A stretch of DNA of 48,846 nt from Nitrospiraceae bacterium (GCA_037442105.1 JBBIQV010000020.1:1-48846), one strand, 5' to 3'; counted from the stretch's first letter, positions 1-48,846 are shown. Numbers and translations are program-made. The notes: a model not told the origin generated them from the letters alone.

Positions 1-52
1 CGTCGGGCTTCGAACCCGCAGGTCGCAGGTTCAATTCCTGCCGGGCGCACCA
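1..52 (+). tRNA. tRNA-Arg(TCG), 3' part (5' end outside window)
   Basis: Anticodon arm cggg-CTTCGAA-cccg, T-arm gcagGTTCAATTcctgc, acceptor strand cgggcgc-A-CCA ending at 52. Confidence 0.85.
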
Positions 53-277
53 AGAGTGAAAGTTATTTGCGTAGGACTCACCCTCATCCGGCATGGTGGG
101 CAAAAGATGAGTGTTTTCTGCACCCATCCCTCTTGTTGAAATCCACCGGCACCAGGTAAGAGCAAGCGGCCAACAAAACGGATTGTACGGATTATTTAGA
201 GTGGTCGTTGAGAACGGCGCGAATCTTGGCGGCTCCTCTTGTGTTGGCATCTGTCGCGACTTGAATTTTGAGGCCAT

Positions 278-1804
278 ATGACGACGACCGACGTTGGGGC
301 TGAACGAGCTGGGCAGGCGGTTGATCCGAGCATCATCGTGGTATTCGGCGCGGATGGTGACCTGACCAGAAGGAAGTTGATTCCCGCCTTGTGCAACCTC
401 TCGATAAGCCGCCACCTGCCGGATCAATTTGCCGTTGTCGGTCTTGCCATCACTCCGATGTCCGCCCAAGAGTTTCGCGACAAGCTGGGTCGGGAGATCC
501 GTGAGTTCGCAGGGGACCAGTTCGATCTCCCCTTCCGAGCGTGGCTTGCGCCGCGTTTGTATTATCTGACCGGGGATTTTCGTGATGCCGTGGCCTACCG
601 CCAACTTCACGAATTGCTCGACGACGTGGGGAGGCGGCACGGCTCCCACGGGAACGTTCTGTTCTATCTTGCGACCGCTCCCACCTTCTTCCCCGAAATC
701 GTCCGGCAATTGGGAACTCGAGGCTTGACGGTGGAGCGGGAAGGATCATGGCGCCGGGTCATTATTGAAAAGCCGTTCGGTTCCGACTTGGAATCGGCCT
801 GCGCGCTGAGCCGGGAGTTAAGCCGAGTCCTGAAAGAAAGCCAGATCTACCGGATCGACCACTATCTTGGGAAGGAAACAGTCCAAAATATTCTCGTCTT
901 CCGATTTGCAAACGGCATCTTCGAGCCCCTGTGGAATCGGAGATACGTTGATCATGTCCAAATCACGGTGGCGGAAAGTATCGGCGTCGAACATCGCGGG
1001 CGGTACTACGATGCCGCGGGAGCGCTGCGCGACATGGTCCCGAATCATTTGCTGGCGTTGGTTTCACTCATCGCTATGGAACCGCCGAATTCTTTCGATG
1101 CGGATGCCGTGCGGGATGAGAAATCCAAGGTCCTTCGCGCGATCGTGCCCTTCAACCCGCTTGAGGTGCTGCGCTCGATCGTGGCCGGTCAATATGGGGA
1201 GGGGGCTCTCGGAGGGAGCCCGGTCCCAGCCTATAGGGCGGAGCCACTCGTGGCCCCTGATTCCGACACCGAGACCTTCGTGGCGATGAAGCTCCTGATT
1301 GACAATTGGCGCTGGGCCGGGGTGCCGTTCTATCTGCGCACCGGGAAACGGTTGCCCAAGCGGGTGACGGAGATCGCGATCCAATTCAAGGGCGCTCCGC
1401 ACATGCTGTTTCAGAAGACTCCCACGGAACATCTCGCGCCCAACCTGCTCGTCATTCGCATTCAACCGGACGAAGGAATCTCTCTGCGATTTGACGCGAA
1501 GATTCCTGGCCCGATGGTGCGAGTGGGGGCCGTGGACATGGATTTCCAGTACGCCAAGTACTTCGGCGACGCTCCGAGCACCGGGTACGAGACGCTGCTT
1601 CACGATTGTTTGGTTGGCGATGGGACCCTCTTTCAGCGGGTGGATAACGTGGAAACGGGGTGGAACGTTGTCCAGCCGATTTTGGATGTGTGGGGAAAGC
1701 TACCGCGTCACGGTGTACCTATCTATCCAGCCGGGTCCTGGGGGCCGCCGGAAGCGAACGATCTGTTGAAGCGCGAAGGCCGTAAGTGGAGGAATCCAGA
1801 CTAA
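278..1804 (+). CDS. zwf: Glucose-6-phosphate 1-dehydrogenase
   Basis: GADGDL Rossmann motif, [16 protein letters not shown] signature, [22 protein letters not shown] upstream. Confidence 0.97.
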
Positions 1805-2203
1805 GCCAGTGCGGTGTTAACATCCCTTTCTGCTTCCATCCACACCGTTGTCTCGTAGTCCGCGTTGAGTTCGTGACCAAAACCGGTTGGCTATAATCCC
1901 TCCAGAAATGTGGTATGGACTGGGCTAATTCGGCCAAGTTTGTACCCGGGATCTCTCCCCTTCGGGCCACACAGTGGCAGTTCAACTCTCCAAGAGAATT
2001 CTCTCAAGCCACTGAAAATGCGTTGACTTTTCGCAGTGGTCCATCGGCGCAGGGGACTTCCGTAGCGGTGGTATAGTTACTTGCATAAGAGAGATAGGTG
2101 CTCTGAATGACCTGAGCTGGTTCACGACGCCTGGTGGGCGCCGCACTTCAGGGACGACGAGAAACCACGATAGTCTCACTAACTAATTTTAGGAGTAGGA
2201 CTT

Positions 2204-2983
2204 ATGAATAGCCGGCACATTACACCGTGGATTGTTGGAGTGGCGGGTTTGCTTCTTCTCAGTGCATCAGGTTGCAGTACCAAATGGACGCAGTCCGGAG
2301 GCGACTTGACCAAACAGGGGCCCGTACAAGCCGATCGCTCAGAAGCGACCGGACGTGAGGCCGAAAACACGTCGAGTGCCGTGGCGTCAAACGAAGGCGG
2401 TTTCCCTGATCTGAGCCGTCGAGATGTTGATAGTGCCGAGGGCGGGCCGCTGCGAGGGTTTGAATCGCTGGCCCCAGGCCAAAGCCCGACGGAAGAACGT
2501 GTGCAGGGGTATGAACCACCGGCTCAAGCCCAAAGCCTGACGGAAGCACGCTTCAGCCAGGGTATCCGCCCCGCCAAGGAACAAGAAGCGGATCGTGCCA
2601 ACCGGAGAACTGCAGAGTTGCGTCGCGAGGAGGCAGCAGCCGTCGCAGCGGGGCTCAAGGATGTCTTCTTCGGGTACGACAGTTGGGCGATTCAAGAAGA
2701 AGGGCGGCAGGCGTTGACCCACGATGCGGAATGGCTCAAAGAAAATCCCAAGACTCTGCTCAGGATTGGAGGCCACTGCGATGAACGTGGAACACAGGCG
2801 TATAACATGGTCCTAGGCGAGAAACGAGCCAAGGCGGCGCGGAACTACCTCGTTGAATTGGGGGTGAGCCCCGAACAAGTAGCCATCGTGTCCTATGGGA
2901 AAGAACAACCGTTCTGCTTCGAACGAGACGAAGCGTGTCACCGGCAAAACCGGCGCGGCCACGTGCTGTTGCGCGCCAAGTAG
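2204..2983 (+). CDS. pal: Peptidoglycan-associated lipoprotein (Pal/OmpA C-terminal domain)
   Basis: Lipobox SASGC, GHCDERGTQAYNMVLGEKRA, VSYGKEQP, NRR; AGGAG RBS. Confidence 0.85.
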   Translation: MNSRHITPWIVGVAGLLLLSASGCSTKWTQSGGDLTKQGPVQADRSEATGREAENTSSAVASNEGGFPDLSRRDVDSAEGGPLRGFESLAPGQSPTEERVQGYEPPAQAQSLTEARFSQGIRPAKEQEADRANRRTAELRREEAAAVAAGLKDVFFGYDSWAIQEEGRQALTHDAEWLKENPKTLLRIGGHCDERGTQAYNMVLGEKRAKAARNYLVELGVSPEQVAIVSYGKEQPFCFERDEACHRQNRRGHVLLRAK

Positions 2984-3013
2984 CTGTCCGGGACCGTGCC
3001 AGATGCAGTCGAC

Positions 3014-3052
3014 ACCCCCCGCCCTGGTCTTCGGGGCGGGGGGTTGCTTTTT
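3014..3052 (+). terminator. Rho-independent terminator after pal
   Basis: Stem accccccgccc / gggcggggggt followed by tgcttttt. Confidence 0.8.
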
Positions 3053-3219
3053 CTCCCCATAAGCAGTCACACTTCCTTTCTCACGAATCCTGTTGGTGCT
3101 TCCAGAAGGGTTGCCGGTTCCCATAACTCGGCGTTGATTTCTGACAGCAAAAAGGGTATCCCTCTCCTCCAATGCTCCGAGCGAGAGTGGGTGGGTGCAA
3201 CCATCGGGAGAGGAGTTTT

Positions 3220-3540
3220 ATGGAGAAACGGACCCAACCGCGGTTCACCACCCAGTTCAGAAGTACGTTTGCCGTAAATCAAGTGGAGGGGCAGGGTAAA
3301 ACCGTCGATCTGTCCGTCGGCGGATGCAAGATCGAGAGCGATCGACCAATAGAAGCAGGGACACAGGTCGAGTGTCGCCTCTATGTTCCGGGGTTCGATT
3401 GGCCGTTGCGCATCGACGAGGCAGTTGTACGGTGGGTGAAGGGGCAGACGTTTGGATTGGAATTCGTCCATGTTCGCCCTGAGGAACAGCGGAAGCTCAA
3501 GAAGCTCATCAAGAACCTCGCTGGCGAATTCGGAAAATGA
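3220..3540 (+). CDS. PilZ domain protein
   Basis: RTQPR (RxxxR) and DLSVGG (DxSxxG) motifs; GAGGAG RBS before ATG 3220. Confidence 0.88.
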   Translation: MEKRTQPRFTTQFRSTFAVNQVEGQGKTVDLSVGGCKIESDRPIEAGTQVECRLYVPGFDWPLRIDEAVVRWVKGQTFGLEFVHVRPEEQRKLKKLIKNLAGEFGK

Positions 3541-3642
3541 CGACGTTGCCGGAGTGCCGACAGTTGGTTGACCACCAAACATTGGAGGCGGCGCTTCTCA
3601 CACAGTCGTAAGCGGTAAAGCAGTTTGTTCAGGAACATCCGG

Positions 3643-3966
3643 ATGGAAGAACAACGCAAATATCAGCGCTTCGATATCCAACTCTTAGCATCCTTCTCGG
3701 GGAACGGGGCGGCGGGCGGCGGCCTTGTCACCAATCTATCGCGAGAAGGCTGCTCGATCGCAAGCGAAGAGCCTGTTCGTCCCGCGACGTCTCTCGCCTT
3801 GCGCCTACGACTTCCGGAACAGCACTCCCCCTTGCGGGTTGATGTTGCAGAAGTGCAGTGGACGGGGGCAGGGGGATTCGGTCTGCAATTCATCCGGCTG
3901 CGACCGGAAGAGCAGGAGCAGCTTCACCGATTTATCAGCGTACTCGAAGCCAGCCAGTATAATTGA
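3643..3966 (+). CDS. PilZ domain protein
   Basis: RKYQR and NLSREG motifs, FGLQF C-terminal strand; AGGA RBS. Confidence 0.85.
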   Translation: MEEQRKYQRFDIQLLASFSGNGAAGGGLVTNLSREGCSIASEEPVRPATSLALRLRLPEQHSPLRVDVAEVQWTGAGGFGLQFIRLRPEEQEQLHRFISVLEASQYN

Positions 3967-4066
3967 GAACGCATCTTCTCGCTTCCTTCCTTTAGCCATA
4001 AGCCCAATTGCCTCAGCCCGCCGTTGATTTCTCGATTCGAAAAGCGTATCCGTCTTTTGAGGCAAT

Positions 4067-4390
4067 GTGGCTCGGAGCATCCGACTGAAGATGAATGCCG
4101 AACAGGAATCCAGGCTGATGGAGAATTCTCAGGAGTGGATCGGCGCTGAGGCGGCGGTAGGACTCCCACTGGGACATCGCCTGCGGCGGCAAGAGTTGAG
4201 CGGGCCGAGTCTCGTCGGACTCATCTGTGGCTTGAGCTTTTTCGGTGGGTTGGCGCTGGGAGGCGCATTGGCCTGCCTCTGGCGGCGAAGTTCGCGGCAG
4301 CCAGAGAGCTCGGCGCATCGGGACCTGGGCGAGAGCAAGAAAGACGAGGAGATCCTTCTCCTGACGACTTATCCAAGAGGCCGATCATGA
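4067..4390 (+). CDS. Hypothetical single-pass membrane protein (start uncertain)
   Basis: ORF with one hydrophobic Gly-rich segment; ATGA overlap with msrA. Confidence 0.45.
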   Translation: MARSIRLKMNAEQESRLMENSQEWIGAEAAVGLPLGHRLRRQELSGPSLVGLICGLSFFGGLALGGALACLWRRSSRQPESSAHRDLGESKKDEEILLLTTYPRGRS

Positions 4391-4932
4391 GTGACAATGG
4401 AAAAGAAATCGCCACGCTGGCAGGCGGCTGCTTCTGGTGCCTGGAGGCGGTGTATGACCAGATGAAGGGTGTAGAGTCGGTCGAGTCCGGTTACATTGGC
4501 GGCAAGGTGGAGAATCCGACCTACGAAGCGGTGTGTTCTGGTCGCACTGGTCATGCGGAGGCGGTACGGATCACGTTCGACCCGAAAGTTGTTTCGTACC
4601 GCGAGCTGCTCGAAGTGTTCTTCGTGACCCACGATCCGACGACGCTGAACCGGCAAGGCAGCGATGTCGGCACGCAATACCGCTCGGCGATCTTCACCCA
4701 CACGCCGGAGCAACAGCGGATTGCCGAGGAAGTCATTGTCGCAGTCACGAATGAAAAGCTCTATCCCAACCCCATCGTGACGGAAGTCGCTCCCGCCGGG
4801 CAGTGGTACGAGGCCGAAGTCTATCATCAGGAATACTTCGCTCGAAATCCGCTGCAAGGCTACTGTCAGTTCGTCGTCGGACCAAAAGTAATCAAGTTCC
4901 GCAGGCAGTTCGCCGCCAAGCTGAAAGCGTGA
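4387..4932 (+). CDS. msrA: Peptide-methionine (S)-S-oxide reductase
   Basis: GGCFWC active site, TGHAE, DPTTLNRQG.DVGTQYRS, AE.YHQ.Y. Confidence 0.97.
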   Translation: MSDNGKEIATLAGGCFWCLEAVYDQMKGVESVESGYIGGKVENPTYEAVCSGRTGHAEAVRITFDPKVVSYRELLEVFFVTHDPTTLNRQGSDVGTQYRSAIFTHTPEQQRIAEEVIVAVTNEKLYPNPIVTEVAPAGQWYEAEVYHQEYFARNPLQGYCQFVVGPKVIKFRRQFAAKLKA

Positions 4933-4966
4933 GGTATGAGGTGAGACCCGTAGTCCTCACTGCTGG

Positions 4967-5404
4967 CTACCGGGTGAACAGATCGGCCAGGCTGTCCTTG
5001 AGGTCGCTCAGCAGGTTCGGCTTCTGAAATATTTGCTGAGGTTTGACGATCACGTGGGTATCCGGCGGGCAGAAGGGGAACTCGAGTTTGGTTCGGCCTT
5101 GAATCCTCACGCGAAGCGCACCTTCTCGCAGGTCTGACGGCCGTTGGACGACCACCAGCGGATCGCGCAGCTCGATCACGCACGTCCTTTCATACCCGGC
5201 CCCCTGATAAGGCAGTGCGCTGACGAAGGGAACCCGATGCCGTCCGGTCGAAAAGACGGTATCCCCTTCACGTAACGGCCCTTCTGGTGCGATCGTGTAG
5301 AGGATGAACGGCACGATTAGCATGATCATCGCGGCAAGGCCGATAGACCACAGCGGAGGCCACGATTCTGCGGAGTCTTTTTTTCTCTCATCAGATGAGT
5401 TCAT
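4967..5404 (-). CDS. Hypothetical membrane-anchored protein
   Basis: 145-aa ORF with N-terminal TM helix; fills the gap downstream of ttcA. Confidence 0.65.
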   Translation of the reverse strand: MNSSDERKKDSAESWPPLWSIGLAAMIMLIVPFILYTIAPEGPLREGDTVFSTGRHRVPFVSALPYQGAGYERTCVIELRDPLVVVQRPSDLREGALRVRIQGRTKLEFPFCPPDTHVIVKPQQIFQKPNLLSDLKDSLADLFTR

Positions 5405-5573
5405 GTTCTGATCAGGAGCGGGCGGCCGTGCCGCGCTTATGCCTCAGCCGGCCCGACGGTGGTGACGAAACATTGCGCGAGCGATACGACCGGATTGGTG
5501 GCCTACCGTTTCGATGCCTGACTCAACCACTTCCTGCCAGGCCTTGTGCTGATTCTCAGAGCAGCGTTGTCCT

Positions 5574-6500
5574 CTAGCGTACTGACGGCCGGACGGGTTT
5601 CAGAAGCTCGGGCGAGGAGCTTTCGTCGAAAGGGTCGCCGTCGGGAGAAGGGGCGCTGTTCGCATCAGCTTGGGCTGTGGCCCGCAGCGACGCGAAGTCG
5701 AACAATGTGCGGTCCATCAGGAGCGAGGGCGCCACGTTCGAGAGCGCGGCGAAGATACTGTCACCGCAACCAGGGGCCCGCTGCTCCCACTCGCGCAACA
5801 GCGCCTTCACCTCTTTCCGTTTCAAATCTTCCTGCGAGCCGCAGAGGTTGCACGGAATGATGGGGAACTCCCGCAGCTCTGCGTAACGGGCGAGGTCGGC
5901 TTCTTTCACATAGGCCAGCGGGCGAATCACGAGGTGCCGTCCGTCCTTCGACCGGAGCTTGGGCGGCATGCCCTTCAGCTTTCCGTTATAGAATAGATTC
6001 AGGAACAGGGTTTCGAGCACATCGTCCCGGTGGTGGCCGAGTGCGATCTTAGTTGCACCGAGCTTCGACGCAATCCGATACAGGTGACCTCGGCGGAGCC
6101 GGGAGCAGAGGGAACAGGTGGTCTGGCCGTCCGGAATCAGACGTTTGACAATGGAATGGGTATCGCGCGCTTCGATGTGGAAGGGCACGCCGAGACGTGT
6201 CAGGTAATCGGGAAGTAGGTGAGCGGGAAAGCCCGGCTGCTTCTGATCGAGGTTGACGGCGATGAGGTCGAAGCGGATCGGCGCGCGCCGCTGTAATACA
6301 AGGAGAATGTCGAGCAGGCCGTAGCTGTCTTTCCCACCGGACAGGCAGACCATGACCTTGTCGCCGTCTTGGATCATGGCATAATCGGCAATCGCCTGTC
6401 CGACAAGCCGGCAGAGCCGGGTCTGCACCTTGTCGGTCTCTTCGCTGAGTCGGCTGGTTGGCATGGTGGGCCTCGCTCGCCGATCTGTTGTCTCTTGCAT
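5574..6500 (-). CDS. ttcA: tRNA 2-thiocytidine(32) synthetase
   Basis: SGGKDS PP-loop, [27 protein letters not shown]. Confidence 0.95.
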
Positions 6501-6599
6501 GGCGGCAGCATTGTAACGTCTGACCGGCGCAAAGGGGAAGGGTTCTTGGAGGAGCCGGATACATGGTGGTCATCGGCGCTTATGAAGAAAGGGGATTGT

Positions 6600-6989
6600 A
6601 TGGGTACCTTGCGCGGCACATTCTTCATCACCTGCATCATCCTCTCAACCGTTTTTGTCTCGCTGCCGGTGTGGTCGGTGGCCGCACCGGCAGTTGATAC
6701 GATCAATGTGGAGCATCTGCCCAAGGACCCAAAGGATTTCCGCAAGCACGTGGATCAGATTATCGGCAAGGTTGATGGGTTGGTTCAGAAACTCAAAGGC
6801 AACAAGAATGCGGAGAGTATTGTGATGGACCTCCTCCAAACCAGGGACAATGTGCTCAGAGAGATCCCCAAGGTGGAGGGGACGCCGGATGGCGCCAAGT
6901 GGCTCGTCAAAGACATGCGTGAGAGCGTCGAGGCTATGCTCAAGCTCTTGAAGGTGCAGTACGAAAAGGCAGCCGGGATGGCTGAATAG
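6600..6989 (+). CDS. Hypothetical secreted helical protein
   Basis: Signal-peptide-like N-terminus from ATG 6600 after an AAGGGG RBS; Lys-rich helical body. Confidence 0.7.
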   Translation: MGTLRGTFFITCIILSTVFVSLPVWSVAAPAVDTINVEHLPKDPKDFRKHVDQIIGKVDGLVQKLKGNKNAESIVMDLLQTRDNVLREIPKVEGTPDGAKWLVKDMRESVEAMLKLLKVQYEKAAGMAE

Positions 6990-7138
6990 AAGTCCATTCT
7001 TGAACTTTGGTGGACATTTTCTTTCCCTCCTTTCGGTCTCTCTTGTCTCCCCACCGATCCTGGGCCGTTGCACGCTGAGTGCTATATTTTTCATGGAGCG
7101 TCAACGCCGGTCTTCCGGGAGGTCGCTGAGATCGAGCT

Positions 7139-8200
7139 ATGACAGGAGCCGGTTCAGAAACGGTCAAAATCGCATCGTCGATGTCGCGTGATCCTGAATG
7201 GACCTCGTGGTCGGATGAGAAACTGCTCGACGTGCCGATATGCGAACTGGATCTGGTCATCGAGGGAGGTTTTCTCGCCGAGCAGATCCAGCGACTTTAC
7301 ACCGAGCTGGAAGCCAGACAGCTTATCTTTCGTCCGCACTTCTGGTTATCGAACGAGTGGTTTACCCCCGACGGAGTCCCGGGTATCGCCATCCCCTTCT
7401 ATCTCGCCCATCCCCGGCTGGCGAGGCTGGAATCAACGCAGATGCTGGAAGTTGAAGGTGGGACGCCGGACTGGTGCATGCGTATTCTCCGGCATGAGGC
7501 AGGTCATGCGATCGAAAATGCCCACCTGATCCGCCGCCGTCGCCGCCGGCAGGAATTGTTCGGCAAGTCCTCCCAGCCCTACCCCGAGTACTACACGCCG
7601 AGGCCATACAGCCGCAGCTTCGTCCGGCATCTGGATATTTGGTACGCGCAGAGCCATCCCGATGAGGATTTTGCCGAGACCTTCGCTGTGTGGCTGGGCC
7701 CCGATTCCATGTGGGCGGTACGCTATCAGGGCTGGCCGGTGCTCAAGAAGCTCCAGTACGTCGATGCATTGATGAAGGACCTGGCGGGGGTTGCGCCAAA
7801 GGTAGTGACCAGGGAAGAAGTGGACGCGCTGCCCAGTCTGAAGCAGACCTTGCGCGAGCATTACGAGCAGAAGCGGAAACACTACGGCGTGGGGCGGCCT
7901 CCCTACTACGATTCGGACCTCAAGCGACTGTTCTCGGACTCGCCGACCCACGCCGATAGCAAGACGGCCGCAGGCTTTTTGAACCGCATCCGCAAAGAAG
8001 TGCGGCGCAAGGTGGCCGGGTGGACGGGGGAATACCAATACACGATCGACCAGGTACTGGAAGGCATGATTGGGCGGTGCCGCGAGTTGAATCTCCGGCT
8101 GGCGGTACCGGAGGAGCAGGCTAAGCTCGACTTCACGATTCTGTTGACCGTGCAGACCATGAACTACCTGCATAGCGGACGGCATAAGGTGGCATTGTGA
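7139..8200 (+). CDS. Putative zinc-binding metallopeptidase (zincin-like); start may be 7181
   Basis: HEAGH (HExxH) and YAQSHPDEDFAETF motifs. Confidence 0.85.
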   Translation: MTGAGSETVKIASSMSRDPEWTSWSDEKLLDVPICELDLVIEGGFLAEQIQRLYTELEARQLIFRPHFWLSNEWFTPDGVPGIAIPFYLAHPRLARLESTQMLEVEGGTPDWCMRILRHEAGHAIENAHLIRRRRRRQELFGKSSQPYPEYYTPRPYSRSFVRHLDIWYAQSHPDEDFAETFAVWLGPDSMWAVRYQGWPVLKKLQYVDALMKDLAGVAPKVVTREEVDALPSLKQTLREHYEQKRKHYGVGRPPYYDSDLKRLFSDSPTHADSKTAAGFLNRIRKEVRRKVAGWTGEYQYTIDQVLEGMIGRCRELNLRLAVPEEQAKLDFTILLTVQTMNYLHSGRHKVAL

Positions 8201-9219
8201 GACGGCTGCGCATTCTCGTCCTGATGCATGAAGACCTCGTTCCGCCGGATTGCCTCAACGGCCACGATCTCGCGGCAGTCGAGTGGAAGACGGAGTACGA
8301 CGTCGTGTCCACGCTCCGCAAGCTGGGGCACGATGTGCAGCCGCTGGGGGTGAAGAGCGATCTCGGCGTGATCCGGAATGCGGTCGAGGACTGGAAGCCG
8401 CACATTGCGTTCAATTTGCTGGAGGAATTCGGCGGGGTCGCGGTGTACGACCAGAACGTCGTGTCGTACCTCGAGCTACTGCGCGTGCCCTACACGGGAT
8501 GTAACCCGCGCGGCCTGATGCTCGCGCGCGACAAGGCGCTCTCGAAAAAGATCCTGTCGTTCCATCGGATTCCCTTTCCCGAGTTCATGGTCGTGCCGAT
8601 CGGCCGCGTCGTCAAACGGCCCAAGTGGCTGGCGTATCCGTTGATCGTGAAATCCGTCAGCGAAGAAGCCTCGCTCGGCATTTCGCAAGCCTCGATTGTG
8701 GAGGACGACGACAAGCTGCGGGAGCGTGTAGCCTTCATCCACAATAGCGTTGGGACTGGCGCGCTCGTCGAGCGGTATATCGAAGGGCGGGAATTCTATG
8801 TCGGTGTGATGGGAAACGGACACTTGCATGTATTGCCCGTGTGGGAGCTGCTCATGGACAGACTGCCGGATGACGCCAGGCGGATAGCCACGGCTCGCGT
8901 GAAGTGGAGCCGCAAGTACCAAGAGAAGTACGGGATCAACTCATGCGAAGCGAAGAATCTTCCGGAGGGAATGTCGGAGAACATTCAGCATCTCGCGAAA
9001 CGTGTCTATCGAGCCCTCGGTCTCAGCGGGTATGCGCGGATCGATCTGCGTATGGATGTGGCGGGGAAGGTGTACGTGCTGGAAGCGAATCCCAATCCAC
9101 AGATTGCGGCCGGCGAAGATTTCGCGGATTCCGCGGGAAAAGCCGACCTATCCTACCAAGATCTCCTGCAGGAGCTTATCAATATCGGCCTGCGCTGGCG
9201 ACCGGCAAAGGCCGCGTAA
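8197..9219 (+). CDS. ATP-grasp ligase, D-Ala-D-Ala ligase-like
   Basis: PYTG, DKALSK, VKSVSEEASLGI, ERYIEGRE, GYARIDLR, LEANPNP; GTGA overlap with upstream peptidase. Confidence 0.88.
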   Translation: MRRLRILVLMHEDLVPPDCLNGHDLAAVEWKTEYDVVSTLRKLGHDVQPLGVKSDLGVIRNAVEDWKPHIAFNLLEEFGGVAVYDQNVVSYLELLRVPYTGCNPRGLMLARDKALSKKILSFHRIPFPEFMVVPIGRVVKRPKWLAYPLIVKSVSEEASLGISQASIVEDDDKLRERVAFIHNSVGTGALVERYIEGREFYVGVMGNGHLHVLPVWELLMDRLPDDARRIATARVKWSRKYQEKYGINSCEAKNLPEGMSENIQHLAKRVYRALGLSGYARIDLRMDVAGKVYVLEANPNPQIAAGEDFADSAGKADLSYQDLLQELINIGLRWRPAKAA

Positions 9220-9357
9220 GGCAACATAAAACACCGCACGCTTGTCCCTCCGTATTCTCCTCGATCAGTCTTTCCAGGCCGCCCTCAACATTGCCGTCAG
9301 ACAGATCCGGGCCACCTCAGATCTTGCAGCCCAACACTGCGCGGCGCGTGGCGGGCC

Positions 9358-9798
9358 CTATTCAACCCAGATCAGGGTGAGGGCAAGCCTCTCTGCCGCC
9401 TCGCGCTGCCTGACATCGGCTGTGACGAAGGGGATGGCCAGGCCCGAGGCGGACTGGAACGTAAATACCGATGCGACGTGCAGGGCATCGAGGGTTCTCA
9501 AGCCGGTTTTCTGAACCAATTCCTCGGCTTGGCTGAGCACGAGCGATCCCACTTCCACCAATTCCCAATAGGCGCGGTCTTTGTGGAGTCTCGATCGGAT
9601 GGCAAGGAAATCCCGTTGTGTCAATTCACCGGCGGTCCGTCGCCGGCTCAGTGCCGAGAGGACTTCAACTGGCGCGACGACGGAAGAGAGAAACCGATAC
9701 CGTTGAAGCAGCCGCCGCGCAGTAGTGGACCCTTCCTCCTTGATATACCGTTTCACCAGCACGCTGGTGTCAAAATAGGCCCAGCGTGTTGCGGTCAC
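9358..9798 (-). CDS. vapC: PIN-domain toxin (VapC family)
   Basis: YFDTSVLVKRY and LRTLDALHVAS PIN motifs; overlaps upstream antitoxin. Confidence 0.9.
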   Translation of the reverse strand: MTATRWAYFDTSVLVKRYIKEEGSTTARRLLQRYRFLSSVVAPVEVLSALSRRRTAGELTQRDFLAIRSRLHKDRAYWELVEVGSLVLSQAEELVQKTGLRTLDALHVASVFTFQSASGLAIPFVTADVRQREAAERLALTLIWVE

Positions 9799-10073
9799 CG
9801 TTCATCCCGTTCCTCGCGAATCGTTCGCGACACCGGCGTGCCCCGTATAGATCGCGGCGTCCAGGAAGGAAGCGCTCGCTCCTTTTCTGCGGGACGCAGC
9901 AAACCAGCCGATTCCAGTCTCCGGATCACAGAGCGGGTTTCGTCGGTCCCTCGGACCAGTCTGAGCACAGCCAGTGGCTTGCCTCGTTCCGTGAGCAGCA
10001 CTTCCTGGCCGCCCCTGACGGCTTTCATCAGTTGAGAAAACTTTTGATTGGCGTCGCGTAGACCGATCTGCAC
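9795..10073 (-). CDS. Phd/YefM-family antitoxin (GTG start)
   Basis: FSQLMKAVRGGQEVLLTERGKPLAVL Phd motif; GGAGG RBS before GTG 10073. Confidence 0.88.
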   Translation of the reverse strand: MQIGLRDANQKFSQLMKAVRGGQEVLLTERGKPLAVLRLVRGTDETRSVIRRLESAGLLRPAEKERALPSWTPRSIRGTPVSRTIREERDER

Positions 10074-10090
10074 GGGGAGTCCTCCATAAT

Positions 10091-10134
10091 GTAGTGACAT
10101 CACTACTTTATGCGAAGAAGAAGCGGTCTGTCAA
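10091..10134 (-). promoter_or_regulatory. TA promoter with palindromic operator
   Basis: TTGACA (10134-10129), 18 nt spacer, TAAAGT; overlapping palindrome gtagtga-ca-tcactac at 10091-10106. Confidence 0.7.
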
Positions 10135-10304
10135 CCGGTCTTGCCAAGGAACAAAGAGTTGGAAATCAGATTTGGCGCAAGGAGAAAAAGAAAGGGGTCG
10201 GAGTGCGTCGGCACAAAGCCGGAGGAAAGTCGCGAATGAAGGAGTCGCACGAAACGGGGGGAGCAGCGGGGGTCAAACTGACCACCTGATCACACTCTTC
10301 ATCA

Positions 10305-10404
10305 CCGGAAGGAGACCTGTATTGGTCCGACTGCGCTGTCGAGCGAGCGCCTTTCCAAAGGCGCAGGCTCCGGGAGCGAGAGACCAACACAGGTCTCCTT
10401 CCGG
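10305..10404. repeat. 100-bp inverted-repeat (MITE/REP-like) element
   Basis: 23-bp IR ccggaaggagacctgtattggtc / gaccaacacaggtctccttccgg (1 mismatch); internal hairpin gcgccttt-cc-aaaggcgc. Confidence 0.7.
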
Positions 10405-10407
10405 CTC

Positions 10408-10785
10408 CTAGCCCGCATTATTCATGACGGTTCGTCGCGAAATCGCCTGTCTGCGTGTCCGCCCGCCTGCATGGCTGCGGGCAGGCACAGGCAGGCGCAG
10501 TCGCGTCGCGAGACGGGCACGCGGAGCCGGGGGACTGACGCCCTTCCCCGCGTCTGCGCGTGGTGTCTGTCCCCGTCCGAACCGGGACAGGCATCGTCGC
10601 GGACGACGGAGCCAGTCCCCAACAGTACGTCGAGGGGGGAAGCGGCGAGCCTGCCCGCCGCAGGCTTGCCTGCCCTGCGCCAAGCGGAGCGCGGCAGGCA
10701 GGTCGCAGCAGCCTGTCTGCCGTGCCTGGCACAGGCAGGCGAATGCGCGATTGCAGCAGAAGTGCTCATGAATAATGCGGGCTAG
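10408..10785. mobile_element. MITE-like element, copy 1 (with nested hairpin insertions)
   Basis: Perfect terminal IR ctagcccgcattattcatga / tcatgaataatgcgggctag; homologous to 35558-35728 and 45735-45950. Confidence 0.8.
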
Positions 10786-11330
10786 GGTCCCCACCGCATT
10801 CCAAACATGAGCGCGACGCTTGAGTGGTCCTTCTCCGGAAGAGAGGGTGCCAGGTTGATGTTGTGCAGATTGACCAGGAGCGTGCTCGATAGTGCGAGCT
10901 TAGGCGCGACCTGATACTCGAGCGAGACGCCGAGCGGGATATAGTGGCTGGTATCGTTGCGATCGATGCGGTTGGGTCCGGTCCCGCGATCGAGATCGGC
11001 ATGGATCAACCCCAAGCCGGCGAAGGGGACGACGTTGATGCCGTTGTTCAGGCGAAGATGATACTTTGCAACTCCGGCGACGGCGATCTGGGTCAAGTCT
11101 CCGGTCGGGCTGAGCAGCGCCATAGGGCCGAATGAAAAATTGCGGTCCACATAGTAATCCAGATTGAAACCGAGCGCGAAGACCGTGCCATCGACCGTGC
11201 CGCTCACAAAACCGATGTCTGTTCCGAAGCCCCAATGAGCGTCTTCCGCAGAAGACGGCGTCACCCAGAGAACGACGGCCAGCCACACTGCCAGTGCCAC
11301 ACTCGCGTATCGAGAGGCGATCGTGGTCAT
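10782..11330 (-). CDS. Small outer-membrane beta-barrel protein
   Basis: Signal peptide, alternating aromatic/hydrophobic strands, C-terminal FGMRW; AGGAG RBS. Confidence 0.8.
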   Translation of the reverse strand: MTTIASRYASVALAVWLAVVLWVTPSSAEDAHWGFGTDIGFVSGTVDGTVFALGFNLDYYVDRNFSFGPMALLSPTGDLTQIAVAGVAKYHLRLNNGINVVPFAGLGLIHADLDRGTGPNRIDRNDTSHYIPLGVSLEYQVAPKLALSSTLLVNLHNINLAPSLPEKDHSSVALMFGMRWGP

Positions 11331-11502
11331 GGAACTCCTTCTGTTGGTCGCAATGCGGCGCGGACTTTAGCACAGAGGCTCGAATGCGACAAGTCGGGTT
11401 GCGCGGTCGGGTCGCGCGTGAGCAAAATTTGGGCTTGCCGGTTGTGCTCCCTTTCGCTGTTGCGTTAAGCTGGCCGGCCATTTGTTCACAGCGAGTTGCG
11501 CC

Positions 11503-11994
11503 ATGTCTCCTGAACCGAAGACTCCCAAAGAGGCGGCCGAGGCCTTGTATTCTACGACGCCTCGCGCAATCTCCTGCGCGATGTTGAAAGAGTATGGCAT
11601 CGAGGCCACGGCGGCGCAGGCGGAAGAGATTACTCGTGAAGTGCTGTCCTTGAATTTGTATTGGGCCTCTGTCGCGATTGAGTTGTATCTCCCTCAGTTC
11701 CATGCCGTCATGTTCGACTACCTGCTGGAGTTGGTGCGGCGCGACTGGAGCGGCCAGTTCAAGTTGAGCCATGCGAAGTGGGCTGGCTACCGGCAGGAGA
11801 TGGAAGACCGCCAGCGCACCTATGCGAAGGCGGCTGAGTCAGACGGCAGTCCGCTGGCGGTTCAGACGGAGATGGGGGCTCTGTTGGAAGACAGGGGAAC
11901 AGTGCGCGAGGAAGACCGATCGAGGTTCCTGGCCTTGCTGGTCGATGTCGTCCAGGCCGAGACCTATAGCGAGCTGCTCAAGGGGCTGGGGTAA
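11503..11994 (+). CDS. Hypothetical protein
   Basis: About 163-aa helical ORF occupying the intergenic space; no recognised motif. Confidence 0.7.
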   Translation: MSPEPKTPKEAAEALYSTTPRAISCAMLKEYGIEATAAQAEEITREVLSLNLYWASVAIELYLPQFHAVMFDYLLELVRRDWSGQFKLSHAKWAGYRQEMEDRQRTYAKAAESDGSPLAVQTEMGALLEDRGTVREEDRSRFLALLVDVVQAETYSELLKGLG

Positions 11995-12026
11995 CGGGTG
12001 GTGTGCGTCACCACCGTGAGCCAGCG

Positions 12027-12632
12027 TCACAGATAGCGATGGGAGAGGACCTTCCCCTCATTGTCGAATTCGTAGAGCAGCGGAGCGCCGGTCGGGATGT
12101 TGAGCTCCAACACCTGCTCTTTTGAGAGCTGCTCGAGTTGCATCACGAGTGCCCGCAAGCTGTTCCCGTGGGCTGCGATGAGAATCGTTTCCCCTTTTAA
12201 CAGGTAGGGCTTGATGTGCGCTTCGTAATAGGGCAGGACGCGGTCGGCCGTATCTTTGAGGCTTTCGCCACCCGGTGGGCGCACATCGTAGCTGCGCCGC
12301 CAGATCTTGACCTGCGCGTCGCCGTACTTCCGTGCCGTCTCGGCCTTGTTGAGTCCCTGCAGGTCTCCATACATCCGTTCATTGAGGGCCTTATCTTTTT
12401 CGATGGGGATGGTGGGGTGTCCGATGACTTCCAGCACGAGGCGTAGGGTTTCAATGGCGCGTGTGAGTATGGACGTAAAGGCCCGGTCGAACCGATAGGC
12501 CATCAATTTCCTGCCCGCGGCCTTCGCTTCATCGATCCCTTTCGGCGACAGAGGTACGTCCACCCAGCCGGTGAAGCGGTTTTCCAAATTCCATTGCGAT
12601 TCTCCGTGACGCAGCAGCACGAGACGCGCCAT
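12027..12632 (-). CDS. gpmA: 2,3-bisphosphoglycerate-dependent phosphoglycerate mutase
   Basis: [41 protein letters not shown]. Confidence 0.96.
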
Positions 12633-12799
12633 GCTTATCTCCCTCCTGTTCGAGCGCATTATGATGTTCTTATTGCGCCAAGGATACGCGATCGCGAAAT
12701 CAAGTCAAGGGAGTGGTCGGGATGTGTGTTCCAGACGGTTGCAATCATCAAGGTGTGGCAGTACGATGCGCCGACTTTGCTCAGGTTTGATCATCGAGT

Positions 12800-13654
12800 G
12801 TGACAATGTCTTCTCCGGTCGGCTCTCCCCGGCGCGGGTGGCAGGCGCTTGAACAGTGGTGGTTGGAAATGGGCCGCCGCCTGCGCGTCGCCGAGCAGAC
12901 TCAGTCGTTCTTCCAGTGCGCAGCCAAGGGCGACTCGATACTCGATCGGGTGGAGCGGATCAGCGGCCAAGTCGACTATATCCTCTTTGTGTTGACCCGC
13001 TATTGGATTCCCACCGTGCTTCCACCTCCCGGGCGCGAACGGTTGTCGAAAGGAGAACAGGATTACTGGCTGGAGTCCGAGCAGATCCTCAAACATGCGG
13101 TGGCGCGGCTCCGTGAACTCAAGCCATTGATCGAGCTGCTGACGGCGCCTAATCCATTAACGTCAGATTCCGCCGTCCTCCCGGCTTCATCCGCTCCGCC
13201 GGTTGAAGTGGAACTCGCGAACATGTTGGAGGGGATCGCCGAAGTGGCGGGCGGTTACGGGGGACCGGACTATACGTCTGTCGTCAAGAACTTCGATCCG
13301 GTGCCACTGCGTCAAACGCAGCCGTTCAAGCACAACAAAAAGAATAGTGCCGAACTGTGGGTGGTGTTCTTGCTCCGCGAGCATTTCAAGAGTGTGGGGT
13401 TGGGGAAGGATCGGTATTGGCCGCTCGTAGCTGCGCTTTGCACCGCCGCGGGGATTCTCCAGCCGACCGGCCAGGCCTATAGCTCGGATGAACTCAAGTC
13501 GTGGTGGCAGAAGAATTGGCCGCGAACCTATACCCAATTGGAACAACAATCGCCGGCGGACCTCGGCGTGGCGGCGTACAAGCAGGATTTCGAATGGTTT
13601 CAGGCTTGGATTGATTGGCAGCGACGACGATCTCCGTTGCAGGCAGCAGGATGA
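12800..13654 (+). CDS. Hypothetical protein
   Basis: 284-aa Trp-rich ORF divergent from gpmA; no recognised motif. Confidence 0.65.
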   Translation: MTMSSPVGSPRRGWQALEQWWLEMGRRLRVAEQTQSFFQCAAKGDSILDRVERISGQVDYILFVLTRYWIPTVLPPPGRERLSKGEQDYWLESEQILKHAVARLRELKPLIELLTAPNPLTSDSAVLPASSAPPVEVELANMLEGIAEVAGGYGGPDYTSVVKNFDPVPLRQTQPFKHNKKNSAELWVVFLLREHFKSVGLGKDRYWPLVAALCTAAGILQPTGQAYSSDELKSWWQKNWPRTYTQLEQQSPADLGVAAYKQDFEWFQAWIDWQRRRSPLQAAG

Positions 13655-13666
13655 TCGGACTCGAGG

Positions 13667-14296
13667 CTACACGGTTCCAGTAGCAACAGGTCTGGTCTTC
13701 GGAGGAACCGGTTTCTCTTGGCCTGGAGGGCCGTCACGGAGAATGGCGATCAGTAACGCGATTTTTAGCGCAAACAAGCCAACGCCGACCCACACGACAT
13801 AAGGCTGCACTCCTCCTCCATCGCTGAGCATCTTGTTTCGGACCTCCAAGTCGAGCGTGCGCTGGCTCTTGATCTTGGCGAGTTGCTCTGTGGCGTGCCA
13901 AAAGTAGATGTAATTCGCGCTGACCCCCGCCATGACCCGCCAGACTAGGTCTGCCGACAGGTCTTGAGTGAAGTAGAAGGCGACGACCGGCCCAACGGCG
14001 TAGACCAATGCGTACAGATACATTTTGCGATATAAGAACCAGAGGAAGGGCTCGAAGAGAAACGCCGGCCAGTGCCATGTGAGGGCGAATCGGGGACCTC
14101 CCGGTCCCGAAAATTTCTTGAAGGTCGCGAGATAGCGATCCGCGTTGGGTCCGATGAACGAACGCCAGAGCTGCTCTTCGCTCGGCGGGGTGCCGGACTC
14201 GGCCCCGGATTCCACCATCGCGAAGGCCTGGCCGCATTGCTGGCAGAATTTGGCGTCGTCGGGGTTCGTTTGCTGACAAGCCTCGCAGACTTTCAT
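13667..14296 (-). CDS. Zinc-ribbon + DUF2628-like membrane protein
   Basis: CEAC..FCQQCG zinc ribbon, WHWPAFLF..LWFLYRKMY motif, TM helices. Confidence 0.8.
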   Translation of the reverse strand: MKVCEACQQTNPDDAKFCQQCGQAFAMVESGAESGTPPSEEQLWRSFIGPNADRYLATFKKFSGPGGPRFALTWHWPAFLFEPFLWFLYRKMYLYALVYAVGPVVAFYFTQDLSADLVWRVMAGVSANYIYFWHATEQLAKIKSQRTLDLEVRNKMLSDGGGVQPYVVWVGVGLFALKIALLIAILRDGPPGQEKPVPPKTRPVATGTV

Positions 14297-14462
14297 CGCC
14301 GCAAGCTTAGCACAATTGGTTTGCATTGCGGTGCAATGCCACCCAAATTGGCACGAATGTCTCTCGAAATGGGGAGGAGAGGGGCTCTGCGCCGGATATC
14401 TATATTGCTTTCATCCGTTTCCTGTGTTAGCTTCCCTTGCTTTACAAGGGGATACGAAACCT

Positions 14463-15656
14463 ATGCCGACAGAAGAACTGCGACAGGACGCTGAACACTA
14501 CTTGATGCACACCTATGCTCGACTGCCGATTTCCATCGTTCGTGGGCGCGGGTGTCGCGTGTATGACTTGGAAGGACGGGAATATCTCGACTTCGTCGCC
14601 GGGATTGCCGTGAATGTGCTCGGTCATGGCCACCCTGATCTTGTGGCCGCGATTCAACGGCAGGCGCAACAACTGCTCCATGTGTCGAATCTTTATTACA
14701 CGGAACCGCAGGTCAAGTTGGCGCGGGCGTTGGTCGATCACTCTTTCGCGGACAAGGTCTTTTTCTGCAACAGCGGCGCGGAGGCGAACGAAGCGGCCAT
14801 CAAGTTGGCCCGCCGGTATTCGTTCGAAAAGTACGGGCCTGGCCGGCACGAGATCATCACCATGCGGAACTCCTTCCACGGCCGGACCCTGGCGACCTTG
14901 ACGGCGACCGGCCAAGAGAAGGTCAGGAAGGGTTATGACCCGCTCGTACCCGGCTTCACGTATGTGCCGTTCGACGATTACGACGAAATCGAGAAGGCGC
15001 TCAATGACAAGACTGCGGCGGTGCTGCTGGAGCCGATCCAGGGCGAGGGCGGGGTCCATGTTGCCGGCCGGAGCTACCTCGCGTCGCTCCGGGATTTGTG
15101 CCAGCGGCGGGACGTACTGCTGATCTTCGATGAAATCCAGACTGGGATGGGACGGACCGGAACCTTGTTCGCTTATGAGCAGTTAGGCGTGCAGCCCGAC
15201 ATCATGACTTTGGCGAAAGGTTTGGGTGGAGGCGTTCCCATCGGGGCCTGCATGGCGACAGACGCGGTGGCGCAAGCCTTCACGCCCGGCGCGCACGCGT
15301 CCACGTTCGGCGGCAACTTGCTGGCTTGCGCAGCAGGATTGGCGGTCATGGAAGTATTGCTCGAAGGCCGTCTGTTGGACCAAGCTCGCCGGATGGGAGA
15401 GTCGCTGGCCAAGGGCCTCGCCGAGTGCCGGGATCGCCATCGGGTTGTGAAGGAAGTCAGAGGGCTCGGTCTCTTGCAAGGGATGGAGCTGACGGTTGAT
15501 GCGAAAGCAGTCGTAATGGAGTGCATGGCTCGAGGCCTTTTGATCAACAGCACCGGCGAGCGGGTGCTGCGATTCGTGCCGCCGCTGGTCGTCACGCAGC
15601 GCGATATCGATCGGCTGATCGATACGCTCTCACAGGTACTCAATAAGCGGGTGTAG
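14463..15656 (+). CDS. argD: Acetylornithine aminotransferase
   Basis: NSGAEANE, SFHGRT, DEIQTGMGRTG, AKGLGGG; first gene of the arg cluster. Confidence 0.95.
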   Translation: MPTEELRQDAEHYLMHTYARLPISIVRGRGCRVYDLEGREYLDFVAGIAVNVLGHGHPDLVAAIQRQAQQLLHVSNLYYTEPQVKLARALVDHSFADKVFFCNSGAEANEAAIKLARRYSFEKYGPGRHEIITMRNSFHGRTLATLTATGQEKVRKGYDPLVPGFTYVPFDDYDEIEKALNDKTAAVLLEPIQGEGGVHVAGRSYLASLRDLCQRRDVLLIFDEIQTGMGRTGTLFAYEQLGVQPDIMTLAKGLGGGVPIGACMATDAVAQAFTPGAHASTFGGNLLACAAGLAVMEVLLEGRLLDQARRMGESLAKGLAECRDRHRVVKEVRGLGLLQGMELTVDAKAVVMECMARGLLINSTGERVLRFVPPLVVTQRDIDRLIDTLSQVLNKRV

Positions 15657-15671
15657 GAAGCGCTAAAAAAG

Positions 15672-16658
15672 ATGGCAAGACAAGCGCGCGTGAACAGTGA
15701 AAGGCAACGGCCTGCGGGGGGGTGGGGGAAAGACCTGCTCGGGCTCGCTCCGATTCCACGGCACGAGATCGAGGCCTTGGTGCGCCTGGCCGCCGATCTG
15801 AAGGCCCGGCATCGTCGAAGGCTGCCCCATGCCTGGTTGGCCGGCAAGACGATCGGGCTGTTATTCCAGAAACCTTCGACGCGGACGCGGGTCTCCTTCC
15901 AAGCCGGCATGAATCAGTTGGGCGGCGAGGCGATCGTGATGCCGATGGCGGAGATCCAACTGTCTCGTGGCGAAAGCATTGCAGACACAGCCCGAGTGCT
16001 GTCGCGGTATCTCGACGGGTTGGTCGTGCGCACATACGATCATGGGACGGTCGAGGAATGGGCGAGAGAGGCGACCATCCCGGTGATCAACGGGCTCACC
16101 GACTTGAGCCATCCCTGCCAGGCCTTGTCTGATCTGCTCACGATCCAGGAACAAAAGGGCCGGCTGAAGGGATTGCGAATCGCCTATGTCGGGGATGGCA
16201 ACAACGTCGCCAATTCTCTGATCGAGGCGGCGGCCAAGGTGGGAATGAGCATTGCGCTCGGATGTCCGTCGGGCTACCAACCGGACCAACATACGGTGGA
16301 TGTGGCGCGGCTTGAAGCGCAGGCTATGGGCAGCGTGATCGAGATCGGAGTCGATCCCCATGTCGCGGTCAAAGGAGCCGATGTGGTGTATACCGATGTG
16401 TGGATCAGCATGGGGCGAGAACGGGAGCACGCGCGCCGTCTCAAAGCTCTCTCGCCTTACCAATTGAACAGTCGGCTGCTGCGGGGAGCGAAACCCGACG
16501 CCATTGTGATGCACTGCCTGCCGGCGCATCGTGGCGAAGAGATCACGGCCGAGCTCCTCGACGGCCGGCAATCGGTCGTTCTCGATCAGGCGGAGAATCG
16601 CCTGCACATGCAGAAGGCGATTTTGGCGACGTTACTTCACGGCAAAAGGAAAAAGTAA
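15672..16658 (+). CDS. argF: Ornithine carbamoyltransferase
   Basis: STRTR, HPCQ, WISMG, HCLP. Confidence 0.96.
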
Positions 16659-16677
16659 AAAGGTAAAAAGAGTTCAG

Positions 16678-17892
16678 ATGAAACGACAATCGATCAAGAA
16701 GGTGGTGTTAGCCTACTCGGGTGGGCTGGACACATCCGTCATCCTGAAGTGGCTGCAGGAAACATACGGGTGCGAGGTGGTGGCGTTCTGCGCCGATCTC
16801 GGCCAGGGCGAGGATTTGAAGGCAGTCAAGGCCAAGGCCAAGGCGCTCGGGGTCGAGCGAGTGTATGTCGAAGACCTCCGCGAAGTGTTCGTCAAGGAGC
16901 ATATTTTCCCGATGCTGCGCGGGAACGCCGTCTATGAGGGGAGCTATCTCCTCGGGACCTCCATCGCCCGGCCCCTCATCGCCCGACGGCAGATTGAAAT
17001 CGCCAAGAAGGAAGGCGCAGACGCGGTTTCGCACGGCTCGACGGGCAAGGGCAACGATCAAGTACGCTTCGAAGTCACCTATATGGCGATCGATCCGAAG
17101 ATCCGAATCATCGCGCCGTGGCGCGACTGGGCGTTCCGGTCCCGCCGGGAATTGATCGAATATGCTGAGCGGCATGGGATTCCCGTGACGGCTACCAAAG
17201 CGAAGCCCTATAGCATGGATATGAACCTGTTCCATGTCAGTTATGAAGGCGGCATCCTGGAAGATCCTTGGGAGGCGCCGCCGGAAGAGATTTTCCATAT
17301 GACCGTCTCGCCGGAGCGGGCTCCTGACAAGCCGCGCGAGATCGAACTCGAGTATGAGAAGGGCAACCCTATTGCGGTGGACGGCAAGAAGATGGCGCCG
17401 GCGACATTGCTGGCGTATCTCAATCGCGTGGGTGGCGAACATGGCGTGGGGCGTGTCGATCTGGTCGAGAACCGCTACGTCGGCATCAAATCACGGGGAG
17501 TCTACGAGACGCCGGGTGGAACCATTCTACACGCAGCCCATCGAGGATTGGAGTCGCTGACGATGGACCGCGAGGTCTTGCACTTGCGCGATAGCCTGAT
17601 TCCGCGCTATGCGGAACTGATCTATTACGGGTATTGGTACAGCCCTGAACGGGAGATGCTGCAGAAGGCGATCGACGAGGCGCAGCAGGACGTCAGCGGG
17701 ACAGCGCGCGTGAAGTTATACAAGGGTAACTGCACGGTGGTCGGCCGCCGTTCGAAACAGTCGCTCTACCGGTTGGACATGGCCACATTCGAAGAAGACG
17801 AAGTCTATCGCCAGAAGGACGCGGAGGGTTTCATTCGGTTGAGTGCACTGCGGCTCGCCATTCGCGCCCAGCGAAAGAAAGCGTCCCAATAA
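16678..17892 (+). CDS. argG: Argininosuccinate synthase
   Basis: [34 protein letters not shown]. Confidence 0.97.
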
Positions 17893-17970
17893 TCGCACAA
17901 GGCGTGAATACCGGGACTGTGCCTCTCAGTGCCCACTCTTCAACAGATGGAGGAACAGACACAACGCGTT

Positions 17971-19356
17971 ATGGCGAAGTTGCACAGTAAGGCCTGGGCC
18001 GGGCGGTTCCGGGAACCGACGGATCGCCTCGTCGAAGCCTTTACCTCTTCCCTCTCCGTGGATCGTCGCCTCTACGCTCAGGATATTCGGGGCAGTGTGG
18101 TGCACTGCAAGACGTTGGTGCGGGCGAAGGTATTGACACAGCAGGAAGCCGGTAGGATTATTCGGGGACTGGCGAAGGTGAAAGCCGAGTTGGATGGCTC
18201 GCGGTTCCGCTTCAAAGCCGAGGACGAAGACATCCACATGGCGATCGAGCGGCGGCTGACCGAGTTGATCGGGCCGCTGGGCGGGAAGCTGCACACCGGG
18301 CGGAGCCGGAACGATCAGGTGGCCTTGGATATCCGGCTGTACCTGCGGGACGTGTTGAACGATCTGGTTCAGAAGATGGCATCGTTCCAGCGCGCGTTGC
18401 TTGTGCAAGCTCGATCCCATCGCGATGTGGCGATGCCCGGCTATACCCATCTTCAGCGGGCTCAGCCGGTGTTGCTCGCGCATCATCTCCTGGCTTATGT
18501 GGAGATGATCGAGCGGGACAAAGGACGGATCCACGATGCGTTGGCGCGGTTGGACGTCATGCCGTTGGGTTCCGGCGCGCTGGCCGGTAGCAACTATCCG
18601 GTGGATCGCCGCTACGCGGCTAAGCTGCTCGGATTCGGCGCGATGACCCATAACAGCCTGGACGCCGTGTCGGACCGTGACTTCGCCGTGGAAGTGGTGG
18701 CTGCCTTGTCTCTCGTGATGATGCACCTGTCGCGACTCAGCGAGGAGTTGATCCTCTGGGCCTCCCAAGAGTTTCAGTTCGTGGAACTGCCGGATGCGTT
18801 TTGCACAGGCAGCAGTATGATGCCGCAAAAGAAGAATCCCGACGTGCCGGAATTGGTCCGAGGCAAGACGGGGCGGGTCTATGGGCACCTCCTCGGCCTT
18901 CTGACCACGCTCAAGGGGCTGCCCTTGAGTTATAACCGTGATCTCCAGGAAGATAAGGAGGCCCTGTTCGATGCGCTCGACACGGTGGCTTCTTCCCTCG
19001 CTGTCTACACCGCGTTGGTCAAACGGGTACAAGTGAACCGCCGTGTGCTCCAGAACGCTGCGACCGGAGGCGGGATGTTGGCAACCGAGCTGGCCGACTA
19101 TCTGGTGACCAAGGGAGTGCCCTTTCGCGAGGCGCATGCCATCACGGGGCGCATCGTCCGATCCTGTGTCGAACGCCGGTGCGAGCTGCAAGATCTCACG
19201 CTCGCAGACTTGCGCGCATTTTCTGACCGGTTCGACCGGGACGTCCTGAGACGTCTTACAGTCGAAAGCGCGATTGACCGCAAGGCGCAAATTGGCGGAA
19301 CGGCCCGCAGGCGCGTGGAAACCCGCATCAAAGAACTGGAGAAGATGCTGGCGTGA
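17971..19356 (+). CDS. argH: Argininosuccinate lyase (start may be further upstream)
   Basis: HTGRSRNDQ, GYTHLQRAQP, GSSMMPQKKNPD, YNRDLQEDK. Confidence 0.96.
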   Translation: MAKLHSKAWAGRFREPTDRLVEAFTSSLSVDRRLYAQDIRGSVVHCKTLVRAKVLTQQEAGRIIRGLAKVKAELDGSRFRFKAEDEDIHMAIERRLTELIGPLGGKLHTGRSRNDQVALDIRLYLRDVLNDLVQKMASFQRALLVQARSHRDVAMPGYTHLQRAQPVLLAHHLLAYVEMIERDKGRIHDALARLDVMPLGSGALAGSNYPVDRRYAAKLLGFGAMTHNSLDAVSDRDFAVEVVAALSLVMMHLSRLSEELILWASQEFQFVELPDAFCTGSSMMPQKKNPDVPELVRGKTGRVYGHLLGLLTTLKGLPLSYNRDLQEDKEALFDALDTVASSLAVYTALVKRVQVNRRVLQNAATGGGMLATELADYLVTKGVPFREAHAITGRIVRSCVERRCELQDLTLADLRAFSDRFDRDVLRRLTVESAIDRKAQIGGTARRRVETRIKELEKMLA

Positions 19357-19625
19357 TGGCAGAAAGACCACTGGTCGGTCTCTTGCTGGTTGGTCTGGCG
19401 GTGGTGAGTGGTGGATGTGGAGTCATCGGGCCACCGGTGGCGCCGGAAGATGTCGGTCTTGGTCCTCGGATCGAGATGATGAAGAAACAAGAGGCCGCGG
19501 AACGTGAGCGGGCGGCCAAGAAGCAGCCAATCCCGCCGGTCGAGCCCGAGGTTGTCAATGGGGTACGACCTGCTCCGGAAGAGGAAGTGCCGTTGCCTCC
19601 ATTGATGCCGGTCGGCGGGCGCTAA
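19353..19625 (+). CDS. Small Pro-rich lipoprotein (LptM/YifL-like)
   Basis: Lipobox SGGC followed by GVIGPPVAP, resembling the GCGxxGP motif of lipoproteins found upstream of lysA/dapF. Confidence 0.65.
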   Translation: MMAERPLVGLLLVGLAVVSGGCGVIGPPVAPEDVGLGPRIEMMKKQEAAERERAAKKQPIPPVEPEVVNGVRPAPEEEVPLPPLMPVGGR

Positions 19626-19730
19626 CCAGGCGCACAGGCTCATCGCATCGGCGGTGGGGGCAAATCAGAAACGAACGGCGGAAAGGCAGTGAGAGGGCAC
19701 GTTGCGCTCGCGCCGTGAGAGGAGAGAAGG

Positions 19731-21638
19731 ATGGAACTCATTCAGCCGGTAGCGGCAACCCAAATCCGGGATCGGTCCCAGAAACGGACCCTGTTGTTGG
19801 TCGATCCGTACCCGCGGAACAATCGTTACCATTTGACCGCCTCGGAGCGACGGGCCGTCTGGTTTCCTAAACTCAGTCTTCCGGTCATTGCCGCGTATAC
19901 GCCGGAATACTGGCAGGTCGATTTGGTCGATGAAGCGGTTCAGGACATCGACTTCGATCATCCCTGCGACCTGGTCGGCCTCTCTGTCATGACCTGTTAC
20001 GCGCCGCGTGCGTACGAGATTGCCGCGGAGTTTCGCAAGCGTGGCAAGACCGTGGTGCTGGGAGGTGTGCATCCGACCTACTGTCCCGAAGAAGCCTTGC
20101 AGTATTGCGACGCGGTCGTTTGCGGGGAAGCCGAAGATCTCTGGCCCGAAGCCGTTGCCGATTTCGAGGCCGGAGCGCTGAAGCGTATGTACAAGATGGA
20201 CGCATTCCCTTCCTTGGAGAACTACCGGAGCCCACGAGTGGAACTGCTGAGTCCTGACGCGTACATGACCCGGCAGTGCAGTTTCACCACGCGGGGATGT
20301 CACTTCGATTGCGAGTTTTGCAGCGTGTCGCCATTCAACGGCAAGACGACCAGGCGGCGACCCGTCCAGGAGGTGGTGAAGGAATTGCAGCAGGTCCAAC
20401 GGTGGATCCGGAGCGAGCTGGTCGAGCGGCTGCGGAACGATTCCCTCTGGCGAGCCTTCATCACCGGGCTGCGCATTCGGATCGGCATCGAAGATGGGAC
20501 GATCTTCGCGTTCGTGGACGACCTGCACAACAGTAACCGAGCCTATTGTCGGGAACTCTGGACGGCGCTCAAGCCGCTGAAGATCAAGTGGGGCTGCCAG
20601 TCTACGTTGTTCCTGGGGGACGACGAAGAGATGGTGAAGCTGGCAGCGGAAAGCGGGTGCGTGTCCGTGTTCGTGGGCATGGAATCGCTCGATGAAGACT
20701 GTCTTGAGGAAACCAACAAGCCGTTCAATCGCGTCCAGAAGTTCTCGCAAGAGATCAAGATGTTCCATGATTACGGGATTATGGTGAATCCGGGCATCGT
20801 CTTCGGGTTCGACAACGATGATGAAGCCGTGTTCGAGCGGGCGGTGGAGTTCTTGGTCAAGAACCAGGTTGAGCTGGCCTATTTCAACGTGCTCACGCCG
20901 CTGCCGGGCACCGCGCTGTTCGACCGCTACAACAGCGCGGGGCGTATCTTCGATCGGGACTGGTCGAAGTATGACGGGAAACACGTGGTGTTCCAGCCCA
21001 GCCGGATGACGCCCGAGCAACTGCAGGAAGGATTCTACTGGGCCAACCATCAATTCTATTCCTGGCCGTCGATTTGGCATCGGTTGTCCGGCACGAAACA
21101 GCGGTTTATCCCGCGGTTGGAGATGAATCGCCAGTTCCGTAAGCTTGTGAAGCGATCCTGTCCGCAGGGCAGGCTCTCGCCGGTGGCGAAGGTGTTGAAG
21201 ACCCTGCAAGCGAAATTGCCGGCCATCGATCGAGAGCAGTTGATTCCCAATGCGCTGTATGCGATCAAGCAGAAGTTGGCCACCACGACGCCTGCTCAGG
21301 AGCTCTGGCTGAATATTAAAGCCAAGCGCCATGACCGGTTTGCTGCCCTGTTTATCGATCTGGAGGGCACACTGGATCATTTCAACGCGCAGGAGCTGCT
21401 CGCTCGCATTCGCGAGGCGGCTGAAAAGGCGCGGATGGATATCATCGTCAATTTCGAGCATCTGAAACACGCCACGCCTGAAGCCCTGCGCGCGCTCGTC
21501 GAGGGTGACGCGCTCAAGTCGGTGATGCCCTATGCCAAGATTCGCTACCGCAAGTTTCAGGAGGCATTCGCCCAGGCGCTCCAAGGGCTCTCGGTGAGGG
21601 GACTCGACCTCTTGTGTGAGGATCCCCAAGATGCATGA
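19731..21638 (+). CDS. Cobalamin-binding radical SAM protein with C-terminal STAS-like extension
   Basis: B12-binding N-terminus (VLGGVHPT, VCGEAE), TRGCHFDCEFC CxxxCxxC, LTPLPGT; C-terminal IDLEGTLD...IIVNFEHL segment. Confidence 0.88.
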   Translation: MELIQPVAATQIRDRSQKRTLLLVDPYPRNNRYHLTASERRAVWFPKLSLPVIAAYTPEYWQVDLVDEAVQDIDFDHPCDLVGLSVMTCYAPRAYEIAAEFRKRGKTVVLGGVHPTYCPEEALQYCDAVVCGEAEDLWPEAVADFEAGALKRMYKMDAFPSLENYRSPRVELLSPDAYMTRQCSFTTRGCHFDCEFCSVSPFNGKTTRRRPVQEVVKELQQVQRWIRSELVERLRNDSLWRAFITGLRIRIGIEDGTIFAFVDDLHNSNRAYCRELWTALKPLKIKWGCQSTLFLGDDEEMVKLAAESGCVSVFVGMESLDEDCLEETNKPFNRVQKFSQEIKMFHDYGIMVNPGIVFGFDNDDEAVFERAVEFLVKNQVELAYFNVLTPLPGTALFDRYNSAGRIFDRDWSKYDGKHVVFQPSRMTPEQLQEGFYWANHQFYSWPSIWHRLSGTKQRFIPRLEMNRQFRKLVKRSCPQGRLSPVAKVLKTLQAKLPAIDREQLIPNALYAIKQKLATTTPAQELWLNIKAKRHDRFAALFIDLEGTLDHFNAQELLARIREAAEKARMDIIVNFEHLKHATPEALRALVEGDALKSVMPYAKIRYRKFQEAFAQALQGLSVRGLDLLCEDPQDA

Positions 21639-22893
21639 TTTTCAGTACCGTGAAGGCGAGCTCTACTGCGAGGATGTGCCGGTCAGCCGGATTGCGAAGG
21701 AAGTGGGCACGCCCTGCTACATTTACAGCCACGCCACGTTGGTCCGACACTTTCATGCGTACGATAGTGCGTTCAGCAATGTCCCGCATGTCGTGGCGTT
21801 TGCCATGAAGGCGAATTCGAATCTCGCGATTCTGCGGCTGATGGCCCAAGAAGGAAGCGGCGTCGACATTGTGTCGGGGGGGGAACTCTATCGGGCGCTG
21901 AAGGCGGGAGTGCCGCCTAACAAGATCGTGTTCGCCGGTGTGGGCAAGAACCCGGAGGAAATCCGCAACGCGCTGAGGGCCGACATCTTGATGTTCAATG
22001 TCGAATCGTCGGCGGAGCTGTACACGATCGATGAGGTGGCGGCGTCCATGGGGCGCAAGGCCCGCGTGGCATTGCGCATCAATCCCGACATCGATCCCAA
22101 GACCCATCCGTACATTTCGACGGGATTGAAGAAGAGTAAGTTCGGCATCAGCGCGGATCGGGCGCTCGATGAATTCAAGCTGGCGTCGTCGCTGAAACAT
22201 GTCGAGGTCGTCGGAGTTCATAAGCACATCGGGTCGCAGCTCACGGATGTCACGCCGTTCGTCGAGGCGCTCAAGAAGGTGTTGAAGCTGGTCGAGGCGC
22301 TCAAGTCTTCCGGAATCGATATTCGGTACGTCAATATCGGCGGCGGGTTGGGGATCACCTATTCCGACGAAACACCTCCGCTGCCGCAGGATCTTGCCGA
22401 CGCGATCTCGCCGTTGGTCCACGACCTGAAGTGCGTGTTGATCATGGAGCCGGGCCGCGTGATCGTGGGCAACGCCGGGATCTTGGTGACGCGGGTGCTC
22501 TACACAAAGGAAGGCGAGGCCAAGCGTTTCATGATTGTGGATGCCGCCATGAACGACCTGATTCGCCCCAGCCTGTACGGCGCCTACCATGAGATTCAAC
22601 CCGTCCGGGAGTCGTCGGTACGTGCCCCCAAGAAAACGGTGGATGTGGTCGGGCCGGTCTGTGAATCCGGGGATTTCTTGGCCAAGGACCGGGACATGCC
22701 CGAGGCCAAGGCGGGCGATCTGCTCGCCGTCATGAGCGCCGGCGCGTACGGTTTCGTGATGTCATCCAATTACAATTCTCGCCCTCGTGTGCCGGAGGTA
22801 TTGGTCAAGGAGGGGGAGATGCACGTGATCCGGACGCGAGAATCCTACGAAGACTTGGTGCGCGGCGAGAGCATTCCCGCCTTTCTTGGCTGA
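21631..22893 (+). CDS. lysA: Diaminopimelate decarboxylase
   Basis: AMKANSN, SKFG, HIGSQ, GGGLG, EPGR, GPVCESGD, AGAYG..MSSNYNSRPR. Confidence 0.97.
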   Translation: MHDFQYREGELYCEDVPVSRIAKEVGTPCYIYSHATLVRHFHAYDSAFSNVPHVVAFAMKANSNLAILRLMAQEGSGVDIVSGGELYRALKAGVPPNKIVFAGVGKNPEEIRNALRADILMFNVESSAELYTIDEVAASMGRKARVALRINPDIDPKTHPYISTGLKKSKFGISADRALDEFKLASSLKHVEVVGVHKHIGSQLTDVTPFVEALKKVLKLVEALKSSGIDIRYVNIGGGLGITYSDETPPLPQDLADAISPLVHDLKCVLIMEPGRVIVGNAGILVTRVLYTKEGEAKRFMIVDAAMNDLIRPSLYGAYHEIQPVRESSVRAPKKTVDVVGPVCESGDFLAKDRDMPEAKAGDLLAVMSAGAYGFVMSSNYNSRPRVPEVLVKEGEMHVIRTRESYEDLVRGESIPAFLG

Positions 22894-22968
22894 TGGCCGG
22901 GTGATACCCTGGCGTCGTCGGGAGGATCGGGGGCGGTACATGTCCCTGGGGTCCCAAGAGGAGCATAT

Positions 22969-23841
22969 ATGTTTACTGGCTCGCTGGTTGCGATCGTGAC
23001 CCCCTTCAAGAACGGGCGGGTCGATGAACGCACCTTGGGTGATTTGATCGAATGGCAGATCGCCAACGGCACGCACGGGATTGTCCCCTGCGGTACGACC
23101 GGGGAATCGGCGACGCTGACCCATGCAGAGCATGGCCGGGTCATCGCCTTCACGGTGGAAGCGGTGAAACGTCGTGTTCCGGTTATCGCCGGGACCGGCT
23201 CGAATAGCACGGACGAGGCGATCGCCCTGACCAAACATGCGAAGGCAGCCGGCGCGGACGGCGCGCTCCTGATCACGCCCTACTACAATAAACCGATGCA
23301 GGAAGGGCTTTTCCGCCATTACAAGGCGGTGGCGGAAGCGGTGGAATTCCCGCTCGTGCTGTACAACATTCCCGGTCGTACCGGCGTCAACATGCTGCCG
23401 GCCACTGTGGCGCGCCTGGCGACATGTCGCAATATCGTGGCGATCAAAGAGGGGAGCGGGTCGGTACAGCAAGCCTCGGAGGTTATTCAGCAGTGCGGTG
23501 ACCGCATCACGGTGTTAGCGGGGGATGATGCGCTCACCTTGCCGATGATGGCGCTGGGGGGAAAAGGGGTCGTGACGGTTACGGCGAACCTTGTACCGGC
23601 CGACATGGCCAAGATGGTCAACGCATTCGCCGCTGGCCGGATGGAGGAAGCGAGACAATGGCACTACAAGCTCTCGCCCCTCTTCGCGGCATTGTTCTTG
23701 GAAACCAATCCCATCCCGGTCAAGACGGCCCTCAGCCTGATGGGAAAGATCGACGGCGAATTGCGTCTACCTCTCTGTGCCATGGCCACCGACACTCAGG
23801 ACAAGCTCGCTCGTGCGATGAAGGACTACGGGCTGATCTAA
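22969..23841 (+). CDS. dapA: 4-hydroxy-tetrahydrodipicolinate synthase
   Basis: GTTGES, PYYNKP, LYNIPGRT, IKE, ETNPIPVK. Confidence 0.97.
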   Translation: MFTGSLVAIVTPFKNGRVDERTLGDLIEWQIANGTHGIVPCGTTGESATLTHAEHGRVIAFTVEAVKRRVPVIAGTGSNSTDEAIALTKHAKAAGADGALLITPYYNKPMQEGLFRHYKAVAEAVEFPLVLYNIPGRTGVNMLPATVARLATCRNIVAIKEGSGSVQQASEVIQQCGDRITVLAGDDALTLPMMALGGKGVVTVTANLVPADMAKMVNAFAAGRMEEARQWHYKLSPLFAALFLETNPIPVKTALSLMGKIDGELRLPLCAMATDTQDKLARAMKDYGLI

Positions 23842-23853
23842 ACGAGGCACCTC

Positions 23854-24657
23854 ATGATCAAGGTGATTATTGCCGGAGCCGCCGGACGTATGGGGTGCCG
23901 GCTCGTCTCGCTTGTCAGGGACTCTACAGCGTTGACACTCTCCGGCGCCGTGGAGAGCAAAGGCCATCACACGTTGGGTGATGATGCCGGGGAAACCGCC
24001 GGTTGCGGGCACGCCGGGATTTCTATCACCGATGATCTCAGTTCCCTCATGGAGCGCGGCGAAGTGGTCATCGATTTTTCGACCCCTGCGTCGACGTTGG
24101 AACACTTACGAACCATCGCGCAATACCGCAGAGCGATGGTGATCGGCACGACGGGCTTTTCTCCTCAAGAATTGGATGAACTCAGAAGTTTGGCGCGCCA
24201 AGTTCCCTGCGTGTTTTCGCCGAATATGAGCGTCGGGGTCAACGTCATCTTCAAGGTGATCGCGGAAATGGCCAAGACGCTCGGTGAAGACTATGATATC
24301 GAGGTAATCGAAGCCCACCATCGCCTGAAGAAAGATGCGCCGAGCGGGACGGCTCTCAAAATGGCGGAGGTGTTGGCGCGAGCGGTCAACCGGGATCTGG
24401 CGCAGGTCGGAGTCTATGCCAGGAAAGGACTGATCGGAGAACGTACGCGCGGCGAGATCGGGATTCAAGCGATCCGCGCCGGTGATATTGTCGGCGATCA
24501 CACCGTGCTTTTTGGCGGTATGGGAGAGCGGATCGAAGTCACGCATCGAGTCCAGAGTCGGGACACGTTCGCGCGCGGTGCGCTACGGGCGGCTCGGTGG
24601 GTGGTCAGGCAGCCCCCTGGTCTCTACGACATGATGGATGTGCTTGGCTTGAAGTAG
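23854..24657 (+). CDS. dapB: 4-hydroxy-tetrahydrodipicolinate reductase
   Basis: GAAGRMG, GTTG, EAHHRLKKDAPSGTA. Confidence 0.97.
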   Translation: MIKVIIAGAAGRMGCRLVSLVRDSTALTLSGAVESKGHHTLGDDAGETAGCGHAGISITDDLSSLMERGEVVIDFSTPASTLEHLRTIAQYRRAMVIGTTGFSPQELDELRSLARQVPCVFSPNMSVGVNVIFKVIAEMAKTLGEDYDIEVIEAHHRLKKDAPSGTALKMAEVLARAVNRDLAQVGVYARKGLIGERTRGEIGIQAIRAGDIVGDHTVLFGGMGERIEVTHRVQSRDTFARGALRAARWVVRQPPGLYDMMDVLGLK

Positions 24658-24687
24658 GGCGGCGCTTCGCGCCCCCCTACTTCAAGC
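24647..24687. terminator. Hairpin between convergent genes, overlapping the dapB stop
   Basis: IR gcttgaagtaggg...ccctacttcaagc. Confidence 0.6.
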
Positions 24688-24719
24688 TTGTCGGATATCC
24701 CGCTCGAACAGGTGTCCTC

Positions 24720-24947
24720 TCAGGCGTTGGGGAGCAGGAAGTACATGCCGATTGCAATGAGAGGGGCTGCCACATATGTTACCTTCTTGCCGAATGTGTC
24801 GTACATGCCGTAAATCAGTACGGCGGCGATGAACATGTAATATATCAGGGCAATCCCTCGGTAACTTCCTCCCGCCCCTTCTGCTAAAGCCAGCGACGGA
24901 CCTAAGACCGTAATCATTCCGACCAACGTGCTCACGAGTTGTCTCAT
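24720..24947 (-). CDS. Small membrane protein
   Basis: AAGGAGG RBS; signal/TM segments. Confidence 0.75.
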   Translation of the reverse strand: MRQLVSTLVGMITVLGPSLALAEGAGGSYRGIALIYYMFIAAVLIYGMYDTFGKKVTYVAAPLIAIGMYFLLPNA

Positions 24948-25010
24948 GACCGTATCCTCCTTGCATAGGTGTCAGAACATGCGTGTGACTAGAAAGCGGA
25001 CGCAGGAGGG

Positions 25011-25058
25011 AAAAAAGACGACGCCCTCATAGCCGTGGCGGCCACGAGGGCGTCATCT
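25011..25058 (-). terminator. Rho-independent terminator upstream of the small membrane protein gene
   Basis: Minus strand agatgacgccctc...gagggcgtcgtc followed by TTTTTT. Confidence 0.7.
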
Positions 25059-25241
25059 CGCGCGACAAAGACAGTCAATTGAAGATGCTGGTGTATCTAC
25101 CCCGGTTTCATGTCAATCCTTTGGAGGAGAGGATAGAATCTAGTGCACCATGATCCTACTCTCCGAACGTATTGTCAATCGGTCAGAAATGAGACTTTCG
25201 CGGAGAATCGTCAGGAGCGACTGGGATCGGAAAGAGCGTGC

Positions 25242-25451
25242 TCAGGATAGGATTGGTTCGCAGTCGTGAAGACATCCATCAAGCGCCGTGGCAGTTCCCA
25301 CGCAGTCGAGCGAGCGTGCCAGCATGACTTCCCGGATGCCATGATAGATCGCTTGAGCGCCGTTTGTCCATGCCGGATCGAGCGGCAATCCTTGGAAGGC
25401 CGCTTCGGCAGCTTTGTGCTCGTCGTACGTGAGCCGTGACGATTTTGTCAT
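25242..25451 (-). CDS. Small hypothetical protein
   Basis: 69-aa ORF (LTYDEHKAAEAAFQGLP..PAW) with protein-like composition. Confidence 0.6.
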   Translation of the reverse strand: MTKSSRLTYDEHKAAEAAFQGLPLDPAWTNGAQAIYHGIREVMLARSLDCVGTATALDGCLHDCEPILS

Positions 25452-25806
25452 AGCCGAGGGGTCAATGTCTTGCCGTAATCGGTCGTGGTTGAGCCTCTGC
25501 AACTTTCCGGCGGCCACAGTTCAAGCAGGCCAACACTGTGATCGCTAAGCCGGCATCCAGATCAACCGCTCGCTCCGGCAACATTGTCCCACGGCATTTA
25601 TCACAAATATGCATGCGTTTACGTATAACATCAGCATGACAGCGAAACTATCCGTCTGAAGCACTACCTCTTTTGAAACAAATGTAGGTCGTTCGGACTA
25701 CAGCGTATCTGACAGGGTGCAGGAGGAGCATGTGCCACTCGGTGCCCAGTTCTTGACAGAGAGGCATGCCTTCCATAGGATTGTATAAGTTTAAGCAGGG
25801 ACCACA

Positions 25807-26058
25807 ATGTATAGGTTGTTGCTGATATTGGGCCTCCTTGTGGTGCTGTATTTTCTGATTCGTAGAGCGATCCGGGAGCTCAAAGGCTCCGGAGGGAAAG
25901 GCCAGGTGATCAAGGACCAGAACCAGATGATTCAAGACCCGGTGTGTCATGTGTTCGTGCCGCGCGGATCGGCCGTATCAGAACAGATCGGAGGGCAGAC
26001 GTACTTTTTCTGCAGCCGGAATTGCGCGCAGGCGTTTCAGAAGCAGTTGTCGAGCTAG
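25807..26058 (+). CDS. YHS/TRASH domain membrane-anchored protein
   Basis: N-terminal TM helix, DPVC...YFFCS..C. Confidence 0.85.
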   Translation: MYRLLLILGLLVVLYFLIRRAIRELKGSGGKGQVIKDQNQMIQDPVCHVFVPRGSAVSEQIGGQTYFFCSRNCAQAFQKQLSS

Positions 26059-26366
26059 CAACCAGAGTAACTGTAGTCCGATAACTTCTCTTCCTTATCG
26101 AACTTCAGCGTGATCTGGCACTGGTTAGGTGAGAAATTGAATAAGGGTAGGCCGGACTTGCCACCGGCGATCCGATAGTAGGTCCACGTTTCGCCGCCGA
26201 AGAACCGTGGCGATTTGCCATCAGGAGCGCCCCAGTTCTTTTCGAACCAGGCTTTGTCCTTTCCTTGGAGCTCAGCCGGTTTCAAAGAGGCCTCGAGGTA
26301 AGGGTTGCTGCTACAAGCCGTGACGAGCAAAGCGGAGAACAGAAACATCCATTTCGGTTGTGCCAT
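26055..26366 (-). CDS. Lipoprotein (SmpA/BamE-like fold possible)
   Basis: Lipobox VTAC, WGAP, ETWTYY, LKFD; AGGAG RBS. Confidence 0.75.
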   Translation of the reverse strand: MAQPKWMFLFSALLVTACSSNPYLEASLKPAELQGKDKAWFEKNWGAPDGKSPRFFGGETWTYYRIAGGKSGLPLFNFSPNQCQITLKFDKEEKLSDYSYSGC

Positions 26367-26571
26367 TGATTGGTCTCCTGGGATTGGATTCAGGCCTCAC
26401 GCGGGAAGACCGCTCGCAGGCCGGAATTGACGCAAATTCTAACCCTCAGTAGAACGACTGTCAAACTGCTCGGTTGGCGTCCATCATCGTGACGCAAATT
26501 TTAAGATGTCGCCGAAATCACCGATAAAGTGATCAGGCTCAATGTCGCGATCAACATGAAAGGAACCTACT

Positions 26572-27219
26572 ATGAAGATCTTTCTTGATACCGCCAATGT
26601 AAAGGAGATTCAGGAGGCCGCGAGTTCAGGTCTGGTGGATGGCGTCACGACCAACCCGTCGCTTGTAGCCAAAGAGGGCCGGAGCTTTCGAGATATGTTG
26701 CTCGAAGTGTGCAACATTGTCGATGGCCCGATCAGCGCAGAAGTGGTGAGCGTTGAAGCAGATGCGATGGTGAAAGAGGGACGTGAGCTGGCCAAGATTC
26801 ACAAGAATATTGTAGTGAAGTGTCCGTTGATTCCGGAAGGTCTTAAGGCGACCAAGCGACTGGCCGCAGAGGGGATTCGGGTGAACGTGACTCTCTGCTT
26901 TTCGCCCACGCAGGCGTTGCTGGCAGCGAAGGCGGGAGCCTGGTGCGTGTCTCCATTCATCGGTCGCCTTGACGATGTCAGTTCCAATGGCATGGAATTG
27001 ATCCGCCAGATCGTCACGATCTACCGCAACTACGACTATAAAACACTGGTCTTAGTCGCGAGCGTCCGTCATCCGCAGCACGTCGTGGAAGCCGCGTTAG
27101 CGGGCGGGCATATCTGCACGATGCCGTATGCTGTCTTCCAGCAACTCGTGAAGCATCCGCTCACGGATGTCGGGCTGAAGAAATTTTTGGCCGACTGGGA
27201 AGCGCAAGGCAGGAAGTAA
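26572..27219 (+). CDS. fsa: Transaldolase / fructose-6-phosphate aldolase family
   Basis: [36 protein letters not shown]. Confidence 0.93.
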
Positions 27220-27907
27220 GCTGACCCTGCTCCAGCAGCTCCCGTGCTTTCCTGAAGACGGCGTGAAACATCGGCTTGGTGAGTTTTCCTGTGAACGTGT
27301 TCTGCTGGCTGGGGTGGTAGGAACCGATGAGCGTGACGCCCCAGGGCAAATCATACACAGCCCGGTGGCGGAACTTCGGGGCTGGTGTCGGGAGGGTGCA
27401 CCCGCGTTCCCGGCAGGCTCTCAGATACTGGTCGAACGCGATCTTGCCCAGCGCCACGACAACCTTCACGCGCCGGAGCAGGTCCAGCTCTTCTCCCACG
27501 AATGGACGACAAGCATCGAACTCATCCGGGAGCGGTTTGTTGGCGGGAGGAGCGCAACGGACCACGGCACCGATATAGCAGTTCGTAAGACGCAACCCAT
27601 CGTTGCGGTGAATAGATTCAGCCTGATTCGCGAATCCAAACCGATGCAATGCCTCATAGAGCCAATCGCCGCTCCGATCGCCGGTGAATATACGACCGGT
27701 TCGATTTCCCCCGTGAGCGGCAGGCGCCAACCCCAAGATGTACAACTGCGCGTTGGGATCCCCAAATCCCGGCACCGGCCGGCCCCAGTAGGTCCAGTCT
27801 TGAAACTGTCGCCGCTTTGCAAGAGCCACGACGCGTCGATACGTGACCAAGCGTGGACATCTGGTACACTCGGTGATGCGAGCATTCAGCAGACGCAGAG
27901 AGGACAT
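27161..27907 (-). CDS. Uracil-DNA glycosylase, family 5 (UdgB-like)
   Basis: [32 protein letters not shown]. Confidence 0.92.
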
Positions 27908-28007
27908 GCCCGCTAGTCTAACATGAGCAAAGCCTCTGATCATGGTCGATGATACGCGTGGTACCAGTGCTGGTGGACAGGGGCCTCACTCACAGAAAGG
28001 TTTCAGC

Positions 28008-29108
28008 ATGAAAGCACGGTTGATGCTCCTTTTCTTTCTGCCCTGGCTCACGTTGCCGATAACGAGTCATCTCTCGGTCGGAGCGGAATCTATGAACGAT
28101 GCCGGCCCTAGCGCGAAAGACAAGAAGCTGGTCGACACAAGCGGGGCGTCCGTTCCGAATAAGACCAACGGAGGGAACGGCGGAGCGGAATCCGAGCAGG
28201 CTCCGCCTGAGGTGCTCGAAGAGATACCGGAACCGGAGGACCGCCTCGTGATTCTGCCGGAAATTAAGCGCGAGGGTGAACGCTTCTTTTTGAGTTCCTT
28301 CAAGCTGCCGGAGAAGCTGACGTTTGCGGGACAACCGGTGCCGCTCGACAACTGGCAGGTGCGGGAGCGGATCGAATATGAGTTTTATCAATTCCTCGAA
28401 GACCAGGGTGAGAGCATCATTCTTGCCAAACGAACGGGGCGATGTTTTGCGCCGGTCGAGAAACAACTGGCGGAGGCCGGCCTTCCCGATGACCTCAAGT
28501 ACATGCTGCTGGTGGAGAGCAAATGTGTGTCGGCCGCCTACTCCCGTGCAAAGGCCTCAGGGCCGTGGCAATTCATCGGGTCGACCGGGAAGCGGTATCA
28601 CCTCAAGAGCGATCAGTTTCGGGACGAACGCCGCAATCTTGAAATGTCCACGGAGGCGGCGATCAAGTATCTTCGCTACCTGAAGGGGTTCCAGGGAGAT
28701 TGGTTTCTGGCGATGGCATCCTACAATGCGGGAGAAGACCGGATCAGAAAACTGCTGAAGGAACAAAAGATTGCGGACTACTGGAAGATGCATGGGCCGC
28801 GGGAGACCATGCGGTATGTTCCCCGCATCATCGCAGCCAAGGAGATTTACTCGCAGCCCGAAAAGTATCTCGGACTCACGAAGAAAGATTTGTACACGAC
28901 GCTCGAAACGGAAACGGTCACGGTCACCATCAAGGATAGCCAGCGCCAACTCACCTCTATCGCCGAGGAGTTCGGGACGTACTTCCTCGAACTCAAGATG
29001 CTGAACCCCGAGTTCAAAAAAGACTATCTGCCGAAGGGCACCTATCAGCTTAAAGTTCCCCGGCAGACCTGCCCCAACCGCTGCTTCAAGCAAGATAAAA
29101 CACCGTAA
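28008..29108 (+). CDS. Lytic transglycosylase (SLT/MltD family)
   Basis: Signal peptide; VES catalytic Glu, ASGPWQF, SYNAG, ETMRYVPRI. Confidence 0.9.
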   Translation: MKARLMLLFFLPWLTLPITSHLSVGAESMNDAGPSAKDKKLVDTSGASVPNKTNGGNGGAESEQAPPEVLEEIPEPEDRLVILPEIKREGERFFLSSFKLPEKLTFAGQPVPLDNWQVRERIEYEFYQFLEDQGESIILAKRTGRCFAPVEKQLAEAGLPDDLKYMLLVESKCVSAAYSRAKASGPWQFIGSTGKRYHLKSDQFRDERRNLEMSTEAAIKYLRYLKGFQGDWFLAMASYNAGEDRIRKLLKEQKIADYWKMHGPRETMRYVPRIIAAKEIYSQPEKYLGLTKKDLYTTLETETVTVTIKDSQRQLTSIAEEFGTYFLELKMLNPEFKKDYLPKGTYQLKVPRQTCPNRCFKQDKTP

Positions 29109-29121
29109 GTTCCAGCCTCCC

Positions 29122-30459
29122 ATGCGCATCGGTGTGACGCACCCTCGAGCCCGCACGCTGCTTCGTCGGCTGTGCATCGCGGGCCTCAGAGCGGCGGACC
29201 CTGCCCAGGCCGTCTCGCGTTACGTAAGACGAGCGGGTGACGTGTTGCAGATGGGAGGGCGATCGTATGATCTCAACCGCTTCGGCCGTATCTTCGCTGT
29301 GGGTGCCGGGAAAGCCTCGGCTGGGATGGCCCTCACGCTCGAGCGGCTCCTCGGGCGTCGGTTGGAGGGCGGTCTGGTTGTCGTGAAATATGGTCAGGCC
29401 GTGCCAACAAAGCGGATCAAATTCTGTGAAGCCGGTCACCCCGTTCCGGATCAAGCCGGTCAGCGGGCCGGCGCCAGGTTACTGGGCTTCGTGCGCCATC
29501 TCACCGCTGAAGACCTCCTGATCGTGCTTCTGTCAGGCGGTGCATCCAGCCTGCTCCCTGCGCCGGTTCCCGGGGTGACTCTGTCGGACAAGCGACGCAT
29601 CACGCAGCAGTTGTTGAAAAGCGGGGCGGACATTCAGGAGATCAACACGGTCCGAAAACATTTGTCGATGATCAAGGGAGGACGATTGGCCGCTGCGACC
29701 AGGGCGCGAGTCGCGAGCTTGATCCTCTCGGACGTGATCGGCAACGATCTCGGATCGATCGGGTCTGGTCCCACGGCGCCCGATCCCGCAACATATCGAG
29801 AAGCTTGTGCGATTCTGCAACGGTACGAGCTGTGGGACAAAATCCCCAAGGGAGCCAAGCAGCATCTCCACAAGGGTAGACAAGGTCGGATTGCGGAGAC
29901 ACCAAAACCCGGGGACGCAATCTTTCGGCGGGTCCAGAACCACCTGATCGGCGACAATGTCGCGGCCGTCACGGCGGTCGCACAGGAAGCGAGAGAGGCA
30001 GGGCTTGCGACAACCGTACTCTCGACCACGTTGACCGGAGAAGCCAGGGAGATGGCGCGACAGTTTGCCGGCGCCATCCGGGAAATTGTGGATTCGAAGG
30101 CCGCGAGACGGCGGCCCTGCTGCGTGATCGCCGGCGGCGAACTCACGGTCACCGTACGAGGGAAAGGTCGGGGTGGGCGGGCGCAAGAATTTGCGTTGGC
30201 CGCCGCGCTAGAGATCGCAGGACTCGAAAACGTGTGGGTGGCCGGCTTCGCGACCGATGGCGTTGATGGGCCGACAGATGTTGCCGGAGCCGTGGTCGAT
30301 GGCGGGACCGTGGCGCGCGCCAGGCGATTGGGATTGGACCTCCGTCACGCACTGGATCAGAATGACAGTTACGGCATCTTCAAGAAACTGGGGAATCACA
30401 TCGTTACCGGGCCGACCGGGACGAACGTGAACGATCTCTACATACTGCTAGCCTTGTAG
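29122..30459 (+). CDS. Glycerate kinase type 2 (TtuD/MOFRL family)
   Basis: GAGKAS, AGHPVPD, SGGASSL, SDVIG, GGELTV, TGPTGTNVND. Confidence 0.92.
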   Translation: MRIGVTHPRARTLLRRLCIAGLRAADPAQAVSRYVRRAGDVLQMGGRSYDLNRFGRIFAVGAGKASAGMALTLERLLGRRLEGGLVVVKYGQAVPTKRIKFCEAGHPVPDQAGQRAGARLLGFVRHLTAEDLLIVLLSGGASSLLPAPVPGVTLSDKRRITQQLLKSGADIQEINTVRKHLSMIKGGRLAAATRARVASLILSDVIGNDLGSIGSGPTAPDPATYREACAILQRYELWDKIPKGAKQHLHKGRQGRIAETPKPGDAIFRRVQNHLIGDNVAAVTAVAQEAREAGLATTVLSTTLTGEAREMARQFAGAIREIVDSKAARRRPCCVIAGGELTVTVRGKGRGGRAQEFALAAALEIAGLENVWVAGFATDGVDGPTDVAGAVVDGGTVARARRLGLDLRHALDQNDSYGIFKKLGNHIVTGPTGTNVNDLYILLAL

Positions 30460-30467
30460 TTGTCATC

Positions 30468-33116
30468 ATGGCCACGCCGTTCATCCTGCCGCTTGAATCG
30501 TCCAGTGATCCTGCAGTGGTGGGAGGCAAGGCGGCCGGCCTTGCCCGCTTGATCCAGCACGGGTTCCGTGTGCCTCCGGGCATCTGCCTGACGACCGCGG
30601 CCTATCGTGAGGCACTCAGCCAGGTCGGATTCGACGCGGGCGACCGGTGGGCCGGCGTGGAGCGGGCAACGCCGGACCATCGCAGACAGATGTTGGAAGA
30701 ATGCCGGCAACGCATCGAATCCCTCGTCGTCCCACAGTCAATCATGGACGCCCTCCGCGCCGGCTTAACCCGCCTCGTGGAGTGCCCTACTCAAAACGCG
30801 CCTCTTTGGGCCGTGCGTTCATCAGCGACGAATGAAGATGGAACCCGAACGTCGTTTGCCGGGGTCTATCGCACGCTCCTTGGCGTTTCGCAGGAGGGGC
30901 TGCCCCGTGCAATCTGCACCTGCTGGGCCTCGATATGGACCGAAGCGGGGTTCTCCTATCAGCACCGGGCCACTGTCAAAACTCCTCCTGAAATGGCGGT
31001 TGTGATCCAACCGTTGCTCTCCCCGGCCGCGGCGGGCGTGGCCTACTCCTGCCATCCGGTGACCGGTCGGAGGGACGTGATCGTGGTCAACGCCGTCTGG
31101 GGGCTGGCTGAACCGCTTGTCGCCGGCGCAGCGACTCCGGACCAGTATATGATCACGGTGGGCGAGCGCGAAGGCTCCTCAGCCATTCGGGTGATCGAAC
31201 GAGACATTGCCGACAAGCGGACTCGTCGAGTGGCTACGGTTACCGGTGCGCACGACGAGCCGGTGCCGGACGAGGCGAGGAGAGAACCGGCCCTCAGAGA
31301 CCCCGACTTGATCAATCTCGCAGCCCTCACAAAAAAAGTTGAACGAATGATAGGAACGCCGGTTGATATCGAGTGGGTGATCGATCGCGCGGGCTTCTGG
31401 CTGTTGCAGGTTCGCCTGATCTCTACTGTGACCGCTGCGTACGACATCGCTCCTGAGGTGTGCGAGTGGTCGCGCGCCAACTTCAAAGAGACATTGCCGG
31501 AGTTGCCCAGTCCGTTGGGGTTGTCGTTTCTCGAAGAATTTATGGAAGACAACATTCTGCGCCACTACCGCCGTCTCGGTTGTGTGGTCCCGCCGGCGGT
31601 GTCCTCAGTGAGAACAATTCACGGGCGGCCCTTCATCAACGTGACCCTATTTCAGTCGTTCATGGCACAACTCGGTGGCAACCCCGCGCTTATCACGGAG
31701 CAGATGGGCGGACAGGCGCATCTGCCCGCTGAACTCCCTCGTCCACTCCCTTGGTGGAAGCTCGCGTGGGCCGGCCTGATCCTCTGGTGGATGGTCGGGC
31801 AGGCGGCCAGGCGGGCACCGGCCTGGTTCGCTGAGATGAAGGAGATGGCAAGATCCACCGAACACGTCGCGGCGAGGACGTTGACTTCTCACGAGCTGTT
31901 GACGCGGCTGGATCGACTGGGTCGGACATTGAAACAAAACGACCTCACCTTCGCCATTGTCGCCGGAGTTGGACAATGCCTTCAGGCGCTGGACTATCTT
32001 CTTGGACGGTGGCTTGGTGCGGATTGGCGACCGTTGCTCAACACCGCCTTACAGGGACAAGGCACGGTCATCAGCGTCAAGCAAATCCTTTGGTTAATGG
32101 AGCTAGCCGAGATAGCACGGCAAGAACCGGTCGCGCACGCATTCTTTCGTGCGGAACCGTGGCAGCCGGAGCAATATCCAGACAGTTTGAAGGACACCCG
32201 TTTTCTTCGCGCCTTCGACGCGTATCTTGCCGAGTACGGCCATCGCGCGATCGGTGAATCCGACCTTGCAGTGCCCCGTTTCGCTGATCAGCCGGAGTAT
32301 GTGCTCGGAGTCATTCGCCACCATGTGCAGGAGCCGCCTGCCCGGCCAGCAGAAGAAGTTCAACGCCGGCAGGAAGCGGCGCGGAATGGCGCGCTCCACG
32401 AGATCCGTGCCCGGTTTGGCCGGCGCTGGATTCACTGGGTAGCCTTCACGTGGTGGTACCGGCGGCTCTGTCGCTATCTGGCCTTGCGCGAAGCGAACCG
32501 TCACCATCTGATGTATTTTTCATCCGCGGTCCGGCGGCTCATGCTCATTTTAGGGCAACAGTGGGTTGTGCGGGGGATCGTGGAATTCCAGGACGATGTC
32601 TTTCTCCTGACGGCAGATGAAATTCGAGCGGCCGTTGTCGATTCCGAGCGAGAGTGGAGGAGCGTGATCTCGTTGCGCCGTGCGGAATGGCGGCAGCACG
32701 CGGCGCACACTGTGCCGGACTTTCTCTCGTCAAGGGAAGAGCCGGCTCTCGCTTCGATTCGATCAGGCGAGGAAGGTGCCATGCTGCATGGCATCCCGAT
32801 CAGCGCCGGCTGTGCAGAAGGACCGGTCTGTTTGGTGTTGTCGCCACATGATCTGAAGAAAGTGAAGCGAGGAGACATTCTCGTGATGCCGGTGGTCGAT
32901 CCGGGTATGGCTCCGTTCTTCGGTCTTGCGGCGGGCCTCGTGGCGGAAATGGGTGGAACCTTGTCTCACGGCGCCATCATCGCACGGGAATATGGGCTGC
33001 CGACGGTGGCCAATGTGCCAGACGTTGTGCATCTGCTCAAGGAGGGCGAGCGCGTGGTTGTCGATGCAACAAGAGGGACTGTCTATCGTTCGGCGGGAAC
33101 TTTTTCAGCAACTTGA
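30468..33116 (+). CDS. PEP-utilising phosphotransferase with rifampin-phosphotransferase-like architecture
   Basis: N-terminal PPDK ATP-grasp (VGGKA, AVRSSA..ED...SFAG), central helical domain (YGHR), C-terminal His swivel domain GGTLSHGAIIAREYGLP. Confidence 0.88.
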   Translation: MATPFILPLESSSDPAVVGGKAAGLARLIQHGFRVPPGICLTTAAYREALSQVGFDAGDRWAGVERATPDHRRQMLEECRQRIESLVVPQSIMDALRAGLTRLVECPTQNAPLWAVRSSATNEDGTRTSFAGVYRTLLGVSQEGLPRAICTCWASIWTEAGFSYQHRATVKTPPEMAVVIQPLLSPAAAGVAYSCHPVTGRRDVIVVNAVWGLAEPLVAGAATPDQYMITVGEREGSSAIRVIERDIADKRTRRVATVTGAHDEPVPDEARREPALRDPDLINLAALTKKVERMIGTPVDIEWVIDRAGFWLLQVRLISTVTAAYDIAPEVCEWSRANFKETLPELPSPLGLSFLEEFMEDNILRHYRRLGCVVPPAVSSVRTIHGRPFINVTLFQSFMAQLGGNPALITEQMGGQAHLPAELPRPLPWWKLAWAGLILWWMVGQAARRAPAWFAEMKEMARSTEHVAARTLTSHELLTRLDRLGRTLKQNDLTFAIVAGVGQCLQALDYLLGRWLGADWRPLLNTALQGQGTVISVKQILWLMELAEIARQEPVAHAFFRAEPWQPEQYPDSLKDTRFLRAFDAYLAEYGHRAIGESDLAVPRFADQPEYVLGVIRHHVQEPPARPAEEVQRRQEAARNGALHEIRARFGRRWIHWVAFTWWYRRLCRYLALREANRHHLMYFSSAVRRLMLILGQQWVVRGIVEFQDDVFLLTADEIRAAVVDSEREWRSVISLRRAEWRQHAAHTVPDFLSSREEPALASIRSGEEGAMLHGIPISAGCAEGPVCLVLSPHDLKKVKRGDILVMPVVDPGMAPFFGLAAGLVAEMGGTLSHGAIIAREYGLPTVANVPDVVHLLKEGERVVVDATRGTVYRSAGTFSAT

Positions 33117-33217
33117 CCTTTTCTTTTCGGTTCCCGTATCCTTGCCGGGGCTTTCACCAACATCGTTGTGTACAATGTGATCATTCCGCGTGGTGCGCGG
33201 GCGGCAGACGAGCGGCA

Positions 33218-34609
33218 ATGCCTGACTCGGTGACATTCTGGGCTGGGCTTGGCGCAGGGTTCCTCGCGGGAGCTTTGCTGGCCGGCATGTGGATCGCGGC
33301 ACGGGTCCGCATGGCGATGCAGGCGCGTGTGTCGGAAACCGCTGAGCGAGCTCACCGCGCCGAAACCCTGACCGGCGAGCTTCGCAAGCAGACTGAGTTG
33401 GATCGAGTAGAGATGGCTCGCGTGAGGAACGAACTGGCCCAGGCCCAGCAAGATCGCGCGATCGCCGAGACCCGCGCGCAAGAAACTCTCAAGCAACTTG
33501 ACGAGCAGAGAGCGCTGCTAGCGCAAGCGCGGCAGGAACTGCTCGAATCTTTTCAGGCCCTGTCCGGCGAAGCGCTCAAACGAAACAACGAAGCCTTCCT
33601 GAATCTGGCCAAGACCTCGTTTGAGACCCTGCATGCCGAAGCCAAAGGCGATTTGGTCCAGCGGCAACAGGCCATCGATGAGCTCGTCAAACCGCTCCAC
33701 GAATCGCTGACTCGCTATGAGGAACAACTCCGTCATTTGGAGCATTCACGGCAAACCGCCTATGGGGGGCTCGATCAACATTTGAAACTCCTTGCCGAAT
33801 CGCAGCAGCGACTGCAACAGGAGACCGGCAATCTGGTGAGAGCGCTCCGTACGCCGAATATACGGGGACGATGGGGCGAGATCACGCTTCGGCGTGTGGC
33901 AGAGCTGGCGGGCATGGTTGCCCATTGCGATTTCACCGAGCAGGAACACGTTGAGAGCGAGGAAGGACGCTTGCGGCCTGACATGGTCGTACAACTTCCC
34001 GGCGAGCGCCAGATCGTGGTCGATGCGAAGACGGTCCTCTCGGCCTACCTGGAGGCGCACGAGGCTCCTGATGACGTCCAGCGGCTGGCGTGTCTGCGGC
34101 GGCATGCCGAGCAGGTGCGCAGTCGCATGGAGGATTTGAGTCTGAAAGCCTATTGGAACCAGTTTGCGCAGACTCCTGAGTTCGTTGTCTTGTTTCTTCC
34201 GGGCGAGCAGTTCCTTGGGGCCGCGTTGGAGCAAGACCAGACGTTGATCGAAGACGGATTTGCCCACGGCGTTGTGATCGCCACACCGACGACGCTGATG
34301 GCGCTGCTGCGCGCGGTCGCCTATGGGTGGCGGCAGGAACAGTTGACCGAACATGCCGCGCAGGCCGGCCGGCTTGGGAAGGACCTCTACGAGCGGATGG
34401 CCGTCTTGGCGGAGCATTTGAACGACGTGGGCCAGGCGCTGGGGAAAAGCGTGGTGGCCTACAACAAGGCCGTCGGCTCGTTGGAGACGAGGATTCTCCC
34501 CGCTGCCCGGAAGTTCAAAGAACTGGGCATCTCCTCGGACAAAGACATCCCGATGCTCGAGCCGGCCGAGATCGTGCCGCGCAAGGGGTTGCCGTTTGAA
34601 ACCGAATAA
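33218..34609 (+). CDS. rmuC: DNA recombination protein RmuC
   Basis: TM helix + coiled coil, RGRWGE..L, LRPDMVVQLP, VVDAK, PEFVVLFLPGE, TPTTLMALL. Confidence 0.93.
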   Translation: MPDSVTFWAGLGAGFLAGALLAGMWIAARVRMAMQARVSETAERAHRAETLTGELRKQTELDRVEMARVRNELAQAQQDRAIAETRAQETLKQLDEQRALLAQARQELLESFQALSGEALKRNNEAFLNLAKTSFETLHAEAKGDLVQRQQAIDELVKPLHESLTRYEEQLRHLEHSRQTAYGGLDQHLKLLAESQQRLQQETGNLVRALRTPNIRGRWGEITLRRVAELAGMVAHCDFTEQEHVESEEGRLRPDMVVQLPGERQIVVDAKTVLSAYLEAHEAPDDVQRLACLRRHAEQVRSRMEDLSLKAYWNQFAQTPEFVVLFLPGEQFLGAALEQDQTLIEDGFAHGVVIATPTTLMALLRAVAYGWRQEQLTEHAAQAGRLGKDLYERMAVLAEHLNDVGQALGKSVVAYNKAVGSLETRILPAARKFKELGISSDKDIPMLEPAEIVPRKGLPFETE

Positions 34610-35051
34610 GCCGAATGGGTGCCTGCCGGACGAGCAGGCGATGGTGGCTGAATTCCATCGTAAGTTTGAGATCGTTCTCAGCGACGTGCCGGCGCTGCCT
34701 GATGCCGCCACACGCGACCTCCGGGTTCGCCTGATCGAGGAAGAATTCAGTGAGCTCAAAGAGGCACTGGTGAAACAGGATTTGGTCGGGATTGCCAAAG
34801 AGTTGGCGGACCTGCTCTACGTCGTCTACGGCACCGCCGTATCTTATGGAATCGACATGGGGCCGGTGTTTCGCGAAGTCCATCGGTCGAATTTGAGCAA
34901 GGTCGGAGGCTACAAGCGAGCGGATGGCAAGTGGGTCAAGCCTCCGACCTACTCGCCGGCACAGCTTGAGCCGGTTCTCGCAGCCCAGTCGGCCGATGGA
35001 CGGCGCCAGGGTTCACTCCCACCACAGAATTCCAGCCAGGCGGCGGATTGA
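34596..35051 (+). CDS. MazG-like NTP pyrophosphohydrolase
   Basis: LIEEEFSEL, KELADLLYVVYG, EVHRSNLSK, DGKWVKP. Confidence 0.88.
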   Translation: MKPNKPNGCLPDEQAMVAEFHRKFEIVLSDVPALPDAATRDLRVRLIEEEFSELKEALVKQDLVGIAKELADLLYVVYGTAVSYGIDMGPVFREVHRSNLSKVGGYKRADGKWVKPPTYSPAQLEPVLAAQSADGRRQGSLPPQNSSQAAD

Positions 35052-35056
35052 GACCG

Positions 35057-35560
35057 ATGAAAGAACTCCACTGTCCAGCCTGTGGAACATCGTTCGTTCG
35101 CGTTACGTTCCAAGACGGTACGATGGGACGGCTGCTCAACCGGTTGAATGTCTTTCCGTTCCGCTGCCAGCTCTGCACGAATCGATTCCGTGCCTTCCGG
35201 CCAGGCACCCGCAGCGAAAGCCAAGCGTTTGACCGGCGGCAGTACAAGCGCCTGGTGGCCAATTTCCCCGCTCTGCCCGTCGTGGGCAGACCGCTTGCCG
35301 AAGACGTGGTGACGGATATTTCGATGGGCGGCTGCACCCTCCGAACATCATCCGCCCTCGCTCAAGGCAGCTTTGTTGAACTGCATCTCAAACCGTCGGA
35401 GGATGAAGAGGCGATCAATGTGGAGACGGCGATGGTCTGCTCCGTCCGTCCGTCCTCGATGGGCATCAAATTTCTCGAAATCCACCCCAGCGACAAGCGA
35501 CGGCTCAGTCAAGTGGTCTTAAGCCTTCTGATCAACCAGGGTTCTCTCCCCACGGCCTAA
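35057..35560 (+). CDS. Zinc-ribbon + PilZ domain protein
   Basis: CPAC..CQLC, DRRQYKR, DISMGG. Confidence 0.85.
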   Translation: MKELHCPACGTSFVRVTFQDGTMGRLLNRLNVFPFRCQLCTNRFRAFRPGTRSESQAFDRRQYKRLVANFPALPVVGRPLAEDVVTDISMGGCTLRTSSALAQGSFVELHLKPSEDEEAINVETAMVCSVRPSSMGIKFLEIHPSDKRRLSQVVLSLLINQGSLPTA

Positions 35561-35728
35561 CGCGCATTATTCATGACGGTTCGTCGCGGAATCAGCGAAT
35601 AGCGAATAGCAAGGAGCGCGTAGCTCAAGAGGAATTCCTTTTCTCCGGCCGTTCGCTGCTCGCTGCTCGCCACCAGCTACTCGCTCCCTGGCGATTGCAG
35701 CAGAAGCGCTCATGAATAATGCGCGTTA
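35558..35728. mobile_element. MITE-like element, copy 2 (heptamer-repeat interior)
   Basis: Perfect 19-bp IR taacgcgcattattcatga / tcatgaataatgcgcgtta; same subterminal sequences as copy 1. Confidence 0.8.
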
Positions 35729-35767
35729 CAATAAGCGACAGCCAATAGCAATCAGCGGGTGGCTTAT

Positions 35768-36619
35768 TCAGCGCGGCACCCGGACCAGCACGTTGTCGAT
35801 GAGGCGAACCGTGCCGATGCGGATGGCGCCAAGCAGCACCGCATCGGACTTGATGGTCGAAACCGGTTCCAGTGTAGCCGGGTGGCAGACGGCAAGATAC
35901 TCGATCCGTGCCAGTGGTTCCCGCCGAACAGTCTTTACCATCACCTGGCGAATGTGTGCGCCGGACCTGATGCCACGGCGGATCGCCTCCGCGCCGGCCT
36001 GCAAGGTACGGTAGAGCACAGGCGCAGCACGGCGCTGTGTCGCGGTCAGGTACACGTTGCGGGAACTCAGGGCAAGGCCGTCCGATTCCCGGATGGTGGG
36101 ATGGATGACGATTCTTGTGCCGAGGTTCAGGTCTTCTACGAGCCGCTGAACCAGCACCGCTTGTTGATAATCCTTCTGCCCGAAGAGGGCCAGGTGCGGT
36201 CTTGCCAAACACAGCAGTTTGGTGACGACCGTGGCGACGCCTTGAAAATGGAACGGCCTGGCTTCGCCCTCCCATCGCCGGGCGACATCGCGCACCGTCA
36301 CCGTGGTTTGGAAACCGGAAGGATAGATCGCCTCCCTTGTTGGGATGAAGACGACATCCACACCTTCCGATGCACACAGCGCCCGATCTTGTTTGAGTTG
36401 TCGCGGGTACTTGGCCAGGTCCTCATGGGGACCGAACTGCGCGGGATTGACGAACACGCTGACGGCCAGTGCGTCGCAGGATAGGCGCGCGTCGCGAATC
36501 AGGGCGCGATGGCCGGCGTGCAGCGCACCCATTGTGGGAACAAACCCGATGGTCACGCCTTCGCGATGGAGTTGACGGCTCCAATCGGCGAGCGTTTTGG
36601 GCGACGTGATCGTCTTCAC
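35768..36619 (-). CDS. panC: Pantoate-beta-alanine ligase
   Basis: VPTMGALHAGH, SVFVNPAQF, FGQKDYQQ, DGLALSSRN, RLIDN. Confidence 0.97.
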   Translation of the reverse strand: MKTITSPKTLADWSRQLHREGVTIGFVPTMGALHAGHRALIRDARLSCDALAVSVFVNPAQFGPHEDLAKYPRQLKQDRALCASEGVDVVFIPTREAIYPSGFQTTVTVRDVARRWEGEARPFHFQGVATVVTKLLCLARPHLALFGQKDYQQAVLVQRLVEDLNLGTRIVIHPTIRESDGLALSSRNVYLTATQRRAAPVLYRTLQAGAEAIRRGIRSGAHIRQVMVKTVRREPLARIEYLAVCHPATLEPVSTIKSDAVLLGAIRIGTVRLIDNVLVRVPR

Positions 36620-37188
36620 GATCGTGAGCCGGCCGCAGCGGTGCGGATGCTGCAGTCGGGACGGGAGCCGTAACGGGAGCTTGGTTGAGGATCGAGGCGG
36701 CGCACGAATGAAGAATCGTGAAGCTCGTTCAACAAGGCCTGCATGGTCCGGCGTGATATTGGATGCTGCCAGTCATGAGCGAGTTCGACCATCGGCACGA
36801 GGACAAACCGCCTGCAGTGGAGACGTGGGTGAGGAATGACGAGGCCCTGCTCGTCGATCACGCGGTTTCCGTAAAACAAGATGTCGAGGTCCAGGGTTCG
36901 AGGCCCGTTGCGATGGACCTGATCCCGTCCGAACGCCAGCTCGATTTCTCGGCATGCCGCCAAGAGGCTGCGCGGCGTGATATCCGTTTCCAGATGCGCG
37001 ACGCCGTTCAGGAACCAGCCGTCGCCAGGCGCAGCCCCATCGTTCACCGGCTCCGTTTCATAGAGCGACGAGACCTTCACCAATTGCGAGTGCGGCAGGA
37101 GGCTCAGCAATGTAACCGCCCGGTCGCAAAAGTCCAGCCGGTCTCCCACATTCGACCCAAACCCGATAAACACCGTTTCACGCGCCAT
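36616..37188 (-). CDS. folK: 2-amino-4-hydroxy-6-hydroxymethyldihydropteridine diphosphokinase
   Basis: GFGSNVGDR, SSLYETEP, GPRTLDLDIL, IPHPRL..RRFVL. Confidence 0.96.
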   Translation of the reverse strand: MARETVFIGFGSNVGDRLDFCDRAVTLLSLLPHSQLVKVSSLYETEPVNDGAAPGDGWFLNGVAHLETDITPRSLLAACREIELAFGRDQVHRNGPRTLDLDILFYGNRVIDEQGLVIPHPRLHCRRFVLVPMVELAHDWQHPISRRTMQALLNELHDSSFVRRLDPQPSSRYGSRPDCSIRTAAAGSRS

Positions 37189-37292
37189 ACGCCAACCGTC
37201 ATTCGATTAGAAGTCTATTCTGAAAGGCGTCAAGGAACCATTATGGGAACTCATGTATCATTTCGTTCGTTTGGTTTCAACCTGAGTTTTGC

Positions 37293-37604
37293 TCAGATCC
37301 ATCCTTTCTTTGAAGCGATCATGGCCGCATCCACGCGGTTCCGTGCTCCCATCTTTTGCAGGAGATCTTGGACGTAGCTCTTGACGGTGTTTTCGCTGAG
37401 AAACATCTGGGTGCCGATTTCTTTGTTCGAAAATCCCTGGGAGATTAGTCGCAGGAGGCTGAGTTGTTGTGGGGTCAGATCAACCTGTACTTTGCCTCCC
37501 TCGGTTTCAGCGGTTCCCTCGCGCAGCTCTGGTACCACTTGGCTAACGACCTTTGGATCGATCACGGATTCACCACTCGCGACGGTCCGAAGGATTTGCT
37601 TCAA
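37293..37604 (-). pseudogene. NarL/LuxR-type response regulator, 5'-truncated by IS1380 end
   Basis: LuxR HTH (GFSNKEIG..MFLSENTVKSYV) plus the last receiver helix only; the IS terminal repeat begins immediately at 37605. Confidence 0.85.
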
Positions 37605-38482
37605 CCTGAATCCGGCGTGAAAAAGGGTGGCTTCATGGCCTCAGTCGGCTGATTTGATGCAAGGCATAGTTCCAGGCTGCTTCTCGCTGACCGCTTGCAG
37701 GCAGGGCCAAGCGGGGGCGATTGCCGGCTCGGCGAAGCTGAGCGGGCATCAACAGGATCTTGTGACGCAGGGTTTGCAGCGTGGCGGTCTGGAATTCTGG
37801 AGGCAGGCAAAGGCGCTTGAACCAATTGACAAGGTTGTAGGCCAGCAAGAGCAGATGGAAATAGGTCTCGTTGGCGAAAAAGTGACGGGTGGGGATGTTG
37901 CCCAGGGCGTAATCCCCTTTGAGCTGTTTGATGAGCAACTCGACCCCGGCGCGGTTGTTGTACAAGCGCCAGAGGTTGAGCGGCTGCAACGGCAGATTGG
38001 TGACCAGCACTTGGTAGTGGTACTTGCCGAGCTTGAAGAGAGTCAGTGGCTCCGTTGGTTCTTCGGGCTGAGGGCGACGGATCACGACGAACCGATAGCG
38101 ATGGGGCCATCGGATGGGCTGATAACAGAACTCGGCCACCTCGATACCCCGGCTGGGACTCACGTACCGCAGGTGCCCCAGTTTGCGTTTGATCGGGGCT
38201 GTGAGGCGGGCGACGATCACGAACCGGACCCGTCGGGCCTCGAGCCATTCGACCAGCGTGTGGTCGTAAAACCCTTTGTCCGCGCGGACAATCACCAATC
38301 GCACCCCGGCGGGCACTTTGGCGAAGCACGCCTTGAGCAGATCGATCGTCCCGCTGGCCGTATGGGCATCGCCGGGGCGCAACTCGCCATGCCAGAAGTC
38401 CTTGGTGCGTCCTTCGAAGCACAACAGTGGGTGATACGACGGCCGGCCCCGCTTGATCGGGTTGTACCCGACCCACGCCAAG
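37605..38482 (-). mobile_element. IS1380-family element remnant (right end + 5'-truncated transposase 37633-~38482)
   Basis: GYNP.KRG..SYHPLL, VRADKGFY, YNNRAGVELLIKQLK DDE motifs; terminal cctgaatcc at 37605 just past the stop; N-terminus and left end absent. Confidence 0.85.
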
Positions 38483-38545
38483 GACCCTGAGGGACTTGAA
38501 GGGCCGCCAGGTGCCCATGCTGCAGCCCAGCCTGTCTTGAAATTC

Positions 38546-38766
38546 CAGTCGCGGCGGCGCTCAAGCCGTTCATGAGTGAGCCGCCCGTACAAAAAGGCCT
38601 CCGCTCAATCGCTCAGAAGTTTCGTGCCCTGGAAGCCGAAGGTCCGACGTGGGTTGCGAAGTTTCTGGGCGGAGGTGGTGCTGAGACGGAATCACGAATC
38701 AAGCAGGATGCCTTCATGACCGTTCACAAAGTGTGCCGCCTCCTCGGGCTGGAAAGAGATATGTGA
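38546..38766 (+). pseudogene. Orphan 3' fragment of an AbiEii-like nucleotidyltransferase (paralogous to 48220-48437)
   Basis: VAAALKPFM.E.PVQKGL.SIAQKFRAL.AEGPTWVAKFLGGG matches the C-terminus of 47529-48437; 32-bp identical block 38635-38666 = 48309-48340. Confidence 0.88.
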
Positions 38767-38895
38767 TCCTACCAGGTCGGCAGGCCCATGCGGCCTATTG
38801 TCGAATCGAATTCTAGAACGGTGGAGGCACCCATTGATTTCACTCCTTTCGCTTGCAATCTCACTTACTCATAAGTCGCCCGAAGCAGGGGAATC

Positions 38896-38924
38896 TTGCA
38901 CTCTCTGCTGCAGGTGACTAGGAT
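38896..38924 (+). promoter_or_regulatory. Putative sigma70 promoter of the cysteine desulfurase gene
   Basis: TTGCAC-17-TAGGAT, 12 nt upstream of ATG. Confidence 0.45.
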
Positions 38925-38936
38925 AAGCGCCCTGTA

Positions 38937-40067
38937 ATGATCTATCTCGACCACAATGCAACGACGCCGGTATTGCCGGAGGTGCTGGAGGCGATGATGC
39001 CTTACTTCACTTCCGAATGGGGTAATCCGTCAAGTACATACAAGTTCGGCTCGAAGCTGAAGAGTGTGATCGAGACAGCGCGAGAACAGGTGGCGGAGCT
39101 AATTGGGGCACAGTCGCGGGAGATTATTTTCACTTCGTGCGGCACAGAGAGCAACAACACGGCGATTCATGCGGCATTGCAGGCCAACCCAGGCAAGCGG
39201 CACATCGTCACGTCGGCGGCGGAGCATTCCTCAGTGCTCAACTACTGCATGGCGCTGGAGAAGGAAGGCTACCGGGTGACTTATCTGCCCGTTGACCGCG
39301 ACGGGCTGTTGAAGCTTGCTGACTTGGAGGAGGCCATTACAGACGAAACAGCACTCGTTTCGCTGATGTGGGCTAACAACGAGACAGGCGTCTCGTTCCC
39401 CGTCACGGAAATCGCTCAACTCTGCCGAGCGCGCGGCGTGTTGTTGCACTGCGATGCCGTGCAAGCGGCCGGGAAGGTCCCTATCAACCTCAGCAACTTG
39501 CCCGTGGATTACCTGTCCCTTACTGGTCACAAGTTTCACGCACCCAAAGGCATCGGCGCGCTATACGTCCGCCGTAAAGCCCCCTTCTGGCCATTCGTCC
39601 ACGGTGGACATCAAGAGCACAACCTGCGGGGTGGCACGGAGAACGTGGCATTGATTGTCGGCATGGGCAAGGCCGCCGAGTTAGCCACTAATCATCTACC
39701 CGACTACGACAAGCAGGTGCGACCACTGCGGGATTCGCTGGAGGACGGCGTCCTGAGGACGATTCCGAACACTGAACTGAACGGCCACAAGATTCAGCGT
39801 CTGGCCAACACCACCAACATCACCTTCCACGGCATCGAATCCGAAGCGCTGCTACTCCTGCTCGACAAGAAAGGCATTTGCGCCTTGTCCTGCTCAGCAT
39901 GCTTGGCCGATTCCGATGAACCGTCGCATGTCATCAAGGCGATGAAGCCCGAAAGCGCCGCGTCAAGGCAGATGATAAGGTTTTCACTGGATACGAGTAC
40001 TGAGAAGGCCGACGTGACCGCGACGGTAGAGACTGTCCAACGGGCCGTAAGCGCGCTATGCAGTTGA
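38937..40067 (+). CDS. dndA: Cysteine desulfurase (IscS/DndA-like)
   Basis: YLDHNATT, GNPSS, NNETG, HCDAVQ, TGHKFHAPKG PLP lysine, SAC catalytic Cys; dndA assignment rests on the neighbouring dndC. Confidence 0.85.
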   Translation: MIYLDHNATTPVLPEVLEAMMPYFTSEWGNPSSTYKFGSKLKSVIETAREQVAELIGAQSREIIFTSCGTESNNTAIHAALQANPGKRHIVTSAAEHSSVLNYCMALEKEGYRVTYLPVDRDGLLKLADLEEAITDETALVSLMWANNETGVSFPVTEIAQLCRARGVLLHCDAVQAAGKVPINLSNLPVDYLSLTGHKFHAPKGIGALYVRRKAPFWPFVHGGHQEHNLRGGTENVALIVGMGKAAELATNHLPDYDKQVRPLRDSLEDGVLRTIPNTELNGHKIQRLANTTNITFHGIESEALLLLLDKKGICALSCSACLADSDEPSHVIKAMKPESAASRQMIRFSLDTSTEKADVTATVETVQRAVSALCS

Positions 40068-40074
40068 CGGCCCA

Positions 40075-40413
40075 ATGAAACTATCGGCGGACGCGGTCAT
40101 CGCCAGAGACAAGTTGACGCGCTATTTGCTGTTGCCTCAAGCGCGCGGCGACAAATCGGCTTTTCTGGCAGAAGCGGGTTACACGCTGGAATACGCCGAC
40201 CAACTGCTGCAGGACTTGCGCGCCCAGATCCTTCCTTTGGAGGCACGAAGGTTGGAATCCAACAAGTTTGGCCAGTACTATGAAATACGAGGAACGCTGA
40301 TTGGCCCAAATGGCGTGGCTTTGCCGATTCGCAGCATATGGATGACAGAACACTTGTCGGGCATCACGAAGTTCGTTACACTGATTCCCGATAAACGGGG
40401 TGCATCACGATGA
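40075..40413 (+). CDS. DUF6883-like putative toxin
   Basis: KLTRYLL, DKS.FL...GY, FG..Y.I.G.L.GPNG, SIW, FVTLIP pattern; ATGA overlap with next gene. Confidence 0.75.
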   Translation: MKLSADAVIARDKLTRYLLLPQARGDKSAFLAEAGYTLEYADQLLQDLRAQILPLEARRLESNKFGQYYEIRGTLIGPNGVALPIRSIWMTEHLSGITKFVTLIPDKRGASR

Positions 40414-40649
40414 AGTTTGAGCTCTACACGGACGTGGCGCTGACGTGCGATCTACCGGAGCATCGGCTCCGTCGCGGCGACATTGTGAAACTGGTGGACC
40501 ATCACATCGCACCCGATGGAACGGAAGGGTACTCCATTGAAGTGTTCAACGCCGTCGGCGACACCATTGCCGTTACCACCGTCCCCGCTTCCGCCCTCGA
40601 AGCCCTCCGCGAAGACGAAGTGCTCTGCGCGCGGTCGCTGGCTAGCTAG
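40410..40649 (+). CDS. DUF4926-like small acidic protein (putative antitoxin/immunity)
   Basis: VALTCDLPEHRLRRGDI..LVD...GYSIEVFNA.GDTIAV. Confidence 0.82.
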   Translation: MKFELYTDVALTCDLPEHRLRRGDIVKLVDHHIAPDGTEGYSIEVFNAVGDTIAVTTVPASALEALREDEVLCARSLAS

Positions 40650-40654
40650 GTTGG

Positions 40655-40921
40655 CTGGTCAACACCACCAATATCACCTTCCACGGCATCGAATCAGAAG
40701 CCTTGCTGATCCTGCTCGATCAGGAAGGTGTCTGCGCCTCTTTAGGTTCAGCTTGTCTCGCCAATTCCGATGAGCCGTCGCCTGTCATCAAGGCGATGAA
40801 GCCCGAAAGCGCCGCGTCAAGGCAGATGATACGGTTTTCGTTGGGCACGGGCATGCGGAGAGAGGACATCGCTACGACGGTATCAGCGGTGAAACATGCA
40901 ATCGCAACGCTCCGGGCTTGA
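40655..40921 (+). pseudogene. Duplicated 3' end (267 bp) of the cysteine desulfurase gene
   Basis: Colinear with 39801-40067 at a constant 854-bp offset; 49-bp identical block; divergent final helix. Confidence 0.9.
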
Positions 40922-40946
40922 GTCTCCCTTGATGGTGCAGTATAAA
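40918..40946 (+). promoter_or_regulatory. Putative sigma70 promoter of the antitoxin-PemK pair
   Basis: TTGAGT-17-TATAAA; AGGTG RBS before ATG 40965. Confidence 0.6.
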
Positions 40947-40964
40947 ACTGGGGTAGGTGAAACG

Positions 40965-41150
40965 ATGAGAACGCTGCAAGAGATTGAAAAGGAGATCGAA
41001 GCTTTGCCGTTGCCTGACCGGCTTCGGCTCTACAAAGACATGCCGCAGTTGATCGGCCGGGATGTCGAGGACCTCGACTGGCAGCGACTGGCGATCGAGA
41101 ATTTCTTCCAGGACGACTCCCCGGACGATCACGTCTATGACGAAGTTTAG
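40965..41150 (+). CDS. Small acidic antitoxin
   Basis: 61 aa, acidic C-terminus DDSPDDHVYDEV; overlaps downstream PemK gene. Confidence 0.75.
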   Translation: MRTLQEIEKEIEALPLPDRLRLYKDMPQLIGRDVEDLDWQRLAIENFFQDDSPDDHVYDEV

Positions 41151-41481
41151 GGCCGGGGACATCGTCTCGGTGGAGTTTCCCTTCTCTGATCTCCAGACGC
41201 GTAAGCGCCGGCCGGGGCTGGTGCTCGTCGCTGGTGATGTTGACCTCTTGATTGCCCGTATGACCACACGCCCGCCCCGTGATCCATCGGATGTTGTACT
41301 CAACCACTGGGCCGAGATCGGTTTGCCACGGGCATCCACCGTTCGCCTCACCAGGCTCGCCACGGTAGACCGGCGGCTTGTTCGCCACAACATCGGACGT
41401 CTACACCCCGAAGACAGCCAGGCGGTAGCGCAAGCCTGGCAGCAATTGGCGGCCAACGTCGTGACCGAACTGCGCGAATAA
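41137..41481 (+). CDS. PemK/MazF-family toxin
   Basis: GDIVSVEFPFSD...KRRPGLVL, GLPRAS.VRL..L.TV, IGRL. Confidence 0.9.
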   Translation: MTKFRAGDIVSVEFPFSDLQTRKRRPGLVLVAGDVDLLIARMTTRPPRDPSDVVLNHWAEIGLPRASTVRLTRLATVDRRLVRHNIGRLHPEDSQAVAQAWQQLAANVVTELRE

Positions 41482-41506
41482 AGACGTAGAGCGAACGGTA
41501 TTTCCG

Positions 41507-41848
41507 ATGAAGTTTGATCTCTACAAGGATGCAGTGCTGATGTGCGATTTGCCGGAGCATCGGCTCCGTCGCGGCGACATTGTGAAACTGGTGGACCATC
41601 ACACTGCGCCTGATGGCTCAGAGGGCTACTCCATCGAGGTCTTCAACGCCCTGGGGGACACCATTGCCGTCACCGCAGTTGCCACCTCCGCCCTCGAAAC
41701 CCTCCGCGAAGACGAAGTGCTCTGCACGCGAACGCTGTATCAGTTTGTGATGAACGACGCCGCCGGGGATCACGTGTTTTCAGTCCGCTATGGATTCTGG
41801 AACTTGCGCTCACGATGCCATGCCAAACATGCCCTGTCTGGCCAGTAG
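41507..41848 (+). CDS. Second DUF4926-like gene; homology ends at about 41737 and the ORF reads through
   Basis: Near-identical to 40410-40649 (52-bp identical block); stop lost, tail overlaps the HNH gene 3' end. Confidence 0.7.
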   Translation: MKFDLYKDAVLMCDLPEHRLRRGDIVKLVDHHTAPDGSEGYSIEVFNALGDTIAVTAVATSALETLREDEVLCTRTLYQFVMNDAAGDHVFSVRYGFWNLRSRCHAKHALSGQ

Positions 41849-42693
41849 CTGCTGTCAACAGGAAGCTGTATCTGTTTCCCACCAATCTTGTGAAGCAACA
41901 TAGCTTCGTCGCCTGATTCATGGAAACGGTCTGACGCGACAATAACCCTGTAATCATCGGTAAGCGACCACAGACCTTGGTCGAAGAGCCAGTGGGCGTT
42001 TTTGCAGAGGGCGATGCCGTTTTGCGGGTGGTTGTTGCGGCTGTCGGCAAATTGGTGAATGTGGGCCGCGTCCACGATGCTGCCGGCATCCATGGTTACA
42101 CAGCGATAGCCGGTTAGCGCGCAAGTGTAATTGTAGGCGGGAACGACGGTCAGGCGGAAGCGCGCTTCACGACCGCGCTCCCGATCGGCTTCGTAACGCC
42201 TGGCGTCGGCTTTCACAACATCGTCGGACGGGACAGACAACTGGACCAAGCCGTACAATGCTGCGCGTTCGCCGGGATCAGTAAAGTACCGGGCGATAAG
42301 GACTCGGCGCAGTTGCTTCCGGAAGTCGGCATCGTAAAGACAGGCGAGAAAGCTCTCGTCGAGTCGAGCGGCAACGGCGCGGCGGCGTTCCTGAGCGGGC
42401 TTGCCTTCCTTGTCGAACGACACCCAGCAGCCATCGCTGTGCATGTGGTAAAAGGGCAGGTGGATGTCGGGCCTCTGGGAGCGTCGTTCGGCCACGACGG
42501 TCCAGAAGGCGAGGAAGCGGAAGACAAGTTCGCCGGTCAGTGGTAGCTCGGTGCCCGTAAGGGTTCCTTCTTCGGCGAGGTCGGCGACGACCAGCAGGAG
42601 CAGGGGCTTGTGCGGGGCGATATTATGTTTGCGGTCAACCCTCAGATTCGCGGCGATCTTGAGCCAGCGTTCGTGTTGGGTTGGCGCGTTCAT
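41788..42693 (-). CDS. Sulfur-binding-domain (SBD)-HNH endonuclease, phosphorothioate-dependent restriction type
   Basis: N-terminal APHKPLLLL and LPFYH motifs as in the ScoMcrA-type SBD; C-terminal AYNYTCALTG...AAHI...NGIALCKNAHWLFD HNH domain. Confidence 0.85.
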   Translation of the reverse strand: MNAPTQHERWLKIAANLRVDRKHNIAPHKPLLLLVVADLAEEGTLTGTELPLTGELVFRFLAFWTVVAERRSQRPDIHLPFYHMHSDGCWVSFDKEGKPAQERRRAVAARLDESFLACLYDADFRKQLRRVLIARYFTDPGERAALYGLVQLSVPSDDVVKADARRYEADRERGREARFRLTVVPAYNYTCALTGYRCVTMDAGSIVDAAHIHQFADSRNNHPQNGIALCKNAHWLFDQGLWSLTDDYRVIVASDRFHESGDEAMLLHKIGGKQIQLPVDSSYWPDRACLAWHRERKFQNP

Positions 42694-42705
42694 GCGAAGA
42701 CGCGG

Positions 42706-44016
42706 TCAGTTGCGAGAGGTAGCGGAGCGACAATAGTGGTAGGCTTCCAAATCGTCCTTCAAGATATTGAGCAGGTCGTCGGGTAGGCCGTGGGTGCGGT
42801 GGCTTTCGCTGTATTCCTCCACCTTGGCGAGCATGCGGCGGAGAATGTCGGCATTGATGCTCTTCTCGCGGGCGACTGCTTCTTCCATCTCACGCAGGCG
42901 ATTCAGTTCTTTGAGATCACCGTTCATGATCACACCTCGCTGTTTGTTGAGGATGCGGGCGACGCCTCGGCCGTCGTCTGGGTCGCGCGCGGCTTTCCAC
43001 AGTTGTTGGATCAACAGCAGTTCTTCCGGAGTAATCAGCGTGAGGCCGGTGTCCTCCTGCAGCTTGAGCAGGCGTTTGAGGAGTTCGCGACGGCCTTCGA
43101 TGGTGAGGGGACCGGGGCCCTCGTTGCCGTTCATGCGGCGGTCGTCGCGCCGCCCGTTGGCGGGGTTGCGGAATTCGAGAAGCGTTTCCCGGAAGGCGAG
43201 CAGGTGTTCCATGCGTTCGTCACCAGCAGCAAGCAAGCCCTCGCTGGCTTTGTCGCGCTCGACGACGGTGCAGGTCCAGCAGCCGAAACGGGAATTGCCA
43301 CAACTGGGAGTGCTGGTGTCAATCTGGATGGGGCATTCGCCGTTCGAGGCGTTAGCGTAGAGCTTATACAGCGGACGGTTGTCACCGCCCCATGGGTTAG
43401 GCTTTTGCAACAGGTACGCCCAGACCTCCTCTGTGGAGAGGAACTCGATGGGGTTGGATACCCAGACGCGAGGAAGGTCTGGGTGACGACGCAGACCCTT
43501 GCGAGTCTCAATTCCTGCCATGGTCTGGGCTCGCGTCGAGCTTTCGGCACGCCTGGCTCCTAGATGCAGGATCGCCTCACCCCAATGGCCAAGCCGCTGA
43601 TTTACGAATGCGTTGACCGGATCAATTTTCATCCGTTGGGTACACCAGCGGAAGGTGCGATTGGGCGGTGGATAGCCGCGACCGATGATGTTGACCCAGA
43701 ACGACTGCTCGGGCGGTGGTTTGAGCAAGTTGACCTCGATGTTGAGCCCATTCTGCTGAGAAAACTTGTGCATCCGCGCGAGAGCGCTTTCGACCATTTC
43801 GACGATCGCGGGGATTTCCACACGAGTGTCCGTGCACAGGACCGCGACCGGTTTTTTCCGGTTCTCCGTCGGCACGGCTAATACCGCATCAAATATCAAG
43901 GATGCCAACATCGTGCTGTCTTTTCCGCCGCTGAAACCAACCAGCCAAGGGCGGTTATCCTCCGAATACAGCTCGCGGAGATTGTTCCTGATTTCCTGGT
44001 AAACCGAGGCAACCAT
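42706..44016 (-). CDS. dndC: DNA phosphorothioation sulfurtransferase DndC (PAPS reductase family)
   Basis: PWLVGFSGGKDS, IIGRGYPPP...FRWCT.RMKIDP, GARRAES..RA, CGNSRFGCWTCTVV. Confidence 0.92.
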   Translation of the reverse strand: MVASVYQEIRNNLRELYSEDNRPWLVGFSGGKDSTMLASLIFDAVLAVPTENRKKPVAVLCTDTRVEIPAIVEMVESALARMHKFSQQNGLNIEVNLLKPPPEQSFWVNIIGRGYPPPNRTFRWCTQRMKIDPVNAFVNQRLGHWGEAILHLGARRAESSTRAQTMAGIETRKGLRRHPDLPRVWVSNPIEFLSTEEVWAYLLQKPNPWGGDNRPLYKLYANASNGECPIQIDTSTPSCGNSRFGCWTCTVVERDKASEGLLAAGDERMEHLLAFRETLLEFRNPANGRRDDRRMNGNEGPGPLTIEGRRELLKRLLKLQEDTGLTLITPEELLLIQQLWKAARDPDDGRGVARILNKQRGVIMNGDLKELNRLREMEEAVAREKSINADILRRMLAKVEEYSESHRTHGLPDDLLNILKDDLEAYHYCRSATSRN

Positions 44017-44023
44017 AGGCGCG

Positions 44024-44052
44024 AGTATGCCTTTGATGAGGGATGTTTACAA
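44024..44052 (-). promoter_or_regulatory. Putative leaderless promoter of dndC
   Basis: TTGTAA-17-CATACT, 7 nt before ATG; no SD. Confidence 0.5.
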
Positions 44053-44620
44053 GAGCGGCTTTCAACATGATTCGGCCATGGAAGAGGTTGCTCCCTGATG
44101 CGAATTTGGAAGAAGGGATTCCTTTACAGATGGCTGAGGAGGCCAGAGTCGTTCTTTGCTTGGCCTGCCCGACCAAATCGTGCACCAAGAGGATAAGGAT
44201 GGGGCATCAAGACTGTTGGCTGATTTGCCCGCGCCTACCACCAATTGCTACCTATTCCCCGGAGCAGCAGTCCCTAAACTTTTTTCTCGTGGCGGTCCTT
44301 GATAATTGGCGCAGGCAGGCTTACACGAGGACCGGAGGCGGTTACCGTACCAATGGATTCGTTCCATCAATTTCTCAAGCAGCCGGCTTTTGGCGTCTGT
44401 AGGGGCGTTCTGCTCCGTGACAGTTTTCTTCTCGTTCTGTATGCGGCCTGGGGCATTGTCTGTTTGGCCGCCGGATGCCAAGAACAGGGTTTTGTCTATC
44501 TTTGGGAACCGTTCGTGGTGATGCCGCTGCTCATCTCCCTCCGAAGAGAGCTGCTTCCTCGACCTATTCCAAATGCCTACGATTGCCCCGTGTGAAATAC
44601 GGTTTCGCTCAATACACGTA

Positions 44621-45625
44621 TCACGAAAGAAGGTAGCGCCCCGACTTCTTGGTTCCGACCCGTTGGACGAGGCCGGCTTCGAGCAAGGGCTTGAGTAGAT
44701 CCATCGCTCCTTGCTTCGACACGCCGATGCCGTTGCGGATTTCCTGCGGCGTCAGGCTTTTCCGATCTCTCAGCAGACGGAGTAACTGCTCTTGTTTGGG
44801 GCGTAGCACAATTTTCTTTGGCCCGGCACGTGCGGTGAGATGCTGAATGCGATCCCACACTTGTTCAAGAGTCAGATGCAAGGCCTCGGCACTATATTCC
44901 AACCATCCGCTGAGGTCGCCACCCTGCCTGCGCACCCCGGCTAGTGCGTCGTAGTATCTCGGACGATTCTCCCAATAGACTTCATCGACGGAACAAATGT
45001 GATGCGTATCAAATCCACGCCGATAGAGTTCCCAAAGCGCAAGCGCTCGGCCTGTTCGTCCGTTTCCATCCGCGAACGGATGGATGTCCTCGAATTGATA
45101 ATGGACAATGGCCGACGAGACGACCGGTGACCATTTCGAAGACTGCTCGTTCCACCATTCCAACAGCTCAGCCATCAACCCGCTGACCAAGTCAGGGGAA
45201 GGGGGCGTATATCGGCCTACGTACACCTGAATGCCGCGGTATCGGCCGGCTTCTCCCTGGTCCATCACCCCTTTGGCCATGATCGTGTGGAGTTTCAAGA
45301 CGTCCTTCTGGGTGATCGGCTTCTTGGCGACATGCTTCTCAATGAAGCGAAGACCGGCGAGGTAATTGAGCACCTCTCGGGTGGCGCGTGGGGGCGCTGT
45401 CGGCAGGGATTGCCCCTCTTCCAAGAGGCGGACTTGTTCCAGCGTGAGCGGATTGCCTTCAATGGCGGTGGAGCTGTGGGTGTTTCGGATGCGCGCGTCT
45501 TTTTGTAGGGTGGGAATCCAGGGGACTTGCACCATCGCGGCGAGAATTGTTTCCCGAAACGCGGCGATTGCTTCGATCGTGGTTAAGAGATGCGCGGTAA
45601 TGGTGAACGTCGGGTGCAAGGCCAT
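44621..45625 (-). CDS. Fic family protein with C-terminal winged HTH
   Basis: HPFADGNGRTGR Fic motif; STAIEGN inhibitory (S/T)xxxE(G/N) motif; C-terminal HTH-like segment. Confidence 0.93.
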   Translation of the reverse strand: MALHPTFTITAHLLTTIEAIAAFRETILAAMVQVPWIPTLQKDARIRNTHSSTAIEGNPLTLEQVRLLEEGQSLPTAPPRATREVLNYLAGLRFIEKHVAKKPITQKDVLKLHTIMAKGVMDQGEAGRYRGIQVYVGRYTPPSPDLVSGLMAELLEWWNEQSSKWSPVVSSAIVHYQFEDIHPFADGNGRTGRALALWELYRRGFDTHHICSVDEVYWENRPRYYDALAGVRRQGGDLSGWLEYSAEALHLTLEQVWDRIQHLTARAGPKKIVLRPKQEQLLRLLRDRKSLTPQEIRNGIGVSKQGAMDLLKPLLEAGLVQRVGTKKSGRYLLS

Positions 45626-45632
45626 GGTTGGC

Positions 45633-45674
45633 AGGGTAAAGATAAGTCAAGTATAAGTCAAGTTATGAGTCAAC
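45633..45674 (-). promoter_or_regulatory. fic promoter with three tandem 11-bp repeats
   Basis: ataagtcaagt x2 + tatgagtcaac; minus strand TTGACT-17-TACCCT, 7 nt before ATG. Confidence 0.6.
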
Positions 45675-45734
45675 CTCGAAAGCAGGCTTGCGAAGGTCTG
45701 GCGGCGTGGGCGGGAGGTGTGTGAAGAGGCGACT

Positions 45735-45950
45735 TAGCCCGCATTATTCATGAACGTTTCTACTGCAACCGCCGATACGCCGCTGCGACCAGCCTGGACG
45801 CGGCTGGCGCTGCGCCCAAGCAGGCGGGCTCGCCGCTCGGTCGGTCAACATACTGTTTCAAGTATGCCTCCCTCCCTTACGGCTCCGCGCGCCTGTCTCG
45901 CCTGGCGTCTTGGCGGTTTCGTCACGAACCGTCATGAATAATGCGGGCTA
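45735..45950. mobile_element. MITE-like element, copy 3 (opposite orientation to copies 1 and 2)
   Basis: Perfect IR tagcccgcattattcatga / tcatgaataatgcgggcta; interior aligns to copy 1 once its insertions are removed. Confidence 0.8.
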
Positions 45951-46039
45951 GGATAATGCGATCAAGAGGGCGCGTCCGGAAGAATCAGAATCGTAAGTGC
46001 CGGCATACAGAAGAAAGGACCACTGGAGGTATTGAATAT

Positions 46040-46064
46040 CCCCGCGCACATTTGAGGCGCGGGG
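46040..46064. terminator. Hairpin downstream of the tRNA-Lys 3' fragment
   Basis: ccccgcgc-9 nt-gcgcgggg. Confidence 0.45.
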
Positions 46065-46081
46065 TCGAACGAAGTTCGGTT

Positions 46082-46126
46082 TGGTGGGCCGTGCAGGGGT
46101 CGAACCTGCGGCCCGCTGATTAAGAG
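46082..46126 (-). other. 3' half of tRNA-Lys(CTT): integrative-element att site
   Basis: Minus strand CTCTTAAtcagcgggccgcagGTTCGAcccctgcacggcccACCA; no D-arm or 5' acceptor strand upstream. Confidence 0.85.
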
Positions 46127-46421
46127 AGCGTTCAGGGCGGTTTTGGCAAAGGCTTGATTGGACTCTGGTTTCCCCGTTTTTCTGACAAATCAGCCTCTTG
46201 CGCGCCTTCTATTGGTTCTATCCAGTCTAGCTTCTCTCGTTTTTCGACCCTGTCTATCACAAAGTATCACACTCATGTTCAGTGCGAGGCCTGCTGAGTT
46301 TTTCGAAACCGCGCCGTCAGTGGCCCACTGAGCGGAACTCAACGGGCCAGGCGCAGAGGTCTTGTGAGGGGGTGCCGAGTCGGTTTCCAAACAAAGGACC
46401 TCTTGTGCAGGAAGAGAAAGC

Positions 46422-46473
46422 TTGACAGACTTTTACCTGATTGGCTATTTTGCCCGTACGGTAAAAATAGCCA
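46422..46473 (+). promoter_or_regulatory. Promoter and palindromic operator of the type IV TA operon
   Basis: TTGACA at 46422; near-perfect IR tggctattttgcccgtacggtaaaaatagcca at 46442-46473. Confidence 0.65.
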
Positions 46474-46486
46474 TTTTGGTAAAAAT

Positions 46487-47521
46487 ATGCCGACGGAGAG
46501 CCAAATCATCGCCAGCCTAAATCAACGGCTCCCCGAGCTGCTCCCGGCCCTCGACGTGGAGGTACAGCGGCCTCGCCGGGAGGATTCTTGGGATCTTGCC
46601 CTGAAGATCCGAGCGGCCGGGACGACGCGACGGGTCATCTGCGAGGTCAAGTCCGTGGGCGAACCACGCTACCTGGCCCAAGCGATCACCACTCTCATGC
46701 GCACAACCCGGAAGGACCCCAGACTGTATCCTCTTGTGGTCGCTCCCTACATCTCACCGGAAGGGCAACGCCTCTGCCGTGAGGCCAAGGTGGGATATCT
46801 CGACCTGGCAGGAAACGCGTTTCTTCGTTTCGACGGGGTGCTCGTGGACCGGGCAAGCCCCAAACCTCCTCCGAGAGCAAAGACCCGGCTGAGGCGGCTG
46901 TTCGCCCCCAAGTCTTCGAGAATTATCCGGGTGCTCCTCGAACAACGAGGGGAGAGCTGGACACTGGCCCGCCTGGCCGAGGAGGCGACCGTCAGCCTGC
47001 GGACCACCCACCTGGTGATCAACGCGCTTGAGGAGAAGGCGTTTGTCGAGAAGCGGCGCGGAGCGATCATGCTTCAGAAGCCCGGGGAGCTGCTCGATCT
47101 GTGGGCCCAAGACTACAACGTTGAGCAGAATCGGCAGCACATGTTTTACACATTCGTCCGGAGTCCCGGCGAGCTGGCGGCCAAGCTCTGCGCCTACGCC
47201 GTGAGCAAGAAGGAGACAGTGGCCTTGACCCTCCATAGCGGAGCGGCGTTCGTCGCGCCCTTCGTCCGATCACCGGACGTGCATGCCTACTTCGCGGGCG
47301 ATCGGGAGCGGCTCGTGAAGGCTCTGGATCTCAGACCCGTGGAATCCGGCGGCACCGTCCATCTCCTTGAGCCTTACGATGAGGGGGTCTTCTATCGGAT
47401 GCAGACCATCCGAGGGGTCCGTGTGGTCTGTAACACGCAGCTCTATCTCGACCTTATCACTTACCCGGCGCGCGGACGCGAGCAGGCGGAAGTGCTTCGC
47501 CGCCAGAAGTTAGGCTACTGA
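46487..47521 (+). CDS. AbiEi-like antitoxin / transcriptional regulator (type IV TA)
   Basis: EVKS..EPR, APYISP, GYLDLAGN, central wHTH, LLDLW, C-terminal QLYLDL...RGREQAE. Confidence 0.8.
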   Translation: MPTESQIIASLNQRLPELLPALDVEVQRPRREDSWDLALKIRAAGTTRRVICEVKSVGEPRYLAQAITTLMRTTRKDPRLYPLVVAPYISPEGQRLCREAKVGYLDLAGNAFLRFDGVLVDRASPKPPPRAKTRLRRLFAPKSSRIIRVLLEQRGESWTLARLAEEATVSLRTTHLVINALEEKAFVEKRRGAIMLQKPGELLDLWAQDYNVEQNRQHMFYTFVRSPGELAAKLCAYAVSKKETVALTLHSGAAFVAPFVRSPDVHAYFAGDRERLVKALDLRPVESGGTVHLLEPYDEGVFYRMQTIRGVRVVCNTQLYLDLITYPARGREQAEVLRRQKLGY

Positions 47522-47528
47522 CTACCCA

Positions 47529-48437
47529 ATGCCGCGACCACGGACTGTAGATGATTACCAGGACGGGATCACGGCGGCCTCCAGATCAGGCCTCGCCGAA
47601 GTGATGACAGCCCTCGGTGCCTATAGAGACGCGCTGGTCCTCATCGGCGGTTGGGCTCCGTATCTCATTCTGGAACAGCAGGGAGAGCAACGCGCTTTTC
47701 AGGCTAAGACTCCTCTGGATACGGGATTCGAGGTTGAGTTTGTCCACGTCGGGTCGATTGACATCGATTTCGTCGTGAATCCGGATCTGGTGAATGCAGA
47801 GAGCTACGCCACGATCGTAGAATTGTTGCTGGATCGCGGCTATACACCCTGCGCCGATTCTCTCTTCCAGTTCGAGAAGACCATTCGCTCCCCCCAAGAC
47901 GGCCAGGACTACCTGATCCGTGTGGACTTCCTCACGCCCAGGCCCTTGGCAGGCCAAGGGCGTGCCCATCGCCACCGGCAGGTTCAACGGGACCTCAAGG
48001 CTCGCACGTTGGAGGGTGTGGAAGTCGCGATCACTCACTACTTCTGGTATGAGCTGGAGGCTCGGCTTCCGGATGGAGCGAGTGCACTGGTGCGTCTCAA
48101 GGTGGCCGATCTCGTCGCCAGTCTGGCCCTGAAGGGAATCGCCATCGGGGAACGGTATGCGGAAAAGGATGCCTACGACATCTATGCGCTTTGTGCCCAC
48201 TCACGCGGAGGTCCCCAAACAGTAGCGGCGGCGCTCAAGCCTTTCATGAATGAGCAGCCTGTGCAAAAAGGCCTCCACTCAATCGCTCAGAAGTTCCGTG
48301 CCCTAAATGCCGAAGGTCCGACGTGGGTTGCGAAGTTTCTAGGCGGGGGCGATCCGGGAACAGAGACACGGCTCCGGCAGGATGCTTTCATGACGGTGCG
48401 TGAGATCTGTCGAGTCCTTGGAGCAGTTGCTGACTAA
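47529..48437 (+). CDS. Nucleotidyltransferase, AbiEii-like toxin (type IV TA)
   Basis: LIGGWA, GSIDIDF (DxD), VDFL, LK..A...R..EKDAYDI. Confidence 0.82.
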   Translation: MPRPRTVDDYQDGITAASRSGLAEVMTALGAYRDALVLIGGWAPYLILEQQGEQRAFQAKTPLDTGFEVEFVHVGSIDIDFVVNPDLVNAESYATIVELLLDRGYTPCADSLFQFEKTIRSPQDGQDYLIRVDFLTPRPLAGQGRAHRHRQVQRDLKARTLEGVEVAITHYFWYELEARLPDGASALVRLKVADLVASLALKGIAIGERYAEKDAYDIYALCAHSRGGPQTVAAALKPFMNEQPVQKGLHSIAQKFRALNAEGPTWVAKFLGGGDPGTETRLRQDAFMTVREICRVLGAVAD

Positions 48438-48643
48438 CGGGATCGGCAGTCTCGCACGAGCTGAGACTGCTGAAGCACATGAAAAGATCCTCGGTCCTTT
48501 TCTGGCTTTCCCGCGAGCATCCTGCGCTCCGATGGAAGGCGCTCAACGTGCGACAGCATCGCGAGGTGCAGGAAGAGGTGTAAGCGAAGACGCGAGAGCG
48601 TTGAAAGACTGTCGGTGCCGTTTTGACTTCGAACAGCGGGTGA

Positions 48644-48846
48644 CTAAGGCTTAGGAGCGAACTCATCGGCAGATCCCCCCAGCGGTCGCGTGCCCAGCTT
48701 GAGAAGAGCGCCGTTCGCTTCACTCGCCAGCGTGTAGACAGGCTTCTTCCATGAGATGAGAACCCGGCACAGTTCAAAAGTTTTGCTGTCCGGAGCGGCG
48801 TAGGGAACGACAATGTGTTCGGCCAGGGCGGCCACAACGCGATTGC
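48644..48846 (-). CDS. DprA/Smf (SLOG)-like protein, C-terminal part (5' end outside window)
   Basis: Frame open to the window edge with (R)NRVVAALAEHIVVPYA..SKT and N..LLKLG, resembling DprA RNRIIAGLS. Confidence 0.65.
   Translation of the reverse strand, partial: NRVVAALAEHIVVPYAAPDSKTFELCRVLISWKKPVYTLASEANGALLKLGTRPLGGSADEFAPKP

What the first reader, a model, noticed from the sequence alone, without database searches (positions are those of the whole stretch)
38937..44052. Minimal phosphorothioation-linked module: DndA-like + DndC + co-transcribed SBD-HNH nuclease, with no dndB/D/E
Seen: dndC has its own promoter-like sequence and is followed 12 bp later by an SBD-HNH gene. A cysteine desulfurase faces them about 1.7 kb away. 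No DndD ATPase, DndE, DndB or DndFGH is recognisable in the window. Known: DndACDE writes phosphorothioate (PT) marks, whereas SBD-HNH enzymes of the ScoMcrA type cut PT-modified DNA, so a writer and a PT-dependent cutter in one operon is paradoxical. Inference: either (a) an undescribed 'mark-and-cut' or abortive system in which DndC/DndA sulfurate DNA only when a phage or host factor replaces DndD, or (b) a dnd cluster whose dndDE were displaced by an incoming anti-PT nuclease.
Basis: partly seen in the sequence, partly recalled or inferred. Interest (0 to 1): 0.78.

Follow-up and report, generated by a model that had tools for sequence, protein, structure and literature searches.

The report
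Sulfur-mark cutter swapped in for dndD
A nuclease predicted to cut sulfur-marked DNA sits where the marking gene dndD normally lies, and a near-identical strain still has dndD there, so this is likely the mark-destroying state of a locus that bacteria repeatedly swap by recombination, not a new minimal marking system.

Summary
The genes are real. dndC passes its family cut-off. The next gene is an SBD-HNH whose five sulfur-pocket residues match the promiscuous SBD of Hga. The genome (87% complete) has no dndD, dndE or dndB.

This is not a minimal writer. In 76 related loci, 23 read dndC-dndD-(dndE-HerA)…dndA and 32 have an intact SBD-HNH with dndD missing or cut; none has both. A public-run contig 98.3% identical to this dndC diverges at window 42745 and continues into dndD. 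Near-identical nucleases sit behind very different dndCs, with the break in the last ~25 codons of dndC. The two states interleave on the DndC tree (AU p=2e-5). dndC is broken in 9 of 33 nuclease loci and 0 of 23 dndD loci.

Best reading: a two-state locus (write the mark, or cut marked DNA) exchanged by recombination between dndC and dndA anchors. Against it: intact dndCs beside the nuclease show no relaxed selection. This scan noted the swap before in other genomes; my literature searches did not find it.

The parts
44024..44052 (-). Promoter-like element (TTGTAA-17 nt-CATACT, 7 nt before the dndC ATG); likely the original dnd operon promoter, now predicted to drive dndC and the nuclease
   Evidence: like element in 8 of 11 upstream regions printed; 8 of 12 consensus matches, not called by the scan
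42706..44016 (-). dndC (PAPS-reductase-type sulfurtransferase), intact, 436 aa; left anchor of the variable slot
   Evidence: TIGR03183 385.6 bits > 290.4; PADLOC DndC E 1.6e-126; no private change at near-invariant columns
42745..42774 (-). Inferred crossover zone in the last conserved codons of dndC (LNILKDDLE); downstream of 42745 the window and its near-identical relative diverge
   Evidence: X2/X3 contig matches 42745-44410 with 28 differences in 1,666 and then leaves into dndD; L080/L082 switch from ~70% to 97-100% identity in the same motif
41788..42693 (-). SBD-HNH, predicted phosphorothioate-dependent (type IV) restriction nuclease, in the dndD position. Pocket H28 K29 L79 P80 H83; HNH H211 N225 H234
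   Evidence: Hga pocket residues from PMC10602919
41505..41737 (+). Second DUF4926 copy (85% to the first), stop lost, abutting the nuclease 3' end
41137..41481 (+). PemK/MazF-like toxin gene, passenger in the slot
   Evidence: PF02452 E 1.3e-9; start codon read
40896..41150 (+). Small ORF overlapping the PemK start; putative antitoxin (inferred from position only)
   Evidence: no Pfam match
40655..40882 (+). Duplicated 3' end of dndA (80% to 39801-40028); scar of insertion at the dndA 3' end, also seen in several related loci
40075..40649 (+). DUF6883-DUF4926 pair, found after dndA in both dndD-type and nuclease-type loci
38937..40067 (+). dndA-like cysteine desulfurase, right anchor of the slot; catalytic-loop motif reads LSCSAC where 37 of the other 39 read SSGSAC (S317L, G319C), so it is possibly impaired
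   Evidence: syntenic and convergent in related loci
37633..38747 (.). Left edge of the island: DDE transposase fragment (37633-38592, -) and a duplicated 3' end of the nucleotidyltransferase gene (38546-38747, 81% to 48220-48421)
   Evidence: in the congener G001 the region after window 37183 continues with a different, aminotransferase-like ORF

Best explanation
This is one allele of a two-state locus: the stretch between dndC and a convergent dndA holds either dndD plus a DndE-HerA fusion or, as here, an SBD-HNH nuclease predicted to cut phosphorothioate (PT) DNA, and the two likely replace each other by homologous recombination starting in the conserved 3' end of dndC. Shown: both alleles exist behind near-identical dndC; they never occur intact together in the loci sampled; cassettes are mosaic at that junction; the swap has several origins. 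Inferred: the nuclease, read from the dnd promoter through dndC, restricts incoming PT-marked or PT-writing DNA. Because a Hga-type pocket would bind most PT contexts, it can only settle in a dnd+ cell by removing dndD (or dndC) in the same event. This cell therefore makes no PT. dndC and dndA persist mainly as promoter and recombination anchors, renewed from writer alleles and decaying in between.
For: (1) Of 76 DndC loci, 23 have intact dndD and no SBD, 32 have intact SBD-HNH with dndD absent (24) or cut (8), and 0 have both intact; Fisher p 1e-7, kin not independent. The stumps vary: dndD 1-54/69, 1-370/435, or starting at 260, 316, 357-387 or 482. (2) Genome level: a full SBD-HNH of this clade in 1 of 28 dndD genomes, and a full-length DndD in 1 of 33 nuclease genomes. 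(3) A 3,826-bp contig of run X2 matches window 42745-44410 with 28 differences, has no nuclease, and continues colinearly into dndD when laid on L021; X2 also holds window 36587-38283 with 1 difference. (4) L080/L082: dndC ~70% identical, then 97-100% from the last ~25 codons through the nuclease. L089/L136, L026/L027 and L013/L014 show the reverse: dndC 91-96% but nuclease 41-56%. Same nearest neighbour by dndC and by nuclease in 20 of 48 loci, against 14 of 22 for dndC and dndD. (5) DndC tree: 14-16 state changes, at least 9 forced by starred branches; monophyly of nuclease-linked dndC rejected, p-AU 1.8e-5. (6) dndC broken in 9 of 33 nuclease loci vs 0 of 23 (p 0.007); dndA in 7 of 20 vs 0 of 18 (p 0.009). 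In metagenome loci 9 of 34 dndCs are broken beside an intact nuclease, two down to ~60 codons. (7) Pocket residues identical to SBD-Hga, Leu in 90 of 109 homologues. ScoMcrA plus dndA-E kills the cell and selects loss of dnd (PMC3009677, passages). dndCD is treated as the minimal set for Dnd PT (PMC12914056, passages).
Against: Intact dndCs in nuclease loci look fully constrained. Pairwise dN/dS is 0.02-0.15, like dndD loci; private changes average 1.5 vs 1.1, p 0.33; lineage N/S is 0.45 vs 0.38, p 0.14. Some nuclease-linked clades co-diverge with their dndC. Renewal by recombination must explain this; it is inferred, although truncated dndD stumps show the same low pN/pS. With long-read assemblies removed, the breakage contrast is weak (dndC 4 of 25 vs 0 of 19, p 0.12; dndA 2 of 14 vs 0 of 14). 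The dndD class was defined by intactness, which favours clean loci. One genome (G098) holds this nuclease clade and an intact, unrelated DndACDE. X2 and X3 look like one data set filed twice. 21 of 66 metagenome nuclease loci show no dnd piece nearby. Direction of exchange and nuclease activity are untested.
Confidence: 0.7

Rival explanations
1. DndC is kept by selection beside the nuclease because it does something without DndD/E: low-level or phage-triggered PT writing with DndA/IscS that arms the nuclease, or regulation of the nuclease.
For: No relaxed selection on intact dndC in nuclease loci. 24 of 33 such genome loci keep an intact dndC frame. The genes are tightly spaced and are fused in frame in one long-read locus, L031. 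A precedent exists: tdpC alone makes PT (PMC12914056, passage). An earlier scan note (e1-9890355) reads it this way.
Against: The window's dndC is 98.3% identical to one followed by dndD. No DndC column separates the two states after allowing for 1,576 tests (best p 2e-4). The nuclease stays intact when dndC is frameshifted or cut to ~60 codons (L112 broken vs near-identical L091 intact). Dead dndD stumps show equally low pN/pS. Partners are swapped freely. The window's DndA motif is altered. The L031 fusion differs from its neighbours by what looks like a one-base loss before the stop.
Confidence: 0.15
2. One-way decay: dnd clusters lose dndD for unrelated reasons, the slot is a general defence hotspot, and the nuclease is only a passenger that survives where PT is already gone; there is no active exchange or return to the writer state.
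For: Other defence genes fill the slot (Lamassu, Ppl-like, NsnA-like, methyltransferases). 17 of 76 loci have neither intact dndD nor nuclease, many cut by contig ends. 21 of 66 metagenome nuclease loci have no dnd piece nearby.
Against: The nuclease is by far the commonest occupant and sits within ~50 bp of the dndC end or a dndD stump in most loci. It carries its own dndC tail across lineages. It replaces other nucleases behind near-identical dndC. 44 of 66 loci found from the nuclease side have dndC/D directly upstream.
Confidence: 0.1
3. The nuclease is the restriction partner of a working Dnd system (the model of Rakesh et al. 2024), and dndD/E are merely missing from an incomplete assembly.
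For: The assembly is 86.7% complete. Rakesh et al. report wHTH+SAD+HNH in Dnd loci of 698 taxa and ascribe missing DndD/E to fragmentary assemblies. G098 has an intact DndACDE beside a distant NF045808 nuclease.
Against: dndC, nuclease and dndA lie on one contig with no room for dndD, and an X1 contig spans the junction with 0 differences. 0 of 76 loci and 1 of 33 genomes combine this clade with a full DndD. The protein has no SAD/SRA domain.
Confidence: 0.03

Closest known systems
Two-domain SBD-HNH PT-dependent type IV restriction endonucleases (EcoWI, SprMcrA; NCBIfam NF045808; Lutz et al. 2020, PMC7461809)
   Same: SBD fold plus HNH domain, HK and (Y/L)P pocket motifs, no SRA domain; exclusion from intact dnd.
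   Different: Scores 120 bits, below the family cut-off of 180. Published neighbourhood analysis found dnd genes near under 3.6% of homologues; this clade sits at dndC/dndD in 44 of 66 loci sampled (seeded from dnd loci, so biased upward). The pocket has Leu, as in Hga, not Tyr.
SBD of Hga from Hahella ganghwensis (PDB 8H0L; PMC10602919)
   Same: Best sequence and fold match; all five sulfur-pocket residues identical by alignment.
   Different: Hga carries a PD-(D/E)XK nuclease and this protein an HNH. Promiscuity here is predicted only.
DndABCDE, the subtype with DndE fused to a HerA/FtsK ATPase (Rakesh et al. 2024, PMC10853773)
   Same: Same DndC clade, and the same dndC…convergent dndA layout, as 23 intact loci with dndD and DndE-HerA.
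   Different: dndD, dndE-HerA and the DGQHR gene are gone from the window. That paper treats SBD nucleases as partners of the writer, whereas this clade excludes it.
Epigenetic conflicts between writers and modification-dependent nucleases (ScoMcrA vs dndA-E, PMC3009677; McrBC vs methyltransferases, PMC2993543; PcaRCI/PcaRCII, PMC8989522) and variable defence loci (S. suis, PMC5398294)
   Different: Here both sides occupy the same slot, and the writer's own genes serve as the flanks, with a recurring crossover inside dndC. The passages and abstracts I read do not describe this.

Membership tests
SBD-HNH PT-dependent restriction endonucleases | N-terminal sulfur-binding domain fold | tested here: met
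   8H0L E 2e-11; Foldseek ranks 1-12 all SBD-bearing chains, best E 1e-5, model pLDDT 76
SBD-HNH PT-dependent restriction endonucleases | Sulfur-pocket residues | tested here: met
   H28 K29 L79 P80 H83 align to Hga H25 K26 L75 P76 H79; kept in 103, 107, 90, 109 and 99 of 109 homologues
SBD-HNH PT-dependent restriction endonucleases | C-terminal HNH with catalytic His/Asn/His | tested here: met
   HNH_2 E 6e-12; H211, N225, H234 in 109, 109 and 108 of 109; aligned to TagI and VcaM4I. Catalytic role inferred from the alignment.
SBD-HNH PT-dependent restriction endonucleases | NF045808 curated cut-off (180 bits) | tested here: not met
   120.4 bits; a divergent clade
SBD-HNH PT-dependent restriction endonucleases | Cleaves PT DNA and spares unmodified DNA | not testable with these tools
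   needs an assay
DndABCDE PT modification system | DndC | tested here: met
   TIGR03183 385.6 > 290.4
DndABCDE PT modification system | DndD ABC ATPase next to dndC | tested here: not met
   none in the window or assembly by family or by clade alignment; assembly 86.7% complete
DndABCDE PT modification system | DndE (here DndE-HerA) | tested here: not met
   the control rang nowhere, so this blank is weaker
DndABCDE PT modification system | Active cysteine desulfurase (DndA or IscS) | tested here: inconclusive
   DndA-like gene has a changed catalytic-loop motif; a second desulfurase (41%) lies on contig C42
DndABCDE PT modification system | PT linkages in genomic DNA | not testable with these tools
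   needs LC-MS or iodine cleavage
TdpABC (DndD-independent PT by TdpC) | A stand-alone writer distinct from DndD-coupled DndC | tested here: not met
   98.3% DNA identity to a dndC followed by dndD; interleaved with DndD-coupled DndC on the tree
TdpABC (DndD-independent PT by TdpC) | tdpA/tdpB neighbours | not tested
   no model or sequence at hand; known only from one passage in PMC12914056
Dnd-associated wHTH+SAD+HNH partner nuclease (Rakesh 2024) | Co-occurs with an intact DndD-DndE core and has a SAD/SRA domain | tested here: not met
   0 of 76 loci, 1 of 33 genomes; no SAD/SRA match
Homing endonuclease genes | Spreads to the empty allele through flanking homology at a recurring site | tested here: inconclusive
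   recurring left junction and co-transfer of the dndC tail, but left and right ends vary
Homing endonuclease genes | Its cut in the recipient drives the conversion | not testable with these tools
   needs a cross

The most novel reading that the evidence does not exclude
The nuclease is a homing element guided by an epigenetic mark rather than a sequence. On entering a PT-writing cell it cuts the marked chromosome, and repair through the dndC and downstream homology installs it over dndD, erasing the mark and turning a writer into a hunter of writers. The dnd operon would then be a natural, reversible writer/eraser switch spread across at least five phyla.
Probability: 0.3. Interest if true: 0.85.

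Novelty: new variant of a known kind. Interest (0 to 1): 0.58.

Why it matters
It resolves the apparent paradox of a PT writer next to a PT cutter: in this clade they are alternative alleles, not partners. Published surveys read SBD nucleases near dnd genes as the restriction arm and ascribe missing dndD/E to poor assemblies; for this clade both readings fail, so dndC- or neighbourhood-based counts can overstate PT systems. It gives a natural, testable case of epigenetic conflict settled by cassette exchange inside the writer's own operon, with both alleles seen behind near-identical dndC. It also supplies a family of candidate broad-specificity PT-dependent nucleases, potentially useful for mapping PT sites.

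Tried and rejected
Own-genome searches for DndD, DndE, DndB, DndE-HerA, PbeC and DndH found nothing; the SspD model hit only dndC. The promoter scan found nothing upstream of dndC. No tRNA in the window and no Rfam match in 36500-48846, so no integration site was identified that way. Viral contigs gave 2 loci, neither with dnd genes. Plasmids hold only distant homologues (the 15 best of 85 records are at 28-33% identity); phages hold only DndC-like proteins at 45% or less among the 15 of 20 listed. The vehicle of transfer is therefore unknown. Complex prediction DndC + SBD-HNH gave no verdict (score 0.00) and is not used either way. No RNA holder was listed, so co-transcription is untested. 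Tests for relaxed selection on intact dndC were negative; the conserved-column count is biased by the make-up of the outgroups and was discarded. A correlation of dndC tail distance with nuclease distance was uninformative. The careful tree did not finish; the quick mixture-model tree was used. Rows left out of trees: 2 duplicates and 4 long branches. L076 (nuclease fragment upstream of dndC) and L047 (contig edge) were dropped from the dndC breakage count, L015 from the dndA count, and L139 and L154 (distant DndC) from the metagenome count. An assembly artefact was rejected. The L031 fusion was not relied on. Literature searches did not surface a description of this swap. The supplement of PMC7461809 (Table S4, ~65 dnd-adjacent cases) could not be read and may list such loci; the supplements of PMC10853773 were not opened. 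A sequence look-up of earlier scan findings was empty.


Full report
Observation. The window is a whole contig (C20) of an 86.7%-complete, 62-contig assembly. Its closest DndC relatives come from Nitrospira-type genomes. dndC (44016-42706, -) passes TIGR03183. Twelve bases later a 301-aa gene begins whose N-terminal half is a sulfur-binding domain by sequence (8H0L, E 2e-11) and by predicted fold, followed by an HNH domain. A cysteine desulfurase faces them 1,720 bp away. Between lie DUF6883, two DUF4926 copies, a duplicated dndA 3' end and a PemK-like pair. No dndD, dndE, dndB, DndE-HerA, PbeC or DndH was found in the assembly. The promoter-like element scores 8 of 12 and was not called by the scan, but a like element stands before dndC in 8 of 11 relatives printed, dndD-type loci included. 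It is therefore likely the old dnd operon promoter.

Relatives fall into two states. Of 76 genome loci found with this DndC, 23 read dndC-dndD-(DndE-HerA)-variable genes-convergent dndA, the subtype noted by Rakesh et al. (PMC10853773, passage). 32 have an intact SBD-HNH after dndC, with dndD absent (24) or cut (8). 3 have nuclease fragments, and the other 18 have no nuclease and no complete dndD, many being cut by contig ends. None has both intact. The dndD stumps start and end at many places. At genome level a full nuclease of this clade was found in 1 of 28 dndD genomes (a small contig of a fragmentary bin) and a full-length DndD in 1 of 33 nuclease genomes (G098, an unrelated canonical system). 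From the nuclease side, 44 of 66 metagenome loci with at least 300 bp upstream have a dndC or dndD piece directly before it. These were the best 80 of at least 545, and the query was seeded from dnd loci. In L086 and L105 the same clade abuts a 5'-truncated dndC of another Dnd family. In an even draw of 401 genomes of the phylum this DndC clade occurred in 8: six followed by dndD, one cut by a contig end, and the window. The nuclease state is thus the minority there.

The states are exchanged repeatedly. On DndC trees the labels change 14-16 times (at least 9 forced by starred branches), and one origin is rejected (p-AU 1.8e-5). L080 and L082 share only ~70% identity over dndC but 97-100% from its last ~25 codons through the nuclease. 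L089/L136, L026/L027 and L013/L014 have 91-96% identical DndC but 41-56% identical nucleases. The most direct evidence is from public runs. A 3,826-bp contig in X2 (and in X3, probably the same data) matches window 42745-44410 with 28 differences and stops right after the codons LKDDLE. Laid on the dndD locus L021, it continues in register through dndD. X2 also holds window 36587-38283 with one difference, on a separate contig, and has no cover over the nuclease. Run X1, possibly the source sample, holds the window's junction with no differences. It also holds a deeper dndC (91%) that overlaps it at 42745-42774, and contigs covering dndD and DndE-HerA at similar depth; linking these is inferred from depth only.

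Is dndC working beside the nuclease? For decay: dndC is broken in 9 of 33 nuclease loci and 0 of 23 dndD loci (p 0.007; short-read only 4 of 25 vs 0 of 19, p 0.12). dndA is broken in 7 of 20 vs 0 of 18 (p 0.009). 9 of 34 metagenome dndCs are broken next to an intact nuclease, two reduced to ~60 codons. The window's DndA carries S317L and G319C beside its catalytic cysteine, alone among 40. Against decay: intact dndCs show dN/dS 0.02-0.15 and no excess of changes, and the window's DndC has no private change at near-invariant columns. Truncated dndD stumps show the same low pN/pS (L052/L153 0.028/0.307; L091/L112 0.004/0.176). I therefore read the constraint as history spent in writer alleles plus renewal by recombination. 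This is an inference, and a DndD-independent role (tdpC is a precedent, PMC12914056 passage) keeps 0.15.

Mechanism. The pocket residues H28 K29 L79 P80 H83 match those of the promiscuous SBD-Hga, where Leu in place of Tyr aids binding of varied PT contexts (PMC10602919, passages). ScoMcrA with dndA-E kills the cell and selects deletion of the dnd island (PMC3009677, passages). A broad PT cutter can thus enter a dnd+ lineage only by removing the writer. A fragment that carries the end of dndC does both in one recombination event and inherits the promoter. The cell is then predicted to be PT-free and to restrict PT-marked or PT-writing DNA. Whether the nuclease's own cuts drive the conversion is untested (0.3).

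Comparison with print. Lutz et al. (PMC7461809, passages; supplement unreadable) found dnd genes near under 3.6% of SBD-HNH homologues and listed non-functional clusters among possible reasons. Rakesh et al. (abstract; sections 11, 16 and 24 whole; passages of 17 and 22) treat three-domain SBD nucleases as partners of the writer and ascribe missing DndD/E to fragmentary assemblies. PMC12707154 and PMC2993543 (passages) and PMC8989522 and PMC5398294 (abstracts) describe related conflicts and variable loci. Searches did not surface this swap; subscription journals are mostly outside the library. Earlier notes of this scan report the same replacement in other genomes. One of them concludes that selection keeps the DndC-nuclease pair; my data reproduce its low dN/dS but offer recombination as the cause.

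Verdict. The minimal-writer reading is unlikely (0.15), and the displaced-cluster reading is supported and generalised (0.7). All parts belong to known kinds; the recurrent allelic switch between a writer and its cutter at a shared crossover is a new variant. Interest 0.58.

Noticed in passing
window 45735-45950: A ~215-bp element with 47-nt inverted ends; about 30 similar stretches in this genome and many in related Nitrospira-family genomes; MITE-like, no Rfam match.
   Followed up: partly
window 44621-45625 and 46364-48437: Fic-HTH (PADLOC SoFic, E 2e-60) and an AbiEi-like/nucleotidyltransferase pair. The last 200 bp of the latter is duplicated before dndA, and X2 contigs join those two places.
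   Followed up: partly
G000 contig C35 31450-32330: A second DUF6883-DUF4926 pair next to a short ORF ending like an integrase C-terminus (motif recalled, not scanned), at a contig end.
   Followed up: no
L098, L102, L104, L108, L110, L126, L155, L004 and window 40655-40882: DUF6883-DUF4926 sits between dndA and a duplicated dndA 3' end in many loci, as if it integrates at the end of dndA.
   Followed up: partly
L031:9986-12208: DndC and SBD-HNH form one 740-aa frame; a single long-read assembly, possibly a one-base error before the stop.
   Followed up: partly
L224:4824-17108 (G098): Intact dndA…dndC-dndD-dndE facing a CxC/Pbe-type block that contains an NF045808 nuclease above cut-off; a different clade (26% identity) that does coexist with a writer.
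   Followed up: partly
L014, L028, L062, L065, L046 (between dndC and dndA): The slot also carries Lamassu, PD-Lambda-5-like, Ppl/TrlF-like, NsnA-like, TIR and methyltransferase genes: a defence hotspot with uncharacterised ORFs (clusters c32, c36, c51, c54).
   Followed up: no
L014:11407-11694, L030, L073, L076: A small GIY-YIG gene with flanking DNA is inserted right at the dndC stop in Acidobacteria loci.
   Followed up: no
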